This document shows, piece after piece, positions 1-64,000 of a DNA stretch of 64,000 nt. Position 1 is the stretch's first letter. Each line of letters begins with the position of its first letter. A program made the translations under genes and the position numbers. The stretch is from positions 2,108,001-2,172,000 of the forward strand of contig JBLDXI010000032.1 in assembly GCA_047495785.1 (NCBI GenBank), given 5' to 3'. Source of the DNA: Lepidodermella squamata. Taxonomy: Eukaryota > Animalia > Gastrotricha. The notes beneath the pieces were generated by a model, which was not told the origin of the DNA, did not search any database, and saw nothing but the letters and a program-made list of their open reading frames with translations.

Positions 1-405
1 GGCCGCTAGACGAACAGCTCCAGTTCCGCCAATCGTCTGAACAGTTGCAGTCCTATTGTCGCGAATAGCCGCTGAATTCTCGCCGAGCAGAAGTTTGACT
101 GCTGCTGAGTTGAAATCTTCCATGCCTTCGAGTGGAAGATACGTATGGTTCATGACGAGATCTTCAATTGACAGCATGTGTTGAACACGGCGAACAACAG
201 GTAGAGTCAGCAGTTTTGCATCCTCACCGAAGTATAAGCCAATTGTCAAATTGACCTTCTTCTCGTGAACATCATGTTTACAGATTTCATTCAATTGGAA
301 AAGCTCGATAGCAGGAGTTACGTCGATGCTATGTGACAGATTCGGAACGGGTTTGCTAGGGCCAGATTTGAAGATGGACATGGCTTTTGTATCATCCGCA
401 GGCAT
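1..405 (-). CDS. Aspartate aminotransferase (cytosolic GOT1-like), 5' part; runs off window start
   Basis: Manual translation from ATG at 405: MPADDTKAMSIF...KKVNLTIGLYFGEDAKLLTLPVVRRVQ...NHTYLPLEGMEDFNSAAVKLLLGENSAAIRDNRTATVQTIGGTGAVRLAA; matches class I AAT motifs VNLGVGAY, LPVV, HEYLP, VQxxGGTGALR. 135 open codons, no intron in this part. Confidence 0.9.
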   Translation of the reverse strand, partial: MPADDTKAMSIFKSGPSKPVPNLSHSIDVTPAIELFQLNEICKHDVHEKKVNLTIGLYFGEDAKLLTLPVVRRVQHMLSIEDLVMNHTYLPLEGMEDFNSAAVKLLLGENSAAIRDNRTATVQTIGGTGAVRLAA

Positions 406-872
406 TTTTTAGTTCGATTAAAGCACTATTCGAGCAAGTAATATGAATAATAATTTCAAGTTGAAAAAGGCTGATTCCGTGTTCATTCTATATTATCAAT
501 TAAGACGGCTTCGAAAATAACCCCCAATGCTAAGGTACAGGTACAAGTAAAGGAACTTAATCCCATATCCCATAATGTCGACTTAATCGCCTGGATATAA
601 TGTCGACTCTGTGACCTGCATGATTTTCGAACATGAAGTCATCTTCATTTCACTAAAGACTTTATCCCCTTGAAGTCGACATTAAGGACCGATTTTTTTC
701 GAAATGGAGCATTTGTATAACTAATAATTGTATAACGAAACATAGCAATAATAGAGGCTGGCAGAAAGTAGGTCACGGCAGATGATGAGGTTTTTTGCCG
801 GATAACGCTGACTTGGCACTCCCAAAAAGTCCGATAAGCCGCCTTAAAAGAATGGGGCCGCAGGTAGTACTG

Positions 873-1051
873 TGTCACGTTGTTTCTAAAAAAGACAAAT
901 AGATTATCCATTTCTTTTTTAATTGTTCCTTAGAAACAACGTGACAAAGTCACATTTTTCTACCATCAATTTTAGGACTTCCACCAATAAAAAGGAAAAT
1001 ACAAATTTTCCCATCAATTTTGGGGTGAAAGTCCTAAAATTGACGGTAGAA
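873..1051. repeat. Two adjacent short inverted repeats (hairpins), probably MITE remnant
   Basis: tgtcacgttgtttctaa (~873) pairs with ttagaaacaacgtgaca (~930-946); ttctaccatcaattttaggacttccacc (~958) pairs with ggtgaaagtcctaaaattgacggtagaa (~1024-1051) with 2 mismatches. Confidence 0.6.
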
Positions 1052-3018
1052 AGCATTTTCCCCATGTGGAACTGACCCAACCTGGTAGGTGTGTTATTTT
1101 TCATGCAATTTGGCATGCAAACTGTCTGACACGTAGAGTTGTTAAAAAAACGCTGTCCGAGGATGGACAAAACAATTGACAGATTACTTATTTCATTTCG
1201 CTAAAACAGCATGCGTGATAATGGACAATATCTGCGTTAGATTCACAGCTGTGCGCGCCTTCTAATGTCTAATTTACGAAACTTAGTTGAACTTACGGAA
1301 TATATGTTCATCTTTTTCATTAGCTTGTTTATCATGGAATAAACCCACATGGCTATTTTTTTTAATAATTTTATGTATAGGTATAATTATACGCGCTCGA
1401 GGGCGTAGAAGAAGCGTACTTCAGGATTGATTACTTTTACAGCAAGAGAGGTTGTATTTTTTTTAGAACCTAAATTCGAACACGGTTGCACGCGAAATTC
1501 GTGAGCTATTATGCTAGGCTGTATTTGACTACAGTAATTGAGCGTGAAATTTGCCAACCTCTAGTTGATAATATCAGCTCTGGTCACCTGTTGACGCCAT
1601 TGCCTCCAACTAAAAAGATGTTGTGCTTCAGGCCGTCTTTCCATGCAATCTGCAAATTAGACCATTAGACAGCATCATCCATCAAAATCGCCAGCTTTTG
1701 CTGACCTCATAAATGCCGCCGTTGGCATGGCGCTGAAATTTTAGTGCTTTTTATTTCTGACAAAGACGGGCATCGATGAGTGATATTGAGTGAAGAAGCC
1801 GCATACTTAATCGCACGCAACCGGCGGGTAAAATTGGCATTGGGATGAAAATTGGCAGGGGATATCCTATTAGAGCGCTGCTCTCTTACAGTTATCGAAA
1901 GAAAAATGACGATGAAACGATTGGTTTTTGCAGGGCATTCGACTGATTAAATCGGGGCTTATCTCACACGCCTTTGCGCCAAAAATCTTCGATTTCTATA
2001 TTAGGACTGATTATTCAACCTTGAAAAACTTGGTTTTGTCCAATTTTCCCGCCTCTACAAAACGAGTTTTGTTAAAAATTCCCATTTTTGAAAAATGCTT
2101 TTTTGCATCATATATTATGAATTATGACAAGATCGCCACTGTTCCCCCTTGCTTGGTTATTTTTTGCTTCAATCGAAATTAAGGAATCTTGGATGGCACG
2201 GAATGCAGAATGACCTTTTCCTGCACGAATGACCGCTTGAATCCAAAAGATTGCTTATCTCCTCTGTATCTGCTAAATACTCGGAGAAATGCAGCTGGAA
2301 TATTCAGGAAAAAGTGATCTTGCACGCCATTTATATAGGAAAATACGATAATAAAAAATCCATATTAAAAAACTGAGCCTATAACCCAATCATAATAGTC
2401 AGTTCTGGTTATTTGACATGCACACCGTGAAGTTGCTTACTTGAAAACTGGCGTCGACATAAAGTGGCGTGATTCCAACCGGGACCAATCGGTTCCAAAC
2501 AAAAAAAACGATTTCGGCCCTCAACACCGTTAAGGATTTCTTAATTGCCAGTCGATTCAATTTTTTGGCGAGATGGTGCGAGACGGATAAAAGTAACTAT
2601 TCGAAACGATCATACTATCCGAAATTTGCGGCTTTTCCACTTTTTCAGGAAAGTAGTTTGATAACTGGAGCGAAGTTTGATGATTTGTTCTTGACTCGTG
2701 ATTTTCAGGCAATTATAGATAATGTCATTATACGAATAAGATAGCACCCATATAACACTACTACGATCTCAGTACGGTATTGCTACGATTAGTGCTATCA
2801 GTAGCACTACGGTGAAAAATAGATAGCAGCACGGTGCTACGGTGCGATCTTCAAAATTTCGTAAAAATGGAAATTAACTAGGAAAACGCCGAAAACTTGG
2901 AAAATGCTGGCCTGAAGGTTTGTCCCAACTGCCAGAACAGAATTTACTCGCTTACTTTCAGGGTGACTCAAGTGCTGAATTCAGCCAAATAACGTAATTT
3001 GAGCGCAATTTCAGGCAT

Positions 3019-5773
3019 CCAGGGCGCCCTGACGGAGAATCCAATTGGGACAGGGTTTGGTTCGCCTGGAAGGCCGTTCCCGGGGCTTCAACCTGATGCA
3101 ATCGCATTCCGGCCGCGATACTCCGTTGGGCGCCTAGGGAAGCCCGAAATCAGCCAAAATGACCCAAAACCGCTATTCCATTCGCAACTTCGGGCGCCCA
3201 GGGCGCCCTGACGGAGAATCCAATTGGGACAGGGTTTGGTTCGCCTGGAAGGCCGTTCCCGGGGCTTCAACCTGATGCAATTGCATTCCGGCCGCGATAC
3301 TCCGTTGGGCGCCTAGGGAAGCCCGAAATCAGCCAAAATGACCCAAAACCGCTATTCCATTCGCAACTTCGGGCGCCCAGGGCGCCCTGACGGAGAATCC
3401 AATTGGGACAGGGTTTGGTTCGCCTGGAAGGCCGTTCCCGGGGCTTCAACCTGATGCAATCGCATTCCGGCCGCGATACTCCGTTGGGCGCCTAGGGAAG
3501 CCCGAAATCAGCCAAAATGACCCAAAACCGCTATTCCATTCGCAACTTCGGGCGCCCAGGGCGCCCTGACGGAGAATCCAATTGGGACAGGGTTTGGTTC
3601 GCCTGGAAGGCCGTTCCCGGGGCTTCAACCTGATGCAATCGCATTCCGGCCGCGATACTCCGTTGGGCGCCTAGGGAAGCCCGAAATCAGCCAAAATGAC
3701 CCAAAACCGCTATTCCATTCGCAACTTCGGGCGCCCAGGGCGCCCTGACGGAGAATCCAATTGGGACAGGGTTTGGTTCGCCTGGAAGGCCGTTCCCGGG
3801 GCTTCAACCTGATGCAATCGCATTCCGGCCGCGATACTCCGTTGGGCGCCTAGGGAAGCCCGAAATCAGCCAAAATGACCCGAAACCGCTATTCCATTCG
3901 CAACTTTGGGCGCCCAGGGCGCCCTCACGGAGAATCCAATTGGGACAGGGTTTGGTTCGCCTGGAAGGCCGTTCCCGGGGCTTCAATCTGATGCAATTGC
4001 ATTCCGGCCGCGATACTCCGTTGGGCGCCTAGGGAAGCCCGAAATCAGCCAAAATGACCCAAAACCGCTATTCCATTCGCAACTTCGGGCGCCCAGGGCG
4101 CCCTGACGGAGAATCCAATTGGGACAGGGTTTGGTTCGCCTGGAAGGCCGTTCCCGGGGCTTCAACCTGATGCAATCGCATTCCGGCCGCGATACTCCGT
4201 TGGGCGCCTAGGGAAGCCCGAAATCAGCCAAAATGACCCAAAACCGCTATTCCATTCGCAACTTCGGGCGCCCAGGGCGCCCTGACGGAGAATCCAATTG
4301 GGACAGGGTTTGGTTCGCCTGGAAGGCCGTTCCCGGGGCTTCAACCTGATGCAATCGCATTCCGGCCGCGATACTCCGTTGGGCGCCTAGGGAAGCCCGA
4401 AATCAGCCAAAATGACCCGAAACCGCTATTCCATTCGCAACTTTGGGCGCCCAGGGCGCCCTCACGGAGAATCCAATTGGGACAGGGTTTGGTTCGCCTG
4501 GAAGGCCGTTCCCGGGGCTTCAATCTGATGCAATTGCATTCCGGCCGCGATACTCCGTTGGGCGCCTAGGGAAGCCCGAAATCAGCCAAAATGACCCGAA
4601 ACCGCTATTCCATTCGCAACTTTGGGCGCCCAGGGCGCCCTCACGGAGAATCCAATTGGGACAGGGTTTGGTTCGCCTGGAAGGCCGTTCCCGGGGCTTC
4701 AATCTGATGCAATTGCATTCCGGCCGCGATACTCCGTTGGGCGCCTAGGGAAGCCCGAAATCAGCCAAAATGACCCAAAACCGCTATTCCATTCGCAACT
4801 TCGGGCGCCCAGGGCGCCCTGACGGAGAATCCAATTGGGACAGGGTTTGGTTCGCCTGGAAGGCCGTTCCCGGGGCTTCAACCTGATGCAATCGCATTCC
4901 GGCCGCGATACTCCGTTGGGCGCCTAGGGAAGCCCGAAATCAGCCAAAATGACCCAAAACCGCTATTCCATTCGCAACTTCGGGCGCCCAGGGCGCCCTG
5001 ACGGAGAATCCAATTGGGACAGGGTTTGGTTCGCCTGGAAGGCCGTTCCCGGGGCTTCAACCTGATGCAATCGCATTCCGGCCGCGATACTCCGTTGGGC
5101 GCCTAGGGAAGCCCGAAATCAGCCAAAATGACCCGAAACCGCTATTCCATTCGCAACTTTGGGCGCCCAGGGCGCCCTCACGGAGAATCCAATTGGGACA
5201 GGGTTTGGTTCGCCTGGAAGGCCGTTCCCGGGGCTTCAATCTGATGCAATTGCATTCCGGCCGCGATACTCCGTTGGGCGCCTAGGGAAGCCCGAAATCA
5301 GCCAAAATGACCCAAAACCGCTATTCCATTCGCAACTTCGGGCGCCCAGGGCGCCCTGACGGAGAATCCAATTGGGACAGGGTTTGGTTCGCCTGGAAGG
5401 CCGTTCCCGGGGCTTCAACCTGATGCAATCGCATTCCGGCCGCGATACTCCGTTGGGCGCCTAGGGAAGCCCGAAATCAGCCAAAATGACCCAAAACCGC
5501 TATTCCATTCGCAACTTCGGGCGCCCAGGGCGCCCTGACGGAGAATCCAATTGGGACAGGGTTTGGTTCGCCTGGAAGGCCGTTCCCGGGGCTTCAATCT
5601 GATGCAATTGCATTCCGGCCGCGATACTCCGTTGGGCGCCTAGGGAAGCCCGAAATCAGCCAAAATGACCCAAAACCGCTATTCCATTCGCAACTTTGGG
5701 CGCCCAGGGCGCCCTCACGGAGAATCCAATTGGGACAGGGTTTGGTTCGCCTGGAAGGCCGTTCCCGGGGCTT
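3019..5773. repeat. GC-rich tandem satellite, 179-bp monomer, ~15.4 near-identical copies
   Basis: Exact 179-bp periodicity (ORF track repeats every 179 bp); monomers differ at only about 5 positions. Confidence 0.99.
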
Positions 5774-6518
5774 TAATCGCAAACTGTGTGCTAAATGCTG
5801 CGGAGTTTATCGCGGGGGCACCGTTGTTAGTTTCGCTGAGCTGAAGTCAGCTAGATGACTGAAATGTCTCAAAATCTGTACCTCACGATCTATTCAGCGG
5901 AAATAGTGCACGAATATCCTCGCTTATCTGGGACCTTCGCCAAGTTAGTGTTCAAGCCCTTTTGACGCAGAACAGTGTGTTCAGCGCTGAATTAACTGCC
6001 TGAAATTTATGCTACGTTATTAGTGTTACTCCGTGGAACATTAATTGCTAGCGCCACGATTGTGCGAAATTTAGACGGGACAATTTGTTAAATTATTCTC
6101 AGGGTAGTTTTCTATCACCGTCATTTTTGATAATTTGAAAAATCACGCCTGTCATCGAAATTTCGAATTTCGAAAATGCTACGGTGCGGAAAAGTGCTGC
6201 CTCAAACACGCCGTACCGGCACCGTAGTCCACCGATAAAAACTACGATCTGCTTTACGGCGCGAGTGCTATTTTTTTCGACGCCCAGAGAAAAAGTGCAA
6301 AAAGGCCAATGAATCAACCCTGGACCTTTGACATGAAAAATCAAGAGGAAAAATTTATCGGATATTCCCTTTATTTAACATTAACATTAATTGAAGCTGT
6401 TTCTATGTGTATAAGGTTCAGTTGAAAATAAAAGCAAGCGGTTCAGATGAACAGTGTGAATAAGTTTTACAAAAAGGAAGGAAAGCAAAATCTATTGTCC
6501 AATTTAAAAACTGCGCTG

Positions 6519-6764
6519 CTATTCCGCCGCAGCTTCGAGAAATTTGCGCATTCCTTCTACGAATTCATTCACATTAATGAACCCATCATCATCGGTATCA
6601 AAATCGGTCCAGCATCCATCAGCCAAAACATCTCCGCTGCCAGCTCCCAACACCTCGTTTATTGCCTCCTTGAATTGCGCCTCGTTCAACTTGCCAGAAT
6701 TGTCCTTGTCATATTTATGAAAGGTCTTCTTAAAAGACTCGACTTGTTCTTCAGTTATCGGCAT
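6519..6764 (-). CDS. Small two-EF-hand calcium-binding protein (calmodulin half-like), 81 aa
   Basis: EF loops DKDNSGKLNEAQ and DTDDDGFINVNE; N-terminal TEEQVESFKKTF resembles calmodulin helix A. Confidence 0.9.
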   Translation of the reverse strand: MPITEEQVESFKKTFHKYDKDNSGKLNEAQFKEAINEVLGAGSGDVLADGCWTDFDTDDDGFINVNEFVEGMRKFLEAAAE

Positions 6765-7421
6765 AACAAAGCTACCTGTCTAAGGGGAAAATATAAAAAT
6801 TTGACCATAGGCTGGAATTATGATCAATCTTAAATTTAATAGATTTTAAAAATATGAAATGTTTTAAAAATGGAATTCAAGTTGAGGAAATCTCTGCTTG
6901 TACAGCACCTTCGTATTAGGATTTTATCATGGCTACATCGGCCGTTGATGGAATTTTTTTTCTGCCGAGCAGGTAAAAAATTCGCGAAAACTTGTAATAA
7001 AGCGGGGGTTTACGTGGCAGAAATTACGAGGCATGCAGCGCTCCCGGGTTGTCAACCTTCAAGAAATAAAAATTCCTTAAATAAAATATCCAAATAACAC
7101 ACGCCTGAAGAATCTGCAGAACGGCAGCATAGCTGGTATTTATTTAATCATGTCATTTTGGTGCCAGGTTTCCAATTTGGTTCGGTTTAATATTTCAAGT
7201 TTTTTTATGAAATCCTCATAAATTCCTTAGCCTAGTGAAAAAATGTCAGAATCTAAAGGCTGAAGGCTGACCTATTGTCTTATTGGAGCAGTTTTTATTT
7301 GTATAAATAATCAAGAAAGCAATAATTTCAAATGAAAAAGCTGACTAAATATAGCATATAAGCAATTAAGCAGTGTGCAATCTCGATTAAACAGGTAGAC
7401 CTCAGAAAAAAGCCGCGTCAT

Positions 7422-7664
7422 TCATTCCTTCATTTCGTTGAGTTCACGAACTCCTTCGACAAACTCGTGCACATCAATCAGCCCATCACCGTCACGGTCG
7501 AACTTGGTCCAGACTATATCGAGAAATTCCTGCTCGATTTCAACTCCCAACGTCGAGATTACGGCATTCCTGAATTCTGCCCGGCTCAACTTGCCAGACT
7601 TGTCCTTGTCAAATTCTTCAAAGGCCTTCTTGATAGCCTCGACATCAGCTTCAGTAAATGGCAT
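7422..7664 (-). CDS. Small two-EF-hand calcium-binding protein, 80 aa; tandem paralog of 6519-6764
   Basis: Canonical loops DKDKSGKLSRAE and DRDGDGLIDVHE; same length, strand and layout as neighbour. Confidence 0.9.
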   Translation of the reverse strand: MPFTEADVEAIKKAFEEFDKDKSGKLSRAEFRNAVISTLGVEIEQEFLDIVWTKFDRDGDGLIDVHEFVEGVRELNEMKE

Positions 7665-8014
7665 AATAATAGATCTATTAAGATATACTCATTCTATAGC
7701 CCTTAATTTGATTGAAAATAAGTATAGGAATATTATAAGTCTTATAATGACAACCAAAAAAACGCCATCACACTGAGCATACTTATATAATACTATTGGC
7801 TGTGAAGCGTTTTTTTTCATGTCTAACCATTTGTTCTGGGCTTAACACCTGAGGAATAATACTATACTTGTGTACTGTAGCTACCGCTTTTTCAAGTATG
7901 AGAGTAACGTATAAAGCAAACAGGTTTCCAGCTCTTAAAAAAGCGAATATTTGACGTAGGAAAACTCCAAATTCTTGTGTTTTTCATCAATTCCGAATTT
8001 TACCAAATTATTTA

Positions 8015-11000
8015 CTAAAAATTGAAGAAACTTTCACACAGTAATTGATTGATTATTCTAAAATGTATCACAAATGGCGCGAGTAAATATGCATAACTAA
8101 AACAAGTAGTTATTGAAGACCGGGCTGAATTACTTGCCGCCGTTGTATTCGGAGTTGGAGTGGGCCACAATGACTGCCAGCCATCCTTCCCAACATCGCA
8201 ATCACCCTTTGAAATTAAATTCGCCTTCAACGTCAGCACGACATCAGGTTGGGGATACGGCAGTTGAGTGAATAACCCTGGAAAAAAATCTACCTTAGTA
8301 ATGGGAGCATATTTTTAGGGAAATTTACTTACGGCAAAATCCTCTCGCTGGATCTTCAGGTCTGAAGTCTGACGGGCAGCGAATGCAGACGTAGGGTGGC
8401 TTACAAACCAAAGGCGGGGTGTAAGTGTTATTGTAACCGTACAAAAACCGGTCTAAGGTCGACCGGGACGAGCACTCGTGATCGATCGGGTCAAGGTGAC
8501 ACTCGTCACCCTTGTCAACCAGGGTGAAATCGGTGAAGCAGAACGGGTAGCTGACAATATCGGCCCTTGCATAGGCGTTGTCGAAATTGACTAATTGCGT
8601 TATGTTGGCGTAACGGAAGGTATCCGGGCAGCGGCAGATACCTCGGATGCAAAGCCCACCGTTGCAATCAGCGTCGAAGGAGCATCGATCACCATAACTC
8701 CCTTAATAATCGAATCGAAATTTTTTTTTTTATAAAATAAAATAAATATGAAAAAAACTATACAAAATTTTTCAATTCACGCTCAGGTCAAATAGAATAA
8801 AAATAAATTGATAAGAATTTTTGAATTTTTTCGAAATTTTTCAAAATAAAATTTTGAAATTTTCATGAAATTTCCGAAAATTTTGAAAAAAAATTCTGGG
8901 CCAATAATTAATAAGTCTATTGATTTCTGAGTGACTATTTTAACTAATTAATTTGCTGACTTACTCAATCGACATTTTTTGCCGTCCCAGAAGGTAGACG
9001 GCTCGTTAATAAAGGTTCTGAAGCACCCTGACCAATCGGGCGCTTTGTAGTTTCGCGCGGCTAAAATAGCGGCCTGGTCACACTGGCACCGGCCGTTTTC
9101 ACCGCATTTTAAGCCTAGAGTTGAATTGCACGAGTAACGCCGATAAATGTCCGTTTCATCGCACGTCGCGTTGTAGCCAAGCTCGCGATGACGGGGCCGA
9201 TCATTGGCTGTACACATCCCATCCAAATCCTATAATAATCGGATAATTGTTTTTCAAAAATCGAATATCGAGATAGGCTGGTCTTACCTCTTGATAAGGA
9301 AACCTGCATTTAATAGTACCCCATCCATATCCTGCATAACCGGTTCTTGTTGTGTTTCGGTAATCATTGACACAACCGTATCTGCTGTCCCAATCTTCGT
9401 TGTTCTGGAACCAGGGATTAAGGCCCAAGGGCGCGGGTGGTATGCATCGGTCGCCAAGTTGCAGCGTTCGATCTATCGAAAAATTTAACCTTCAAAAAGG
9501 TTCGGAGTAATTTAAAAATTTTTTACACGGCGAGCAACGACTGAATCGGTCTTTGAAATAGCCGCCATCGTTATCGCAGTTGCACATGCCATTATCGCAT
9601 GGCGGATCGAGCTGTCTCTCCCAATGAGAGCAAATCGAATTATTAGTCACGCAATCTGTATTATAGGCACAGGCCAATTCGCGGCAAACGCCCTGAATCG
9701 GGTACGTCGTAGCGTTATTTGTCGCTAAATACTCGCCGTAGCACAGGTGGCAAAACGCGCCAGGGTGACACAACCGGGTGTTGTTGTCAAATGTCCACAA
9801 CTCAGGCGCCATCGTGCAGGACTGACCTGTTGGAACCATAGTCACTATCCCTGAAAAAAATTAACAAAATGATAACATATTTTAACCAGATCAGCTTAGA
9901 GAGAAGGGGAATCTTAATTTTGAGATATTAAAATTTTTTGAATTTTCAAGAAATTTGAAAAAATCGATTCCCTTGGACCATAGAGATCCAGCACTAAAAT
10001 TTTCTATAAATTTCTGTCATCCTTTACATTAATTTTGAGCCAATATCGATTCCAAGTATCGATTCCAAAAATCAGTGATTTTTTAATTTTTCTTGATCTC
10101 GCCGAAATTTTCCCAACTAACCAATGCTAGGAAAATGAAAACTCCCACGATCATTAGAACGAGATCAATGCCGTTCGAAAATGAAAAGGCCGAATTTTTA
10201 CGATGGTTTTTTTACGATTTTTTTTAATTTCAAAAATGAAAAATCCTACGGTCGTAGGATCGTTAGGATAAGGTCGATCGAAGATAAGAAAAAGCCAACA
10301 TTGAAAAAATTGAAAAATGTAGCGCTGGAACCTCAAATTCAGATCCAATAAATCACAAATGCCCTTTTTCTCACCGACAATGACGCAAATTCTAAGCGAA
10401 TTCGGCTGTTTCGCATCGTAGTCCCAAGTCAGGAGATCGTAGGGCTCGAACCCTGTAACGCATCTGCACCGGCCTGATCGGCACTCAAAGCTCCGCGCCG
10501 GTCCGATCAGACCTGTATTACACTCATCAGACGTGAAGCAGGAGTCGCCGTAGCCTCGAGGGCGGCACTTTCTCGCATCGAAATCGTATACATCAGTCGA
10601 ATTCACGCATTGGCACTGGCCGTAGAACAGGCTAGGTTGTTGCAGCTGGCGGCAAATCAGGCCCTGAGACGCGTCGCAGACATACTCAAACTGTAACCAT
10701 TGAAGTTTGTCCGAAATTAACGGAACAGGGCCGCAGTAGAACGAAAATGTGGTCAGCAGTTGTCGTTTTATAACTCGCGGCATGGGTTGGTAATTGGGCG
10801 GTGAGGTCGACGGCTCTTCAGTTTTTGAAACCGGAGCCACGTCGCAGTAACCGCCCTTGTCCTTACATAAAAATATTTTATTCAATTTTCAAACTTTTTG
10901 CTTATTTTTTTCGATAATTTCTTACGACGAAGTCTGGATATCGGCAGGCTACATACATCATAGTTCCATTGTTGATGCAGGCGAATTTTTCCAGAATGAT

Positions 11001-12538
11001 TTCATTCGGCTCGCCGGTACACCGGGCGTACAAATTCGGGGTTACCACTGAACAAGGAGAAAAAAACACAATTATTCCCATGATTAAATTTAGCTATTGC
11101 CGGTCACAAGAGTAGGGCTAATTTCATTGAGCCAGCCCCGCATTGATTTGTCCCTTGAGCTGAGTTTTTTTTTATTCAATTATAATTATTTGCGATCATC
11201 AGAGGTATAGTCGCTGTAGAACAACACAAGTTTTATTCGAAATCATTGCCAAAAACTTATGGCCACTTGAAAGGCAAATTACTAGCCGTTAAATTCGCGA
11301 TTACAACGCGCCTTGATGTTAAATATATATAAGATTTCCGTACGAGATTTAATTGAAAAACGTTGAATATTTATTAGCTGTTTTACCGGAACATTATCGC
11401 TTATCTACGTCCCAATGGAGATTAATCAACCAAATGTTAGCTAATATTATGGGCTAATTATTGCCGCCCCGGTGATTTTTCTCATTTAACCCACTTCGAT
11501 TTAAGAATTACGTTTTTTTTACACAATATCTTTTAGCGGAACCAAATTCGCTGTTGCGGAACGTATCTCGAATTTCGCCAAATCTTTATTTTTAAATAAT
11601 TTTAAGAATTTGGGGCAAAGTATAATTCCTATAGTGAACGCTACATCTTGCACAGAATTTTACGCTGAATTTGAAAATAATTTTTTTAAATTATGATGAT
11701 CTATAATAACATCTTTGGAAGTTCTCAAAATTCAGGCCCCGTGAATATTCCAAAATTTGGCTCTGGTAAAAAAAATAGTTTGTACTTACTTGGGAGGCAT
11801 GACCCATCGCTAACTTGAGCTGTGCCGTCAACGCAGATGCAATAGCCAATTCTCGGGCAAGATGGCCACATGGCTGGCTGGTTGAAGAAGTCGTACATGT
11901 AGCATTCCTCATATTTATCCAAATCACAGTCGACATTTTTAAGGCAGGGCGCACCAGTTTTCGCATCTGAAAAAATCAAAATTCAATTGTTAAGAAATAT
12001 TCTCTTTATTTTCCTTTTTAGCTTTCTACTTTTCAATCTCGTCTTAATTTCGTTGATTAAACTAGGCGAAGAAAGACTTATCATCAGTAGCAGATATACC
12101 CCCTCTTCATCGGATTCTACCCGTAAAAAAACGCAAAGCTCTTATGGGTAATGAGAAGTAGATGGGACGACACTCCGCTTATCAATCGGATTTCCGTCTC
12201 TAAAGCCAGGGCTTAGATGATGATGTATAGCCCGAGAAGTACAGGTGAAACGTGGATCGAGAAATCGATGAGAAAAATCAATATATTTTCCTCGACCCTT
12301 GATCCTCAGCCGTAATGATGACGGCGCCTAATTGTGATGATAAAATTCCTGAACGTCATGTCTCGTCAGTACGAGAAAAAATAAACAAACAGCCAATTAT
12401 GTCGATCTTTTTGATGCCTTAGATTTTCGCCTCTAAAATAATATAAACCAATTATTTTTCGAACGTACCTGTAATTTTAACTAGAACGATCGTAATTGCC
12501 AGCAGTATTAGTTCTATTTTCCGCCTCCGACTTCTCAT
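8015..12538 (-). CDS. Multi-exon secreted Cys-rich protein with EB-module/EGF-like repeats, possible GPI or membrane tail
   Basis: Nine exons joined with consistent GT-AG phases (approx. 12538-12469, 11966-11790, 11047-10926, 10862-10375, 9850-9527, 9472-9288, 9230-8965, 8701-8333, 8277-8015). Signal peptide MRSRRRKIELILLAITIVLVKIT; repeats such as YGDSCFTSDEC..CRSGRCRC and YGDRCSFDADCNGGLCIRGICRC; Ser/Thr stretch then hydrophobic C-terminus. Confidence 0.8.
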
Positions 12539-13964
12539 TTTTTCAGACGAGTTCAGTTCAACCGCTCGTCATGAAAAATAATTTGTATTATATCACTTCA
12601 AGATTCGGCTAGAATTTCTTAAAATATTACTTGCTTTTTTACTGCACACGGCTGGGATGTTGCCTAGGTGCGTGCGTTTGTGTCAATAGGCTCTGTTTGA
12701 CCTCCTTTTCATGTCATAAATGCCCCCTGCGCGCATCTTTTTTACTCATTTCAAATAATTAAACTGCGCACAACCGCAATTATATTATTGTGTTGTAAGT
12801 CAAATGAAAAATACTTCGAAAAATTGTCATTTTTTGAAACAAAAACAAAACAGTCACCTGACAAATGATGTACCGAGCGGCAAAAAAAACGATTTTTGCA
12901 ATTATTTTTCCCACGCGATGATGACGGGCAAACAAACACCATTTTTTTATTTTGAGATAATCCCCCTGTTTTGCCAGCCATTAATCGGCCGACTTTGATC
13001 GATGCATTATATTTGAAGAATAGAAAAAAACATACATGCGTTTTGTGTCTGAAATTTGTTTAAAGGGAATCGGCAATTTTTTTGAAAAAAAATTAAGACT
13101 GCGCATTTTTAAGTGCACCTCGCCAAAAAATCTCTGGGCCGCGACCGCGCACGGCCTATTTCCGCTGAAGTCGCGGATACTTTGAGCACAAAGGACCCTT
13201 TTAATATCGAAAAGCAGACTAGTGGGTTGATTCCCCAGGTGCGGACCGCAGTATTTTTTTCTAGAAATTATTATTTGCCTATATACCGTCTGGTCAAGTA
13301 GCTTATCAATAGGGGAAGCGGTAGCCATCAAAATTATATTCTTCTTCGATTTTCTTTCCGCTCCATTTCAGCCCTACATTATTCAGTATTTGCCACTTGT
13401 CTAGTCGATTGAAAAACATGCGGTATTTATTTAGCAATTTTGGTAGCTATACGAACTCTGTTAAGTAAACAAACATTTAACCTGTGATCCACGTGAAAGA
13501 TTCATCGATAAAAAAAATTATTCGGGCTGATATTTCGAAAACTATCCAGCGCCGTTGTTTTTTCACGATTTAGCTACGCATCGAAAATTCCGCGCGTCAC
13601 TTGTGATCATTGTTTTGCAAGTGCCTGAGACACTGAAAAATGAGAACTGATATTATCGATATAGTATAGCTTTTCCGGGTCCACACGTCTTCGTACGCGT
13701 AAAAATTTTTAAATGCGCCTCGCGTTTCCTCGTGGGGAGTGCGTGCGCGTATGTCTTAATCACTCATCTGCATTTTTTTCTTTTATTCAAGTCCCTCGTC
13801 ACGTTTTTGGCTACTTAATATTCAAAAAAACGACGCGCCAACTTTGCCAATTTTATTCCTAGTTACTCTGTGACCTGAAAAATTCGGAACAAATTTTACT
13901 CTGAATTTGCATATAGATTTTTTAAATTTTCGCAATAATTGCTCGCTCAAGTGGCAGCTATAGA

Positions 13965-14003
13965 TATAAAAAGGCCGCGATCTCAAGATGCAGATGCTCA
14001 GTT
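13965..14003 (+). promoter_or_regulatory. TATA box plus initiator for the C2-domain gene
   Basis: TATAAAAA at 13965-13972 and TCAGTT (Inr consensus) at 13998-14003, followed by ATG at 14018. Confidence 0.55.
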
Positions 14004-14017
14004 CACTTACAGCCGTC

Positions 14018-16380
14018 ATGTCGCGAGCGGAGCATAACGATCTGCCGAATTTCGTCCTGCCGCCGACGATTCGCAACTTCAAGTGGCGCGATGACATTTT
14101 CGTCGATCGACAGAAAAAGCGCATGTCGGTGGAAATTCAACGTATAAGTCTGCATGCTCATAATTATAGAAAAAATCCTCCCTAATAAAATTTTATTACT
14201 TACCTACAAATCTAGGTCACACACATTTCGGCTCTCTCGACCCTGAGCTTTATCCTAAAGATTACATACCCGAGTGCGATGAGATCAGCGAGGACTATTT
14301 ACCCGACTCCTGCCGAGGTCGCCTGTGGCTGAAATTTGCCTACGACTCGCATGAAGAATGCCTGGCAGTCGCGTTGGTTAAACTGCGGTTCGTACCGCGT
14401 CGTGACGACGAAACAGCGCCAGATTTGACGTTCAACCTAGCGCTGCTGCCGAATGAAAGGCGCCAGTATCAAAGCCGGGTTTATGAAGCGACGACAGATC
14501 GAGATTTCGCCGACGAGGAGGAATGTTTCGTCTTTCAAGTTCCGAAATCACTTCCACCAAACAGTGAATGGTCGCTGAGGGTTCGTTTGACCGACGTCGC
14601 GCGAAAAGGCCCCCCGATTGGCGCAGCTGTCATTCCATTAGCTCCAATTATTTCGATACTAAATATCGCGAGTGGTGAGTCGAGCGAGTCGGGCAGTGAA
14701 GACTCCTCGCCAACTTCGCCGCAGTCTTGCAACCCGGTTTCAGTGACTGTTAGATGCCTTGACCTGCAGAAAGTTACGGGCGATGACGATAATAAAGTGA
14801 TTACTACAACAAAAGCGGCCTTGGATCACAGCAAAGCAAGTCCACCCAGCACGCCCAATACAAACTACTCATCCTCACCAGCAAGTTCAGCAGTAATTTA
14901 TTTTATTTTATTTAATCTGAATTTTTTAAATTTATTTATTTTACCATTTATTTTAATTTATTTTATTTTTAATTTAATTTGGTTCTACGACTAAACCGCA
15001 GCGTCAATGCAGATAGCGACAACTCCGCACGGACAGCACCGCAAAATGAATTTAAAATTAATTAATTAATAATTTTGGCAACGACAACTCCGCAAAAGTC
15101 AAATTCAATCGAATTCAATATTTTTATTCAATCAATTGAAATAATTGTTATCACGTCAACTCCGCAAATGACCATTTCAGATAACGAAAACTCCGCAAAA
15201 TTAATTATTTAATTATCGAAAAGGAACCATTTCTAACCGTAAACATAATGCTAACTCTGACCACCATCTTACTCTTACTATGAATCGCTGTATATTCATC
15301 CAATCCTAGTAGCCTGGTGCGGAGTCGAAAGATTAATTAAACAAGCAAAAATAAATAATTTGCGGGCTTGTCGTTGTCTGAAATAGTCATTTGCGGAGTT
15401 GACGGGATACAAATTATTTCAATTAATTGAATACAAAATTTAAATTTGAATAAATTAGACGTTTGCGGAGTTGTCGTTGACAGAATAAGTAATTAATTAA
15501 TTTTTAATTAATTTTGCGGAGTTTTCTGTGCGGAGTTGTCGCGACTGGAGTGTCAAGGGCGGCTTAGTCGTAAGGCGTTTAATTTAATTCAACTTTTAAT
15601 TTATTTTATTTATTAAAAAGAATTGACAAGTAATTTTTAATTCGCGATGAAATTTAATTTTTAATTAATTTTTTCAGCGTCTAATGCGAAAACTGATTGG
15701 CCTGAATACCGCCTTACAACAGCAGTTGGTTATTGCCGGTGTTGTTGGTTCGAAAACTGCCCATCAGATGCACACCGGAACGCTTCAGATGTCGTTTTGC
15801 TACAGCTCGGCTGCGAATCGGCTGTCAATCAGCGTTCACGAGTTGACATTTCAATGCCAGCCCGAATCAGACAACGATCAATCGTCGGCGCAGACCGTCG
15901 ACGAAGACCACGCCGGCATGGAGGCCTTTACAAAGATGAGTTTGTTCGAACATGGGACTAAAGAGTTGAAGAGCAAGCGGACAAGGCCAGCTCGAGCTGA
16001 GCGCATGACGATTAAGCCGCAATCGCCGGCGGCGAAAGAAGCCGGTGTTGGGGCGAACAACGAGCATGCGATTCAGTTCATTGAACTTGTTGTCTTCAAA
16101 GACCTGCCACCTGCTGATCACTTGCTGAACAACTGCGGTCTGAGGATTCAAGTCGTCAAAACATCACTGTGTGCTCGAGGTAAAATTTCTTTTTTTTCCT
16201 GAAATTTATTTCGATTTTGTGTTGAATTTTTTAGACAAACCGATTTGCCGCTCGTTCATTGGATCCGCAATATTTTGCCGCGGCAAAGAGTTGACAGTTT
16301 GGGAAGAATTGATTTCAAGCAAACACGGCGAACCTATGGCTATTCCTATTCGTCTCAATCCCGTATTCGATGCAGACTGA
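14018..16380 (+). CDS. Synaptotagmin-15-like tandem C2-domain protein, 4 exons
   Basis: Exons ~14018-14141, 14216-14892, 15678-16179, 16235-16380 in phase. Motifs PNFVLPP, FGSLDPELY, CRGRLWLKFAYD, LLPNERRQYQS, FVFQV resemble SYT15; second C2 begins GTLQMSFCYSSAANRLSISVHE. Confidence 0.8.
14981..15577. mobile_element. MULE-type foldback MITE in intron 2 of the C2 gene
   Basis: Long imperfect TIRs built of actccgca motifs; termini GGTTCTACGAC...GTCGTAAGGCG; 8-bp TSD tttaattt on both sides. Confidence 0.85.
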
Positions 16381-16796
16381 AATGTAATCATAGTGCCAAT
16401 TCAGCTCCAGATCTTCCTTTCCTTTTGCAAATCACTAAAATATCAAATTTGTTCATAAACTGATAATTGTTTCAGCCTTGTTCACTCTCAACAATTTAAT
16501 TATTTTTTTCCATTTTATTTTTTAATGAGTGAGCCATTTCCTTAACCCGTAAAATTAAATTAATTGTTTCACTCTCTGCGCTTGTGTGTCTAATTGATTT
16601 CTAGTCCTTTCGTACGTTGGAATTTTTTAATAAAATCTAAAAAAAATCAGAAAAATAATCGGCGTGATGAATCATTTATCTATTCCGTTATCTTTATCTC
16701 TGTTAATTTTGGTACTAAAATTGATAAGATTCCTGAAAGATAGCACTATATAAGTTTATCGCATGGCCAGCAGAATATTTTTTTTCAGCGGAAAAA

Positions 16797-18266
16797 ATGT
16801 TGGCTATTTTAGGGCTAATACTCATTGTTTCTTCCTCCTGCCAAGCTGAATGGACAGCCTTCGGTCGAGATTCGATGCATCAAAGCTTCGCCAATGTTAC
16901 CCTAAACAAAATCACCGAATTTAGACAACTATGGTCATTTTCAGCCGATTCAAATGGGATAACCGGAGTCGCCTCTCAGCCTCTATATTTTGAAGGATTT
17001 ATTTACACGATTACACCCGCAGGATTGTTATACCAAGTTGATGCTTCTACCGGTAACGTCGAGGCTACTTTGGATCTAGCAAATGGCAATTACATTTCTG
17101 ATAATTTCCAATCGATCACAATTGAGCCAGAGTCGAAAAGATTATTCACCTGGTCCCTTCGTCTCAGCCAAGTTAAATCAGTTTACGCAATCGATTTAGC
17201 TGGTAATTTTGCGATAATATGGCAGAAGGACTTCCCTCAACATGGGATAAGCGACTCGACCTATCTTTACGGGCTACTCGCGGCAAAAGATCGAATTTAC
17301 GTGCAGGAACTATTGGACTCAGGGGACAATAAAGTTTCAATAGCCACTCTTAATTCTTCAAATGGCGAGCTGTTGTTTGAAACCAATTCATTTGGCGACA
17401 AATCAATGTGGGTACCAGCTTGGAACCCGGCGGATCCCGAATGGTTCTACGTGACCCAACCAGCTTTTGTTGCTAAATTTAACGCGGTAACTGGCGAGCA
17501 AGACTGGAACATCACATTTCGAGCTGGAGTTGGTTATTTCGTAACAACTGTTGGCTCGATGCCAATATTGCCTGGCAACGACTTGGTGCTCACCTTCGTC
17601 GATTCCCAGGCGAGTAATTCGTTCACTTATGTTGCTGCCTTGAATATTACAACCGGTAAAATCGCTTGGGTATCGGCTAGTTGTGCCCCAGTTGTAACAG
17701 GGGCTGGTTACGGTTACATGGCTGGCCCAGCCGTGGATTTGGCGAGTAATTTAGCTTTTTACACCTGCCAAACAGAAATAATGGCCATCAATATGACAAA
17801 TGGGGCTAAAGTTGGGACTTACAAGGTGAATGACGGCGTCGATCTAATTGGCCAGCCGATCGTCACGCGAGATTACGTTATTTCGATGACAGTTGGTCCT
17901 TATCGGAAGGTTTATTTTTTCAATCGGGAAAGCGGGGCGAGCCAGGAAATTCCGATTAGATGGGTTTATTCGATGGCATATGTTAACCGAACTTTGTACG
18001 TGGTTAGTCATAATTATCAAATGCAGGCTTTTGAAATAATAAGCGAAGATTGGCCTCCAATTGAGACTACAACAGTACCACCTACGACGGCTGAAACCAC
18101 GATAATTACTACGACAAATACTCCGGAATCGACAACTTCGAGTCAAACTATTACTACAACAACGGCTATTTCCAACCTTACTACAACTGCCGGGGCGAAA
18201 TCGTGGCTATTGAACTGCAAAATTTCTGCTTATTTTACGCTAATCCTGATTTTATTCTTGTCATGA
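16797..18266 (+). CDS. Intronless secreted PQQ-like/BamB-like beta-propeller protein with Thr-rich stalk and GPI-like C-terminus, 489 aa
   Basis: Signal peptide; WTAFGRDSMHQSF start motif; repeated blade motifs (YQVDASTGNVEA, LNSSNGELLF, FNAVTGEQDW, ALNITTGKIAW, AINMTNGAKV); TTT-rich region; hydrophobic tail. Confidence 0.85.
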   Translation: MLAILGLILIVSSSCQAEWTAFGRDSMHQSFANVTLNKITEFRQLWSFSADSNGITGVASQPLYFEGFIYTITPAGLLYQVDASTGNVEATLDLANGNYISDNFQSITIEPESKRLFTWSLRLSQVKSVYAIDLAGNFAIIWQKDFPQHGISDSTYLYGLLAAKDRIYVQELLDSGDNKVSIATLNSSNGELLFETNSFGDKSMWVPAWNPADPEWFYVTQPAFVAKFNAVTGEQDWNITFRAGVGYFVTTVGSMPILPGNDLVLTFVDSQASNSFTYVAALNITTGKIAWVSASCAPVVTGAGYGYMAGPAVDLASNLAFYTCQTEIMAINMTNGAKVGTYKVNDGVDLIGQPIVTRDYVISMTVGPYRKVYFFNRESGASQEIPIRWVYSMAYVNRTLYVVSHNYQMQAFEIISEDWPPIETTTVPPTTAETTIITTTNTPESTTSSQTITTTTAISNLTTTAGAKSWLLNCKISAYFTLILILFLS

Positions 18267-18869
18267 TTAAGGAAGAAAGTCGAATAAAAGGAAATGTTTG
18301 TAAAAAATATTTTGAACGGACACTTTCACATGTCTTGTTTAAAATGTTAACCTTTCATAGTATAGTATAGTAATACCGGAATTGAGATCCTGCTCCTCCC
18401 TGCGGTCGGAGAAGGAGCGCCGGGTGAAACCCATAATTTGAAACTTAAATATTACATACAAGAGTAACCTATTCTTTTATTTAGCTTTAGTCATTGAAAA
18501 TGACCGGATGTGCTCTAAGCTCTTTGCATTAGTTGTCGCTTGCCGCTATATGACGGGAAAACTCCCCGTTGTCGTGGGGCGCGTTCCGTCGTTCCGTACG
18601 TACGTCAAGTATGCGCAGTAATTGGGCACGTCGTTCGCGCACTCTTCAGGAGGATATAGAGGTACTCGTTCCATATAGAGGTACTAAAAAACGGTCCCCG
18701 TCACTGTCAAAGGCCGCCAGGCCGACACAGCTTAATTAGATTGGTAAAGACTGGGTTCCTAATCTTGTAACTCCTAACACTTCTACTGCTAAATCAAGTG
18801 GTTTGAGATATTGAATATTGGATCCGGATTCTGGCTCTGAATTATATTCAAATTGAAGGGTAGACTAAA

Positions 18870-20155
18870 CGGATAAACCAAATCTGTCGCCCAGAATTAA
18901 ATAAGTGCGCCCCTTTTCAAACGTCGCCCCAATATTAAATAAGTGCGCACCCATAGTAAATAACGTCGCCCCTGTTGCGTAATCGCCGCCCACAAAATCC
19001 AAATGTGCGCCTCAAGTGCGCGCCTTAAAATAAAACAGCGGTCAATGCGTGAATGCTGGTTTTCTCGGCTTGAATGCTAGATCACCTTTTTTACCAAATA
19101 TGCGAATAGTTTAATGGAAGCGGAAGATAGCGGCCCGTCGTCGACGCATCTTTCAGTTCAGATTACTTGAAATTAGTCCTAAGGCTGAAATGGTATTTTC
19201 TGATGAGAAATCTTACAACCGATCGTTAGGGCTAAGGGCTAATGGCTAACTGCATTTTTAAGACCAGGGAATTGAGACCCGTCAAGCTGTCTCCGCCCTA
19301 TAGATATATCTCCACCTTCATAGTCACTATAGAAGACAGCGGCTGACGAATAATTATGATACACCTCGTTTCAAATGAAATTTGAAAATAAGACGGGGCC
19401 AAAATCGCTTGACGTTTCTCAGTTATTCTGGGTGATAGCTCGTCCTATAGCATACGTATAGATAATAGAAAATACTATCGCATATTGCTGATTTCTTGAA
19501 AAAAAAATCCTAGGATAAGTTGTAAGCTGTTGATTTGTTGTTGTAGCTGTAGGTAGCGCGTTTATGGCGACCCAGTTTAATGACCGGACACGGTCCGGCT
19601 CTTCACGCAGCTAGTAGCTAAACCGGCGTGTAAACACTCGAATGCAGATAATCTCTTGATCCCTCGGCTGTACAACACGGCGAACTGTCTCAGTCGCCGC
19701 GCGGGGTGCGTGTCGAGGTGCGCAGCGGGTGCGTATGTGTGCGCGTGTTGTATGAAGATTGGGTGGAATGGGTGGATTGCGCGTGATTGGAGCAATAAAT
19801 GCTCCGATTTGTCAGTGAGATCAACGTCAATATTATGATAATTGATCTATGTAGGATCTTGGCTTTCCGCGACATATAAGCACCTAAGTTAAAGTAAAGC
19901 AGTCAAAATATGGTCAACGTATCCTTATCCCGTCCTGAAAACCATTCGAAAAAAAATCGGCGACTCAAGCTTTAAATGGGGCGACATTATTTATTTTAAG
20001 GCGGCGTATTTTAAAATGCGCGCGGCTTAGCGTGTAACAGCGCGGCGTTGCGTGAACGTGGGCGCGGATTACGCAACCAGCGCGCACTTGTTTATTTATG
20101 GGCGCAAAACTGGGGCGCACTTATTTAATTTTGGGCGACAGATTTGTACTCACCC
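18870..20155. mobile_element. Non-autonomous MULE-type element (1286 bp)
   Basis: TIRs (caaatctgtcgccca.aattaaataagtgcgcccc) at both ends, subterminal gcgc/cgccc repeats, 9-bp TSD tagactaaa. Confidence 0.9.
19110..19805 (-). repeat. Dispersed repeat also present (interrupted) at ~39295-39405 plus 42932-43220
   Basis: Reverse complement of 19480-19805 and 19130-19190 aligns by eye to both flanks of the second MULE element. Confidence 0.85.
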
Positions 20156-20213
20156 TAGACTAAATTACTAAAAATTATACTAAATTACAACCAAATCGAT
20201 GAAGCAAAGCTCT

Positions 20214-21268
20214 TGTCAGGGGAATGTCAAGACTTGGCCAGGCACTACTCTAGGCTACTTTATTGAGAATGAATCGAACCAAAGTCCTTGCCGGACGGCC
20301 ACCCACTACTCTACTACGGAATCTTGCTGCTAAGTCTCGCTCAGTTCGAATTCGTCTACAATGCCAACGCTATGCTGATATGGTATCGCCCTGGTGTGGT
20401 GTTGCGACATCGACTTCAACGATGATTTCTTGGGTCAATGTCTTTGGCGTTCAGCTCGTCACCACTGAAGTTCGTATCCAAGATCCAGCTCTTACGCTCA
20501 AGGTGTCGCCCTGGCTTGCGCGCTCGATCTGCTGACTAGGCAGACTGGTTATGACTGGTTATGGCTACGCATCTCCTTGTTCACGGTCAAGCGTTGATTG
20601 GGGCAGCCTCGCTGATGTTTGACTTCAACGCCCGCAATTCGCTGGATGGCTTGTCTCGGCGCGATTCTGCGACTGCTTGGCCACTGTCTTCGCTCCATGG
20701 CGTTGTCGAGATGCCTGGCTGGTGTCATGGCAGCGATTCGGTGATTTCGAACTCTGTCTTTTCTTGTCTCTGCATTTTCATGGTCTCCTGCCTCATTGGC
20801 TTCGCGGTTCTCGAGTTCGGTTCGGTTTTCAAGAAAGATTGCTTTAGTCAAGAATTTTCAAGAAACTGTACATCTTTCGACTTCAACTTGCCATCTTCAC
20901 TTGACTAGAGCTCGCAATTCAGCCCGATTCGTGGTTCCAAGGCATTGCCGTTTCGTGGGATAGCGGTCGCATCGCAATTTTTTCGGACTGGATAGCGCGT
21001 TTCGCGATTGTTCGTGGCTAGCAAGCGGCTGGGGGAGGTGCTTGAGGAGGGCAAAGTGTAACAATGTGCCGGGTGGCAGCTGGCATCTACGCAATGACTA
21101 AGAACAATATTGTGATTCTCATGTGATAGCTAATTAGGAAGTGATCGCGTGTTCGACTTAGATTTGTATCGCTAATATTTAAGGCCTTGAATTCCAACGA
21201 TCAATGTTCGATTCATTCACAATAAAGTACGGAGTAGTGCCTGGCCAAGTCTTGACATTTCCCTGACA
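20214..21268. mobile_element. TGT...ACA element with ~65-bp TIRs and 5-bp TSD (Ginger/TDD-like derivative or atypical solo LTR)
   Basis: tgtcaggg.aatgtcaagacttggccaggcactactc at both ends inverted; TSD gctct at 20209-20213 and 21269-21273. Confidence 0.8.
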
Positions 21269-22900
21269 GCTCTACTCAGAACATGTATCACTTATAAATT
21301 CTCTTGGGCTTTTATAGCCATCAGGACGCTGACTTGAATAGTAAATATAATGATAGGCGACATAATAATATTGCTGGCACGAGCCCTGGCTAACAATAGA
21401 AAATAGTGTTTAGTATAATATAGAGTGTCCAGAATTGGGGCAAGGAACATAGCGATCTTCTAATAGATATCCAGTCATAATTCTGGATTAAGAAACTATG
21501 ACCTCAACGTAGCCCTAAACCTGCGTGAATGGGGCCAGTTGATTCAACCTCTTTTTATTGAAACATTTATAAAACCCTATTGGAAATGTGCATCGGTTGC
21601 GTAGTCTATATGATACTGTCCGTCCGTAGATCTTTCCATCTGAACAATGTCTCTTTTACGCGGAATAAAATAATATCTTCTACCGTCGGAAACTATCGGA
21701 ATAAAAATAATATCTCTTTTCATGCGAAATTACTTATTTTCCACTCTATTCTTCCACTACTTTTCCACTCTTCAAAATATCTTTTTCCTCGAATAATGTC
21801 TTTCCGATGACGGAACAATCAACAATGAACGATAGCCCATCACTGCCAAATCGTCAGCTTTGATAACTCTAAGCTTCAGGTCAATCCAATAGGACCAATC
21901 GAACCAATAGGAATAGTATGACCTATGCCGCAGTTTTTCCCCGCCCGTGCTTCGCATGCTTGGCTGTAACACACAACTACCTCTTCGAATGGACCTGCCT
22001 TCTTCGCCGAACGGTTGCTCAACAGGCCCAGTTGCCTCTGCCTGTTCGATGTCTTATACTCGAAAGCTCCTACCAGTCTTCAGCGAAGACCGGAATAGGG
22101 GCTTGGGACATCGTTCCAACCGCTGGAGGAACAGAATGAGGCCGCGGATCGATGACGATAAATCTTAGCTCGTGGGCCAACCCATAGAGCTAGTTATGAG
22201 GCCCTACCCCTGACTGGGCCTCTGTACATATTATATGTGCGAATAGTCGAAAAACTGTACATGAAATTATACGAACATCCACTCCGATATTTGCACCACT
22301 TGTTAAGCTGATGAGCTTTCAGCAATAAATATGGGCTGGCACTAAACTTTCCCAATTCTTTGCGATATCGGCTTTTACCGATACTTTTCCTTAACATTTT
22401 AGCCGTTGCCTTAGGTTATGCAGAAAAAGCATAATTGTTTCAAGCCTGTTGACATATTATGAATCTGGAAAATCATTGATTTATAAAATCGACACTTTGA
22501 ATTGATATCGGCTAAATTATAACCGAGTTATCCTATCTGAGTTATCTGAGTTATCGTAAGCTGACCGCAAAATACGCGTAAAATATAGATTCGTCGTTTA
22601 GGCATTAAAGAATAAGTCGAAGTTCTAATAGTGAAGACGTCAAAATCCATATTTTTGGAAAATCTAATGCAGGAGTCTCTAACTTAGCTCTGGAACCCCA
22701 AAATTACATGAAAAAGTGACGCAGATATCTAGGCAAAATAAGGGTGTTCTCTTGGAAAAATTTCTGGGAAATACCATTCCACCTAGAGTTTGACTGTAAT
22801 GTTACCTCACTGTTTTGAATAGAACGGGCGTGGCTTGGTATATGGCTAAAAATTGAACTAATTTAAACTTAAAACCAGCTCTATGTGTAGCCTCTACGTA

Positions 22901-24094
22901 GCACATTTTCCGGCCCGTTGGTGTTTCCTTCGCGCACGTATGCTCCTATTGGTTTTTGGCTTATTGCGCAACGATGCAAGATAATTATAGCCTCCCCGCG
23001 CGCGCGCCCTGACCGGCCTGAGGGCCCGTGCGCTAAGTCTAAGACAAGATTGCTGCATGCTTTCCAAAGAAAAATAAAAAGCCCATCTTTGAAAGGATGT
23101 TTGGTATTGTTAATACGACAACAGAATTGACTGCATCGTGGCGGCCTACACGCGGCCTACAGTATTTGATTACTTTTCTGTTCGTATCCAAAAACACCGG
23201 CCATAAGCCATAATAAATTAAAAAGTTGATTCAAGAGAAAGGATGCGATGGATTTTTTTCGAAGAACACGCTTTTTTATGAAAAATATGTACAAAATAAA
23301 AAAATAAACTATAAATAGATGTTTTAGGCGCGCTATTTTTGGCTATTTCAGGGTGGTGTTGAACATTTCAGGGAAAAATTATGTTCAAATCTATGTAAAC
23401 AGTAAACAACTTGAAATAACGAAAATGAGACGTGGCAAGCAATTTCGGCCCTATCTCTGTCTTCGCAGTCGTTTCAAAAGTCATTCGCATAATCATTATT
23501 CCCACATACCCATAGGTAAATTTTGCCATGGAGAAACACATGTTTCTCTATGGTAAGATATTTCTCCATGGAAAACGATTAAGGCGGATTTTTTATTTTT
23601 TAGTTTTCATGCCAATTTCATAGGGGTATGACCCTTTCAAACATCAAAAAGTGGCTCAGGATTGTGGGCATGTGGGAATAGGATTGCCCTATGGCTACCC
23701 TATGGAGAAATATAATTTCCCCCCTATCTGGAACCCTGAGCTCGTTTGGCGCAGCCAAACGAATCGAATATATTTCTCCATGGCTAGCCATAGAGTATTC
23801 CCTTATTACGCAACACCCAATTTTCAGATGACAGTGAAAATATAGATAGGGCCGAAATCGCATGCCACGTCTCAAATACGAAAATTTCGCCTTTTATTCC
23901 ACGCACCACGCATATCCGAACCCTAGCGCGCCGTTATTCTCCTGAATTTCGGACTTTTCCTAGACTTTTCGCACGAAGGAAGGCTGCAATTATTTGTTGC
24001 GCAATAAATGCGAGCGAGGCGTATTTACGCGTAAAACGAGCCAACCAATAGGAGCGCGCGCGCGGAGGAAGCACCAGCGGGCCGGAAAATGTGC
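22901..24094. mobile_element. Non-autonomous TIR element, 9-bp TSD (MULE-like)
   Basis: TIR gcacattttccggcccg.tggtg.ttcct; TSD ctctacgta / ctctacata (1 mismatch). Confidence 0.8.
23427..23873. mobile_element. Nested MITE with GAG...CTC termini and 4-bp TSD (Sola-like)
   Basis: 30-bp TIR gagacgtggca.gc.atttcggccctatct; aaat duplicated at both sides. Confidence 0.7.
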
Positions 24095-25271
24095 CTCTAC
24101 ATAGCTAAGCAAGCCCTAGAGGGCTTTCCGGCGACAACAGACAAATCTAACTGGATGAGCCTCATCCATCATTCACTCGCGTTCGGGATAGCAGTTGCTC
24201 ACGCCGCTAAACAAAATTGGTCCCGCATTGCGGGTAATGGGCTAGAATGCTGCGAAAAACTTGGCCTCGGTGCCGGCATTCATACATCGGACATCGGTAT
24301 GGGTTCCCGTTACCTAGCCCAGGGCCTAGAAAAGGATATGGCTGCACCTCAGTATGTTCGAACAGGAATTTGCTACCCCATTTCAAATAGGACGACGAGA
24401 AGTTTTGTTCTGGTTCTCTTCAAGTAGAGGCATTATTAAAACTAAAAATACCTAAGAAATATGCGTACGATCATCTACGATCTACGCCTCATACCAAACG
24501 TTGCAACTGCTGTCTCATCGAGATGCGACTACAACCGATCGCCGTCATCACTAGGACAAAGTGCTGCCCACCGTTCTCTTCGCCTATCGATCTGCTGTTA
24601 ACCTGTCGACCGGTTTCATCTTGGCCAAGCTGCCCGGTCACCTGATTTTCGCCGTATTCGCCGTGCTCGTTGTCTGCCGGTAACTCACCTGGCTCAACAA
24701 CAGTGCATTCTACAACGCCAGTGGAGCAAACCCGCGCTAACCTCGACAAAGCTCGACTACGTCCTCGAAAAATTGCCTGAAATCAGCGGAGCGGATAGGA
24801 CGATTTCGGCCAGTTTTTGTACAGCCTTAAAGACAAACGGATTTCAAAATCGTGATCAGAACCTCCGAAGATTCCGTGTATACACGCTGTCGCGCTGGCT
24901 CATGAACTCCCTGACGAACATCAGGCAATTCCTCTGTATTGCGTCGCAACCCTCGTGAGAGGCCTCATGGAGGGTTAGCCGCGGTCGTTACACGGCTCAG
25001 GTTCCAGCCCAAGCTGAATCTGTGTGGTATCTGAGCCAAGTTGCGGTCGTAGCCGTTTTACAGTTATCGCTTCAATATCTGTTGACGAAAATGTCAGTAG
25101 CCGAGGTCAAGGTCGCAAATTCACAAGCCCAGTTTTGTCGATGAAGGACACAACGGAGGGCTAACAACTGGAAAGACGAGCCGGGGTTGAAGTGTGGAAA
25201 CAGCTGTCTAGTTAGGGATTCATCAAAAATCAGTATCTTGGAGTGTCGGAATATATATTATTATTGAAATA

Positions 25272-26220
25272 CAGTATGGGGCATAAATATTGAGCCGACT
25301 TCATTTATTCAAAGCGCGTTCATTTCGGCTCCGATTCTCACATACCTTATACGTTGGAAAGCCCATAAAAAATAGTTCAATCCCTTGAACCTGCGCTCAT
25401 GGGATCCAGACCTAATCCAAGTTATAGAAAGTTTAAGAAGTCGAGCTGATCGCACAAAAATCACCATCTTTCGAAAATTTAAATTATAGTTTTCGTACAT
25501 ATCAAAGGTAAATTCTGGAAGGTAGCTAAACCCTAAATCCAAACCCTAAAAAATTGACGCATCACTACCCCGGCCTGGTCCAGGCATCTCTGGCAATGAA
25601 TTGGGACATTGATATGTGCCCCATTGCGACACGATGATAAGATAAAGAGAAGGTATACAATATAGGCACACACCCCCAATATTGGCCAAATAAGCGAGAC
25701 CCCAGTCCAGTGATGAAGAGCAGATTGATCATTTTTCACTCAGAGGGTTAGAAGTCAACTTCAAAAATTGATTCGAAAACTTTGGCACGAAATAAAGCCT
25801 ACGACAACACATAGCAAGCTCGCTAAAAAGTGAAAAAGCTAACGCTTGTTATCCGTAGCATGCTTGCGCAAGTTTATGCTGCCAGAGAATGTGGCGGCTA
25901 ATGACCTTTTTCGTCAGATTCATGGGTATTTGGGTCATTTTATAGCTAGCCTAGTTGAATTAGGGACTTTTTAGAGCTCAATGGAGCTCAAAACTCCCTT
26001 AGTTATACAATAAATTTACGTGTTTTTGAGCAACCAGCTCGACTTCCTAAACTTTCTATAACTTGGATTAGGTCTGGATAACATGAGCGAAAGTTTAGGG
26101 GAATTAACTATTTTTTATGGGCTTTCCAACGGTATAAGGTATATGTGAGAATCGGAGCCGAAAGCCGAAATGAACGCGCTGTGAATAAATGAAGTCGGCT
26201 CAACATTTATGCCCCATACT
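25272..26220. mobile_element. Tc1/mariner-like non-autonomous element with ~180-bp TIRs
   Basis: Starts TA|CAGTATGGGGCATAAAT; inverted copy ends at 26220 followed by TA; TIR identity extends through ctaatccaagttatagaaagttta. Confidence 0.85.
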
Positions 26221-26725
26221 TATTTGGCTCAATTCCCGGCCCCCTTATTTTCGTGCGGCCCCCAACATTGGGTAAGCATTGAGGGAAAAAATGGACTTAT
26301 GCGCGAGCGCTAAGTCAACAATTTTCACAATTTCACAGCCGCGCGGGCTTATGTCAAGGCTAGTTTTGACTTATCGAGCGGTTTTTATGCCAAAGGTTTT
26401 TCGTGAATCTTAAGTTTCGAGGGGCAAGTGCGAGCGCTCTCACTCGGCGCGCCAAATCTAATGTGCGCGTAAAACTATTTCCCATTATTTTCTTTCACAC
26501 GAGAACGCAATATTCAATCGATAGAGAATTGTCTGAATTAATTTTTGGTAAAAAATAACCGACGCGATATTGGAAAGTAATCCTTTCGCGCGGTCTTTAA
26601 TTCGTTAAAAATCATGACTCTGAAAATTTAACCTTGTGCGACTAATGCGCGCTGGCTAAGTCATGATTTTTAACGAATTTAAGACCGCGCGCGCGAAACA
26701 AAGGGGGCCCGGAATTGAGCAAATA
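26221..26725. mobile_element. MITE with short TIRs and internal hairpin
   Basis: gctcaattcccggccccctt vs aagggggcccggaattgagc; internal inverted repeat 26587-26693. Confidence 0.6.
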
Positions 26726-27540
26726 TATGTCGTAGTCTACTGAGCCATTTAGTTGAATTGAGAATCCAACTGGTTTTTTCCAATTTGCGCAAAAACCTAG
26801 TTTAATATCTTGTAATAATGGATCCTATATAATGGATAACAGTTTTAAAAAATTGGATCCCATGCCAAACATTTGAATCAAATGTCAAACTAATATGCGA
26901 TTCGGCGAAAATCAGGGACCCCAAAGCCCATGGAAATGATGTCGAATATTTTTTCCACTGAAGTTAGATAATTCGGCCATGAAAGGGTTAACCTTCGCAG
27001 CGCGATGAAATCTTTCTGTTAGCGATAAAATAGTATCAATATTTGCTAGTAAAGAATAGTCACGTGCTCTCCCGTATTCATCGAATCTTCTAGTAGAATG
27101 GGGCGATTTGGCGGCTATGCCGTTTTATCTATTTTAGGCAAGTCGCCCACCCCGCGATATTATACTAATACATCTCACTTCGTTTTCGACTTGTAACGAA
27201 ACGGAACAAACACATCTAACGGCTCTCTGCACACTTTCTTGATACTTGCACCTAATTTTCCAAGTCTAGCCCTCAACAATGGGACCAATGCTTATTAAAA
27301 AAATAAATAAATATGGTGCAGTTTTCACCGCTCGCCGCTAACCGCCTGATTTTCGACTATTACGATAATGAAAAGCTAACGCGATGATAATGATATTAAG
27401 AGAAATGCCTTATTTCAAAATAATGTTGATGAATAGTGTGAAATTATTCCAATAGTGCAAAGGGAAGTCAGTAAGTAAAAAGTAAACAGTACGCTAGTTA
27501 CCGAAATACTAACCCAGGCTTAGTGGAGCTTACTAACCGA

Positions 27541-27965
27541 GGGGGAGCAAGTGGTCGAGCGGTCCAAGCACCTCACTGGCGGCGAAGAGGCACGGGTTCA
27601 ATCCCCAGAACCGCAACACCAATCATTCTTCTACGCATTGAATGCGGCGTTTCTGGGACCGTAAATCAAGCTGACAGGAAGACGTGTCGCCGACTACGGA
27701 GCCAAGGGCACAATCCTCGAGTGCGTACCTGCTGGTAACACCGCCAAGCAATTCCACCCGAGACCGCGGTTTCCTCCCTCCCGGTGTAGGACGCCATTCA
27801 CCGGCAATCAAGATATGGCTACTCAGTACGCAAAGCCTGGGGACCATGGTTCGACCATCAACCATGGGAATAGTTGACTCATAAGCCTTGTGATGATGTC
27901 TGATACCAAATGCTAAATGTCGAAAGGCAACTTGCATAAATAAAGAGTATGAGTATGAGTATGAG
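27541..27965 (+). mobile_element. tRNA-derived SINE
   Basis: Pol III A box tggtcgagcgg and B box ggttcaatcc in a tRNA-like head, GC-rich body, aataaa then (gagtat)3 tail. Confidence 0.75.
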
Positions 27966-28150
27966 GCTTATACGAAAATAAATATATACGAAAATACTAA
28001 CCAGACTGATACGAAAATGATACGTCGAAAAATGAGGAAAAGTAGGCTGAAGTAGGAAAAGTAGTAAAGAATAGTCACATTCTATCCTGTTTTCATCACA
28101 TCTTCGAATGAAATGGGGCAAATGAAATAGATCGGTCTCTATTAGGCATG

Positions 28151-28431
28151 AGTAGTTATAGGTATCGGGACTATAGGTACACCTAAAAATTCTTCATAAA
28201 AATAAAATATTTGTCTCCAATCATATCACAGCTCGCAATTTTTCACCGTAAAACCTATCTTCTGCGTATCGATCAAACACCGCCCGAAACGCATTTTTTC
28301 GCCGTTTAGACCACCCTAAAAGCCAAAAAATAATTTTTCAAAAATAAATTTTCATTTTTTCGAAAAATTGATTGTTGCTGTTATTTTTATGAAGAATTTT
28401 AGGGTTACCTATAGTCCCGATACCTATTACT
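28151..28431. mobile_element. MITE with ~45-bp TIRs
   Basis: ataggtatcgggactataggta...aaaattcttcataaaaataa inverted at 28381-28426. Confidence 0.75.
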
Positions 28432-29139
28432 ATTGGCATGCCGGCAATAATGCTTTTCCGTTTCACACCTAGAAGTAAAACCAAAAAGGCAAATTGTATG
28501 CATCTTCTCCTAGATCCTATAAATATAATACAAATAATCAGCCAACGTGAGTGAAACGAGCTGTGGTTGTCATATTTTGCACAGGAAATGGTATAGTGGT
28601 TTCAAAATTTCGCACAATAGTCGCACAATAACTAATATATTATTTATATATATTATTATTAATATATTATTAATTCCTAGTTCCTAAATCGTGTCGCTAA
28701 GATATCGCGTGTAGGGCAGAACGACTTGCCTGAAATAGAAACAATGGCTCAGAAAAAATGATGCGTAGAAATAACTGGCGCTCAGCTATCTTGCGACCGA
28801 CTTGGCGAGTGGCGGATATGACATATTTTCTATTTTAGGCAAGTCGTTCTGTCGCCCACCCAGCGATATAGAGTCGTTACTGCTTACCACTTGATTCTCG
28901 TCTATTAAGATGATAAAAAGCTATCACGATTATAATGATATTTATTAGGTACTTATGATTTTAAAATAATCTTGATCGTGTGCGTGAAATTATTCCAATA
29001 CTGCCAAAAATGAGTTTAATGAGTAAATAGCACGCTAGAACTTTATAACCAATCGGATTAGTGAAAGTAGCCTGCCCTTCTAATCCTGTAAATATCGATT
29101 TACGAATACAAAAGATGATGATAACAATGATAATGACTC

Positions 29140-29552
29140 CAACGATTAGCTAACAACAGTTAACTATCGCCGATTTTATGCCGATGTTTATTAAGAATAA
29201 CGAAGAACTACTATGATTGCATTTTGTTGCCAGTTTGTTTGCCTACATCCTTTTCGAACACAATTTTATGGAATTTTGAGCACAGACTAGACCTATCATT
29301 TGCTGAAAACCGCATAAAAAAATTCATCGTATTTGTGGAGCAATCGAAAAATTTCGGGGAAATAAATGTGCGTGCCATCGCTATTATTTTGCTTGTGCGC
29401 GCAGGGCATTTTATTGAAGGTGTGCGGGTCAAGTGCGCGAGTGCGCGGCTTCAGACGGACGGACAGACGGACGGACGGACCGACGGACGGACGGACAGAC
29501 GGACGGACAGGCAATTTTGACTGTATAGTACCGGGTTTCACCCGGCATATAA
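29140..29552 (-). mobile_element. DINE-1/HINE-like (Helentron-associated) non-autonomous element
   Basis: On minus strand: TT + terminal hairpin ccgggtgaaacccgg followed by (GTCC/GTCT)n microsatellite (29452-29510), and a second stem-loop at ~29142-29169; this is the DINE-1 layout. Left boundary approximate. Confidence 0.6.
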
Positions 29553-29773
29553 AGTCGTTATCTAAAATAATTTTTTAATTCATTTAATTAAAAAAATAAT
29601 TTTCTCAATTTTCAATTTTCAAAATAATTTTTTTTAATTAAATGAATAAAAAATTATTTTATCTAACGACGTTTATATTCCGGTATTACTATACTACTAA
29701 AATAAATAAAAACAAATATTTGAAAATTCTTATATATTTTATTTTTGTTTCTAAAAAATCCTTATATATTTTT

Positions 29774-30871
29774 GAATTATACTTTATCCCGCAGCAAATT
29801 CCTTTTTTCCGCAGCAAATTACTTTTTTCCGCAGCAATTCTTTTTTTCCGCAGGAACGACTCTTTTCCGCAGTAAAAACAACTTTTTTTCGCAGCAAAAT
29901 TAAAAAATCGCATTTTAATTAGGAAATGAGGGAAAGCTATTAGAAAACACTTTTATTGCAACAATCAAACAGAAAACGTTAATGAGCCAGCAAGTATGAA
30001 CCAGCAAGTCATTTGCGACCAAGGGCTTTGTAGTGTCCCCGATATTCAACAGGTTTAATGTTGTTTTGCGACCACGAATAGAGTTTTTCGGCTTGAACAG
30101 CAATACATCCGAACCATCACAGAATGTAAGCAAGGAGACTTTTTTTGCGCCGAATTTGCATGTACAAGTTGTACCTTCATCGGTCAATGCGATCAGGAAA
30201 ACGTTTTCAAGCGACCAGCGATACTCATCGAAGTTCTTGCACGAGCCATAGCGACGCCGCTCTTGCATATCCATCGGGAACGGCCGGGGTAGTGGCGACA
30301 TAGAGATTAGCTTCCAACTTGAAAACTTGGACTTCTTGAATTCTGCCCGCGATCGAGCCAATTGCAGCGCCCTCAAGTTGACAGCAATTCGCTTATACAG
30401 TTTCGGCCTTCGTTCAAAGTTTCAAAATGTCTCACTACGCCATGCGATCCAACATATCGTTAGCGGCGTTAAAAAACTCGGATTCAGGCTTGTTTACATC
30501 CGTTTCAATGTCACAGGTGACAAGTAAAAAGCGGTTTTTTCAACGTGAATGAAGAGGCAAAACAAAATACTTTTTACTTGTCGCCTATCACCTTGAAATG
30601 GAAGTAAATCTGAGGCCTAAATCCGAGTTATTCAACGTAGCTATCGATATTTCACCCTCCAAGCAATAGCGAGTGCCAAACATCACATGTTTTTCCTTCT
30701 TCCCTTCATTTTTACAATTAAAATTACGGAATTATATTTTATTAATTTTGCTGCGAAAAAAAGTTGTTTTTACTGCGGAAAAGAGTCGTTCCTGCGGAAA
30801 AAAAGAATTGCTGCGGAAAAAAGTTATTTGCTGCGGAAAAAAGGAATTTGCTGCGGAAAGAAGTGTCGTCC
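29774..30871. mobile_element. MULE deletion derivative with ~130-bp repeat-built TIRs and transposase 3' remnant
   Basis: ttccgcagca-type repeats inverted at both ends; 8-bp TSD atattttt; internal minus-strand CTCKFGAKK/SPCLH SWIM-like motif. Confidence 0.85.
30040..30390 (-). pseudogene. SWIM zinc-finger-containing transposase C-terminal fragment, frameshifted
   Basis: FDEYRWSLENVFLIALTDEGTTCTCKFGAKK then SPCLHSVMV after removing one A from an A7 run (CxC-x7-CxH). Confidence 0.6.
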
Positions 30872-31320
30872 ATATTTTTTTTATTTTTTTTCAAACAAAT
30901 ATTTTATATTTTATTTCAACGAAAAATAAAAAATAAAATAAAATATAAAATAAAATTGTTAAATTAAAAAATAGAAATAAAATTATTTACAAAATATTTT
31001 TATTTTTTTTTTATAAATATTTTCTTTTTTAAATAAAATTATTTATTTATTTATTTTAAACGTACTCCGACAACTGAGACCACGACAACTCAGATCCGAC
31101 AACTGAGACCGGACAACCGAGACCAAAATATAAATAAATAATTTTATTTTCGCTAACCGAGACACCGACAACCGAGACCAAATAATTCGATTTAATAATT
31201 AATTAAATCTCGGACAACCGAGACTCCGACAACCGAGACACCGACAACTGAGACCAAATAATTATAATAAATTAAATTTACAAAGGAATGGCTTACTCAC
31301 ATATACTTTACGTTCTAAGG

Positions 31321-31362
31321 TTAGGGTTAGGGTTAGGGTTAGGGTTAGGGTTAGGGTTAGGG
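31321..31362 (+). repeat. Interstitial (TTAGGG)7 telomere-like tract
   Basis: Seven perfect TTAGGG units followed by degenerate ttgggg/ctgggt. Confidence 0.97.
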
Positions 31363-31464
31363 TTGGGGCTGGGTTGGTGTCTCAATATGCTGAATATGCT
31401 CAATAATCGGCTTCAATTTATGCTTTTATTAAAAATTTAATTTATTATAATTATTTGGTCTCAG

Positions 31465-32151
31465 GGCTCTACGACAATTTAGCAATACAAAGATAAAATC
31501 CGACATTTTTTCTGCGACATTTAATCAAAACAAAATAAAAAACGACATTATATAAAACTTTAAACTAGGGCCGACAATTTGGCAATCTTAATTAGGCAAA
31601 GTCATTTTAAAATAAATATTCATATGATTTTATTTATGTAGCAGCACCGACTTCAACAAAGTCACGTAGGTACAAAATTGGAAATCAGCAGCGACAAAAT
31701 TTAGGTTTTTTTGATAATGAGTGAACCGACAAATCAGCGATAGGGGAACGGTTAGGTATGGTGAAGGTGGGTATGATAGAGGTACATGGTGCTGCCGTGG
31801 GTGCTACCGTAGATCGGTCAGTTTTAGCATTGGCCACTCCGGGTCAAAGGCGACAAATGACTGCCTAAACCCTAAACAGCGTAGTTACATTCGTTCGATC
31901 TTCTAATTTCATCACTTCTGCTCAATTTTTGCACGTAAAGTTAGAATTGTTTTTTTGCGGAAATGGTGGTGAAATTAGTTACTTTTGAAAAAGTCACACA
32001 GAGATTTTGTCGTCGCTGGATTGTCGTTCTCATTATTTCGCTCAAAATATAATGTAATGTAATCAAGGCGATTTTTTAAATTTTGTCGGAATTATTCGTG
32101 CTTAGCCAAATTGTCGTTTCATAAATTATTTTGCTAGATTGTCGTAACGCG
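31465..32151. mobile_element. Nested MULE-type MITE
   Basis: Termini GGCTCTACGAC...GTCGTAACGCG, cgacaa subterminal repeats, 8-bp TSD ggtctcag. Confidence 0.9.
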
Positions 32152-32642
32152 GGTCTCAGTTGTCGGTGTCTCGGTTGTCGGAGTCTCGGTTGTCCGAGAT
32201 TTAATTAATTATTAAATCGAATTATTTGGTCTCGGTTGTCGGGTGTGGCGACAAATCCGTGCGCGACTTTTGCGTCCGTATACTTTGCGCCCCGACAATT
32301 ACGTCCAACGACATTCTAGCCCCACAAACTGAGCGACTTATCCGCCCGCGACATGTTGGTCCTAATTGTGTTAATTTAGGCGACAATTTAGCTAGCGTCA
32401 CTTCCGACGGCGACAAAAGCGCTATGTATAAATTATGAACTATATTTATTTACGACATTATAGCTGGCGACTTTATAGCTGGCGACATAATAGCCAAGTG
32501 ATTCCAAAGAGTAAAGCGAAGTTACAGCGAAAGCATAGCATATAGCATAAGATTCTATTGAATTAGTTAGCATTAGGATAATATATTATAGGGGCTAATG
32601 AATGACGGTTAGTTTAACTTGAAATTTTTGCGCATGTCAATT

Positions 32643-35465
32643 TTATTGCGGCGGGTTTGGCCCATCGTCGGCGTCATCGACGTTGTCCGTACGAATGGAG
32701 CGACAAATGTCGACCAAATAATCAACCAGTTGTTGGTCGCTGTAGGCGTGGCCCTCCTGTTCGTACCGAGTGACGAGACGCATGAGAGCGGCATCGATTT
32801 GCGTGTAAGCGGCATTGCGAGATCGCTGGACCGGAGCTCCAGATCGGAATAAGGCCATCGTATGAGCCGCCCAGCTGGCCTCGTTCCGTAGCCTTTCGAC
32901 GAATAAGAAAAACTGGGGGTGGACGCCGAGTGTGGCTTGGATTGCGTAATGCCAGCCCTCCAGGCTAGCATCTGAGCGCGGCAAACGTTGTCTAAAAGAC
33001 AGAGATAGAAGCAAGGGACAGATTGGAGCAAATTAACCATACCTAACTCGGTCGAATTGATTCCATTCTCCAATTCGGTATCGAGGGTTGTGGTATCCAT
33101 GGCGATGATATCCAATAAAATTACGCCTAAAATAGTCATACAGGTCGGCAAGTCTGGGGAACTCGCCAATTAAGGTAGCGATGCGATCATCGAGGACATC
33201 GAAGGCTTCCGCAACTCGATTGGTTGGAAGAAATGCTAGGGCCATCAATAGGCGGACAGCTTGACGCAGCTCGGGCGAGCGGTTGTAAGCACGGCAAAGG
33301 CGGTATTTGCGAACCTACGTTTGGTATATTACAATAATAATATTAGTTACTTCATTATTTTCATCTGAAATACCTTTCTAATGAGGCACTGGCACAAGTG
33401 AAAAAAGCATCCTTTCACATCGACGTTACCAAAGGTAGCTGAAACTGACTCGCGGCTCGCTTTTTCGAAATCCATTATAATGGAATAGCTGTTGTAGGAT
33501 AAGACAATATTTATAGCGAATAATAAGAAAAAAATTAGCAGAATACCTCTCGTCCTCAGGCGACAGGACATTGGCTGCAGCGAGCAAAGCCAAAACGGCG
33601 GCAAAGAACCGGTCATATGTTGCCCTGCTCTTGTTTACCAGCAAGCCGAAAATTGCAGGCACGCAAAGGCCCAACCTCAAGATTATATGGATGGTGAAGA
33701 GTTGCAAAAATAGGCTAGGCACCACCTTGAAAGTGCCATCTGCAGCGAGATGGCGATGCGAGTGAAGCCAAGAGATGCTGCGCCTTGTACCAAAGATGAA
33801 AAACCTCTCCGGATCATCCCGCCCAGAGTCGTGGAGGACGAAAGGCTCGTCAGCGTGAGTAACAGATAGCTCAGGAGGCACAGTGATGTTACCTATTGAA
33901 TTGGGTGCGTTGCACGCGGAGACTCGGCTTTGTCGCCTTGCTCTTTGCGCCATCCTTAGTTGGGCTGCTCGACTTGACATTCGCAGCAAAGCTTCTTCTG
34001 GCATTCCAAGTGTTTCACTTTGAAGTACACATCTCGTTCGCTCGCTGGTAACACTTGCGCGGCGCTAACAATGAAAATGATTAAGGTTAAAATTTTAAGA
34101 AACATTGCGCATGGAGTTGCACTCACTCGAATTTGATTAGATGCTTGATGAGCTAGTAGGTCTTCTGCGGTTGGTATCGGGTGATTGTGTTTCTGATCGT
34201 CTTGATCTGGCATCGGTCGCTGCGATTCATCACACCGAATTCGAGCTTGACATTCGCCAGTAGATTTGCCTTCGTTGCATCGCCACGATGACGTGCCGTT
34301 AGACAAATCGCGATGGTAACGGTATCGGCATCGGCCAAACACGACAAGAGGTCGGCCACGGTTAGATGTCAAGCGTTCCGGAACTTCCCAAACGCGCGTC
34401 GTAGTAGGTGGAAGCAATTCATCAGTCTGGGGGGCGTTGGGTCGCGAAGGCCTGTGGACTGATCGGACAAGAGGAATGGCTGAGCTTGAAGATCGCGGCC
34501 TAGCTTGACGAGTGTGCTGCGTTCGATTCTCATCTTCCTCTGACGATGATGAGTACCTGCGCTCACGTGATGGCAACTGAAACTGCCGGGGAGCAGAAAC
34601 TTCGCTAGAATCGTCCTGAAGCTGAAATCGAAGCAGATCATTGACAGCGTCATCTAAAAACACGAAACTCGAAGTAAGAAATATGTGAGATTCCAAGTAT
34701 AAAATTACCGTTAGCAAACACGTCTTCGTCAGATAGGCCGCCCATCGCTTGATTAAGAAGATGATCTTCATTGCGACGAGTTGTAGTGGTAACTTGGGCA
34801 GCAGCACCACTGGCTTCATTTTCCCGGTTGGGAAGGGTGACTTGGGTAACCCGCGGTAAGGGCATCGGCTCCAATTCAGGCAGATCGTCATCGGAGTCGG
34901 TGGATAGGCGCAGTGTCCGAGCACGTCGGCGTATCGGCGAATGGTCAGCTACTTGAGTAGGGCCAGTTGATTCGAATCGTCTCCGTCTGGGCTGTGTAAG
35001 AATGTCTTCGCGAGGAACGCGGGGCGGTCGACCCCTGCCACGACTTCCTCTCGGACGACCGCGACCACGACCAGTTCCGCGGGCTGGTAACGGAAGGGAA
35101 TTAGGCATGGGTGGAGGCGGAGGCGAAGGCGGGCGAGCTCCGTCATCGTCCTTGAAGTCGGAGCCTGAATCTGACTCGTCATTCATTAAATGCAGCTTTA
35201 CTATCTCTCTTGAAAACAGAAAGAACACACTGTGTTGATACTAATTGAAAACCGAGAACTAATACTTACCGCGTCATGATGATCCGACGGCAAAGCGGAC
35301 ACTTCTTCGAAGCCGGAACTTCGTTGAATTCCAGTTCAAGATCAGACCCGTTGTACGACCGGAGCCATTGCTTGAGACACCGTTTACAGAAAAGGTGCCC
35401 ACACTGTAGGACTCGTGGATGTCGGGCGGTCTCGCGGCATATCAGGCACTCGAGGAAGTTACGGT
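32643..35465 (-). CDS. RING-HC + AT-hook + FLYWCH + MULE DDE transposase (7 exons, 5' end missing)
   Basis: In-phase exons give CLIC..CGHLFCKRC..CPLC (RING), GRGRPR hooks, YRY..WRC..C.A...HNH (FLYWCH), DGTF, MDFE, CFFHLCQ, LEGWH. No ATG upstream of RING before an in-frame stop in the TIR. Confidence 0.85.
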
Positions 35466-35953
35466 AATTTATTATAATTATTTGGTCTCAGTTGTCGGTG
35501 TCTCGGTTGTCGGAGTCTCGGTTGTCCGAGATTTAATTAATTATTAAATCGAATTATTTGGTCTCGGTTGTCGGTGTCTCGGTTAGCGAAAATAAAATTA
35601 TTTATTTATATTTTGGTCTCGGTTGTCCGGTCTCAGTTGTCGTTTTCTCGGTTGTCGGGTCTCAGTTGTCGTAGAACCATTTTAAAATTTATTATCAATA
35701 TTATTTCAGAAAAAAGTTTATTTTCTCATCTATTTATTTCACAATCCATTAGCTTGTATCCATTTTATTATTTCGTTGCGTTGGTGCATTATCCTTGTCT
35801 TATCGTTCTTTGCGTGGTGGGAAGATAAACTAAGCACATGATCAGATTCATTTCATACCTATACCCATATAAGGCAATGTAGCTTTTTCTGTAATTTGTT
35901 TCTTTTGTTAGTTATTTTAACTTTCATATATTTTTTCAGTCATAGTTAAAATT

Positions 35954-36528
35954 ATGTTCAAGTTTTTTGATGTCACGGTTTTGAACCCTTTGACATGGGG
36001 AAGGAGAATAATCAACAATGTAGATGCTGCCATGCATGACCAAAATGAAGGAATTTGGCTTGGCAAAAAACCGCTTAAAGATTGTGGCATTGGTGTCACC
36101 ATAGCACCGGGCTTTGATTTATTTCATTGGGCAATACTCATCGATGGACAGCTTTACGAAGTCAGAGTTGACAAAGCAAACGGTAGGTATCTATTAATGT
36201 CCATGGCGACAACTACCCCACTATTCGGTATATCTGAATTATTTCGAATTTTCCAGGCGAATACGATACAACTTGTGACCAAACCTACATTGGTAAATTC
36301 AAATGGGTACGGCTGACCCGAACTTGTATACGAACAAAAGCTGAGCTTATCGACAAATGTGAAAGGTCGACGAAGAAATACGCTCTTGTGCCGTATGAAC
36401 TTGGAATGTTGAATGACAAAATGAACTGTCAACAATTTGTTCACATGCTCTATGGCTATGCTGCTGGTATAACAGTATTTAAAGCTACTTGTGAAACCAA
36501 CATTATTTCTGGCAATGCTTTGTTCTAA
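35954..36528 (+). CDS. Permuted papain-fold (PPPDE/LRAT-like NlpC/P60) protein, 166 aa, 2 exons
   Basis: Exons 35954-36182 and 36257-36528 in phase; HWAILIDGQLYE (catalytic His) precedes NCQQFV (catalytic Cys). Confidence 0.75.
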
Positions 36529-36899
36529 TACCTGATGTAATATATATACGATGGTTGTTAAGCGAATAATAACGATACCTTAATGATAGCTACCTGATGA
36601 CTAGCTTGATGGATGGATACTATCTCGGACAGTTAGATTAAGACTCTTTGCTTCGCCCTATATAAACCATCGTCTCTAATATAATACGTTGCTGCTAACA
36701 ACGCTCTGCTGAAAATAGTTCCCACTTTTAATAGCCGCCAGTTACTGAATTTTTTGGATTCAGTTAATCAGTGGATTAACTGCAAGGTTTAATCGTTTGA
36801 ATAGTGCGATGAGAGATGTGTAAAAATAAAGTAAAACGATGAGAGATGCGTAAAATAATGCTCGCTATTTCCATGAGGTATTAATCCCGCTAATATGTC

Positions 36900-37259
36900 G
36901 CAGGCCATAACGCGCACGCATTTATTTGGCTGTTTAGTCGCGTTTATTTTGTCGCTCGCCATTTCGTCGCCGCTATTATGACGGCGTCCCTTCAGTTTTT
37001 ATCGTTTTGTCGTTTTTATCAGTTGTGTATGAACTTTCGTAATAGATAAGAAATGTTTGTAGGAATTTGGAAAAATGATAAGAAATGTTTTTATTCTTTC
37101 TCTTATTTTATTCATACTCTTGTTAGTAAAGTGAGGAACAAAAGTCTACTTGAGATAGCAACTAGCTGGGACGCCGTCATAATAGCGGCGACGAAATGGC
37201 GAGCGACAAAATAAACGCGACTAAACAGCCAAATAAATGCGTGCGCGTTATGGCCTGCG
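36900..37259. repeat. Perfect ~91-bp inverted repeat with ~177-bp AT-rich spacer
   Basis: 36900-36990 is the reverse complement of ~37168-37259; MULE-like cgac motifs, GGG terminus faces the spacer. Confidence 0.9.
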
Positions 37260-38809
37260 TTTGAATGAATTTTCAGTCGGCGTAATATTATTATTATTAG
37301 TGTGCGCATATGTTGTGTGTATAACATAAGCGTGATTAAAGCGAGCAACTAACGGGCGGCCTAACTTTCATGACAATTCATTGCTACTAACATTCAATTT
37401 GCGTTACAGGCAGCTCCGATAACTACAAATTTATTGAGACTTGCCGTAAGATAAATCACCAGAATAATATTATTATAACGAGATGAATAAAAAAATTCCC
37501 AACAATTGAAAATGTTGTTCTGTTATTCTTCAGTGCCTGCTATCTAACTTTTCTTCACCGTTCGTCATCGTTGAGCAGAAACCGATTCAAGACACAACGC
37601 CCAAAAATGCATTTATTCGTTCGAACGCAGTAATATTTTATTTCAGTTTCTGCACAAACAATACAGGGTGTCTTTTTTACAGTGGCAATGGAAATTATAC
37701 TGCGTACTGCGCATATCATTCTTTTCTGCAGCTGACCCACTTTTGCGAGTAGTTTTTGCATTCTCTAGGTAATCTGAAATAGCAATTAAACAGCGATGCG
37801 TCGCACTGTCTGGTCATTAGATGATTCACTCATTGTTAAAAAGAGATTGGAGGAATTGAAGAGGACGAAGAACTCGATAAATTTCAGGATTTTCAAAATG
37901 AATTTTCCTAACAGGTCATTTTCACGCGTGCGTACGAAATATTCAATTCAGCTACGTTCGGTGTTCAACATTAGGGCGGCTACAGCAAATAAGGGGATAT
38001 ATTTTCGGCCTAAGTAAAGTTATCATCTACACTCGAACAAGTGAATATTAAGGAATACATTTTCCGGATCTGGATTTTAATCACTTTCGGCTTTGCGACG
38101 AAACCCAAAGCCAAGAAAGATAGCATAGCGACTATACGGGGCGACTTAATTAAATTTTCAAGTAGGAAAACCGTTTACGTTCAAGGTTACAGTGCGAAGA
38201 ACAATATTTAAGCTGGTATTGTGAAGTGGTTCAGCCTTTTTTAAGCTATGATCGCCTTCAGAAAATAAAAACTAAGTTTTCCAACAGCGTTTCTTTGCGC
38301 GCAAACTGTGATTGATGTTTTGAAACAAAATTTATCGTTACAAATATTCTTCCATTTTTCGTTCCATTTTAGCTCTACACTTATTATCTGGAAATTGTTG
38401 CCATTAATTAATGGTTACTTATCGATGCTAAGTAGCAGTAACGGTTACATCGGATTTGAAACGAAAAATATTTGCACCATTCATAAAATTTGCTTAAAAG
38501 TGCAAACGCTTATAGTAAGGCATAAGCCATTATTTGACCCAGAAAATTAAAATAGCAGCACTAACTGGATATCAAATGATGATATGCGCAGTACTCCATA
38601 TAGAAACGTACTTAGTTTGAACGATATTTAATTGCTAAGTAAGATTATTGCCACTGTAAAATGGACGCCCTGTATTAATATTAATATTTATCATGAAAAC
38701 ATTAAAACAAGATCGTAAAACTATACATTTTATTATGTTGTATTTATTATTCGAGAGAAATAATAATAATGATGGTTCAACAATGAAGAATAGATTGGGC
38801 TTGAAAAAT

Positions 38810-38980
38810 TTGTAGACCAGATTACGCACAATTGTAGACCACTCAAGGTGGTGCGTAGACCAAAAGGGTGCGCGCGCAGACCAAACGCGACAGCTGTAGA
38901 CCAGCACGCACACTTGTCGACCAAACTGTTAAATTGTAGACCATTCAAAAATTTAATTGTAGACCAACGTGTATTTCGGC
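38810..38980 (+). repeat. Array of spaced GTAGACCA motifs (probable solitary transposon end)
   Basis: About eight gtagacca/gcagacca/gtcgacca copies at ~20-bp spacing. Confidence 0.7.
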
Positions 38981-39714
38981 TAATTTTGGCTAATTTCGAT
39001 GCCTTTGACGATTTTAAACCTTCAATTATCCTTTGAGCTATCAGGCGAAGAGCTTTCAAGTGAAAAATCGACCGAGGAGCCTTTTACCGCCGAGGCTATA
39101 GAAAATCAGGTTGATGAGGTGGCTGATTGTTTAGAGGCAATCATCAAGCAGATAGTCGAGGCGGACGAGTTGGCCTATAAACAAACCCCACACCATTGGG
39201 TTGAAGTTTTCCGGGGAACTCGATTGCTCGCCGACACCCAGCGAAATCAACAGCAGTGTCCACACTTAATGATCAAGTTAAGCAGCTGATTCGCAACGCA
39301 TTTATTGCACCAATCACGCGCAATCCGCCCATTTTATCCAATCTTCAAACAACACGCGCACACGCACGCACCCGCTGCGCACCTCGACACGCACCCCCGC
39401 GCGACGATTTGGTGGTTCTTCCGCACAGCGACTTCCGCGCGCTGGTGTTTGCGCACGAACCTAATCCGCACAGACTTAATCCGCACTGGGTGTTTGCAGA
39501 CATGTCTAGATAGCATTAAATCGTGACTTCACGTGTCATAAAATAATGAAAATAAAACAGATTGAAAAAACTTTGGATGAGCTGATTGATACAGGTGTTA
39601 TGGCCGATCAGAGAGCAGAAAAAGCATATAAAAAGAGAAATAAAGCAGTTCATAATATCAGAGCATTATTTAGCAACTTTTGTCATAAATAATAATTATT
39701 GTCGTACTTTCACC

Positions 39715-42700
39715 ATGAAAAAAACCGGTAAAAAGTCGGACAACTTGGACCGAGTTAACGAGCTGGCGGCGGAGCTCGACAAATGCATGGGTCGCTTCAA
39801 TGTCGAGAATTGCATTAATTGCAAAAATCCCAGAGGGGATTGTGTGGACCTGAAACGGTGCCAATCCTGCTTTGAGGAGCGGGTGCGAGAGGTCGAGGAG
39901 ATTTTGTGCATTTTTTTGAATCTGATAAGTAGTAAAATCGTGCATTCTAACGAGAAAAATAGACAAATAAAACATGTGATTTATTATTTACTGAACTTTT
40001 TGTTGTAATAGCGATAGCCGAACCAATAACGGCAGCTACAACTGAGATATTGCCTGATTTTCAACCTGAGCTATCACCTCCAATCGAGCGCGGCCGAGGA
40101 AGACCGCGGAAAAATGGTGTGTAAAAACGTGAAAATGGGTTTTTTCCTAATTCTTGTTCTCATTATCTAGGTCCAAAAATGACTGATCCCGTTCATCAAC
40201 CGATTTTGCGAGACATGACGCCTGTTTCGTTACCGCCCACGCCGCCGCCTCGTGAGCCGGAAACACCCCCGCCTCCGTTAGAAGATCAAAGCCCGCCACT
40301 GTTACCCGCGAGACCGCCGCCTTTACCTCCTCGTCCACAAACGTTGCGATCCGAGAAGTTGCCAGCTACTCCCTACGAAAACTTACCCCAAGTTACCGAG
40401 CAGGAAGCAAACGCTACAGCAGCCGACCAGAATTTAGATGTAATAAGATTTTTCAGAATTTTTACCTTAATTTTAGAAATTTAAAATTGATAATTTTAAT
40501 CATTAAATCCAATCTGAATTTTAAATTTAAATTTCTATTATTTTTTGGGAATTTTAAATAACTTCTTATGCATTTTCAGCAGAAAAGGAAAGAGTTGCCT
40601 CTCGATCGAAACGTCTACCGCTTCGCGAATACGAAGGGCACGCCTTCTATTGGATGCCGTGGTTATGTCTACCGTTTCGTACTCGGCCGTAACGCGTGGC
40701 GTTGCTCGCACTGCTCGGCCCTGCTCCTTCTCGATTGCGATGACAACTTTGCTGGCGTCAAGAATAACCACACAGATCTGCCGAACTATGAGGTTGTTGC
40801 TGCTGAAGTCACGCGGGCTGAAATGCGACGACGGGTCGAGCTCGAACCGAACACCTCGATAAGAGAAATCTATGACTCTGAAACAGCTAAATTGAACGAT
40901 GGCCCTTATCCAGCCGCCCAGCTACTCATCCCCGACTTCGCAGACTGTTCGAAGACTCTGTACGCTCGTCGAAGGCAGCATGAGCCGGCAAATCCGACTA
41001 CAACGCTCGACTATTTCGACGCAATTTCTGTTGCCGAAAGCGAAGGGCCTGAAAACCGCGCGTACAAGTTCACCCTCAACTCGGTTGGGCAAAAGTTTTT
41101 GCGGACATTCACTTTGCTGGCCAACATCGGCATTTTCGCCTTGTTCGCAACTGATGCTGATATTGTTCGCCTCGGCCATTCGGAACGCTGGTTCGTTGAT
41201 GGGACCTTCTCAATTGTGCCAAATGATTTATTTTATCAATTGTTTACTATTCATGCCTTGATAAATGGCGCTATTTTACCCTGTGCTTATGTTCTCATGT
41301 CAAATAAGTATTCGCGCCTTTATGAAAACGTCTTGCTATATTTGAAGAGGGAAATTACCTCTATTCTTGGCCATCCTCCTCGCTTGCGTGAAATAACCTG
41401 TGATTTCGAAAGTGGACTATTGCGGGCTATTAGGATTGTTTTCCATCATGTTGCAATCATTGGTTGTCTATTTCACTTTAAACAGGCCCTATTCAAATGG
41501 GTTTGCGCTCATGGGTTGAAAATTGCTTGGAGTAATAGTACATGGAGTGATGACTCGCTTTATCAGCGCCCACTATCAGTCAGCAAAGGGTGAGTGGCGC
41601 AGTGGGGCGCCCGCATTGTTCTCGCTGCATCATGACCTTTTGCGCGCACACATTTTTTAAACATCAACGCGTTATTTCTCCGGAACCGTGCATCGCATTG
41701 ACACCGTTTTTTGATGTAGGGATAGAGTTAATGATTATCTATCACTATACCAAATTTTATGAAGGTATGATTTACCGTTGAGATATAAACGGTACCACAA
41801 GTTTTTGCATTGCGCGGCAGCATTGAAAACACAGGCGCGCGCGAATTTTCACATTTGCTCCACAGTCCTGGGTCAGAATGAAGTAATTTTTAGATGTAGG
41901 GATGCGTCACATTGTCTATTACCTTCATTCCAAAGCCCAACTCAATATCATAAAAAAATGGCGAAGAAAATGGTACCAACGTGCTGTCGTTTCCTCATCT
42001 CGCGCGCGCGAGTGAGGCAGGCGGCGGGCCCCCCGTCGTGCGCGCGATATGATCTCTATAATAGGCGAGTCATCACTCCATGTCTATTCCTCCAAGGAAA
42101 ATTGCCTATCTAAACCCGAGCGGCTTTGTGCGTAAGACGGTGAGACGTGTTATGTGTTTACCTCTGCTACCTGTCGACATGGTTCGCCCGGCATTTGCTG
42201 CCATTTTCTCTGAAGTTAAGGCTACGCCGGATAATGTTAAGCTAGTCGAATTCCTTACTTATTTCGAAAACTTTTGGCTTAATACGCTTGATCTTGCTAT
42301 TTGCAATGTGTATCGCCGGGACATCAGAACGAATAACATTGTAGAAGGTGAGTATTTTGTGTATAATTAATGCTTATTTATTTCCACTTTGTCACTCTAG
42401 GGTGGAACTCCCGTATCAGCAAAATTGCGAAGAAAGTCCACCTCAATATTTGGCGATTTTCAGCTTTGCTAATCCGGGAAGAAGCCGTCACCCGTCGCGA
42501 CTGGGCTCGAGTCGATGCGAGAACGTACAAAACCAGGTCAAGCAAAAAGTTTCAGCGACTCAACGTCTCAATGCAACGGCTCTGGGAGGATCTCGAGGCG
42601 GGCAAGATCGGATTCATGGACTTCCTGGACGCGTGCGCCGCCAACATGACCGACATCGCCTTAGTCTTTCCTCAGGAGGTGAAAGTTGCTGAGTTCTACA

Positions 42701-42774
42701 ACGGCCACCACGAGACTGATGCCGGTGATAATGACGAGGTCAATTTCTATTTGCCGATTGAGCTCGACGATTGA
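39715..42774 (+). pseudogene. Cys-cluster + AT-hook + FLYWCH-like + MULE DDE transposase, interrupted by a 571-bp insertion
   Basis: CINC..C..CQSC, RGRGRPRK, YVYRF..WRCSHC..NH, VDGTF, CDFE, CLFHFKQ, RTNNIVEG|WN; frame restored as GLKIAYLNP when 41526-42096 and one TSD are removed. Confidence 0.85.
41526..42096. mobile_element. MITE with ~35-bp TIRs and 8-bp TSD inside the transposase exon
   Basis: cttggag.aatag.acatggagtgatgactcgc inverted at both ends; TSD gaaaattg. Confidence 0.9.
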
Positions 42775-43299
42775 TTTAATGTATTGGATTGATTTTTTTC
42801 GTGCATGTTAACCGTAATCTAATAAATAAACAGAGTGCGCGGAAACACCATGTGTGCAAATACCTTGTGCGGAAAATTTTTGTGCGGATGTTTACCGTGC
42901 GGATTTAGCCGCGCGGAAGTACCAACACACCCGCGCGACGTCTGAGACAGTTTGCCGTGTTTTACAGCCGACGGATCAAGGGATTATCTGTATTGGAGTG
43001 TTTACACGCCGGTTTAGCTACTAGCTGCGTGAATAAGAGCTACGGACCGTGTCCGGTCATTGAACTGGGTCGCCATGAATGCGCTACCTACAACTGCAAC
43101 AACAAATCAACAGCTACAACTTATCCTAGGATTTTTTAAGAAATCAGCAATTTGCGATATTATTATAGGACTAATTTCAAGTGATCGGAATTGAAAGATG
43201 CGTCGACCGCCGGGCCGCGTAAAAATCAAATATTTTAAAATATATAAAATTTAATAAAAAAATAAAAAAAAATATTTCTAAAAAATATATTTTAAAATT

Positions 43300-43864
43300 G
43301 GGTCGTTATATTCCTGCTTGAATAAGTACGCGTTTTTTTATATTCATACTTAAATAAGTACGCATTTTTTGATATTCGTACTTAAATAAGTACGCGTTAT
43401 TTGATATTCGTACTTAAGCGGCTTTCCGCTTACGTAATATTCGAAATTTTTCGACCATAATATTTAGCTTTTAAAACTGAGTAAGAATCATATCTCACCC
43501 AGGAAGCTGAGATAACTTGGACTTGTCAAATTTGATGGCAAAATCTGGAGTTTCTCCCTATTTTCATCAAGTTGGATCTAAGGTTCAGGACCTTTTAGGT
43601 TTCCAACCCTAATTTCATGTTTTTGGATGCAAATTTGACAAGTCCAAGTTATCTCAGCTTCCTGGGTGAGATATGATTCTTACTCAGTTTTAAAAGCTGA
43701 ATATTATGGTCGAAAAATTTCGAATATTACGTAAGCGGAAAGCCGCTTAAGTACGAATATCAAATAACGCGTACTTATTTAAGTACGAATATCAAAAAAT
43801 GCGTACTTATTTAAGTATGAATATCAAAAAACGCGTACTTATTTAAGTACGAATATCCACTCCG
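43300..43864. mobile_element. MULE-type foldback element, ~235-bp near-perfect arms
   Basis: Arms 43300-43535 and 43630-43864 with 31-bp tandem subrepeats; 9-bp TSD tttaaaatt. Confidence 0.92.
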
Positions 43865-44626
43865 TTTAAAATTTAATAAAAAATATATAAGAAAATTTGA
43901 ATGAAAATATATAAGAAATTTTTTAATATAAGAAAAATAAAATATAAAAATATTTTTAAAAACGACTTTATATTCCGGTTTTACTATACTACTTTTCATA
44001 TATATTTTTTCGTAAAATGTAAGCTGGATGCATAAAGGAAATGCTAAAAGACTAGTTCTTGGCTTACCTATAAATAACAGCAGTGGGGTCCGAATTCGCA
44101 GTCATTTTTTTTCCGCTTGAGGACGGTTTATGATGAAGTGCCAGAACCCAAAAATCAAACTTTGCCAAAACCCGAAACTCATCCTTACCCGAATCCTAGC
44201 CCTAGCCTTTAAACCTAACCCTAACTACTGAACTTCGTTTCATGATAAAAAGCGCAATTTAATTTTTTATGAAAATATGTATGAAAGAACACTTCGAATT
44301 ATTTTTTGGATTTTAGAATTGGTCGTACTCCAGGTCAACCAGCTGGTTTTAGTGTACCAGGTATTTTATGAATAGGTAACGCGTGAAACGGAAATGAACT
44401 CGTCGTGTAAACAGCGGCCAATTTGGTATTTTTTATACATTTTAATTAGCCGTCATCCAAATTAAACCGCCCAAGTCACCAGAGTTACATACCTATTCCA
44501 GCTTAAAATAAATTTCCAACAACAAACGAGACAATTTCGCTATTACAAACTTGGTTTGATTTTTTTCCGAAATTATGTATTATATTATAATTAAATATCA
44601 TTAAATTCGCAGATTGATCATAAATT

Positions 44627-44866
44627 ATGGGCTTCCGTCCTCCTATTTGGTGCATTGTTTTGCTGATCGCTTTATCAGCCGTTATCTCTTCAGCTCTGAC
44701 GTATATCACCCTGCTGGCGACTTCCGAATGCTGGCGCGGTTGCGCATTCTCACCAGACGAGTGTTTAAAAGCGTGTTGGAAAACGCACTGGGCGAGCTGT
44801 GAAGACGGACCTGATACCTGCGCCTCTCTCGGCTTCCAGTGGCTCCAAAGTGGTGCCAACAATTAA
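44627..44866 (+). CDS. Small Cys-rich membrane-anchored/secreted protein, 79 aa
   Basis: Hydrophobic N-terminus then CWRGC-x6-C-x3-CWKTHWASC-x2-G-x2-TC, conserved with 46093-46311. Confidence 0.8.
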   Translation: MGFRPPIWCIVLLIALSAVISSALTYITLLATSECWRGCAFSPDECLKACWKTHWASCEDGPDTCASLGFQWLQSGANN

Positions 44867-46092
44867 TATATACACAACCCCATAAAAATATTGATTTATT
44901 TATTTTGAGTCAAATCAAGTGAAAATAAATAGCGTTTGATTTTAATATTTTTCATATTAGGTTATACGGGTTTATTATTATTAGTTCCGCCTTAATTATT
45001 ATCATTATTGAGGCAGATATTAATTTCTATATAGGACGTACCGCGGCGAAACATGCGCGTGCGTTGCAATAACTGTTGTTGCTCGATGAGTAATATAACA
45101 AGAAAAATACAACCCCCTACTTACCTATAGGCATAGGTATAGCCGTAACTGATGATGGTTGTCTTAAGTAGAGACTTCTATAATATCATGGCGCAATTGC
45201 ATATCAAGCTGGAAAGACGTGTATTTTATTGTTATACATATTACAACAATGATTAACATTCGATTTTTACATATATTTGCACCGCCAGAGTTTTGAATAC
45301 CTACCTATACGTGTGGCGATACCCACCGGTAATGCGCTGCCTTAATAATATAATTTTTGGCACTCGCAGCCGATCGGCGATACGCGCGATGTATCAGCCT
45401 CTCGACATGATGCCTTCGAAGAATGTATAATATACGAAACAGCCTGCCATATTAAGCGAGCGTAGGCGCTTTATAATATGTTATTCCATCGATGGCTAGA
45501 CGCAACTCTTCTTCACGTATCAGTTCCTATAATATAGGTATATTTTCGCCCGATTGTGTTAGGGTTGTTGATGTTGGAAGTAATTTCTATAAACGATTTT
45601 CTGCGCCTTTCGTGATCACCCTAATTCACCTTTTTAATTCACTTGGCAATTACAATCGCTCATTTTGGGAAATAATATTTAGCGCGACCAATGGACACCC
45701 TGAATTTCCTCAAAAAATCTCGACGGTGTCTTCCTTAAAATCTCATTTTTTCATTGCGATGCCTAACCGATCGATTTCGAGTATCGATTTTACAAATCAG
45801 TGATTTCTTCGAAATCAGAAGCCAACATTTACTATATTTCTCAGAGAATCGGTTAGCTAAAATAAAATATCCTAGGGAATTACTATTGATTGTGAAAGGA
45901 CTAGGTCAAAAACGCAAAAAATCGGGGAACTTGGATTTTAGACCTAATAATAATATCGCCCATGTCCTAGTTACGTGGTGCGTATTTAATTAAAAAAAAA
46001 TTGAATTTTTTTGGTCCTCCTTAATATTCGGAATGAAATCAATTTTTTCCATTTTTATAGATTTAGTCGAATAATTTTGTTGAAATTTTTAA

Positions 46093-46311
46093 ATGGCGCG
46101 TTGCTGTGCGGTGGTAATCGGAAGTTCTCTTGGCGCGCTTCTCGTAATCGCCATAATCGTCTACATCATCCTAATGCTGACATCGCCGTGTTGGCGCGGC
46201 TGCAGCGACGGCATCAACTGCATCGGCCACTGTTGGAAGACCCACTGGGCGAGCTGTGACCAGGGCGTTAAAACCTGCGTCGCACTAATGGGCGCTGGCA
46301 AGGTGCTGTAA
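46093..46311 (+). CDS. Small Cys-rich membrane-anchored/secreted protein, 72 aa; paralog of 44627-44866
   Basis: Same six-Cys motif with synonymous codon differences; TM-like segment LGALLVIAIIVYIILML. Confidence 0.8.
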   Translation: MARCCAVVIGSSLGALLVIAIIVYIILMLTSPCWRGCSDGINCIGHCWKTHWASCDQGVKTCVALMGAGKVL

Positions 46312-46656
46312 AAAATACGATGACTACTATATACATCCTCAATCTGGTCAAGCAAATATCTATGCAATTTAAAAATTTAATTATAATTTAAAAAATAATT
46401 ATTAATTATGTTATTTTAATATTTAGCGAAATTATAACAATAATTTGAGGAATGAATAAAAATAAATAAATTCTGATTTCGAGAATTGGAATTGACATGC
46501 AAAAAACCCGGACTTGTTTTTTTCTTTCCCGTAAAAGCTCGTGTTTTTCCGCAACATTCGCGTGCCTACTCGGATTTATTAATGAAGGGTCAACGGCGCA
46601 TTTTCGAGGCCACGTCTTAAATTTTATCCACAAACCACTTTTTTTTTATATAACAA

Positions 46657-47250
46657 ATGAGTAGAGAATTATTGCCATCAACTTCGGTTGATACGACAAA
46701 TCGAACTGAAACTACGACAGTTACGCCGTGTTTAAACAGCTCCAGCGAGACAATTTACATCGAGCTAACCCGGCAACAACTCGAGCTGTTGAAACAATGG
46801 CAAGTCATTGATAGGATGAGCCAAAAAATCGATCATTTAATGCGCGAAAACGATCAACGCTACTACCAGTCGTTCGATATGAGCGCTCGAACGCCGCTGA
46901 CCAGTCATATTCCGAAACGAGACAGCGACTACCGCCTGCCTACCGACAGTATTACAAATTTTGACGAGCATTTGGAGAAAAACAGGGCGGCGAATGAGAA
47001 CACGCCTAGCGGAACTCGCCGGCAACTTGTTTGTCTAGTTTTATTATGGATTTTAGCCGCTGTTATGTTCGGGTCTCTGCTGTTTTGCGTCGGCTGTTTT
47101 CTGACTTCGAGGTGTTTTACGAACTGTATGGCAACGTGTAACTTGAACAGCAACGTCTACCTGAATTCAACGCAGCTGACCGTGACGAATAACAGCAATT
47201 GCGGCATGGGGCAATGCGTGTCGATGTGTATTGACCCGATTCTGTCCTAA
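46657..47250 (+). CDS. Single-pass membrane protein with short Cys-rich C-terminal domain, 197 aa
   Basis: Long open frame in AT-rich surroundings, coiled-coil-like segment, TM LVCLVLLWILAAVMFGSLLFCVGCFL, then LTSRC-x3-C-x3-C...C-x4-C-x3-C. Confidence 0.7.
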   Translation: MSRELLPSTSVDTTNRTETTTVTPCLNSSSETIYIELTRQQLELLKQWQVIDRMSQKIDHLMRENDQRYYQSFDMSARTPLTSHIPKRDSDYRLPTDSITNFDEHLEKNRAANENTPSGTRRQLVCLVLLWILAAVMFGSLLFCVGCFLTSRCFTNCMATCNLNSNVYLNSTQLTVTNNSNCGMGQCVSMCIDPILS

Positions 47251-48410
47251 TAGTTTCGATTTTGCGTTCATTTTTTTGTGTTTCCATAATAACCGAGTTA
47301 TATTTTTCTTGTCAAAGAGTTTATGGACAAATAAAAATAAAGTTTTAAAGGGTCGTGTTACAGTTAAAGTTTTAATTTAAGCAAAAGTAGTAATGAAAAA
47401 TGAGTAGTTTGGATCATGCGAAGCAAGTGCTTTTTCCTGATTTTTTAAGCAGCTAAAATAGAATGAGAGTTTCATCCGAACTCGATCCAGCTCTGGAGTT
47501 GGGTTGTCTACAAAGTAGATGTAGGAAATGGAGCCTTCTACTTAGTAAGGGGCTCCTGGACCTTTCCGAACTACCCTAGCGCAGGTCTCAAATTGGGACA
47601 GGGTAATTTGGACTCTTCGGCTTAGCAGGTGAATATAGCTTTGTAATGCCGTACGATAAAAACACAAGGTTGCACAAAATATTGCACAAAATTCCCCGTC
47701 TCGTGAGCTTTCGAATGGCGCAAGTCCCAATGTGATCAGAGCAGTACTTGATTTTTAAGAACTGTTATTAGCAAGACAACTCGATTTGGGACCCCATCTC
47801 CTAAGCAAATAATGATTTTGGGACGTAAATTGGCATGGGTATCCTAATAGCGTTGCTCTCTCAGTCATCCAAAAAATGAAGATCCAGCATCGATTGGTTA
47901 TATCGCAGGGCATTAACCCGAAGCTCAGGTGAAAATTGTATTTAAATGCGGCTGCGCAAAAATGTATTTTTCTGAATTTTTTCGCAAACAAATCTGTTTT
48001 TCCAAAATTGCCAAAATTCAAAATTTACAATGCCATTCCGTATGGCAAATGAGCGTGTCCAGGATTGCCCGCTAATATTGTCCAACTTATAGACCAATTC
48101 CAAATAGAGTTTTGAAATGTCCCAACTTCGTCGAAAATAAAAATGTGCAGCTTGATCCTAGCTAGCTCACATGCCTCAGTTTCGATTTTTATTTGCGAAA
48201 TCAGCATTATCATTGTTGCTAGACTCAACTAAACAAATTGTGAATATCAAAACAAATACATTTGAACGCGCGATCATTCTATATAGATTTTTATTAGGTA
48301 AATAACCAATTTTATATTTATTTTCGCATAAATTCGCAATCAAAGCCACCAAAGAAGACAGCCAATAAATAAATATCATAACCAATGTTCGGCGTTTTTT
48401 TCAGGCCAGC

Positions 48411-51400
48411 TTATCGACCGTAGCTAGAACCGCCTCTCGTCACCGGAAAAGTCTCACATACAACGACATCCGCACCAGCAGAACAGCTGACATCGTCAAG
48501 ATAGTAAGCCTGTGGAAAGGTCTTGAAAGGCGGGAAAAATCTGTACCACACACAATCGCCATCATTCTGCGGCTCATCAACCGCATCAGTGCCGCCCCAC
48601 TGCCTTTCAGGGTTGATGGGTGCAAAATCCGTGCCATCGATCCAGGTGAAACTTCGCTGCGTGCCCGGAACTCGACGCAAGCCTATCAAGGCAGTAGGTA
48701 CCGTGTAGCTGGAATAGGTGTTTCTCAGCGTGCTTTGCTCCTGAGCTGTTTTTACAGTCGCCAACTGGCCGGAATTTTGCAAGCATACCCGCTGACCTTC
48801 TTCGTAGGAAACTATCTTCTCCTTCAAATCTACGGCAAAGTATGTCTTTGCCGCATTGTTACAGCTGAATTTGTCCGGGTAAAATGTATCAACTGGAATC
48901 TGTGTTTCATCATCAAGGCAAGCTAAAATAAGGAAAAATCAATAAATTAGCATTCAAGTAATCGAAATATACCTGTAGGTCTGCAAAATATTCTCGTTTC
49001 CGTAATTTTGCACCTGACATATCCAGTCTACACACCGATTGATGGAAAATTCCATTGGAAAAACCTAGAAGAAACTACCTGAGGATAGAGATAATTCTCG
49101 CAAACAAGGCCGGGGTTTTTTTCGATGCAATCCGCCAACTCTAGGTAAAGGTCCGTTTGCTTGGAAGGGAGCGCCTTTTTGCGCAGTTTCGCGCAAACTG
49201 TCACCGAACCTTCACAAATCTATTTTAGTCATAGTATGTAAAAATAGTGCTCTGAAAACCTGGGTTAGGGGCTTGGTTTAATCCGCTATTGAAGTTCAAT
49301 TCCGCCCCATCGAGCCATTTTAAACCTCCAGCTGAAAAAGGAGCCATGCCAATCCAGAGCGAAGTTCCAGCAGCGATACTTTGACCAGCTCGGCGCAGTC
49401 TGATCAAGTCAGACGAACTGCGAATAGTTGCCAACTGTCCGCCTCCAGCAGCACAATGTGAGGCTGCATCGGCGAAGCTTCGCGACATTGCAGTGTTCAA
49501 CACAGTGTAGACTCGCTGGACCCGCTCGCAATGATCAATCGTTAAGAAAGACTGCGCCCTCGGCAGTTGCATCTCATTCGACGAGCATTCTTGAAATAAA
49601 TAAATTGGAAATTTAAACTTATATCAGCTGGAGCAACTAACGGCCAGGAGCTAAAACGCATCTGGCAGATCCAGTCGACGTATCGACACATCGGATGACA
49701 CCGAATGTCCGCGCTTGACCCGAAGACGAGGATGAGGATGAAGAGCCTGATGGTGCGGTAGATTTCATTGTCTCACAAAGAGCAGCAGCAAAGAAGTCTT
49801 CCAAAACACAAGGAACGTCGTTCAGGAAATAGTTCGCGCCAGCATCGTAGTATTGCAATCCGCCACAACTGTCCGTAGGGCCTATGAAATCGATAGAATA
49901 AAACATAGGCATCATCTCATGAACATACCGTTAGGCTCCGAGGGACCCCATAGGCCGAAATCAGCGTTGAAAGGCGCTCCATCAAGCCACTCGTATTTGT
50001 CCTGATTTCGCGTAAGACCTAACCAGCCTGGTCTGGGCTGGTGGATGGCATCCGCGAAATTCCGCAATGCCGTTAGATCTTGTCCACTGAGTACTGTAGC
50101 CAACTGACCGCCTCCAGCATAACACATCTGCCAAGCACTTTCGAATGAATTGACAGTGAAGTCTGGAGAGACGTAGTAGAGATCCTTCACCGATGATTCG
50201 CAGTCCGCCTGAGTAGCAAACCCAACACCTAGTGGCATTTGTCTCTCGTTCAATCCCGTGCACCCTGCATTGGTTGGAAATCATGGTAGGATTATCCTAA
50301 TCATCAAAATTACCGTCAGAGGCAGCAGCGCATCTCTTCCATGAGCCGCTACGTGAGTGTACGCATCGCACAAACCCTGTTACCTGGAAAACAATTATTG
50401 ATTTCAGGCCCCTACTCCACAATTTTCTTCAGACATGCACAAACCGGGGGATCGTAAGTTTCACAGATTGTTGCGTTTAAATGTTCTGCTTGGTCACAAG
50501 AATCGTCGTTTAGGTAGACGTCTCTTTCAGTCGAGTCGGTTTCATCGAAAATTGCAAACTGAGTACACTGCTCCCCACTTCCACCTTATCAAAATGATAT
50601 TTTCAAAAAAATTGAAGTGTGCATTATTGTTATTCGCACCGCTCGGCTCACCCGGCCCCCAAAGACCAGGCACATTTTGGAACGCTGAACCGTCGTGCCA
50701 CTTGAATCCGTTACCCGATTTGACGAGACCAAACCAAGCAACGTATGTAAATTGGCCGATCAAACCGTTCGCAAATATGATCTTTTTGACTTGTTCCAAC
50801 TCGGCTGCGTTTTTCACAGTCGCAAGCTGCCCCCCAGCCTGACGGCACCACTCTTTCGCTGTAAACCAGCTTCAATTTCAGCCAGCATCATGACTAAATA
50901 CTTACCTGCTTCGAGATTTTGAATGTAACTATAACCATCATTAATGGCGTAGAATCGTTTCACAGCGCCTTCGCAATCAGCTTTTGTTGCGAACGATCTC
51001 TGAGCTGGTACCTGATCAGTCTCACCACATCCTGTTGTAATAAACACAATTTAGAAAGAACTATGGGTCAAACGCCTTACCTGTAGATTTCGGCTCACAG
51101 CTAACTGCACCGTTCATGTTGTTCACGCACCGAACATGCTCGACATTAAGGTTGGGTTGAGGGATCTATACTCACGCATTGAAGCTAGCCAACGAAGAAG
51201 AAGAATAAGAAACTCTCATACCTCATCACCAAACGTTTCGCAGATCGCACCTCTACCTGAAACGGCTCTGTTTTCAGTATTTGCCATGCCAGCAGGTGTA
51301 TAAATGCCCCAAGCATAGCGGCCAAATGGTTGCAGCGGACTGCCACTTTGCCAAAGAGAGAGCGAGAGCGGCTCCCCATCGACCCAAACGTAAGTATAAC

Positions 51401-54400
51401 CATTATATTTCAATCCAACCCAGCCATTGCCCAGCCCCTCCTTGGCAACCAAATCCCGTACCATTTTGTGCTCGTCCAAGTTCTTGACAGTGGCCAATTG
51501 ACCGTTGGCAGCCAGGCATAAATCGTTCGCTTGATCGTATGTACCCACGGTTTGCCCCGACGGTGGTTTTATGACAAAGTAAGACTTCTTAGCGTTGAGG
51601 CATTCAGATTTTGTGAGGAAGAGACGTTTCCTAGGTATCTGTGAGCTTAGGGAGCTGCCGCAAGCTATACGGAAAAGCATCCGTCAACAAAACATCATAA
51701 AATCAAAGTCACTGAACCATCCGCATTCGCAGGGAAGCAATCCACGGCACCTCTTTCATTAAAATATGTACATCGAATCCAACCAACCTTTTTGGAAGAA
51801 ATAATAAGATTGAGCATCATGTCGGATGAAATAACCTACGAAGTTCATGCATGTTTCATAATTTTTGTTAAAATACAGCGATCGAACAAAAACTGCCATC
51901 TATAAGAGTCAATAAGAAATATCCTCATTTTCTATGGCAAAATTGTTGAATTGCGCTCAGACCTCCGTTTCAGTTTGGACATCGCACGCATCGCCAGTAC
52001 ACCGAAATGTCCCATCGTTTTTGGCGCAATACCTGACTGACTAGTTTAGATGAAAAGCAAGTGGCAAAGCAAGGTCAATTGTTTGAGCTCAAGTCTTACT
52101 CCAAGGGTGCAGTTATCGATGCTACTGTAAACATTTCTGTCGAACTCAATCTGTCATGAGAAGAAAAAGAACATGAGTTTCTAGATTAGATATGGTTTTC
52201 CAATAACTAACAACTCCTGCCCCGCATCCTGTTGTTTTCGAGACGCAGGTTGGATTTCGTTTATCGCGGTCAACGCATCGTACCACGCCGACCTGAAAAT
52301 CGAATGTGGTCAAAAATCATAAAATCGTTATATACTCAAACTTACATTTGCCTTGCAAGCTCTGACAGCCGGATTGTAGTTTTCATCCAGGTCAACGTAA
52401 CTATCATAAACAGCAACCTTGGAAAGAAAGGAATGTAAGAACCGTTATAGGCTTGAAGGGAATCAGCTCAGTTTACCGAAGTAAAGTTGCCCGGGCAGTT
52501 GTAATTTGTTGTTGTCAATCTGTATTCATTGGTAGCTCTGTTGAAGCAGCAGACAGCATTCTGAAAAGGAAACTCTAATAGGCCCAAAGCCCAAACTCAC
52601 TAGAGTAAACAAAGAACGTACCCCTGTCTCACACTGCTCCAAAGTTTGGAAGTATTGGATTGGGGTAGTCGGATCTATAGGGAGAAGCTTTAGAATCGAA
52701 ACATATATTCGTCAAATAACGGTGAAGTTATAGAAATATCTCACGTCGATTGAAGGTCCTTTTTCAGTACCCGCGCAGCCTGGCGAATTCACTCGTTGGC
52801 AACCACTAAAAGTTAGCGTATCAGGGTCAATGCAGCGGGTGAAAGGGGCTGCGAAATCCGAAAGCTTACTCATGAAAGAAGCTTATTTCATTGAAACTTA
52901 CTGCAGTCTGGGACTGAGCAGGCGCTGTTAGTGTTACCGCTGGTGTAACAGTAAACACCACTTTTACGGCCCTCGGGATTGCGACATGCAGCGCCAGAGG
53001 CCAGTATGTCGCCTCTCGGGAAGAGTAAAGGGTTCAGAGAAGACATCGTCCATGATGAGCATGCTTGCGAAGGGCTCGCCTTAGCCATGGAGCCCTCGTA
53101 GTCGTAACCAGTACTAGTAAATTTGCACTCTCTGTTGAGACGCGACGCTCTCTGGCTCCCGCAAGTCGCGTAAACCGCCATGGAAAACCTTATTGCTGTT
53201 GGAACCGCATAAAGCTGCGGATCGTGGTATAGCCTCATCACCGCCCATTGGTTGTTTGTCTCGAGCAAACGACCAGCCTTGACGGTGCTTATGCAGATCC
53301 TGAAAAGGAACATATTTGAGGCTCCGCAGAACTGTCCATGTTAGCGCGTTAATGAGGTTAACAAGACATGAACTGATCTCTTGGAATCTTACCGGCGCTT
53401 AAAGAATAAAGACTTGATTCGAGAGTGTTTCAAAATTGACTATCAAATTGGAATGTAAAAAAATCAGTTTTTTCAGAACTTTGCATTTTGTCGTGATTTT
53501 GAAAATTAATTATACACAGCAATATCAATAGTAACTGATATGCGCTGGAATATTTGATCTATAATCGTCTATAATCTATAATCAACCGGGAGGAATCTGA
53601 TACACGGTCAAGTGAAATTATAGCATGGCTAAACATAGTTAGATCCAATGAGCATACTTGTTTCTGGGCGCGGTGAAGTTTGGCGCTCTGATTTCCAAAT
53701 AACTGAAGCAGCCGTCAACTTGAAAAAAAAACAAAGTGGATTTTCGGTTATTAAGGTATATTTCGAGCTTCTAACTGTTAGCGCCAAGATCTGGAATATT
53801 TTCGAGAGCGAAAATCAAGCCGGTCCCAGAGGTTGACACGTTCCAGAAGCATTCGCCCTTCACGTATTTCGCTGGGATTAAAGATATCCGGCCAGTACTG
53901 CAAGGCCCGATCTGAACCGACCCGCCGCAATTCGGTAAAGTTGACTGGGCGAGGCGCTCGCAGAATACGCCACCGAATCCAGGGGGACACAAACACGAGT
54001 TGCAATTGCTGGGATTTATGTAGCCGCCGTTCTCGCATTCCATGTCTTTGCTCCCACACTTCAAAGCTGAAATAGGAATTTTTCGCATTTATATGATGGG
54101 GATTAATTAAATCTGAAATTAATTTAATGAATTGAAGGTTTTACGACTTTTCAGCAGTGACATTTCGGCAAGTGAGGGTCAAATGAGCAGTGACATTTGA
54201 GCAGCGACATTTGCGCAGTGACGAATCATCAGTGACAAGTCAGCAGTGATTTTTCTTATTTTATCCTAAATTTTTCCAAATTTTTCATTTTATCTCTGTG
54301 ACATTTGCGCAGTGACATTTCAGCGGAGACATTTCATCAGTAGAATTTCAGCCGTATTCAGCACGGGTAATATGCGCTACAATGAAGTTGAGCTCAAAAC

Positions 54401-56773
54401 GTGCAAGTTCAATGCCCGAGATAAATAAATAAAAATTGGTGAAGTATCGCTTGCACATTTGTCGCTGCTGAAATGTCACTGCTCACAAGAATTATTTTAA
54501 TTAATACTAAAAGTTGATTTTTACGGATTTTTTACTGACAAATTGTCACTGATGAAAAGTCACTGCTGATTCGACCCTCATTTGCCCAAGTGTCGGAAAC
54601 GAAGGAGAGGGAGGCAAGGCTTTCATTTAATTCAATTATAAATTATTATAAATTCAATTATAAATTAATTAATTTAATTTTGAAAATTTTGAAATTTTCA
54701 TGCTAAAAAAGCGTAATTGCGCGAAGAAAATAAGCGTTCGATCTACGAGCCGTGTAGCAAGTTCATCTGCGAAGCCTTTGATTTGGACTCGATAGAAGTA
54801 CACGGCCTTTATATCGGCACACGGGGCTCGCTAACCAAAGAAGCGATCCAATTACTTCAAGATTACGGAATCAGCAGCAGTACAGCTGTTGATATGGCCC
54901 ATCAAATCCTTAAGGATAGCATTAGGATCCTGAATAATCATCTTTACTCAAATAGCCAACCTACTCAAAGACGCTAACTAATCAATCAATCAAGCAATTA
55001 ATTCATCAATTAATCTCATCAAATTATAAACTTAATAATTTATAATCCTGTGTCTCAAAGGCAATGTTATAGTTTGTATATAACACAGTATACCAATAAA
55101 AGGTTTTCTCTCTTCTCAGCAGAATTTTCTCAACATTTTCCTCGCGTAATAGGCACCGCTTGGGTTCAAAATAATGGCATAGTGATGCAAAATCTACCTT
55201 TGCATTTGTAGTGGAGATTAATTTTCTGGAAATCAATAAACGATATGAACTGAGTTTGGCCAAGGTTGTATTGCCAGCGAGGCTCAATAGTTTTCAATGT
55301 CGGCTTGTCTGGCGTGCTTTTCCAGAACCAACTCGGGTGCGAGCTCGACTCGGTATCGTAAAACGTGCCGTAGTTGTTGTCGGTACTATCCAAGTTGAAC
55401 AAAGCAGCCGAATCCCTACATTTTTCAATTTTAAAATGTTGTCAACTTTCAACAGAGCTCGAAATTTTATAGGGTATTACGCGGGAACATTGTCCGTTTG
55501 CACCTCGACAAAATTACCTCGATCGGCTCTCACATGCTCGTAATTCTGAAATGATAAAATGATTCAACCGTTAACCACTGAATGCGGTAAGATTTAAGTA
55601 GACTGGTAGTAAATCAACCAGTTCGAGTGAAAATGCATAAAAAATGTGCGCACCAAATTTGAATATTTATTTATTAATAAATTTAATATTTTGTATCCAA
55701 ATTTGCTTGTTGCGGATCCAAATTTCAAAAGTGGGACCAAGCGCAAATTCTAAACAATCATGATTACACCATGCGCCTCAATATTTAAGCGATGATCGGG
55801 TCTTGTTATACAGCGGTTTATGGCAATTTATTTGAATTTCTTAAAATTAAAAAATCCAGGAAAAATATTATTGGGCAAATTAATTATCTAAAAATGTGGT
55901 TCCACTTTAGGTGAAATTTGTTAGAAGTAGGACCCTTTATTCACGAATTAATCTAGCTTCAAAACTTTCAAAAATGTTGATAAAAATAAAACTTTTGAGC
56001 TAGCCTATCCGCATCAAGCTGAAGTCGTAAGCCTTCATTTGGCTAGAAAAATAAAGAAGCTGATAGCACCCTTCGAGAATTCAAAATCTGAAAGAAAAAT
56101 GGTTAGAGACGAGGCATGGTAGTTAATTGTTGATTTGACAAAAAATTCAGAAAATTCGCAAAACCCCACTTTTGACACTTCATGTTTTGGTCCAAGATGA
56201 AAAAAATTGAAACTTGCCAAACCCAGAGCTCGGCCGATCAAGGCAGCAATTTTTGAGACCTCAAAACAATAAAAAGCAAAATTCATTTGGATCACCCGGT
56301 TGCCGGCCAAAATTTACCTGAAGTAAACAGGGCTTTCCAAGGATGATGTAATTCTGAGGGGCTGTTTTGCCAACTTTGGCGAAGCACCTATCACGTTTCA
56401 ATGATTCACTCGAACTTGGGCGAAAAACAGGAAAAATTGTTACTCTTGGCCTATTGTGAATATCGCAACATCGGGCGTTGTAGTGTCGAAGTCAGGCGAC
56501 CACGCGACGGGCAGTGGAACGAAAGTTATGCACGTTGATCGTGACCAAATATCCATCGCCGCTTGGATGTTCGCGACGTAATCGCCTATTTGTTGCGGGG
56601 CAAAATTTAACGCGTTGATCCTAATGAATCAGCTCACCCAATTTCATAGTATCAATAATGTATTTTACAGTTGCGTTTGGCCATAACTCAGCTGATTTCG
56701 GAATTGCTTCTACCTGGCGGCAGAGAAACGCCAAAGCAAGACAGCAGAACGACCAAAATGACCGGTATTTCAT
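48411..56773 (-). CDS. Secreted multidomain protein: inactive astacin + EGF + CUB + kringle + ~9 small Cys modules + 5 C-type lectin domains
   Basis: Signal peptide at 56773; WPNATVKY, TCITF, YEHVRADR, GQTQFISFIDFQKINLHYKC (astacin fold); CENGGYINPSNCNSCLCPPGFGG (EGF); CUB; CRNPEG..YCY (kringle); five GGQLAT..W.GL..W.DG lectin domains; >20 short introns. Confidence 0.88.
54137..54601. mobile_element. MULE-type foldback MITE in astacin-gene intron
   Basis: Starts GGTTTTACGAC; cagtgaca repeats inverted in second half; no TSD found. Confidence 0.7.
54717..55010 (+). mobile_element. 5'-truncated non-LTR retrotransposon (restriction-like endonuclease C-terminus, R2/NeSL group) with (AATC)n tail
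   Basis: EENKRSIYEP...VHGLYIGTRGSL...ILKDSIRILNNHLY resembles the K..Y and GARG motifs ending RLE ORFs; followed by aatc repeats; antisense within an intron. Confidence 0.65.
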
Positions 56774-57349
56774 CACCTCTCGTGGAAATAAATCGAAATT
56801 CAATGATATTGCATGATCATACTAGCTAGTCCTTATTTACGCCACGTACAAATTTCTTAGAATTATTTTTTTCAAACATTTATCGTTTCAATTTTTATTG
56901 GCGCGTGCCAATGTCGAACACTCGTGCGAGACGAAAATTCCCAACCTGGAGGTTTCAGGAGCGTGCCGCGGGAAGAAAATTAATGCGCATTATAAAATGA
57001 CGCGGTATGAAATTAAGAACAACCGCAACACATTACCGCTGACTGCTGACTTCGTTTGGACAGCCTCAAAAACTTCAACAAACCAATGCTGATCGTCTTT
57101 CAATTTGTTTAATCGATTGAACCCATACTGGGGCATTTGGCTGGGTTAACCCGCCGATCGGACCAAATCAAAGTAGTCCCTAATTTGATTGGTACCAGAA
57201 TATGCAGTTTTAAGGCGCATCTCGTCATGTAATTTTTCTTTAGCTAAAGGTCGTCCCACAAACTCGTTTCTTTTTTTTCTCAGGCGTAAGCATAGATAAA
57301 TAATTATTATCCATGCCTTGTATGTAATTTCTGATCAAACATGCAACTG

Positions 57350-57435
57350 AAAAAAATGGCCAACTTTGACGGGGTTCGAACCCCGTCCGCCTGAAGAACA
57401 GGCCAATATAATAGCAACTGCACCATGCTGCCATC
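57350..57435 (-). other. tRNA-like Pol III unit (pseudo-tRNA or SINE head)
   Basis: A box tggtgcagttg, B box ggttcgaacccc in a perfect T-arm-like stem, T7 terminator; no proper acceptor stem or 7-nt anticodon loop. Confidence 0.5.
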
Positions 57436-57610
57436 ACATTTATTTTTTACTCTGAGGAGGCCGAGGCTGCTCGAGCCATTCGTGTTTTCTGGGTCAAATG
57501 CGGGCATGAGTCATAATATTTGACCTAATTGCTGGCAGGCATCGGGGCATTTTTTGCCATAAAGCCTAATTTATAGGTCACACAAATACCGAAATACTAG
57601 GCATCACCTA

Positions 57611-57812
57611 TATATCGCGACTTGCGCGCCAGAACAGAGTGCCGGAAATAGAAACACATGGCGTAATGCATTTGATGCGCAGAAAAAACTGGCGTTCAAC
57701 TTTTTTTCTAGCGATCAGGCACGCGACTGACTTGGCGAAGATGCAAAAAGTTAGTTTTACGCCATTTGTTTCTATTTGCGGCACACTGTTCTGGCGCGCA
57801 AGTCGTGATATA
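57611..57812. mobile_element. ~200-bp MITE with ~55-bp TIRs flanked by TA
   Basis: tatcgcgacttgcgcgccagaacag.gtgccg.aaatagaaac inverted at right end. Confidence 0.8.
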
Positions 57813-58796
57813 GAAGGCAGGACCGGAATTGAGGGCAGAGATTTTAGGGTGAAAAAAATATAAGGCAGAACCATAGACCAATGGTTTAAGGTTCCAGACA
57901 GAGGAACATGCTGATTATTTTTTCGAAATTTTTCCAACTCGAAACCTCCGGTTTTGAACAGCTGGAGGATGATATTTCTTCTCTATAATTCCTGTAAAAT
58001 CAGTAAAAAATCATCGCGCACACTCGCGCCGTCAACAAAGTTGTGGACTGAATAATCTGCCGGTGAAGCTTGGTTATTTTAAAGCGAAATTCCAAGCATA
58101 ATATTGAAAAGGGCCCCCCTTTTACCATAACCAAATTTACGGTGAGCATGAGGGGAAACCTAATTTGCTGTGGCGGAACCAAATTTTGGAATTTTCTAGC
58201 TGGGTCTTAAATCAAATTTCGGATATTTCTTGCGCATCAAGATTGACCACAATAATTCTAAAGAAATCACCAGTAATTAGAGCGTAACATTCTCTATTAT
58301 AAGACAGAGTGTTCAATTCAGAGCTCATGCTTCCCCTAAAATTCGTAGAATTATTCAAAAAAATCTTGGCATATTTGGCCATTGGTGGACCGCAAGATGC
58401 AAATTTGGTTCTGCTAATGTAAATTTGGTCAAGCGCCCGTAAAATTTGTTTCCGCTAAAAAAGATATTCCATAATAAAAATATCCCAACATCGTCAAAAA
58501 TGAACATATGCAACTTAATCCGAGCTACCTCACATGCTTCAGTTTCGATTTTTGCGACAGCATGCGATCATTTTCCCTCTATTTAATTAATTAATTAATT
58601 AATTCTTAATTAATTGAGAATATAGGTATCAAAACAAATACCGTTGAAAACGCGATCGATCTAGTTTTATATCATATAACCCATTTTTAAATGTATCTTC
58701 GCATTAGTTCGCTATCAAAAAGCCATCAAAGAAGACAGCCAATAAATAAATATCATAACCAATGTCATCTGTGTCCCGCGTTCATTTCAGGGCAAT

Positions 58797-61700
58797 TTAT
58801 CGACCGTAGCCAGATCCGCCGCTCACCGTAAAAGTCTCACATGCCACCACATCCGCGCCAGCAGAACAGCTGACATCGTCAAGATAGTAACCCTGTGGGA
58901 AGGTCTTGAAAGGCGGGAAAAATCTGTACCACACACAATCGCCATCATTCTGCGGCTCATCAACCGCATCCGTGCCGCCCCACTGCCTTTCAGGGTTGAT
59001 GGGGGCAAAATCCGTGCCATCGCTCCAAGTGTAACTTCGCTGCGTGCCCGGAACTCGACGCAAGCCTATCATGACAGTAGGATTATTTTTATATGTCGAG
59101 AGGCGGGATAAGGTGATTCTCAGCGCGATTTGCTCCTGCCCTGATTTTACAGTCGCTAGCTGACCGGAATTTTGCAAGCACATCCGTTGGCCTTCTTCGT
59201 AAGACACTATCTTCTCCTTCAAATCTACGACCGAGTATGTTTTTGCCGCATTGATACAGCTGAATTTGTCCGGATAAAATGTATCAACTGGAACCTGTGT
59301 TTCACCATCAAGGCAAGCTAAAATTAAGAAAAATCCATAAATTAGCATTCAAGTATTCGAAATATACCTGTAGGTCTGCAAAATATTCTTGTTTCCGTAA
59401 TTTTGCACCTAACATATCCAGTCTACACACCGCTTCATGGAAAATTCTTTTGGAAAAACCTAGAAGAAACTACCTGAGGATAGAGATAATTTTCACAGAC
59501 AAGGCCGGGGTTTCCCTGGGCGCAATCTGCAAACTCCAGGTAAAGGTCCGTTTGCATGAGAGGAATCGATTTTTTGCGCAGTTTCGCGCAAGCTGTTGCC
59601 GAACCTTTACAAAACTGTTATAGCCATAATATGTAAGAATTATGCTCCAGAAACCTGGGTTAGGGGCTGGATTTAATCCGCTATCAAAGTTCAATGGCGC
59701 CCCATCGAGCCACTTGAAACCTCCAGCTGTATAAGGAGCCATGCCAATCCAGAGCGAAGTTCCAGCAGCGATACTTTGACCTTCTCGGCGCAGTCTCATC
59801 AAGTCAGACGAACTGCGAATAGTTGCCAACTGTCCACCTCCAGCGGCACAATGTGATGCTGCATCGGCGAAGCTTCGCGACATGGCAGTATTCAGCGCAG
59901 TGTAGACCCGCTGCACCCTCTCGCAATGATCGATCGTTACGAAAGCCTGCGCCCTCGGCAGCTGCATCTCAGTTGACGAGCATTCTTAAATAGTCAAATA
60001 AATCATAAATTAAAACTCATTTATGTCGAGGCAACTAACGATCAGGGGCCAAAACGCATCTGGCAGATCCAGTCGAGTTATCGACACATCGAATGGCACC
60101 GATTGATCGAGCTGGACCCGAGGACGAAGATGAGGATGAAGAAGCTGGCGCGGCAGGTTTCATAGTCTCGCAAAGAGCAGTGGAGAAGAAGTTAGGCAAA
60201 ACACAAGGAATGTCGTTCAGGAAATAGTTCGTACCAGCATCGTAGAATTGCAATCCGCCACAATTGTCCGTAGGGCCTATGAAATCGATAAAATAACACA
60301 TCGGCATCATCTCATGCATATACCGTTAGGCTCCGATGGACCCCATAGGCCGAAATCAGCGTTAAAAGGCGCTCCGTCAAGCCACTCGTAGCTGCCCTGA
60401 TTACGCGTAAGGCCTAGCCAGCCTGGCCTGGGCATGTCGATGTTGGCGGCCACGAAATTCCGCAATGCCGTCAGATCTTGTCTACTGAGTACTGTAGCCA
60501 ACTGACCGCCCCCAGCGTAACACATCTGCCAAGCACTTTCGAACGAATTGACCGTAAAATTCTGAGAGACGTAGTAAAGATCCTTCACGGATGATTCGCA
60601 GTCCGCCTGAGTAGCAAACCCAACGCCTAGTGGCATTTGTCTCTCGTTCAATCCCGTGCACCCTGCATTGATCATGACATCAAGCTAGAAGATATATTTA
60701 TACTATACAAATTACCTTCAGTGGCAGCAACGCATTTCTTCCATGAGCCGCTACGTGAGCTCACGCATCGCACAAACCCTGTTACCTGGAAAACAATTAT
60801 TGATTTCAGGCCCCTACTCCACAATTTTCATTAGACATGCACCAACCGGGGGATCGTAAGTTTCACAGATTGCTGCGTTGAAGTGTTCTCCTTGGTCACA
60901 AGAATCGTCGTTCAGGTAGATGTCTCTTTCAGTAGAGTCGGTTTCGTCGAAAGTTACAAACTGAGTACACTGCTCCCCACTTCCCCCTTTTCAAAAGTAT
61001 TGATGTTCTCAAAGAAAGTGAACAATTGTTATTCATACCGTTCGGCTCACCCGGCCCCCAAAGACCAGGCACATCTTGGAACGCTGAACCGTCGTGCCAC
61101 TTGAATCCGCTGCCCGATTTGACGAGGCCAAGCCAAGCAACGTATGAATCTACGCCAATCAAACCGTTCGCGAATATGATCTTTCTGGCTTGTTTCAACT
61201 CAGCTGCGTTTTTCACAGTCGCCAGTTGTCCTCCTGCGTTACGGCACCGCTTTTTCGCTATAAATCAGCTTCAATTTCAGCCAGGAAAATGTTTCATGAC
61301 TATTGATTTACCTGCTTCGAGATTCTGAATGTAATTGAAATCATCATTAACGGCGTAGAATCGTTTCACAGCGCCTTCGCAGGCAGCTTTAGTCGCAAAA
61401 GATCTCTGAGTTGGCACTTGATCAGCGTCACCACATCCTGTTGAAGTAATGCAAACAAAATTTAGAACGCACTGGGTCATACGAATTACCTGTAGTTTTT
61501 GGCACACAGCTAACCGCACCGTTTAGGCTGTTCACGCACCGAACATGCTCGACATTAAGGTCGGGTTGAAGTACCTATACGCATGCACAGGATAAAGATT
61601 GTCAAAAAAAGAAGAAACTCTTACGTCATCACCGAATGTTTCGCAGATCACCCCTCTACCTGACACGGGTTTGCTGCTTTCAGTATTTGCCAAGCCAGCT

Positions 61701-63885
61701 TGGGTATAGATGCCCCAAGCATAGCGACCAAATGGTTGCAGCGGACTGCCACTTTGCCAAAGGGAGAGCGAGAGCGGCTGCGTATCGACCCAAGCATAAG
61801 TATAGCCATTAAATTTCAATCCAACCCAGCCAGAACTCAGGCCCTCCTTGGCAACCAAAGCCCGTACCATTTTGTGTTCGTCCAAGTTCTTGACAGTGGC
61901 CAATTGACCGTTGGCAGCCAGGCATAAATCGTTCGCTTGATTGTATAAACCCGCGCCTTGCCCCGACGGTGGTTTTATGACAAAGTAAGACTTCTTAGCG
62001 TTGAGGCAGTCGGATTTAGTGAGGAAGAGACGTTTCCTAGGTATCTGCAAACTTAAGGAGCCGCTGCAAGCTATACGGGGAAAATATCCGTCAAAAAATC
62101 ATAAAATCAAAGCCACTGAACCATTCGAATTTGCAGGGTAGCAACCCACGACACCATTTTCACTCAAACGTATACAGCGAATCCATCCAACCTTTTCGGA
62201 ATGAATAATATCGAGCCACATGTTCTAATAAAATAACCTACGAAGTTCATGCACGTTTCATAATTTCGGTTGAAGTATAGGGATTGGACAAAGACTGCCA
62301 TCTGTCATAAAGATATCAGTATTTTAAGCAAAATTTATTTATCGCATAACAGACCTCTGTTTCAGTATGGTTATCGCAGACGTCGGCAGTACACCGAAAT
62401 GTCCCATCGTTTTTGGCGCAATACCTGGCTGACTATTTTTAATGAAAAGACTGTGGCTAAACAAGGACAAGATTAACGCTAATAAAGTCTTACTCCAATG
62501 GTGCATTTATCGATGCTACTGTAGACAATTCTGTCGAGTTCCATCTGTTTATAAAGAAAAATTACTTCTGAACTTGCACATATTGTTTCAATTACTAACA
62601 AAACCTGGATCGCATTCTGATAGTTGTGCGACGCAGGTTGGATTTCGTTTATTGACGTCAACACATCGAATCACCTCAACCTAGAAATCGAATGCGGTAA
62701 AAAATCATCATAGTAATAGGCTCTTGAGATTCTCAACTTACATTTGCCTTGCAAACTCTAACAGCCGGATTGTAGTTTTCTTCCAGGTCAACGTAACTAT
62801 CATAAACTGCCACCTTGAAAAGCATATGCCACGTAAGAAGTGTTAGACTTGAAGGAAAATATCAGCTCAGTTTACCGTAGTAAAGCTCGACGGGCAGTTG
62901 TAATTCGTTGAAGTCATGGCGTATTCATTTGTAGCTCTGTTGAGGCAGCAGACAGCCTTCTGAAAAAGAAATACAGTGCGCCTTCAATAAATGTAAACCG
63001 AAAATTTACTCCACACCTGTTAGAAGTCCTCACTGTCTAAACCTAGACTCTGGGGGGTACTTTCGGGTATTTTCGGCAACAAATTTATCGAACCAAAAGG
63101 TTCACCCATCAGATTCTTTTGGGGCTTTCTTGCCTGGACCTCTCGAGCTGGGGGGAAGTTACCCCCCGTCCCCCCTGTACTTCGCACACTGCTAGAGTAT
63201 ACAAAGAACTTACTCCTGTCTCGCACTGCTCCAAAGTTTGGAAGTATTGAATTGGGGTAGTCGGATCTATAGGAACCATCTAAAAGTACTCGTCAAAGAG
63301 AGATAGTGTAAAATTATAGAAATAACTCACGTCGATGGAGGCTCTCTTTGCTGTACCGTTACAGCCTGGCGAATTCACTGGTTGACAACCTCTAAAACTT
63401 CGTCTGTTTGGGTCTATGCAGCGGGTGAAAGGGACTGCAAAACTCGAAATATTACTCCTTAAAGAAGCTAAATATCATTGGAACTTACTGCAGTCTGGGA
63501 CTGAACAGACGCTGGTAGTGCTGCCGCCAGTGTAACAGTAGACGCCACTGCGGCCTTCAGGATTGCGGCATGCAGCACCAGACGCCAGTATGTCGCCTCT
63601 CGGGAAGAGTAATGGGTTCAGAGGAGTCATCGTCCATGATGAGCATGCCTGCGAAGGGGTCGCCTTAGCCATGGAACCCTCGTAGTCGTAGCCGGTTTTA
63701 GTAAATTTACACTCTTTGGTGAGGCGTGTCCCCTTCTGCGTCCCGCAAGTCGCGTAGATCACCATGGTAAACTTTATTGTTGCCTGATACGCATAAAGCT
63801 GCGGATCGTGGTACAGCCTCATCACCGCCCATTGGTTGTTTGTCTCGAGCAATCGACCGGCCTTGACGGTGCTTATGCAGATCCT
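58797..63885 (-). CDS. Tandem paralog of 48411-56773 (CUB end, kringle, Cys modules, 5 C-type lectin domains); 5' part beyond window
   Basis: Exon-by-exon colinear with the first copy, conserved splice sites, introns more diverged than exons; 3' flank also homologous (48110-48400 vs 58480-58770). Confidence 0.9.
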
Positions 63886-64000
63886 GGAATTACGTCAAAA
63901 TAAATCTCAAGCACTACATTTTCGCAAAAACTTGTGGCAGTTTAAGATTCACGTCCACCTTAAAAATTTTTATTCTCAATTTTTTATTATAACGCCCCCA

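Follow-up and report, generated by a model that had tools for sequence, protein, structure and literature searches.

A truncated relic of a predicted RING-bearing Phantom-type MULE family in the genome of the gastrotrich Lepidodermella squamata

The seven-exon gene and its surroundings

The window analysed here is a 64,000-nt stretch of the genome of Lepidodermella squamata (Gastrotricha; GCA_047495785.1, contig JBLDXI010000032.1, positions 2,108,001-2,172,000 of the forward strand), and all positions below follow window numbering. Its minus strand holds a predicted gene (35466-32643) of seven exons and 825 codons which, read directly from the sequence, contains no internal stop. All six predicted introns are of the GT-AG type and 51-62 nt long, and their phases are consistent throughout the gene, down to the TAA at 32645-32643. 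Splicing was predicted from the sequence, and Pfam, database searches and fold prediction were run exon by exon. The gene and the elements around it are listed below; copies elsewhere in the genome are named after their contigs (C29, C3, C9, C43 and C23).

35465..35706, minus strand: arm of a separate, unrelated family of foldback MITEs, which meets the RING exon at its inner end and takes the place of the gene's 5' part
35270..35466, minus strand: exon A, RING-HC finger, 5'-truncated and with no initiator Met (zf-C3HC4, 1.6e-10)
35209..35269, minus strand: intron 1, 61 nt, GTAAGT...CAAG, splitting an Arg codon between positions 2 and 3; same position and phase in the C29/C3 paralogue
34709..35208, minus strand: exon B, with REIVKLHL (conserved), an acidic run, a Pro-rich stretch and two RGRP AT-hook cores
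34127..34653, minus strand: exon C, FLYWCH zinc finger (PF04500, 1.2e-8; 47% identity to C29)
33547..34064, minus strand: exon D, MULE catalytic domain (N-terminal half) with the first Asp (DGTF); 68% identity to C29/C3
33374..33488, minus strand: exon E, second Asp (DFE) and CxxH motif (CFFH), from the sequence read and Pfam
33043..33314, minus strand: exon F, conserved transposase region; 73-74% identity to C29/C3
32643..32991, minus strand: exon G, LEGWH with the presumed catalytic Glu, then the stop codon (TAA, 32645-32643), from the sequence read and the comparison with C29/C3
32243..32500, plus strand: the one terminal inverted repeat that the gene-bearing element has kept, with the terminus GGTGTGGCGACAA and CGACA-type sub-repeats
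31066..32242, no strand assigned: foldback MITE beside the 3' end of the gene; its left arm reaches to 31279, its loop (31280-31432) contains (TTAGGG)n, and its right arm is in two pieces (31433-31464 and 32152-32242)

A previous sequence-only reading of this DNA had proposed that exon A (66 codons, reading YRNFLECLICRETARHPRVLQCGHLFCKRCLKQWLRSY...KKCPLCRRIIMTR), which the open reading frame track missed, carries all eight RING-HC ligands. Pfam bears this out: zf-C3HC4 matches with 41 bits against a cut-off of 21, a dozen further RING models match as well, and the ligands follow the pattern C-x2-C-x11-C-x-H-x2-C-x2-C-x25-C-x2-C. The exon had also been joined, in the correct phase, to EIVKLHL through a 61-nt GT-AG intron, and here the sequence is as claimed. 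The donor CG/GTAAGT lies at 35270/35269 and the acceptor TTCAAG/A at 35209/35208, and the split codon (CG+A) encodes an Arg across the intron, followed by EIVKLHL.

Exon B has no Pfam match, and its RGRPRGS motif is also kept in C29 and C9. The FLYWCH finger of exon C is located N-terminal to the MULE domain, a feature of the Phantom subclass, and the MULE motif set is complete in the window copy (DGTF, DFE, CFFH, and LEGWH). The Pfam MULE model (PF10551) is spread over exons D and E, which score 21.7 and 21.5 bits (~3e-4 each). Both halves stay under the gathering cut-off of 27.6 only on account of this split; with both exons fused, the C29 paralogue scores 46.1 bits (6.8e-12). The earlier description of an acidic and Pro-rich AT-hook linker, a FLYWCH finger and an unbroken MULE core thus stands, given the FLYWCH match, the four MULE motifs and the lack of an internal stop.

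The lost 5' end and the flanking foldback MITEs

The RING frame of the window copy opens after a TGA at 35490-35488 (open from 35487) and has no Met before the RING, and the only in-frame ATG of exon A (35277-35275) follows the last RING cysteine. This missing initiator went unnoticed in the sequence-only reading. Homology to the paralogues begins at R(N/P)FLECLIC (RNFLECLIC in the window), and the sequence of a MITE arm is found where the paralogues have a Met and a leader. About 50 genomic matches of this arm (35465..35706) all end at 35465, the inner end of the arm, and the arm forms a perfect 178-nt inverted repeat with 31097-31274. That the arm is the element's own inverted repeat can be ruled out, since the arm belongs to a family with a separate loop and partner arm, and the gene's true terminus (32243-32500) to a different family.

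This true terminus (32243-~32500, ~255 nt) recurs at at least 12 other places in the genome. Among the loci compared, three begin their match to it at 32242, and partner ends are 62-67% alike. Two long inverted ends are present in C29/C3 and in C9, whereas the window copy has a single one, as neither a second copy of the 32243-32500 end nor a partner-type end occurs within the 64-kb window, which was compared up to 31017 and from 31066 on. The left arm of the foldback MITE on the 3' side begins slightly before 31066, and its right arm is split by a nested 687-nt MITE (31465-32151) with an 8-nt duplication (GGTCTCAG). The inner 110 nt of the MITE arm form a direct repeat around the gene (35465-35574 versus 31438-31464 plus 32152-32242) that flanks a 3.2-kb gene fragment; the 8-10 bp target duplication of MULEs is unreadable in such a one-ended copy.

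With its Met and leader replaced by a MITE arm and its 5' inverted repeat lost, the window copy is neither self-mobile nor able to translate its RING from a start of its own. Judged from its sequence, it is a relic and no working ubiquitin-ligase transposase. The earlier proposal of a transposase that carries its own E3 is consequently not supported for this copy. An aberrant, one-ended insertion or repair event may have fused the inner end of the foldback-MITE arm to the gene at a point shortly before the first RING Cys. The exons are still open, which suggests that the truncating event was recent.

The seven open exons could instead reflect selection on a gene used by the host, a less likely alternative. 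The MITE arm would then provide a promoter and a new first exon, and the RING-FLYWCH-MULE protein would still be made. One possible route would start at an ATG (35680-35678), immediately followed by a GT that is spliced to a phase-0 AG at 35450-35449, before the first Cys codon. Both the ATG/GT and the phase-0 acceptor are present in the sequence, the C29 paralogue uses GTT-type donors, and this is a single copy in which all seven exons are open over 2.5 kb. However, this requires a weak donor (ATG/GTTCTA) and an intron of 229 nt, compared to 51-62 nt for the gene's own six. Furthermore, out-of-frame ATGs occur upstream (at 35440 and near 35373), no orthologue is known, and the gene keeps a transposon terminus common to MITE copies. 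We consider such an exaptation very unlikely and favour a recently truncated relic.

RING-MULE paralogues and conservation of the RING

A six-frame search of the source genome (121 Mb, 151 contigs), using the RING exon and core exon D as queries, identified three other loci with a RING and a MULE on the same strand (C29, C3 and C9), as well as RING-only remnants on C43 and C23. C29 is collinear over its full length, with RING and core exons that share 62-74% of their amino acids with the window copy, and C3 is 99.4% identical to C29, with 1226 nt (exons B and C) deleted. These two copies have different flanks, different 9-bp target duplications (CGCTCATTC and GCTTGGGGG) and inverted ends of ~230 nt that are 69% alike, and are therefore products of recent Mutator-type transposition; their near-identity likewise indicates that the family was active in the recent past. 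A third, more distant lineage is represented by C9, which is ~34% identical to the window copy in the core and 36-44% in the RING, and which has composite inverted ends of ~450 nt. No fully intact copy is found in the assembly: exon F of C29 is interrupted by a TAA (TAC in C3), C3 carries the deletion, C9 contains an insert, and the window copy is headless.

The junction between the RING and REI(V/I)KL is at the same place and in the same phase in the window and in C29/C3. In C29, whose exon junctions were checked by anchor-guided comparison, the RING exon ends in ATC AG/gt and, after a predicted 54-nt intron, the next exon reads G GAA ATC ATC AAG (R-EIIKLRL). The intron layout of C9 differs, as its RING is divided by a 390-nt intron. 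Everything from the second half of this RING through the acidic run, the AT hooks and the FLYWCH finger to the MULE core of C9 is encoded in one exon, whose sole interruption is a frameshifting palindromic insert of 25 nt. As this RING half and the transposase share an exon, the fused frame is evident without splice prediction.

The sequence-only reading had proposed a genome-wide search for further RING and MULE copies and their 5' ends, and the copies found here supply these ends. The complete relatives start with a Met and a signal-peptide-like hydrophobic leader, followed by a short linker, the RING, the acidic run, the AT hooks, FLYWCH and the DDE/MULE core. The leaders (MHIKIFFFIAYLFASTGNC in C29/C3, MKFSIVILMCLVGLESIQA in C43, and MRPLVVALLCLLFLNVATA in C9) have 12-residue Kyte-Doolittle means of 2.2-3.1. 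A signal peptide with a cleavable look in front of the RING makes no obvious sense in a nuclear enzyme, and the usual topology of such a leader would place the RING on the wrong side of the ER membrane.

The comparison of these copies supports RING-HC, AT-hook linker, FLYWCH and MULE as one conserved coding unit of a transposon family. Alternatively, the locus type may yield two products, a small leader and RING protein that ends in a retained intron and a transposase that starts at a separate downstream Met. Retention of the intron would lead to a stop at once (TAA right after MTR, in the window and C43), exon B of the window copy contains an in-frame Met nine codons from its start, and the big C9 ORF begins with an ATG. 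This ATG, however, sits at the 25-nt insertion, and C29/C3 lack a Met near the start of exon 2. Conservation also begins exactly at the acceptor and in the frame of the RING exon, and the second RING half of C9 continues into the acidic stretch within the same exon. Two separate products are thus very unlikely, and a single fused protein remains the preferred reading.

The RING itself is well conserved among the copies. An alignment of the window, C29 and C43 sequences contains 27 invariant columns; the zinc ligands (C7, C10, C22, H24, C27, C30, C56, and C59) are invariant, and so are Ile9, Trp34, Pro57 and Arg60. The residues of a RING that contact E2~Ub are an Ile after Cys1, a Trp in the central helix, a Pro after Cys7 and a basic linchpin after Cys8. 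We take Ile9, Trp34, Pro57 and Arg60 to be the positions that make these contacts in studied RING E3s (c-Cbl, RNF4, and TRIM structures). PDB sequence matches of the RING exon include the RINGs of TRIM2, TRIM39, AMFR and BRCA1. The AF2 model of the exon is modest (pLDDT 67.7), and its top 50 Foldseek matches in the PDB are all RING E3 domains, but with E-values of 7e-3 or weaker and TM scores of 0.5-0.6. The predicted RING fold and these four residues suggest that the domain has E3 activity.

Between the window and C29, the RING exon has a pN of 0.26 versus a pS of 0.85 (silent sites saturated), and the pN of the catalytic exons falls in a similar range (0.18-0.26). By these values, the RING exon is under purifying selection. 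A word search with the RING exon yielded no candidate relative outside the L. squamata genome, and a scan of JGI metagenomes with the RING alignment returned no relatives, just sequences matching the pattern. In the Atlas, all look-alikes of the C29 leader and RING exon score below 0.9 and are generic viral or bacterial RINGs.

Least probable of all is that the element carries the RING exon as a functionless passenger, captured from the host in the manner of a Pack-MULE: MULEs are known to capture host fragments (PMC6446971) and the RING adjoins an inverted repeat, but no host parent was found in the genome (the best non-element RING is 40-46% identical over ~35 residues), the RING is kept in three lineages with cores that are only 34-68% identical, it is under purifying selection and in frame with the transposase, and a transposase is present, whereas Pack-MULEs have none and have a closely similar host parent.

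We therefore regard it as probable that the locus is a young, 5'-truncated and one-ended copy of a Phantom-type (FLYWCH) MULE, from a family whose transposase has an integral, selected N-terminal RING-HC. For annotation, the lesson is that this locus is a truncated relic within nested MITEs and no working gene.

Public relatives and known systems

Among cluster representatives from 1.84 billion proteins, exon D has 3430 relatives with E<=1e-3, the best of which is 56% identical. MULE (PF10551) is found in 123 and FLYWCH in 66 of the nearest 150 representatives, and a RING in none of these 150, many of which are ORF-level calls in which a separate exon would be missed. The contig of one near relative, P0152, begins inside the core exon. 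A word search with the 679-aa C9 ORF gave one match, a MULE without RING from the rotifer Didymodactylos carnosus, and none of the publications searched unites a Mutator-like transposase, a RING finger and an E3 ligase. The earlier remark that the architecture is not known to have been characterised is in line with the nearest public relatives (0/150 with a RING), but has to be narrowed in that RINGs are known from Chapaev and RAG1 (PMC4411706) and from MuDR-37_PI (PMC6446971).

In intact members of the family, the AT hooks and the FLYWCH finger may bind the CGACA-type sub-terminal repeats, which are common to all these ends, and the DDE core would act by cut-and-paste, leaving 9-bp target duplications. 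The RING would recruit an E2; potential targets are host factors, chromatin at the element's ends, and the transposase, whose dosage could be controlled in this way. This role would parallel that of the RING in RAG1 and Chapaev. Tentatively, intact members might be self-contained ubiquitin-ligase transposases, convergent with the RAG1/Chapaev RING, with host silencing factors among the candidate substrates, in which the conserved leader adds membrane tethering or a restricted localisation; on present evidence we rate this as possible, though doubtful. The family would provide a simpler system for testing what the RING of a transposase does.

The closest known systems are the Phantom-type MULEs, animal transposases with FLYWCH and MULE that include Tm1 of root-knot nematodes with its foldback-like ends (PMC3169594, PMC6446971). 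The family described here resembles them in the FLYWCH N-terminal to a MULE DDE core with DGTF/DFE/CxxH/EGWH, in its MITE derivatives, in the long composite inverted ends with short sub-repeats, and in the 9-bp duplications (C29/C3 copies). In contrast to them, it has ~400 extra N-terminal residues comprising the signal-like leader, the RING-HC, the acidic run and the AT hooks, whereas a typical public relative has ~80 residues before the core. On their sequence features, these elements are a RING-bearing family of Phantom-type MULEs that is seen in the window as a truncated relic.

Accessory domains linked to ubiquitin-like modifiers have been described in other MULEs, namely an OTU domain in Hydra MuDR-6_HM and Ulp1 in KI-MULEs (PMC6446971). 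As in the present family, such a domain is fused to or carried with a MULE transposase. The OTU and Ulp1 domains are deconjugating proteases, however, as opposed to the predicted conjugating (E3) module found here. MuDR-37_PI of Phytophthora infestans is tabulated with a 'C3HC4 ring finger' (Table 1, PMC6446971) and is likewise a Mutator-superfamily element annotated with a C3HC4 RING. Compared by description, it differs as a tabulated-only oomycete element of the MuDR clade with a SWIM-type context.

Finally, RING fingers are known from RAG1 and from Chapaev transposases, and a published statement holds that no other transposable elements have them (PMC4411706). The RING of RAG1 is a proven E3 that autoubiquitinates (PMC4411706, PMC8374863), with its targets discussed in PMC8374863 and PMC2691831, and is the one well-studied ubiquitin ligase built into a transposase-derived enzyme. 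As in RAG1/Chapaev, a C3HC4 RING here precedes the catalytic core of a cut-and-paste enzyme of the DDE type. The core of the present family is nevertheless of the MULE type and not that of the Transib superfamily, to which RAG1/Chapaev are assigned, Pfam shows no Chapa domain, and the RINGs of the two systems are not specifically related in sequence. The likeness is an analogy limited to function, and probably arose by independent acquisition. A second, independent fusion of a RING to a transposase, in another superfamily and selected through three diverged lineages, would suggest that ubiquitination is a recurrent means of controlling or assisting cut-and-paste transposition.

Leaders of the RING exons

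Every complete RING exon of the transposon family opens with a stretch that begins with methionine and is basic and then hydrophobic, found at the following positions:

L049:6527-6583, minus strand, leader in the relative on contig C29
L051:6405-6461, minus strand, leader in the RING-only remnant on contig C43
L050:6666-6722, minus strand, leader in the relative on contig C9

Judged by sequence, these leaders may be cleavable signal peptides, which they resemble, with small residues at -3/-1, and across the three lineages the kind of leader is conserved but its sequence is not. Such a signal-peptide-like leader is odd on a RING domain joined to a nuclear enzyme.

Structural differences among family copies

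Intron structure varies between the C29 copy and the window gene: the D/E intron of the latter is missing from the C29 copy, and the C/D intron measures 322 nt in the C29 copy versus 62 nt in the window gene. These differences are intron gain or loss inside a single transposon family. Several GTT-type intron donors (GTTAAA, GTTAGC, and GTTCGT) also occur in the C29 copy. The C9 copy carries a palindromic 25-nt insert (L050:6040-6064), bordered by the short direct repeat CATGA. This insert puts the RING and transposase portions of the copy in different reading frames, and it resembles either a small insertion or the footprint left by an excision. Downstream of the solitary leader and RING exon of C43 lies a reverse-transcriptase-like ORF, non-LTR type by look (L051, 2286-3068), which probably accounts for the loss of the rest of this copy.

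Foldback MITEs and other neighbours of the window gene

Two features lie near the window gene:

31066-31464 and 35465-35706, foldback-MITE family, also at loci L002-L017
35954-36316, plus strand, 120-codon ORF upstream of the foldback-MITE arm, on the opposite strand

The ORF has a protein-like composition, and a Pfam search with it returned no match. The foldback-MITE arms, of ~240 nt each, are made up of CGACAAC(C/T)GAGAC sub-repeats, and roughly 25 arm pairs with 90-99% identity are found genome-wide. Every loop (~150 nt) contains a (TTAGGG)n/(CCCTAA)n run, and loops are found in both orientations relative to the arms.

Inserted within a foldback arm is a 687-nt MITE from a different MULE family (31465-32151), with the ends GGCTCTACGACAATTTAGCAA / inverted and an 8-nt duplication, GGTCTCAG. 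A perfect 92-nt inverted repeat (36899-36990 / 37168-37259, spacing 177 nt) is probably another foldback MITE; its similarity to the inner portion of the 32243-32500 repeat, the sole surviving terminal inverted repeat of the window gene's transposon, is weak (62% over 87 nt). Locus L065 (C6:421500-428500, 1899-4299) is a second place where a foldback MITE of the arm family encloses an end of the 32243-type repeat family, and this suggests that insertions prefer to nest or that the composite is shared.
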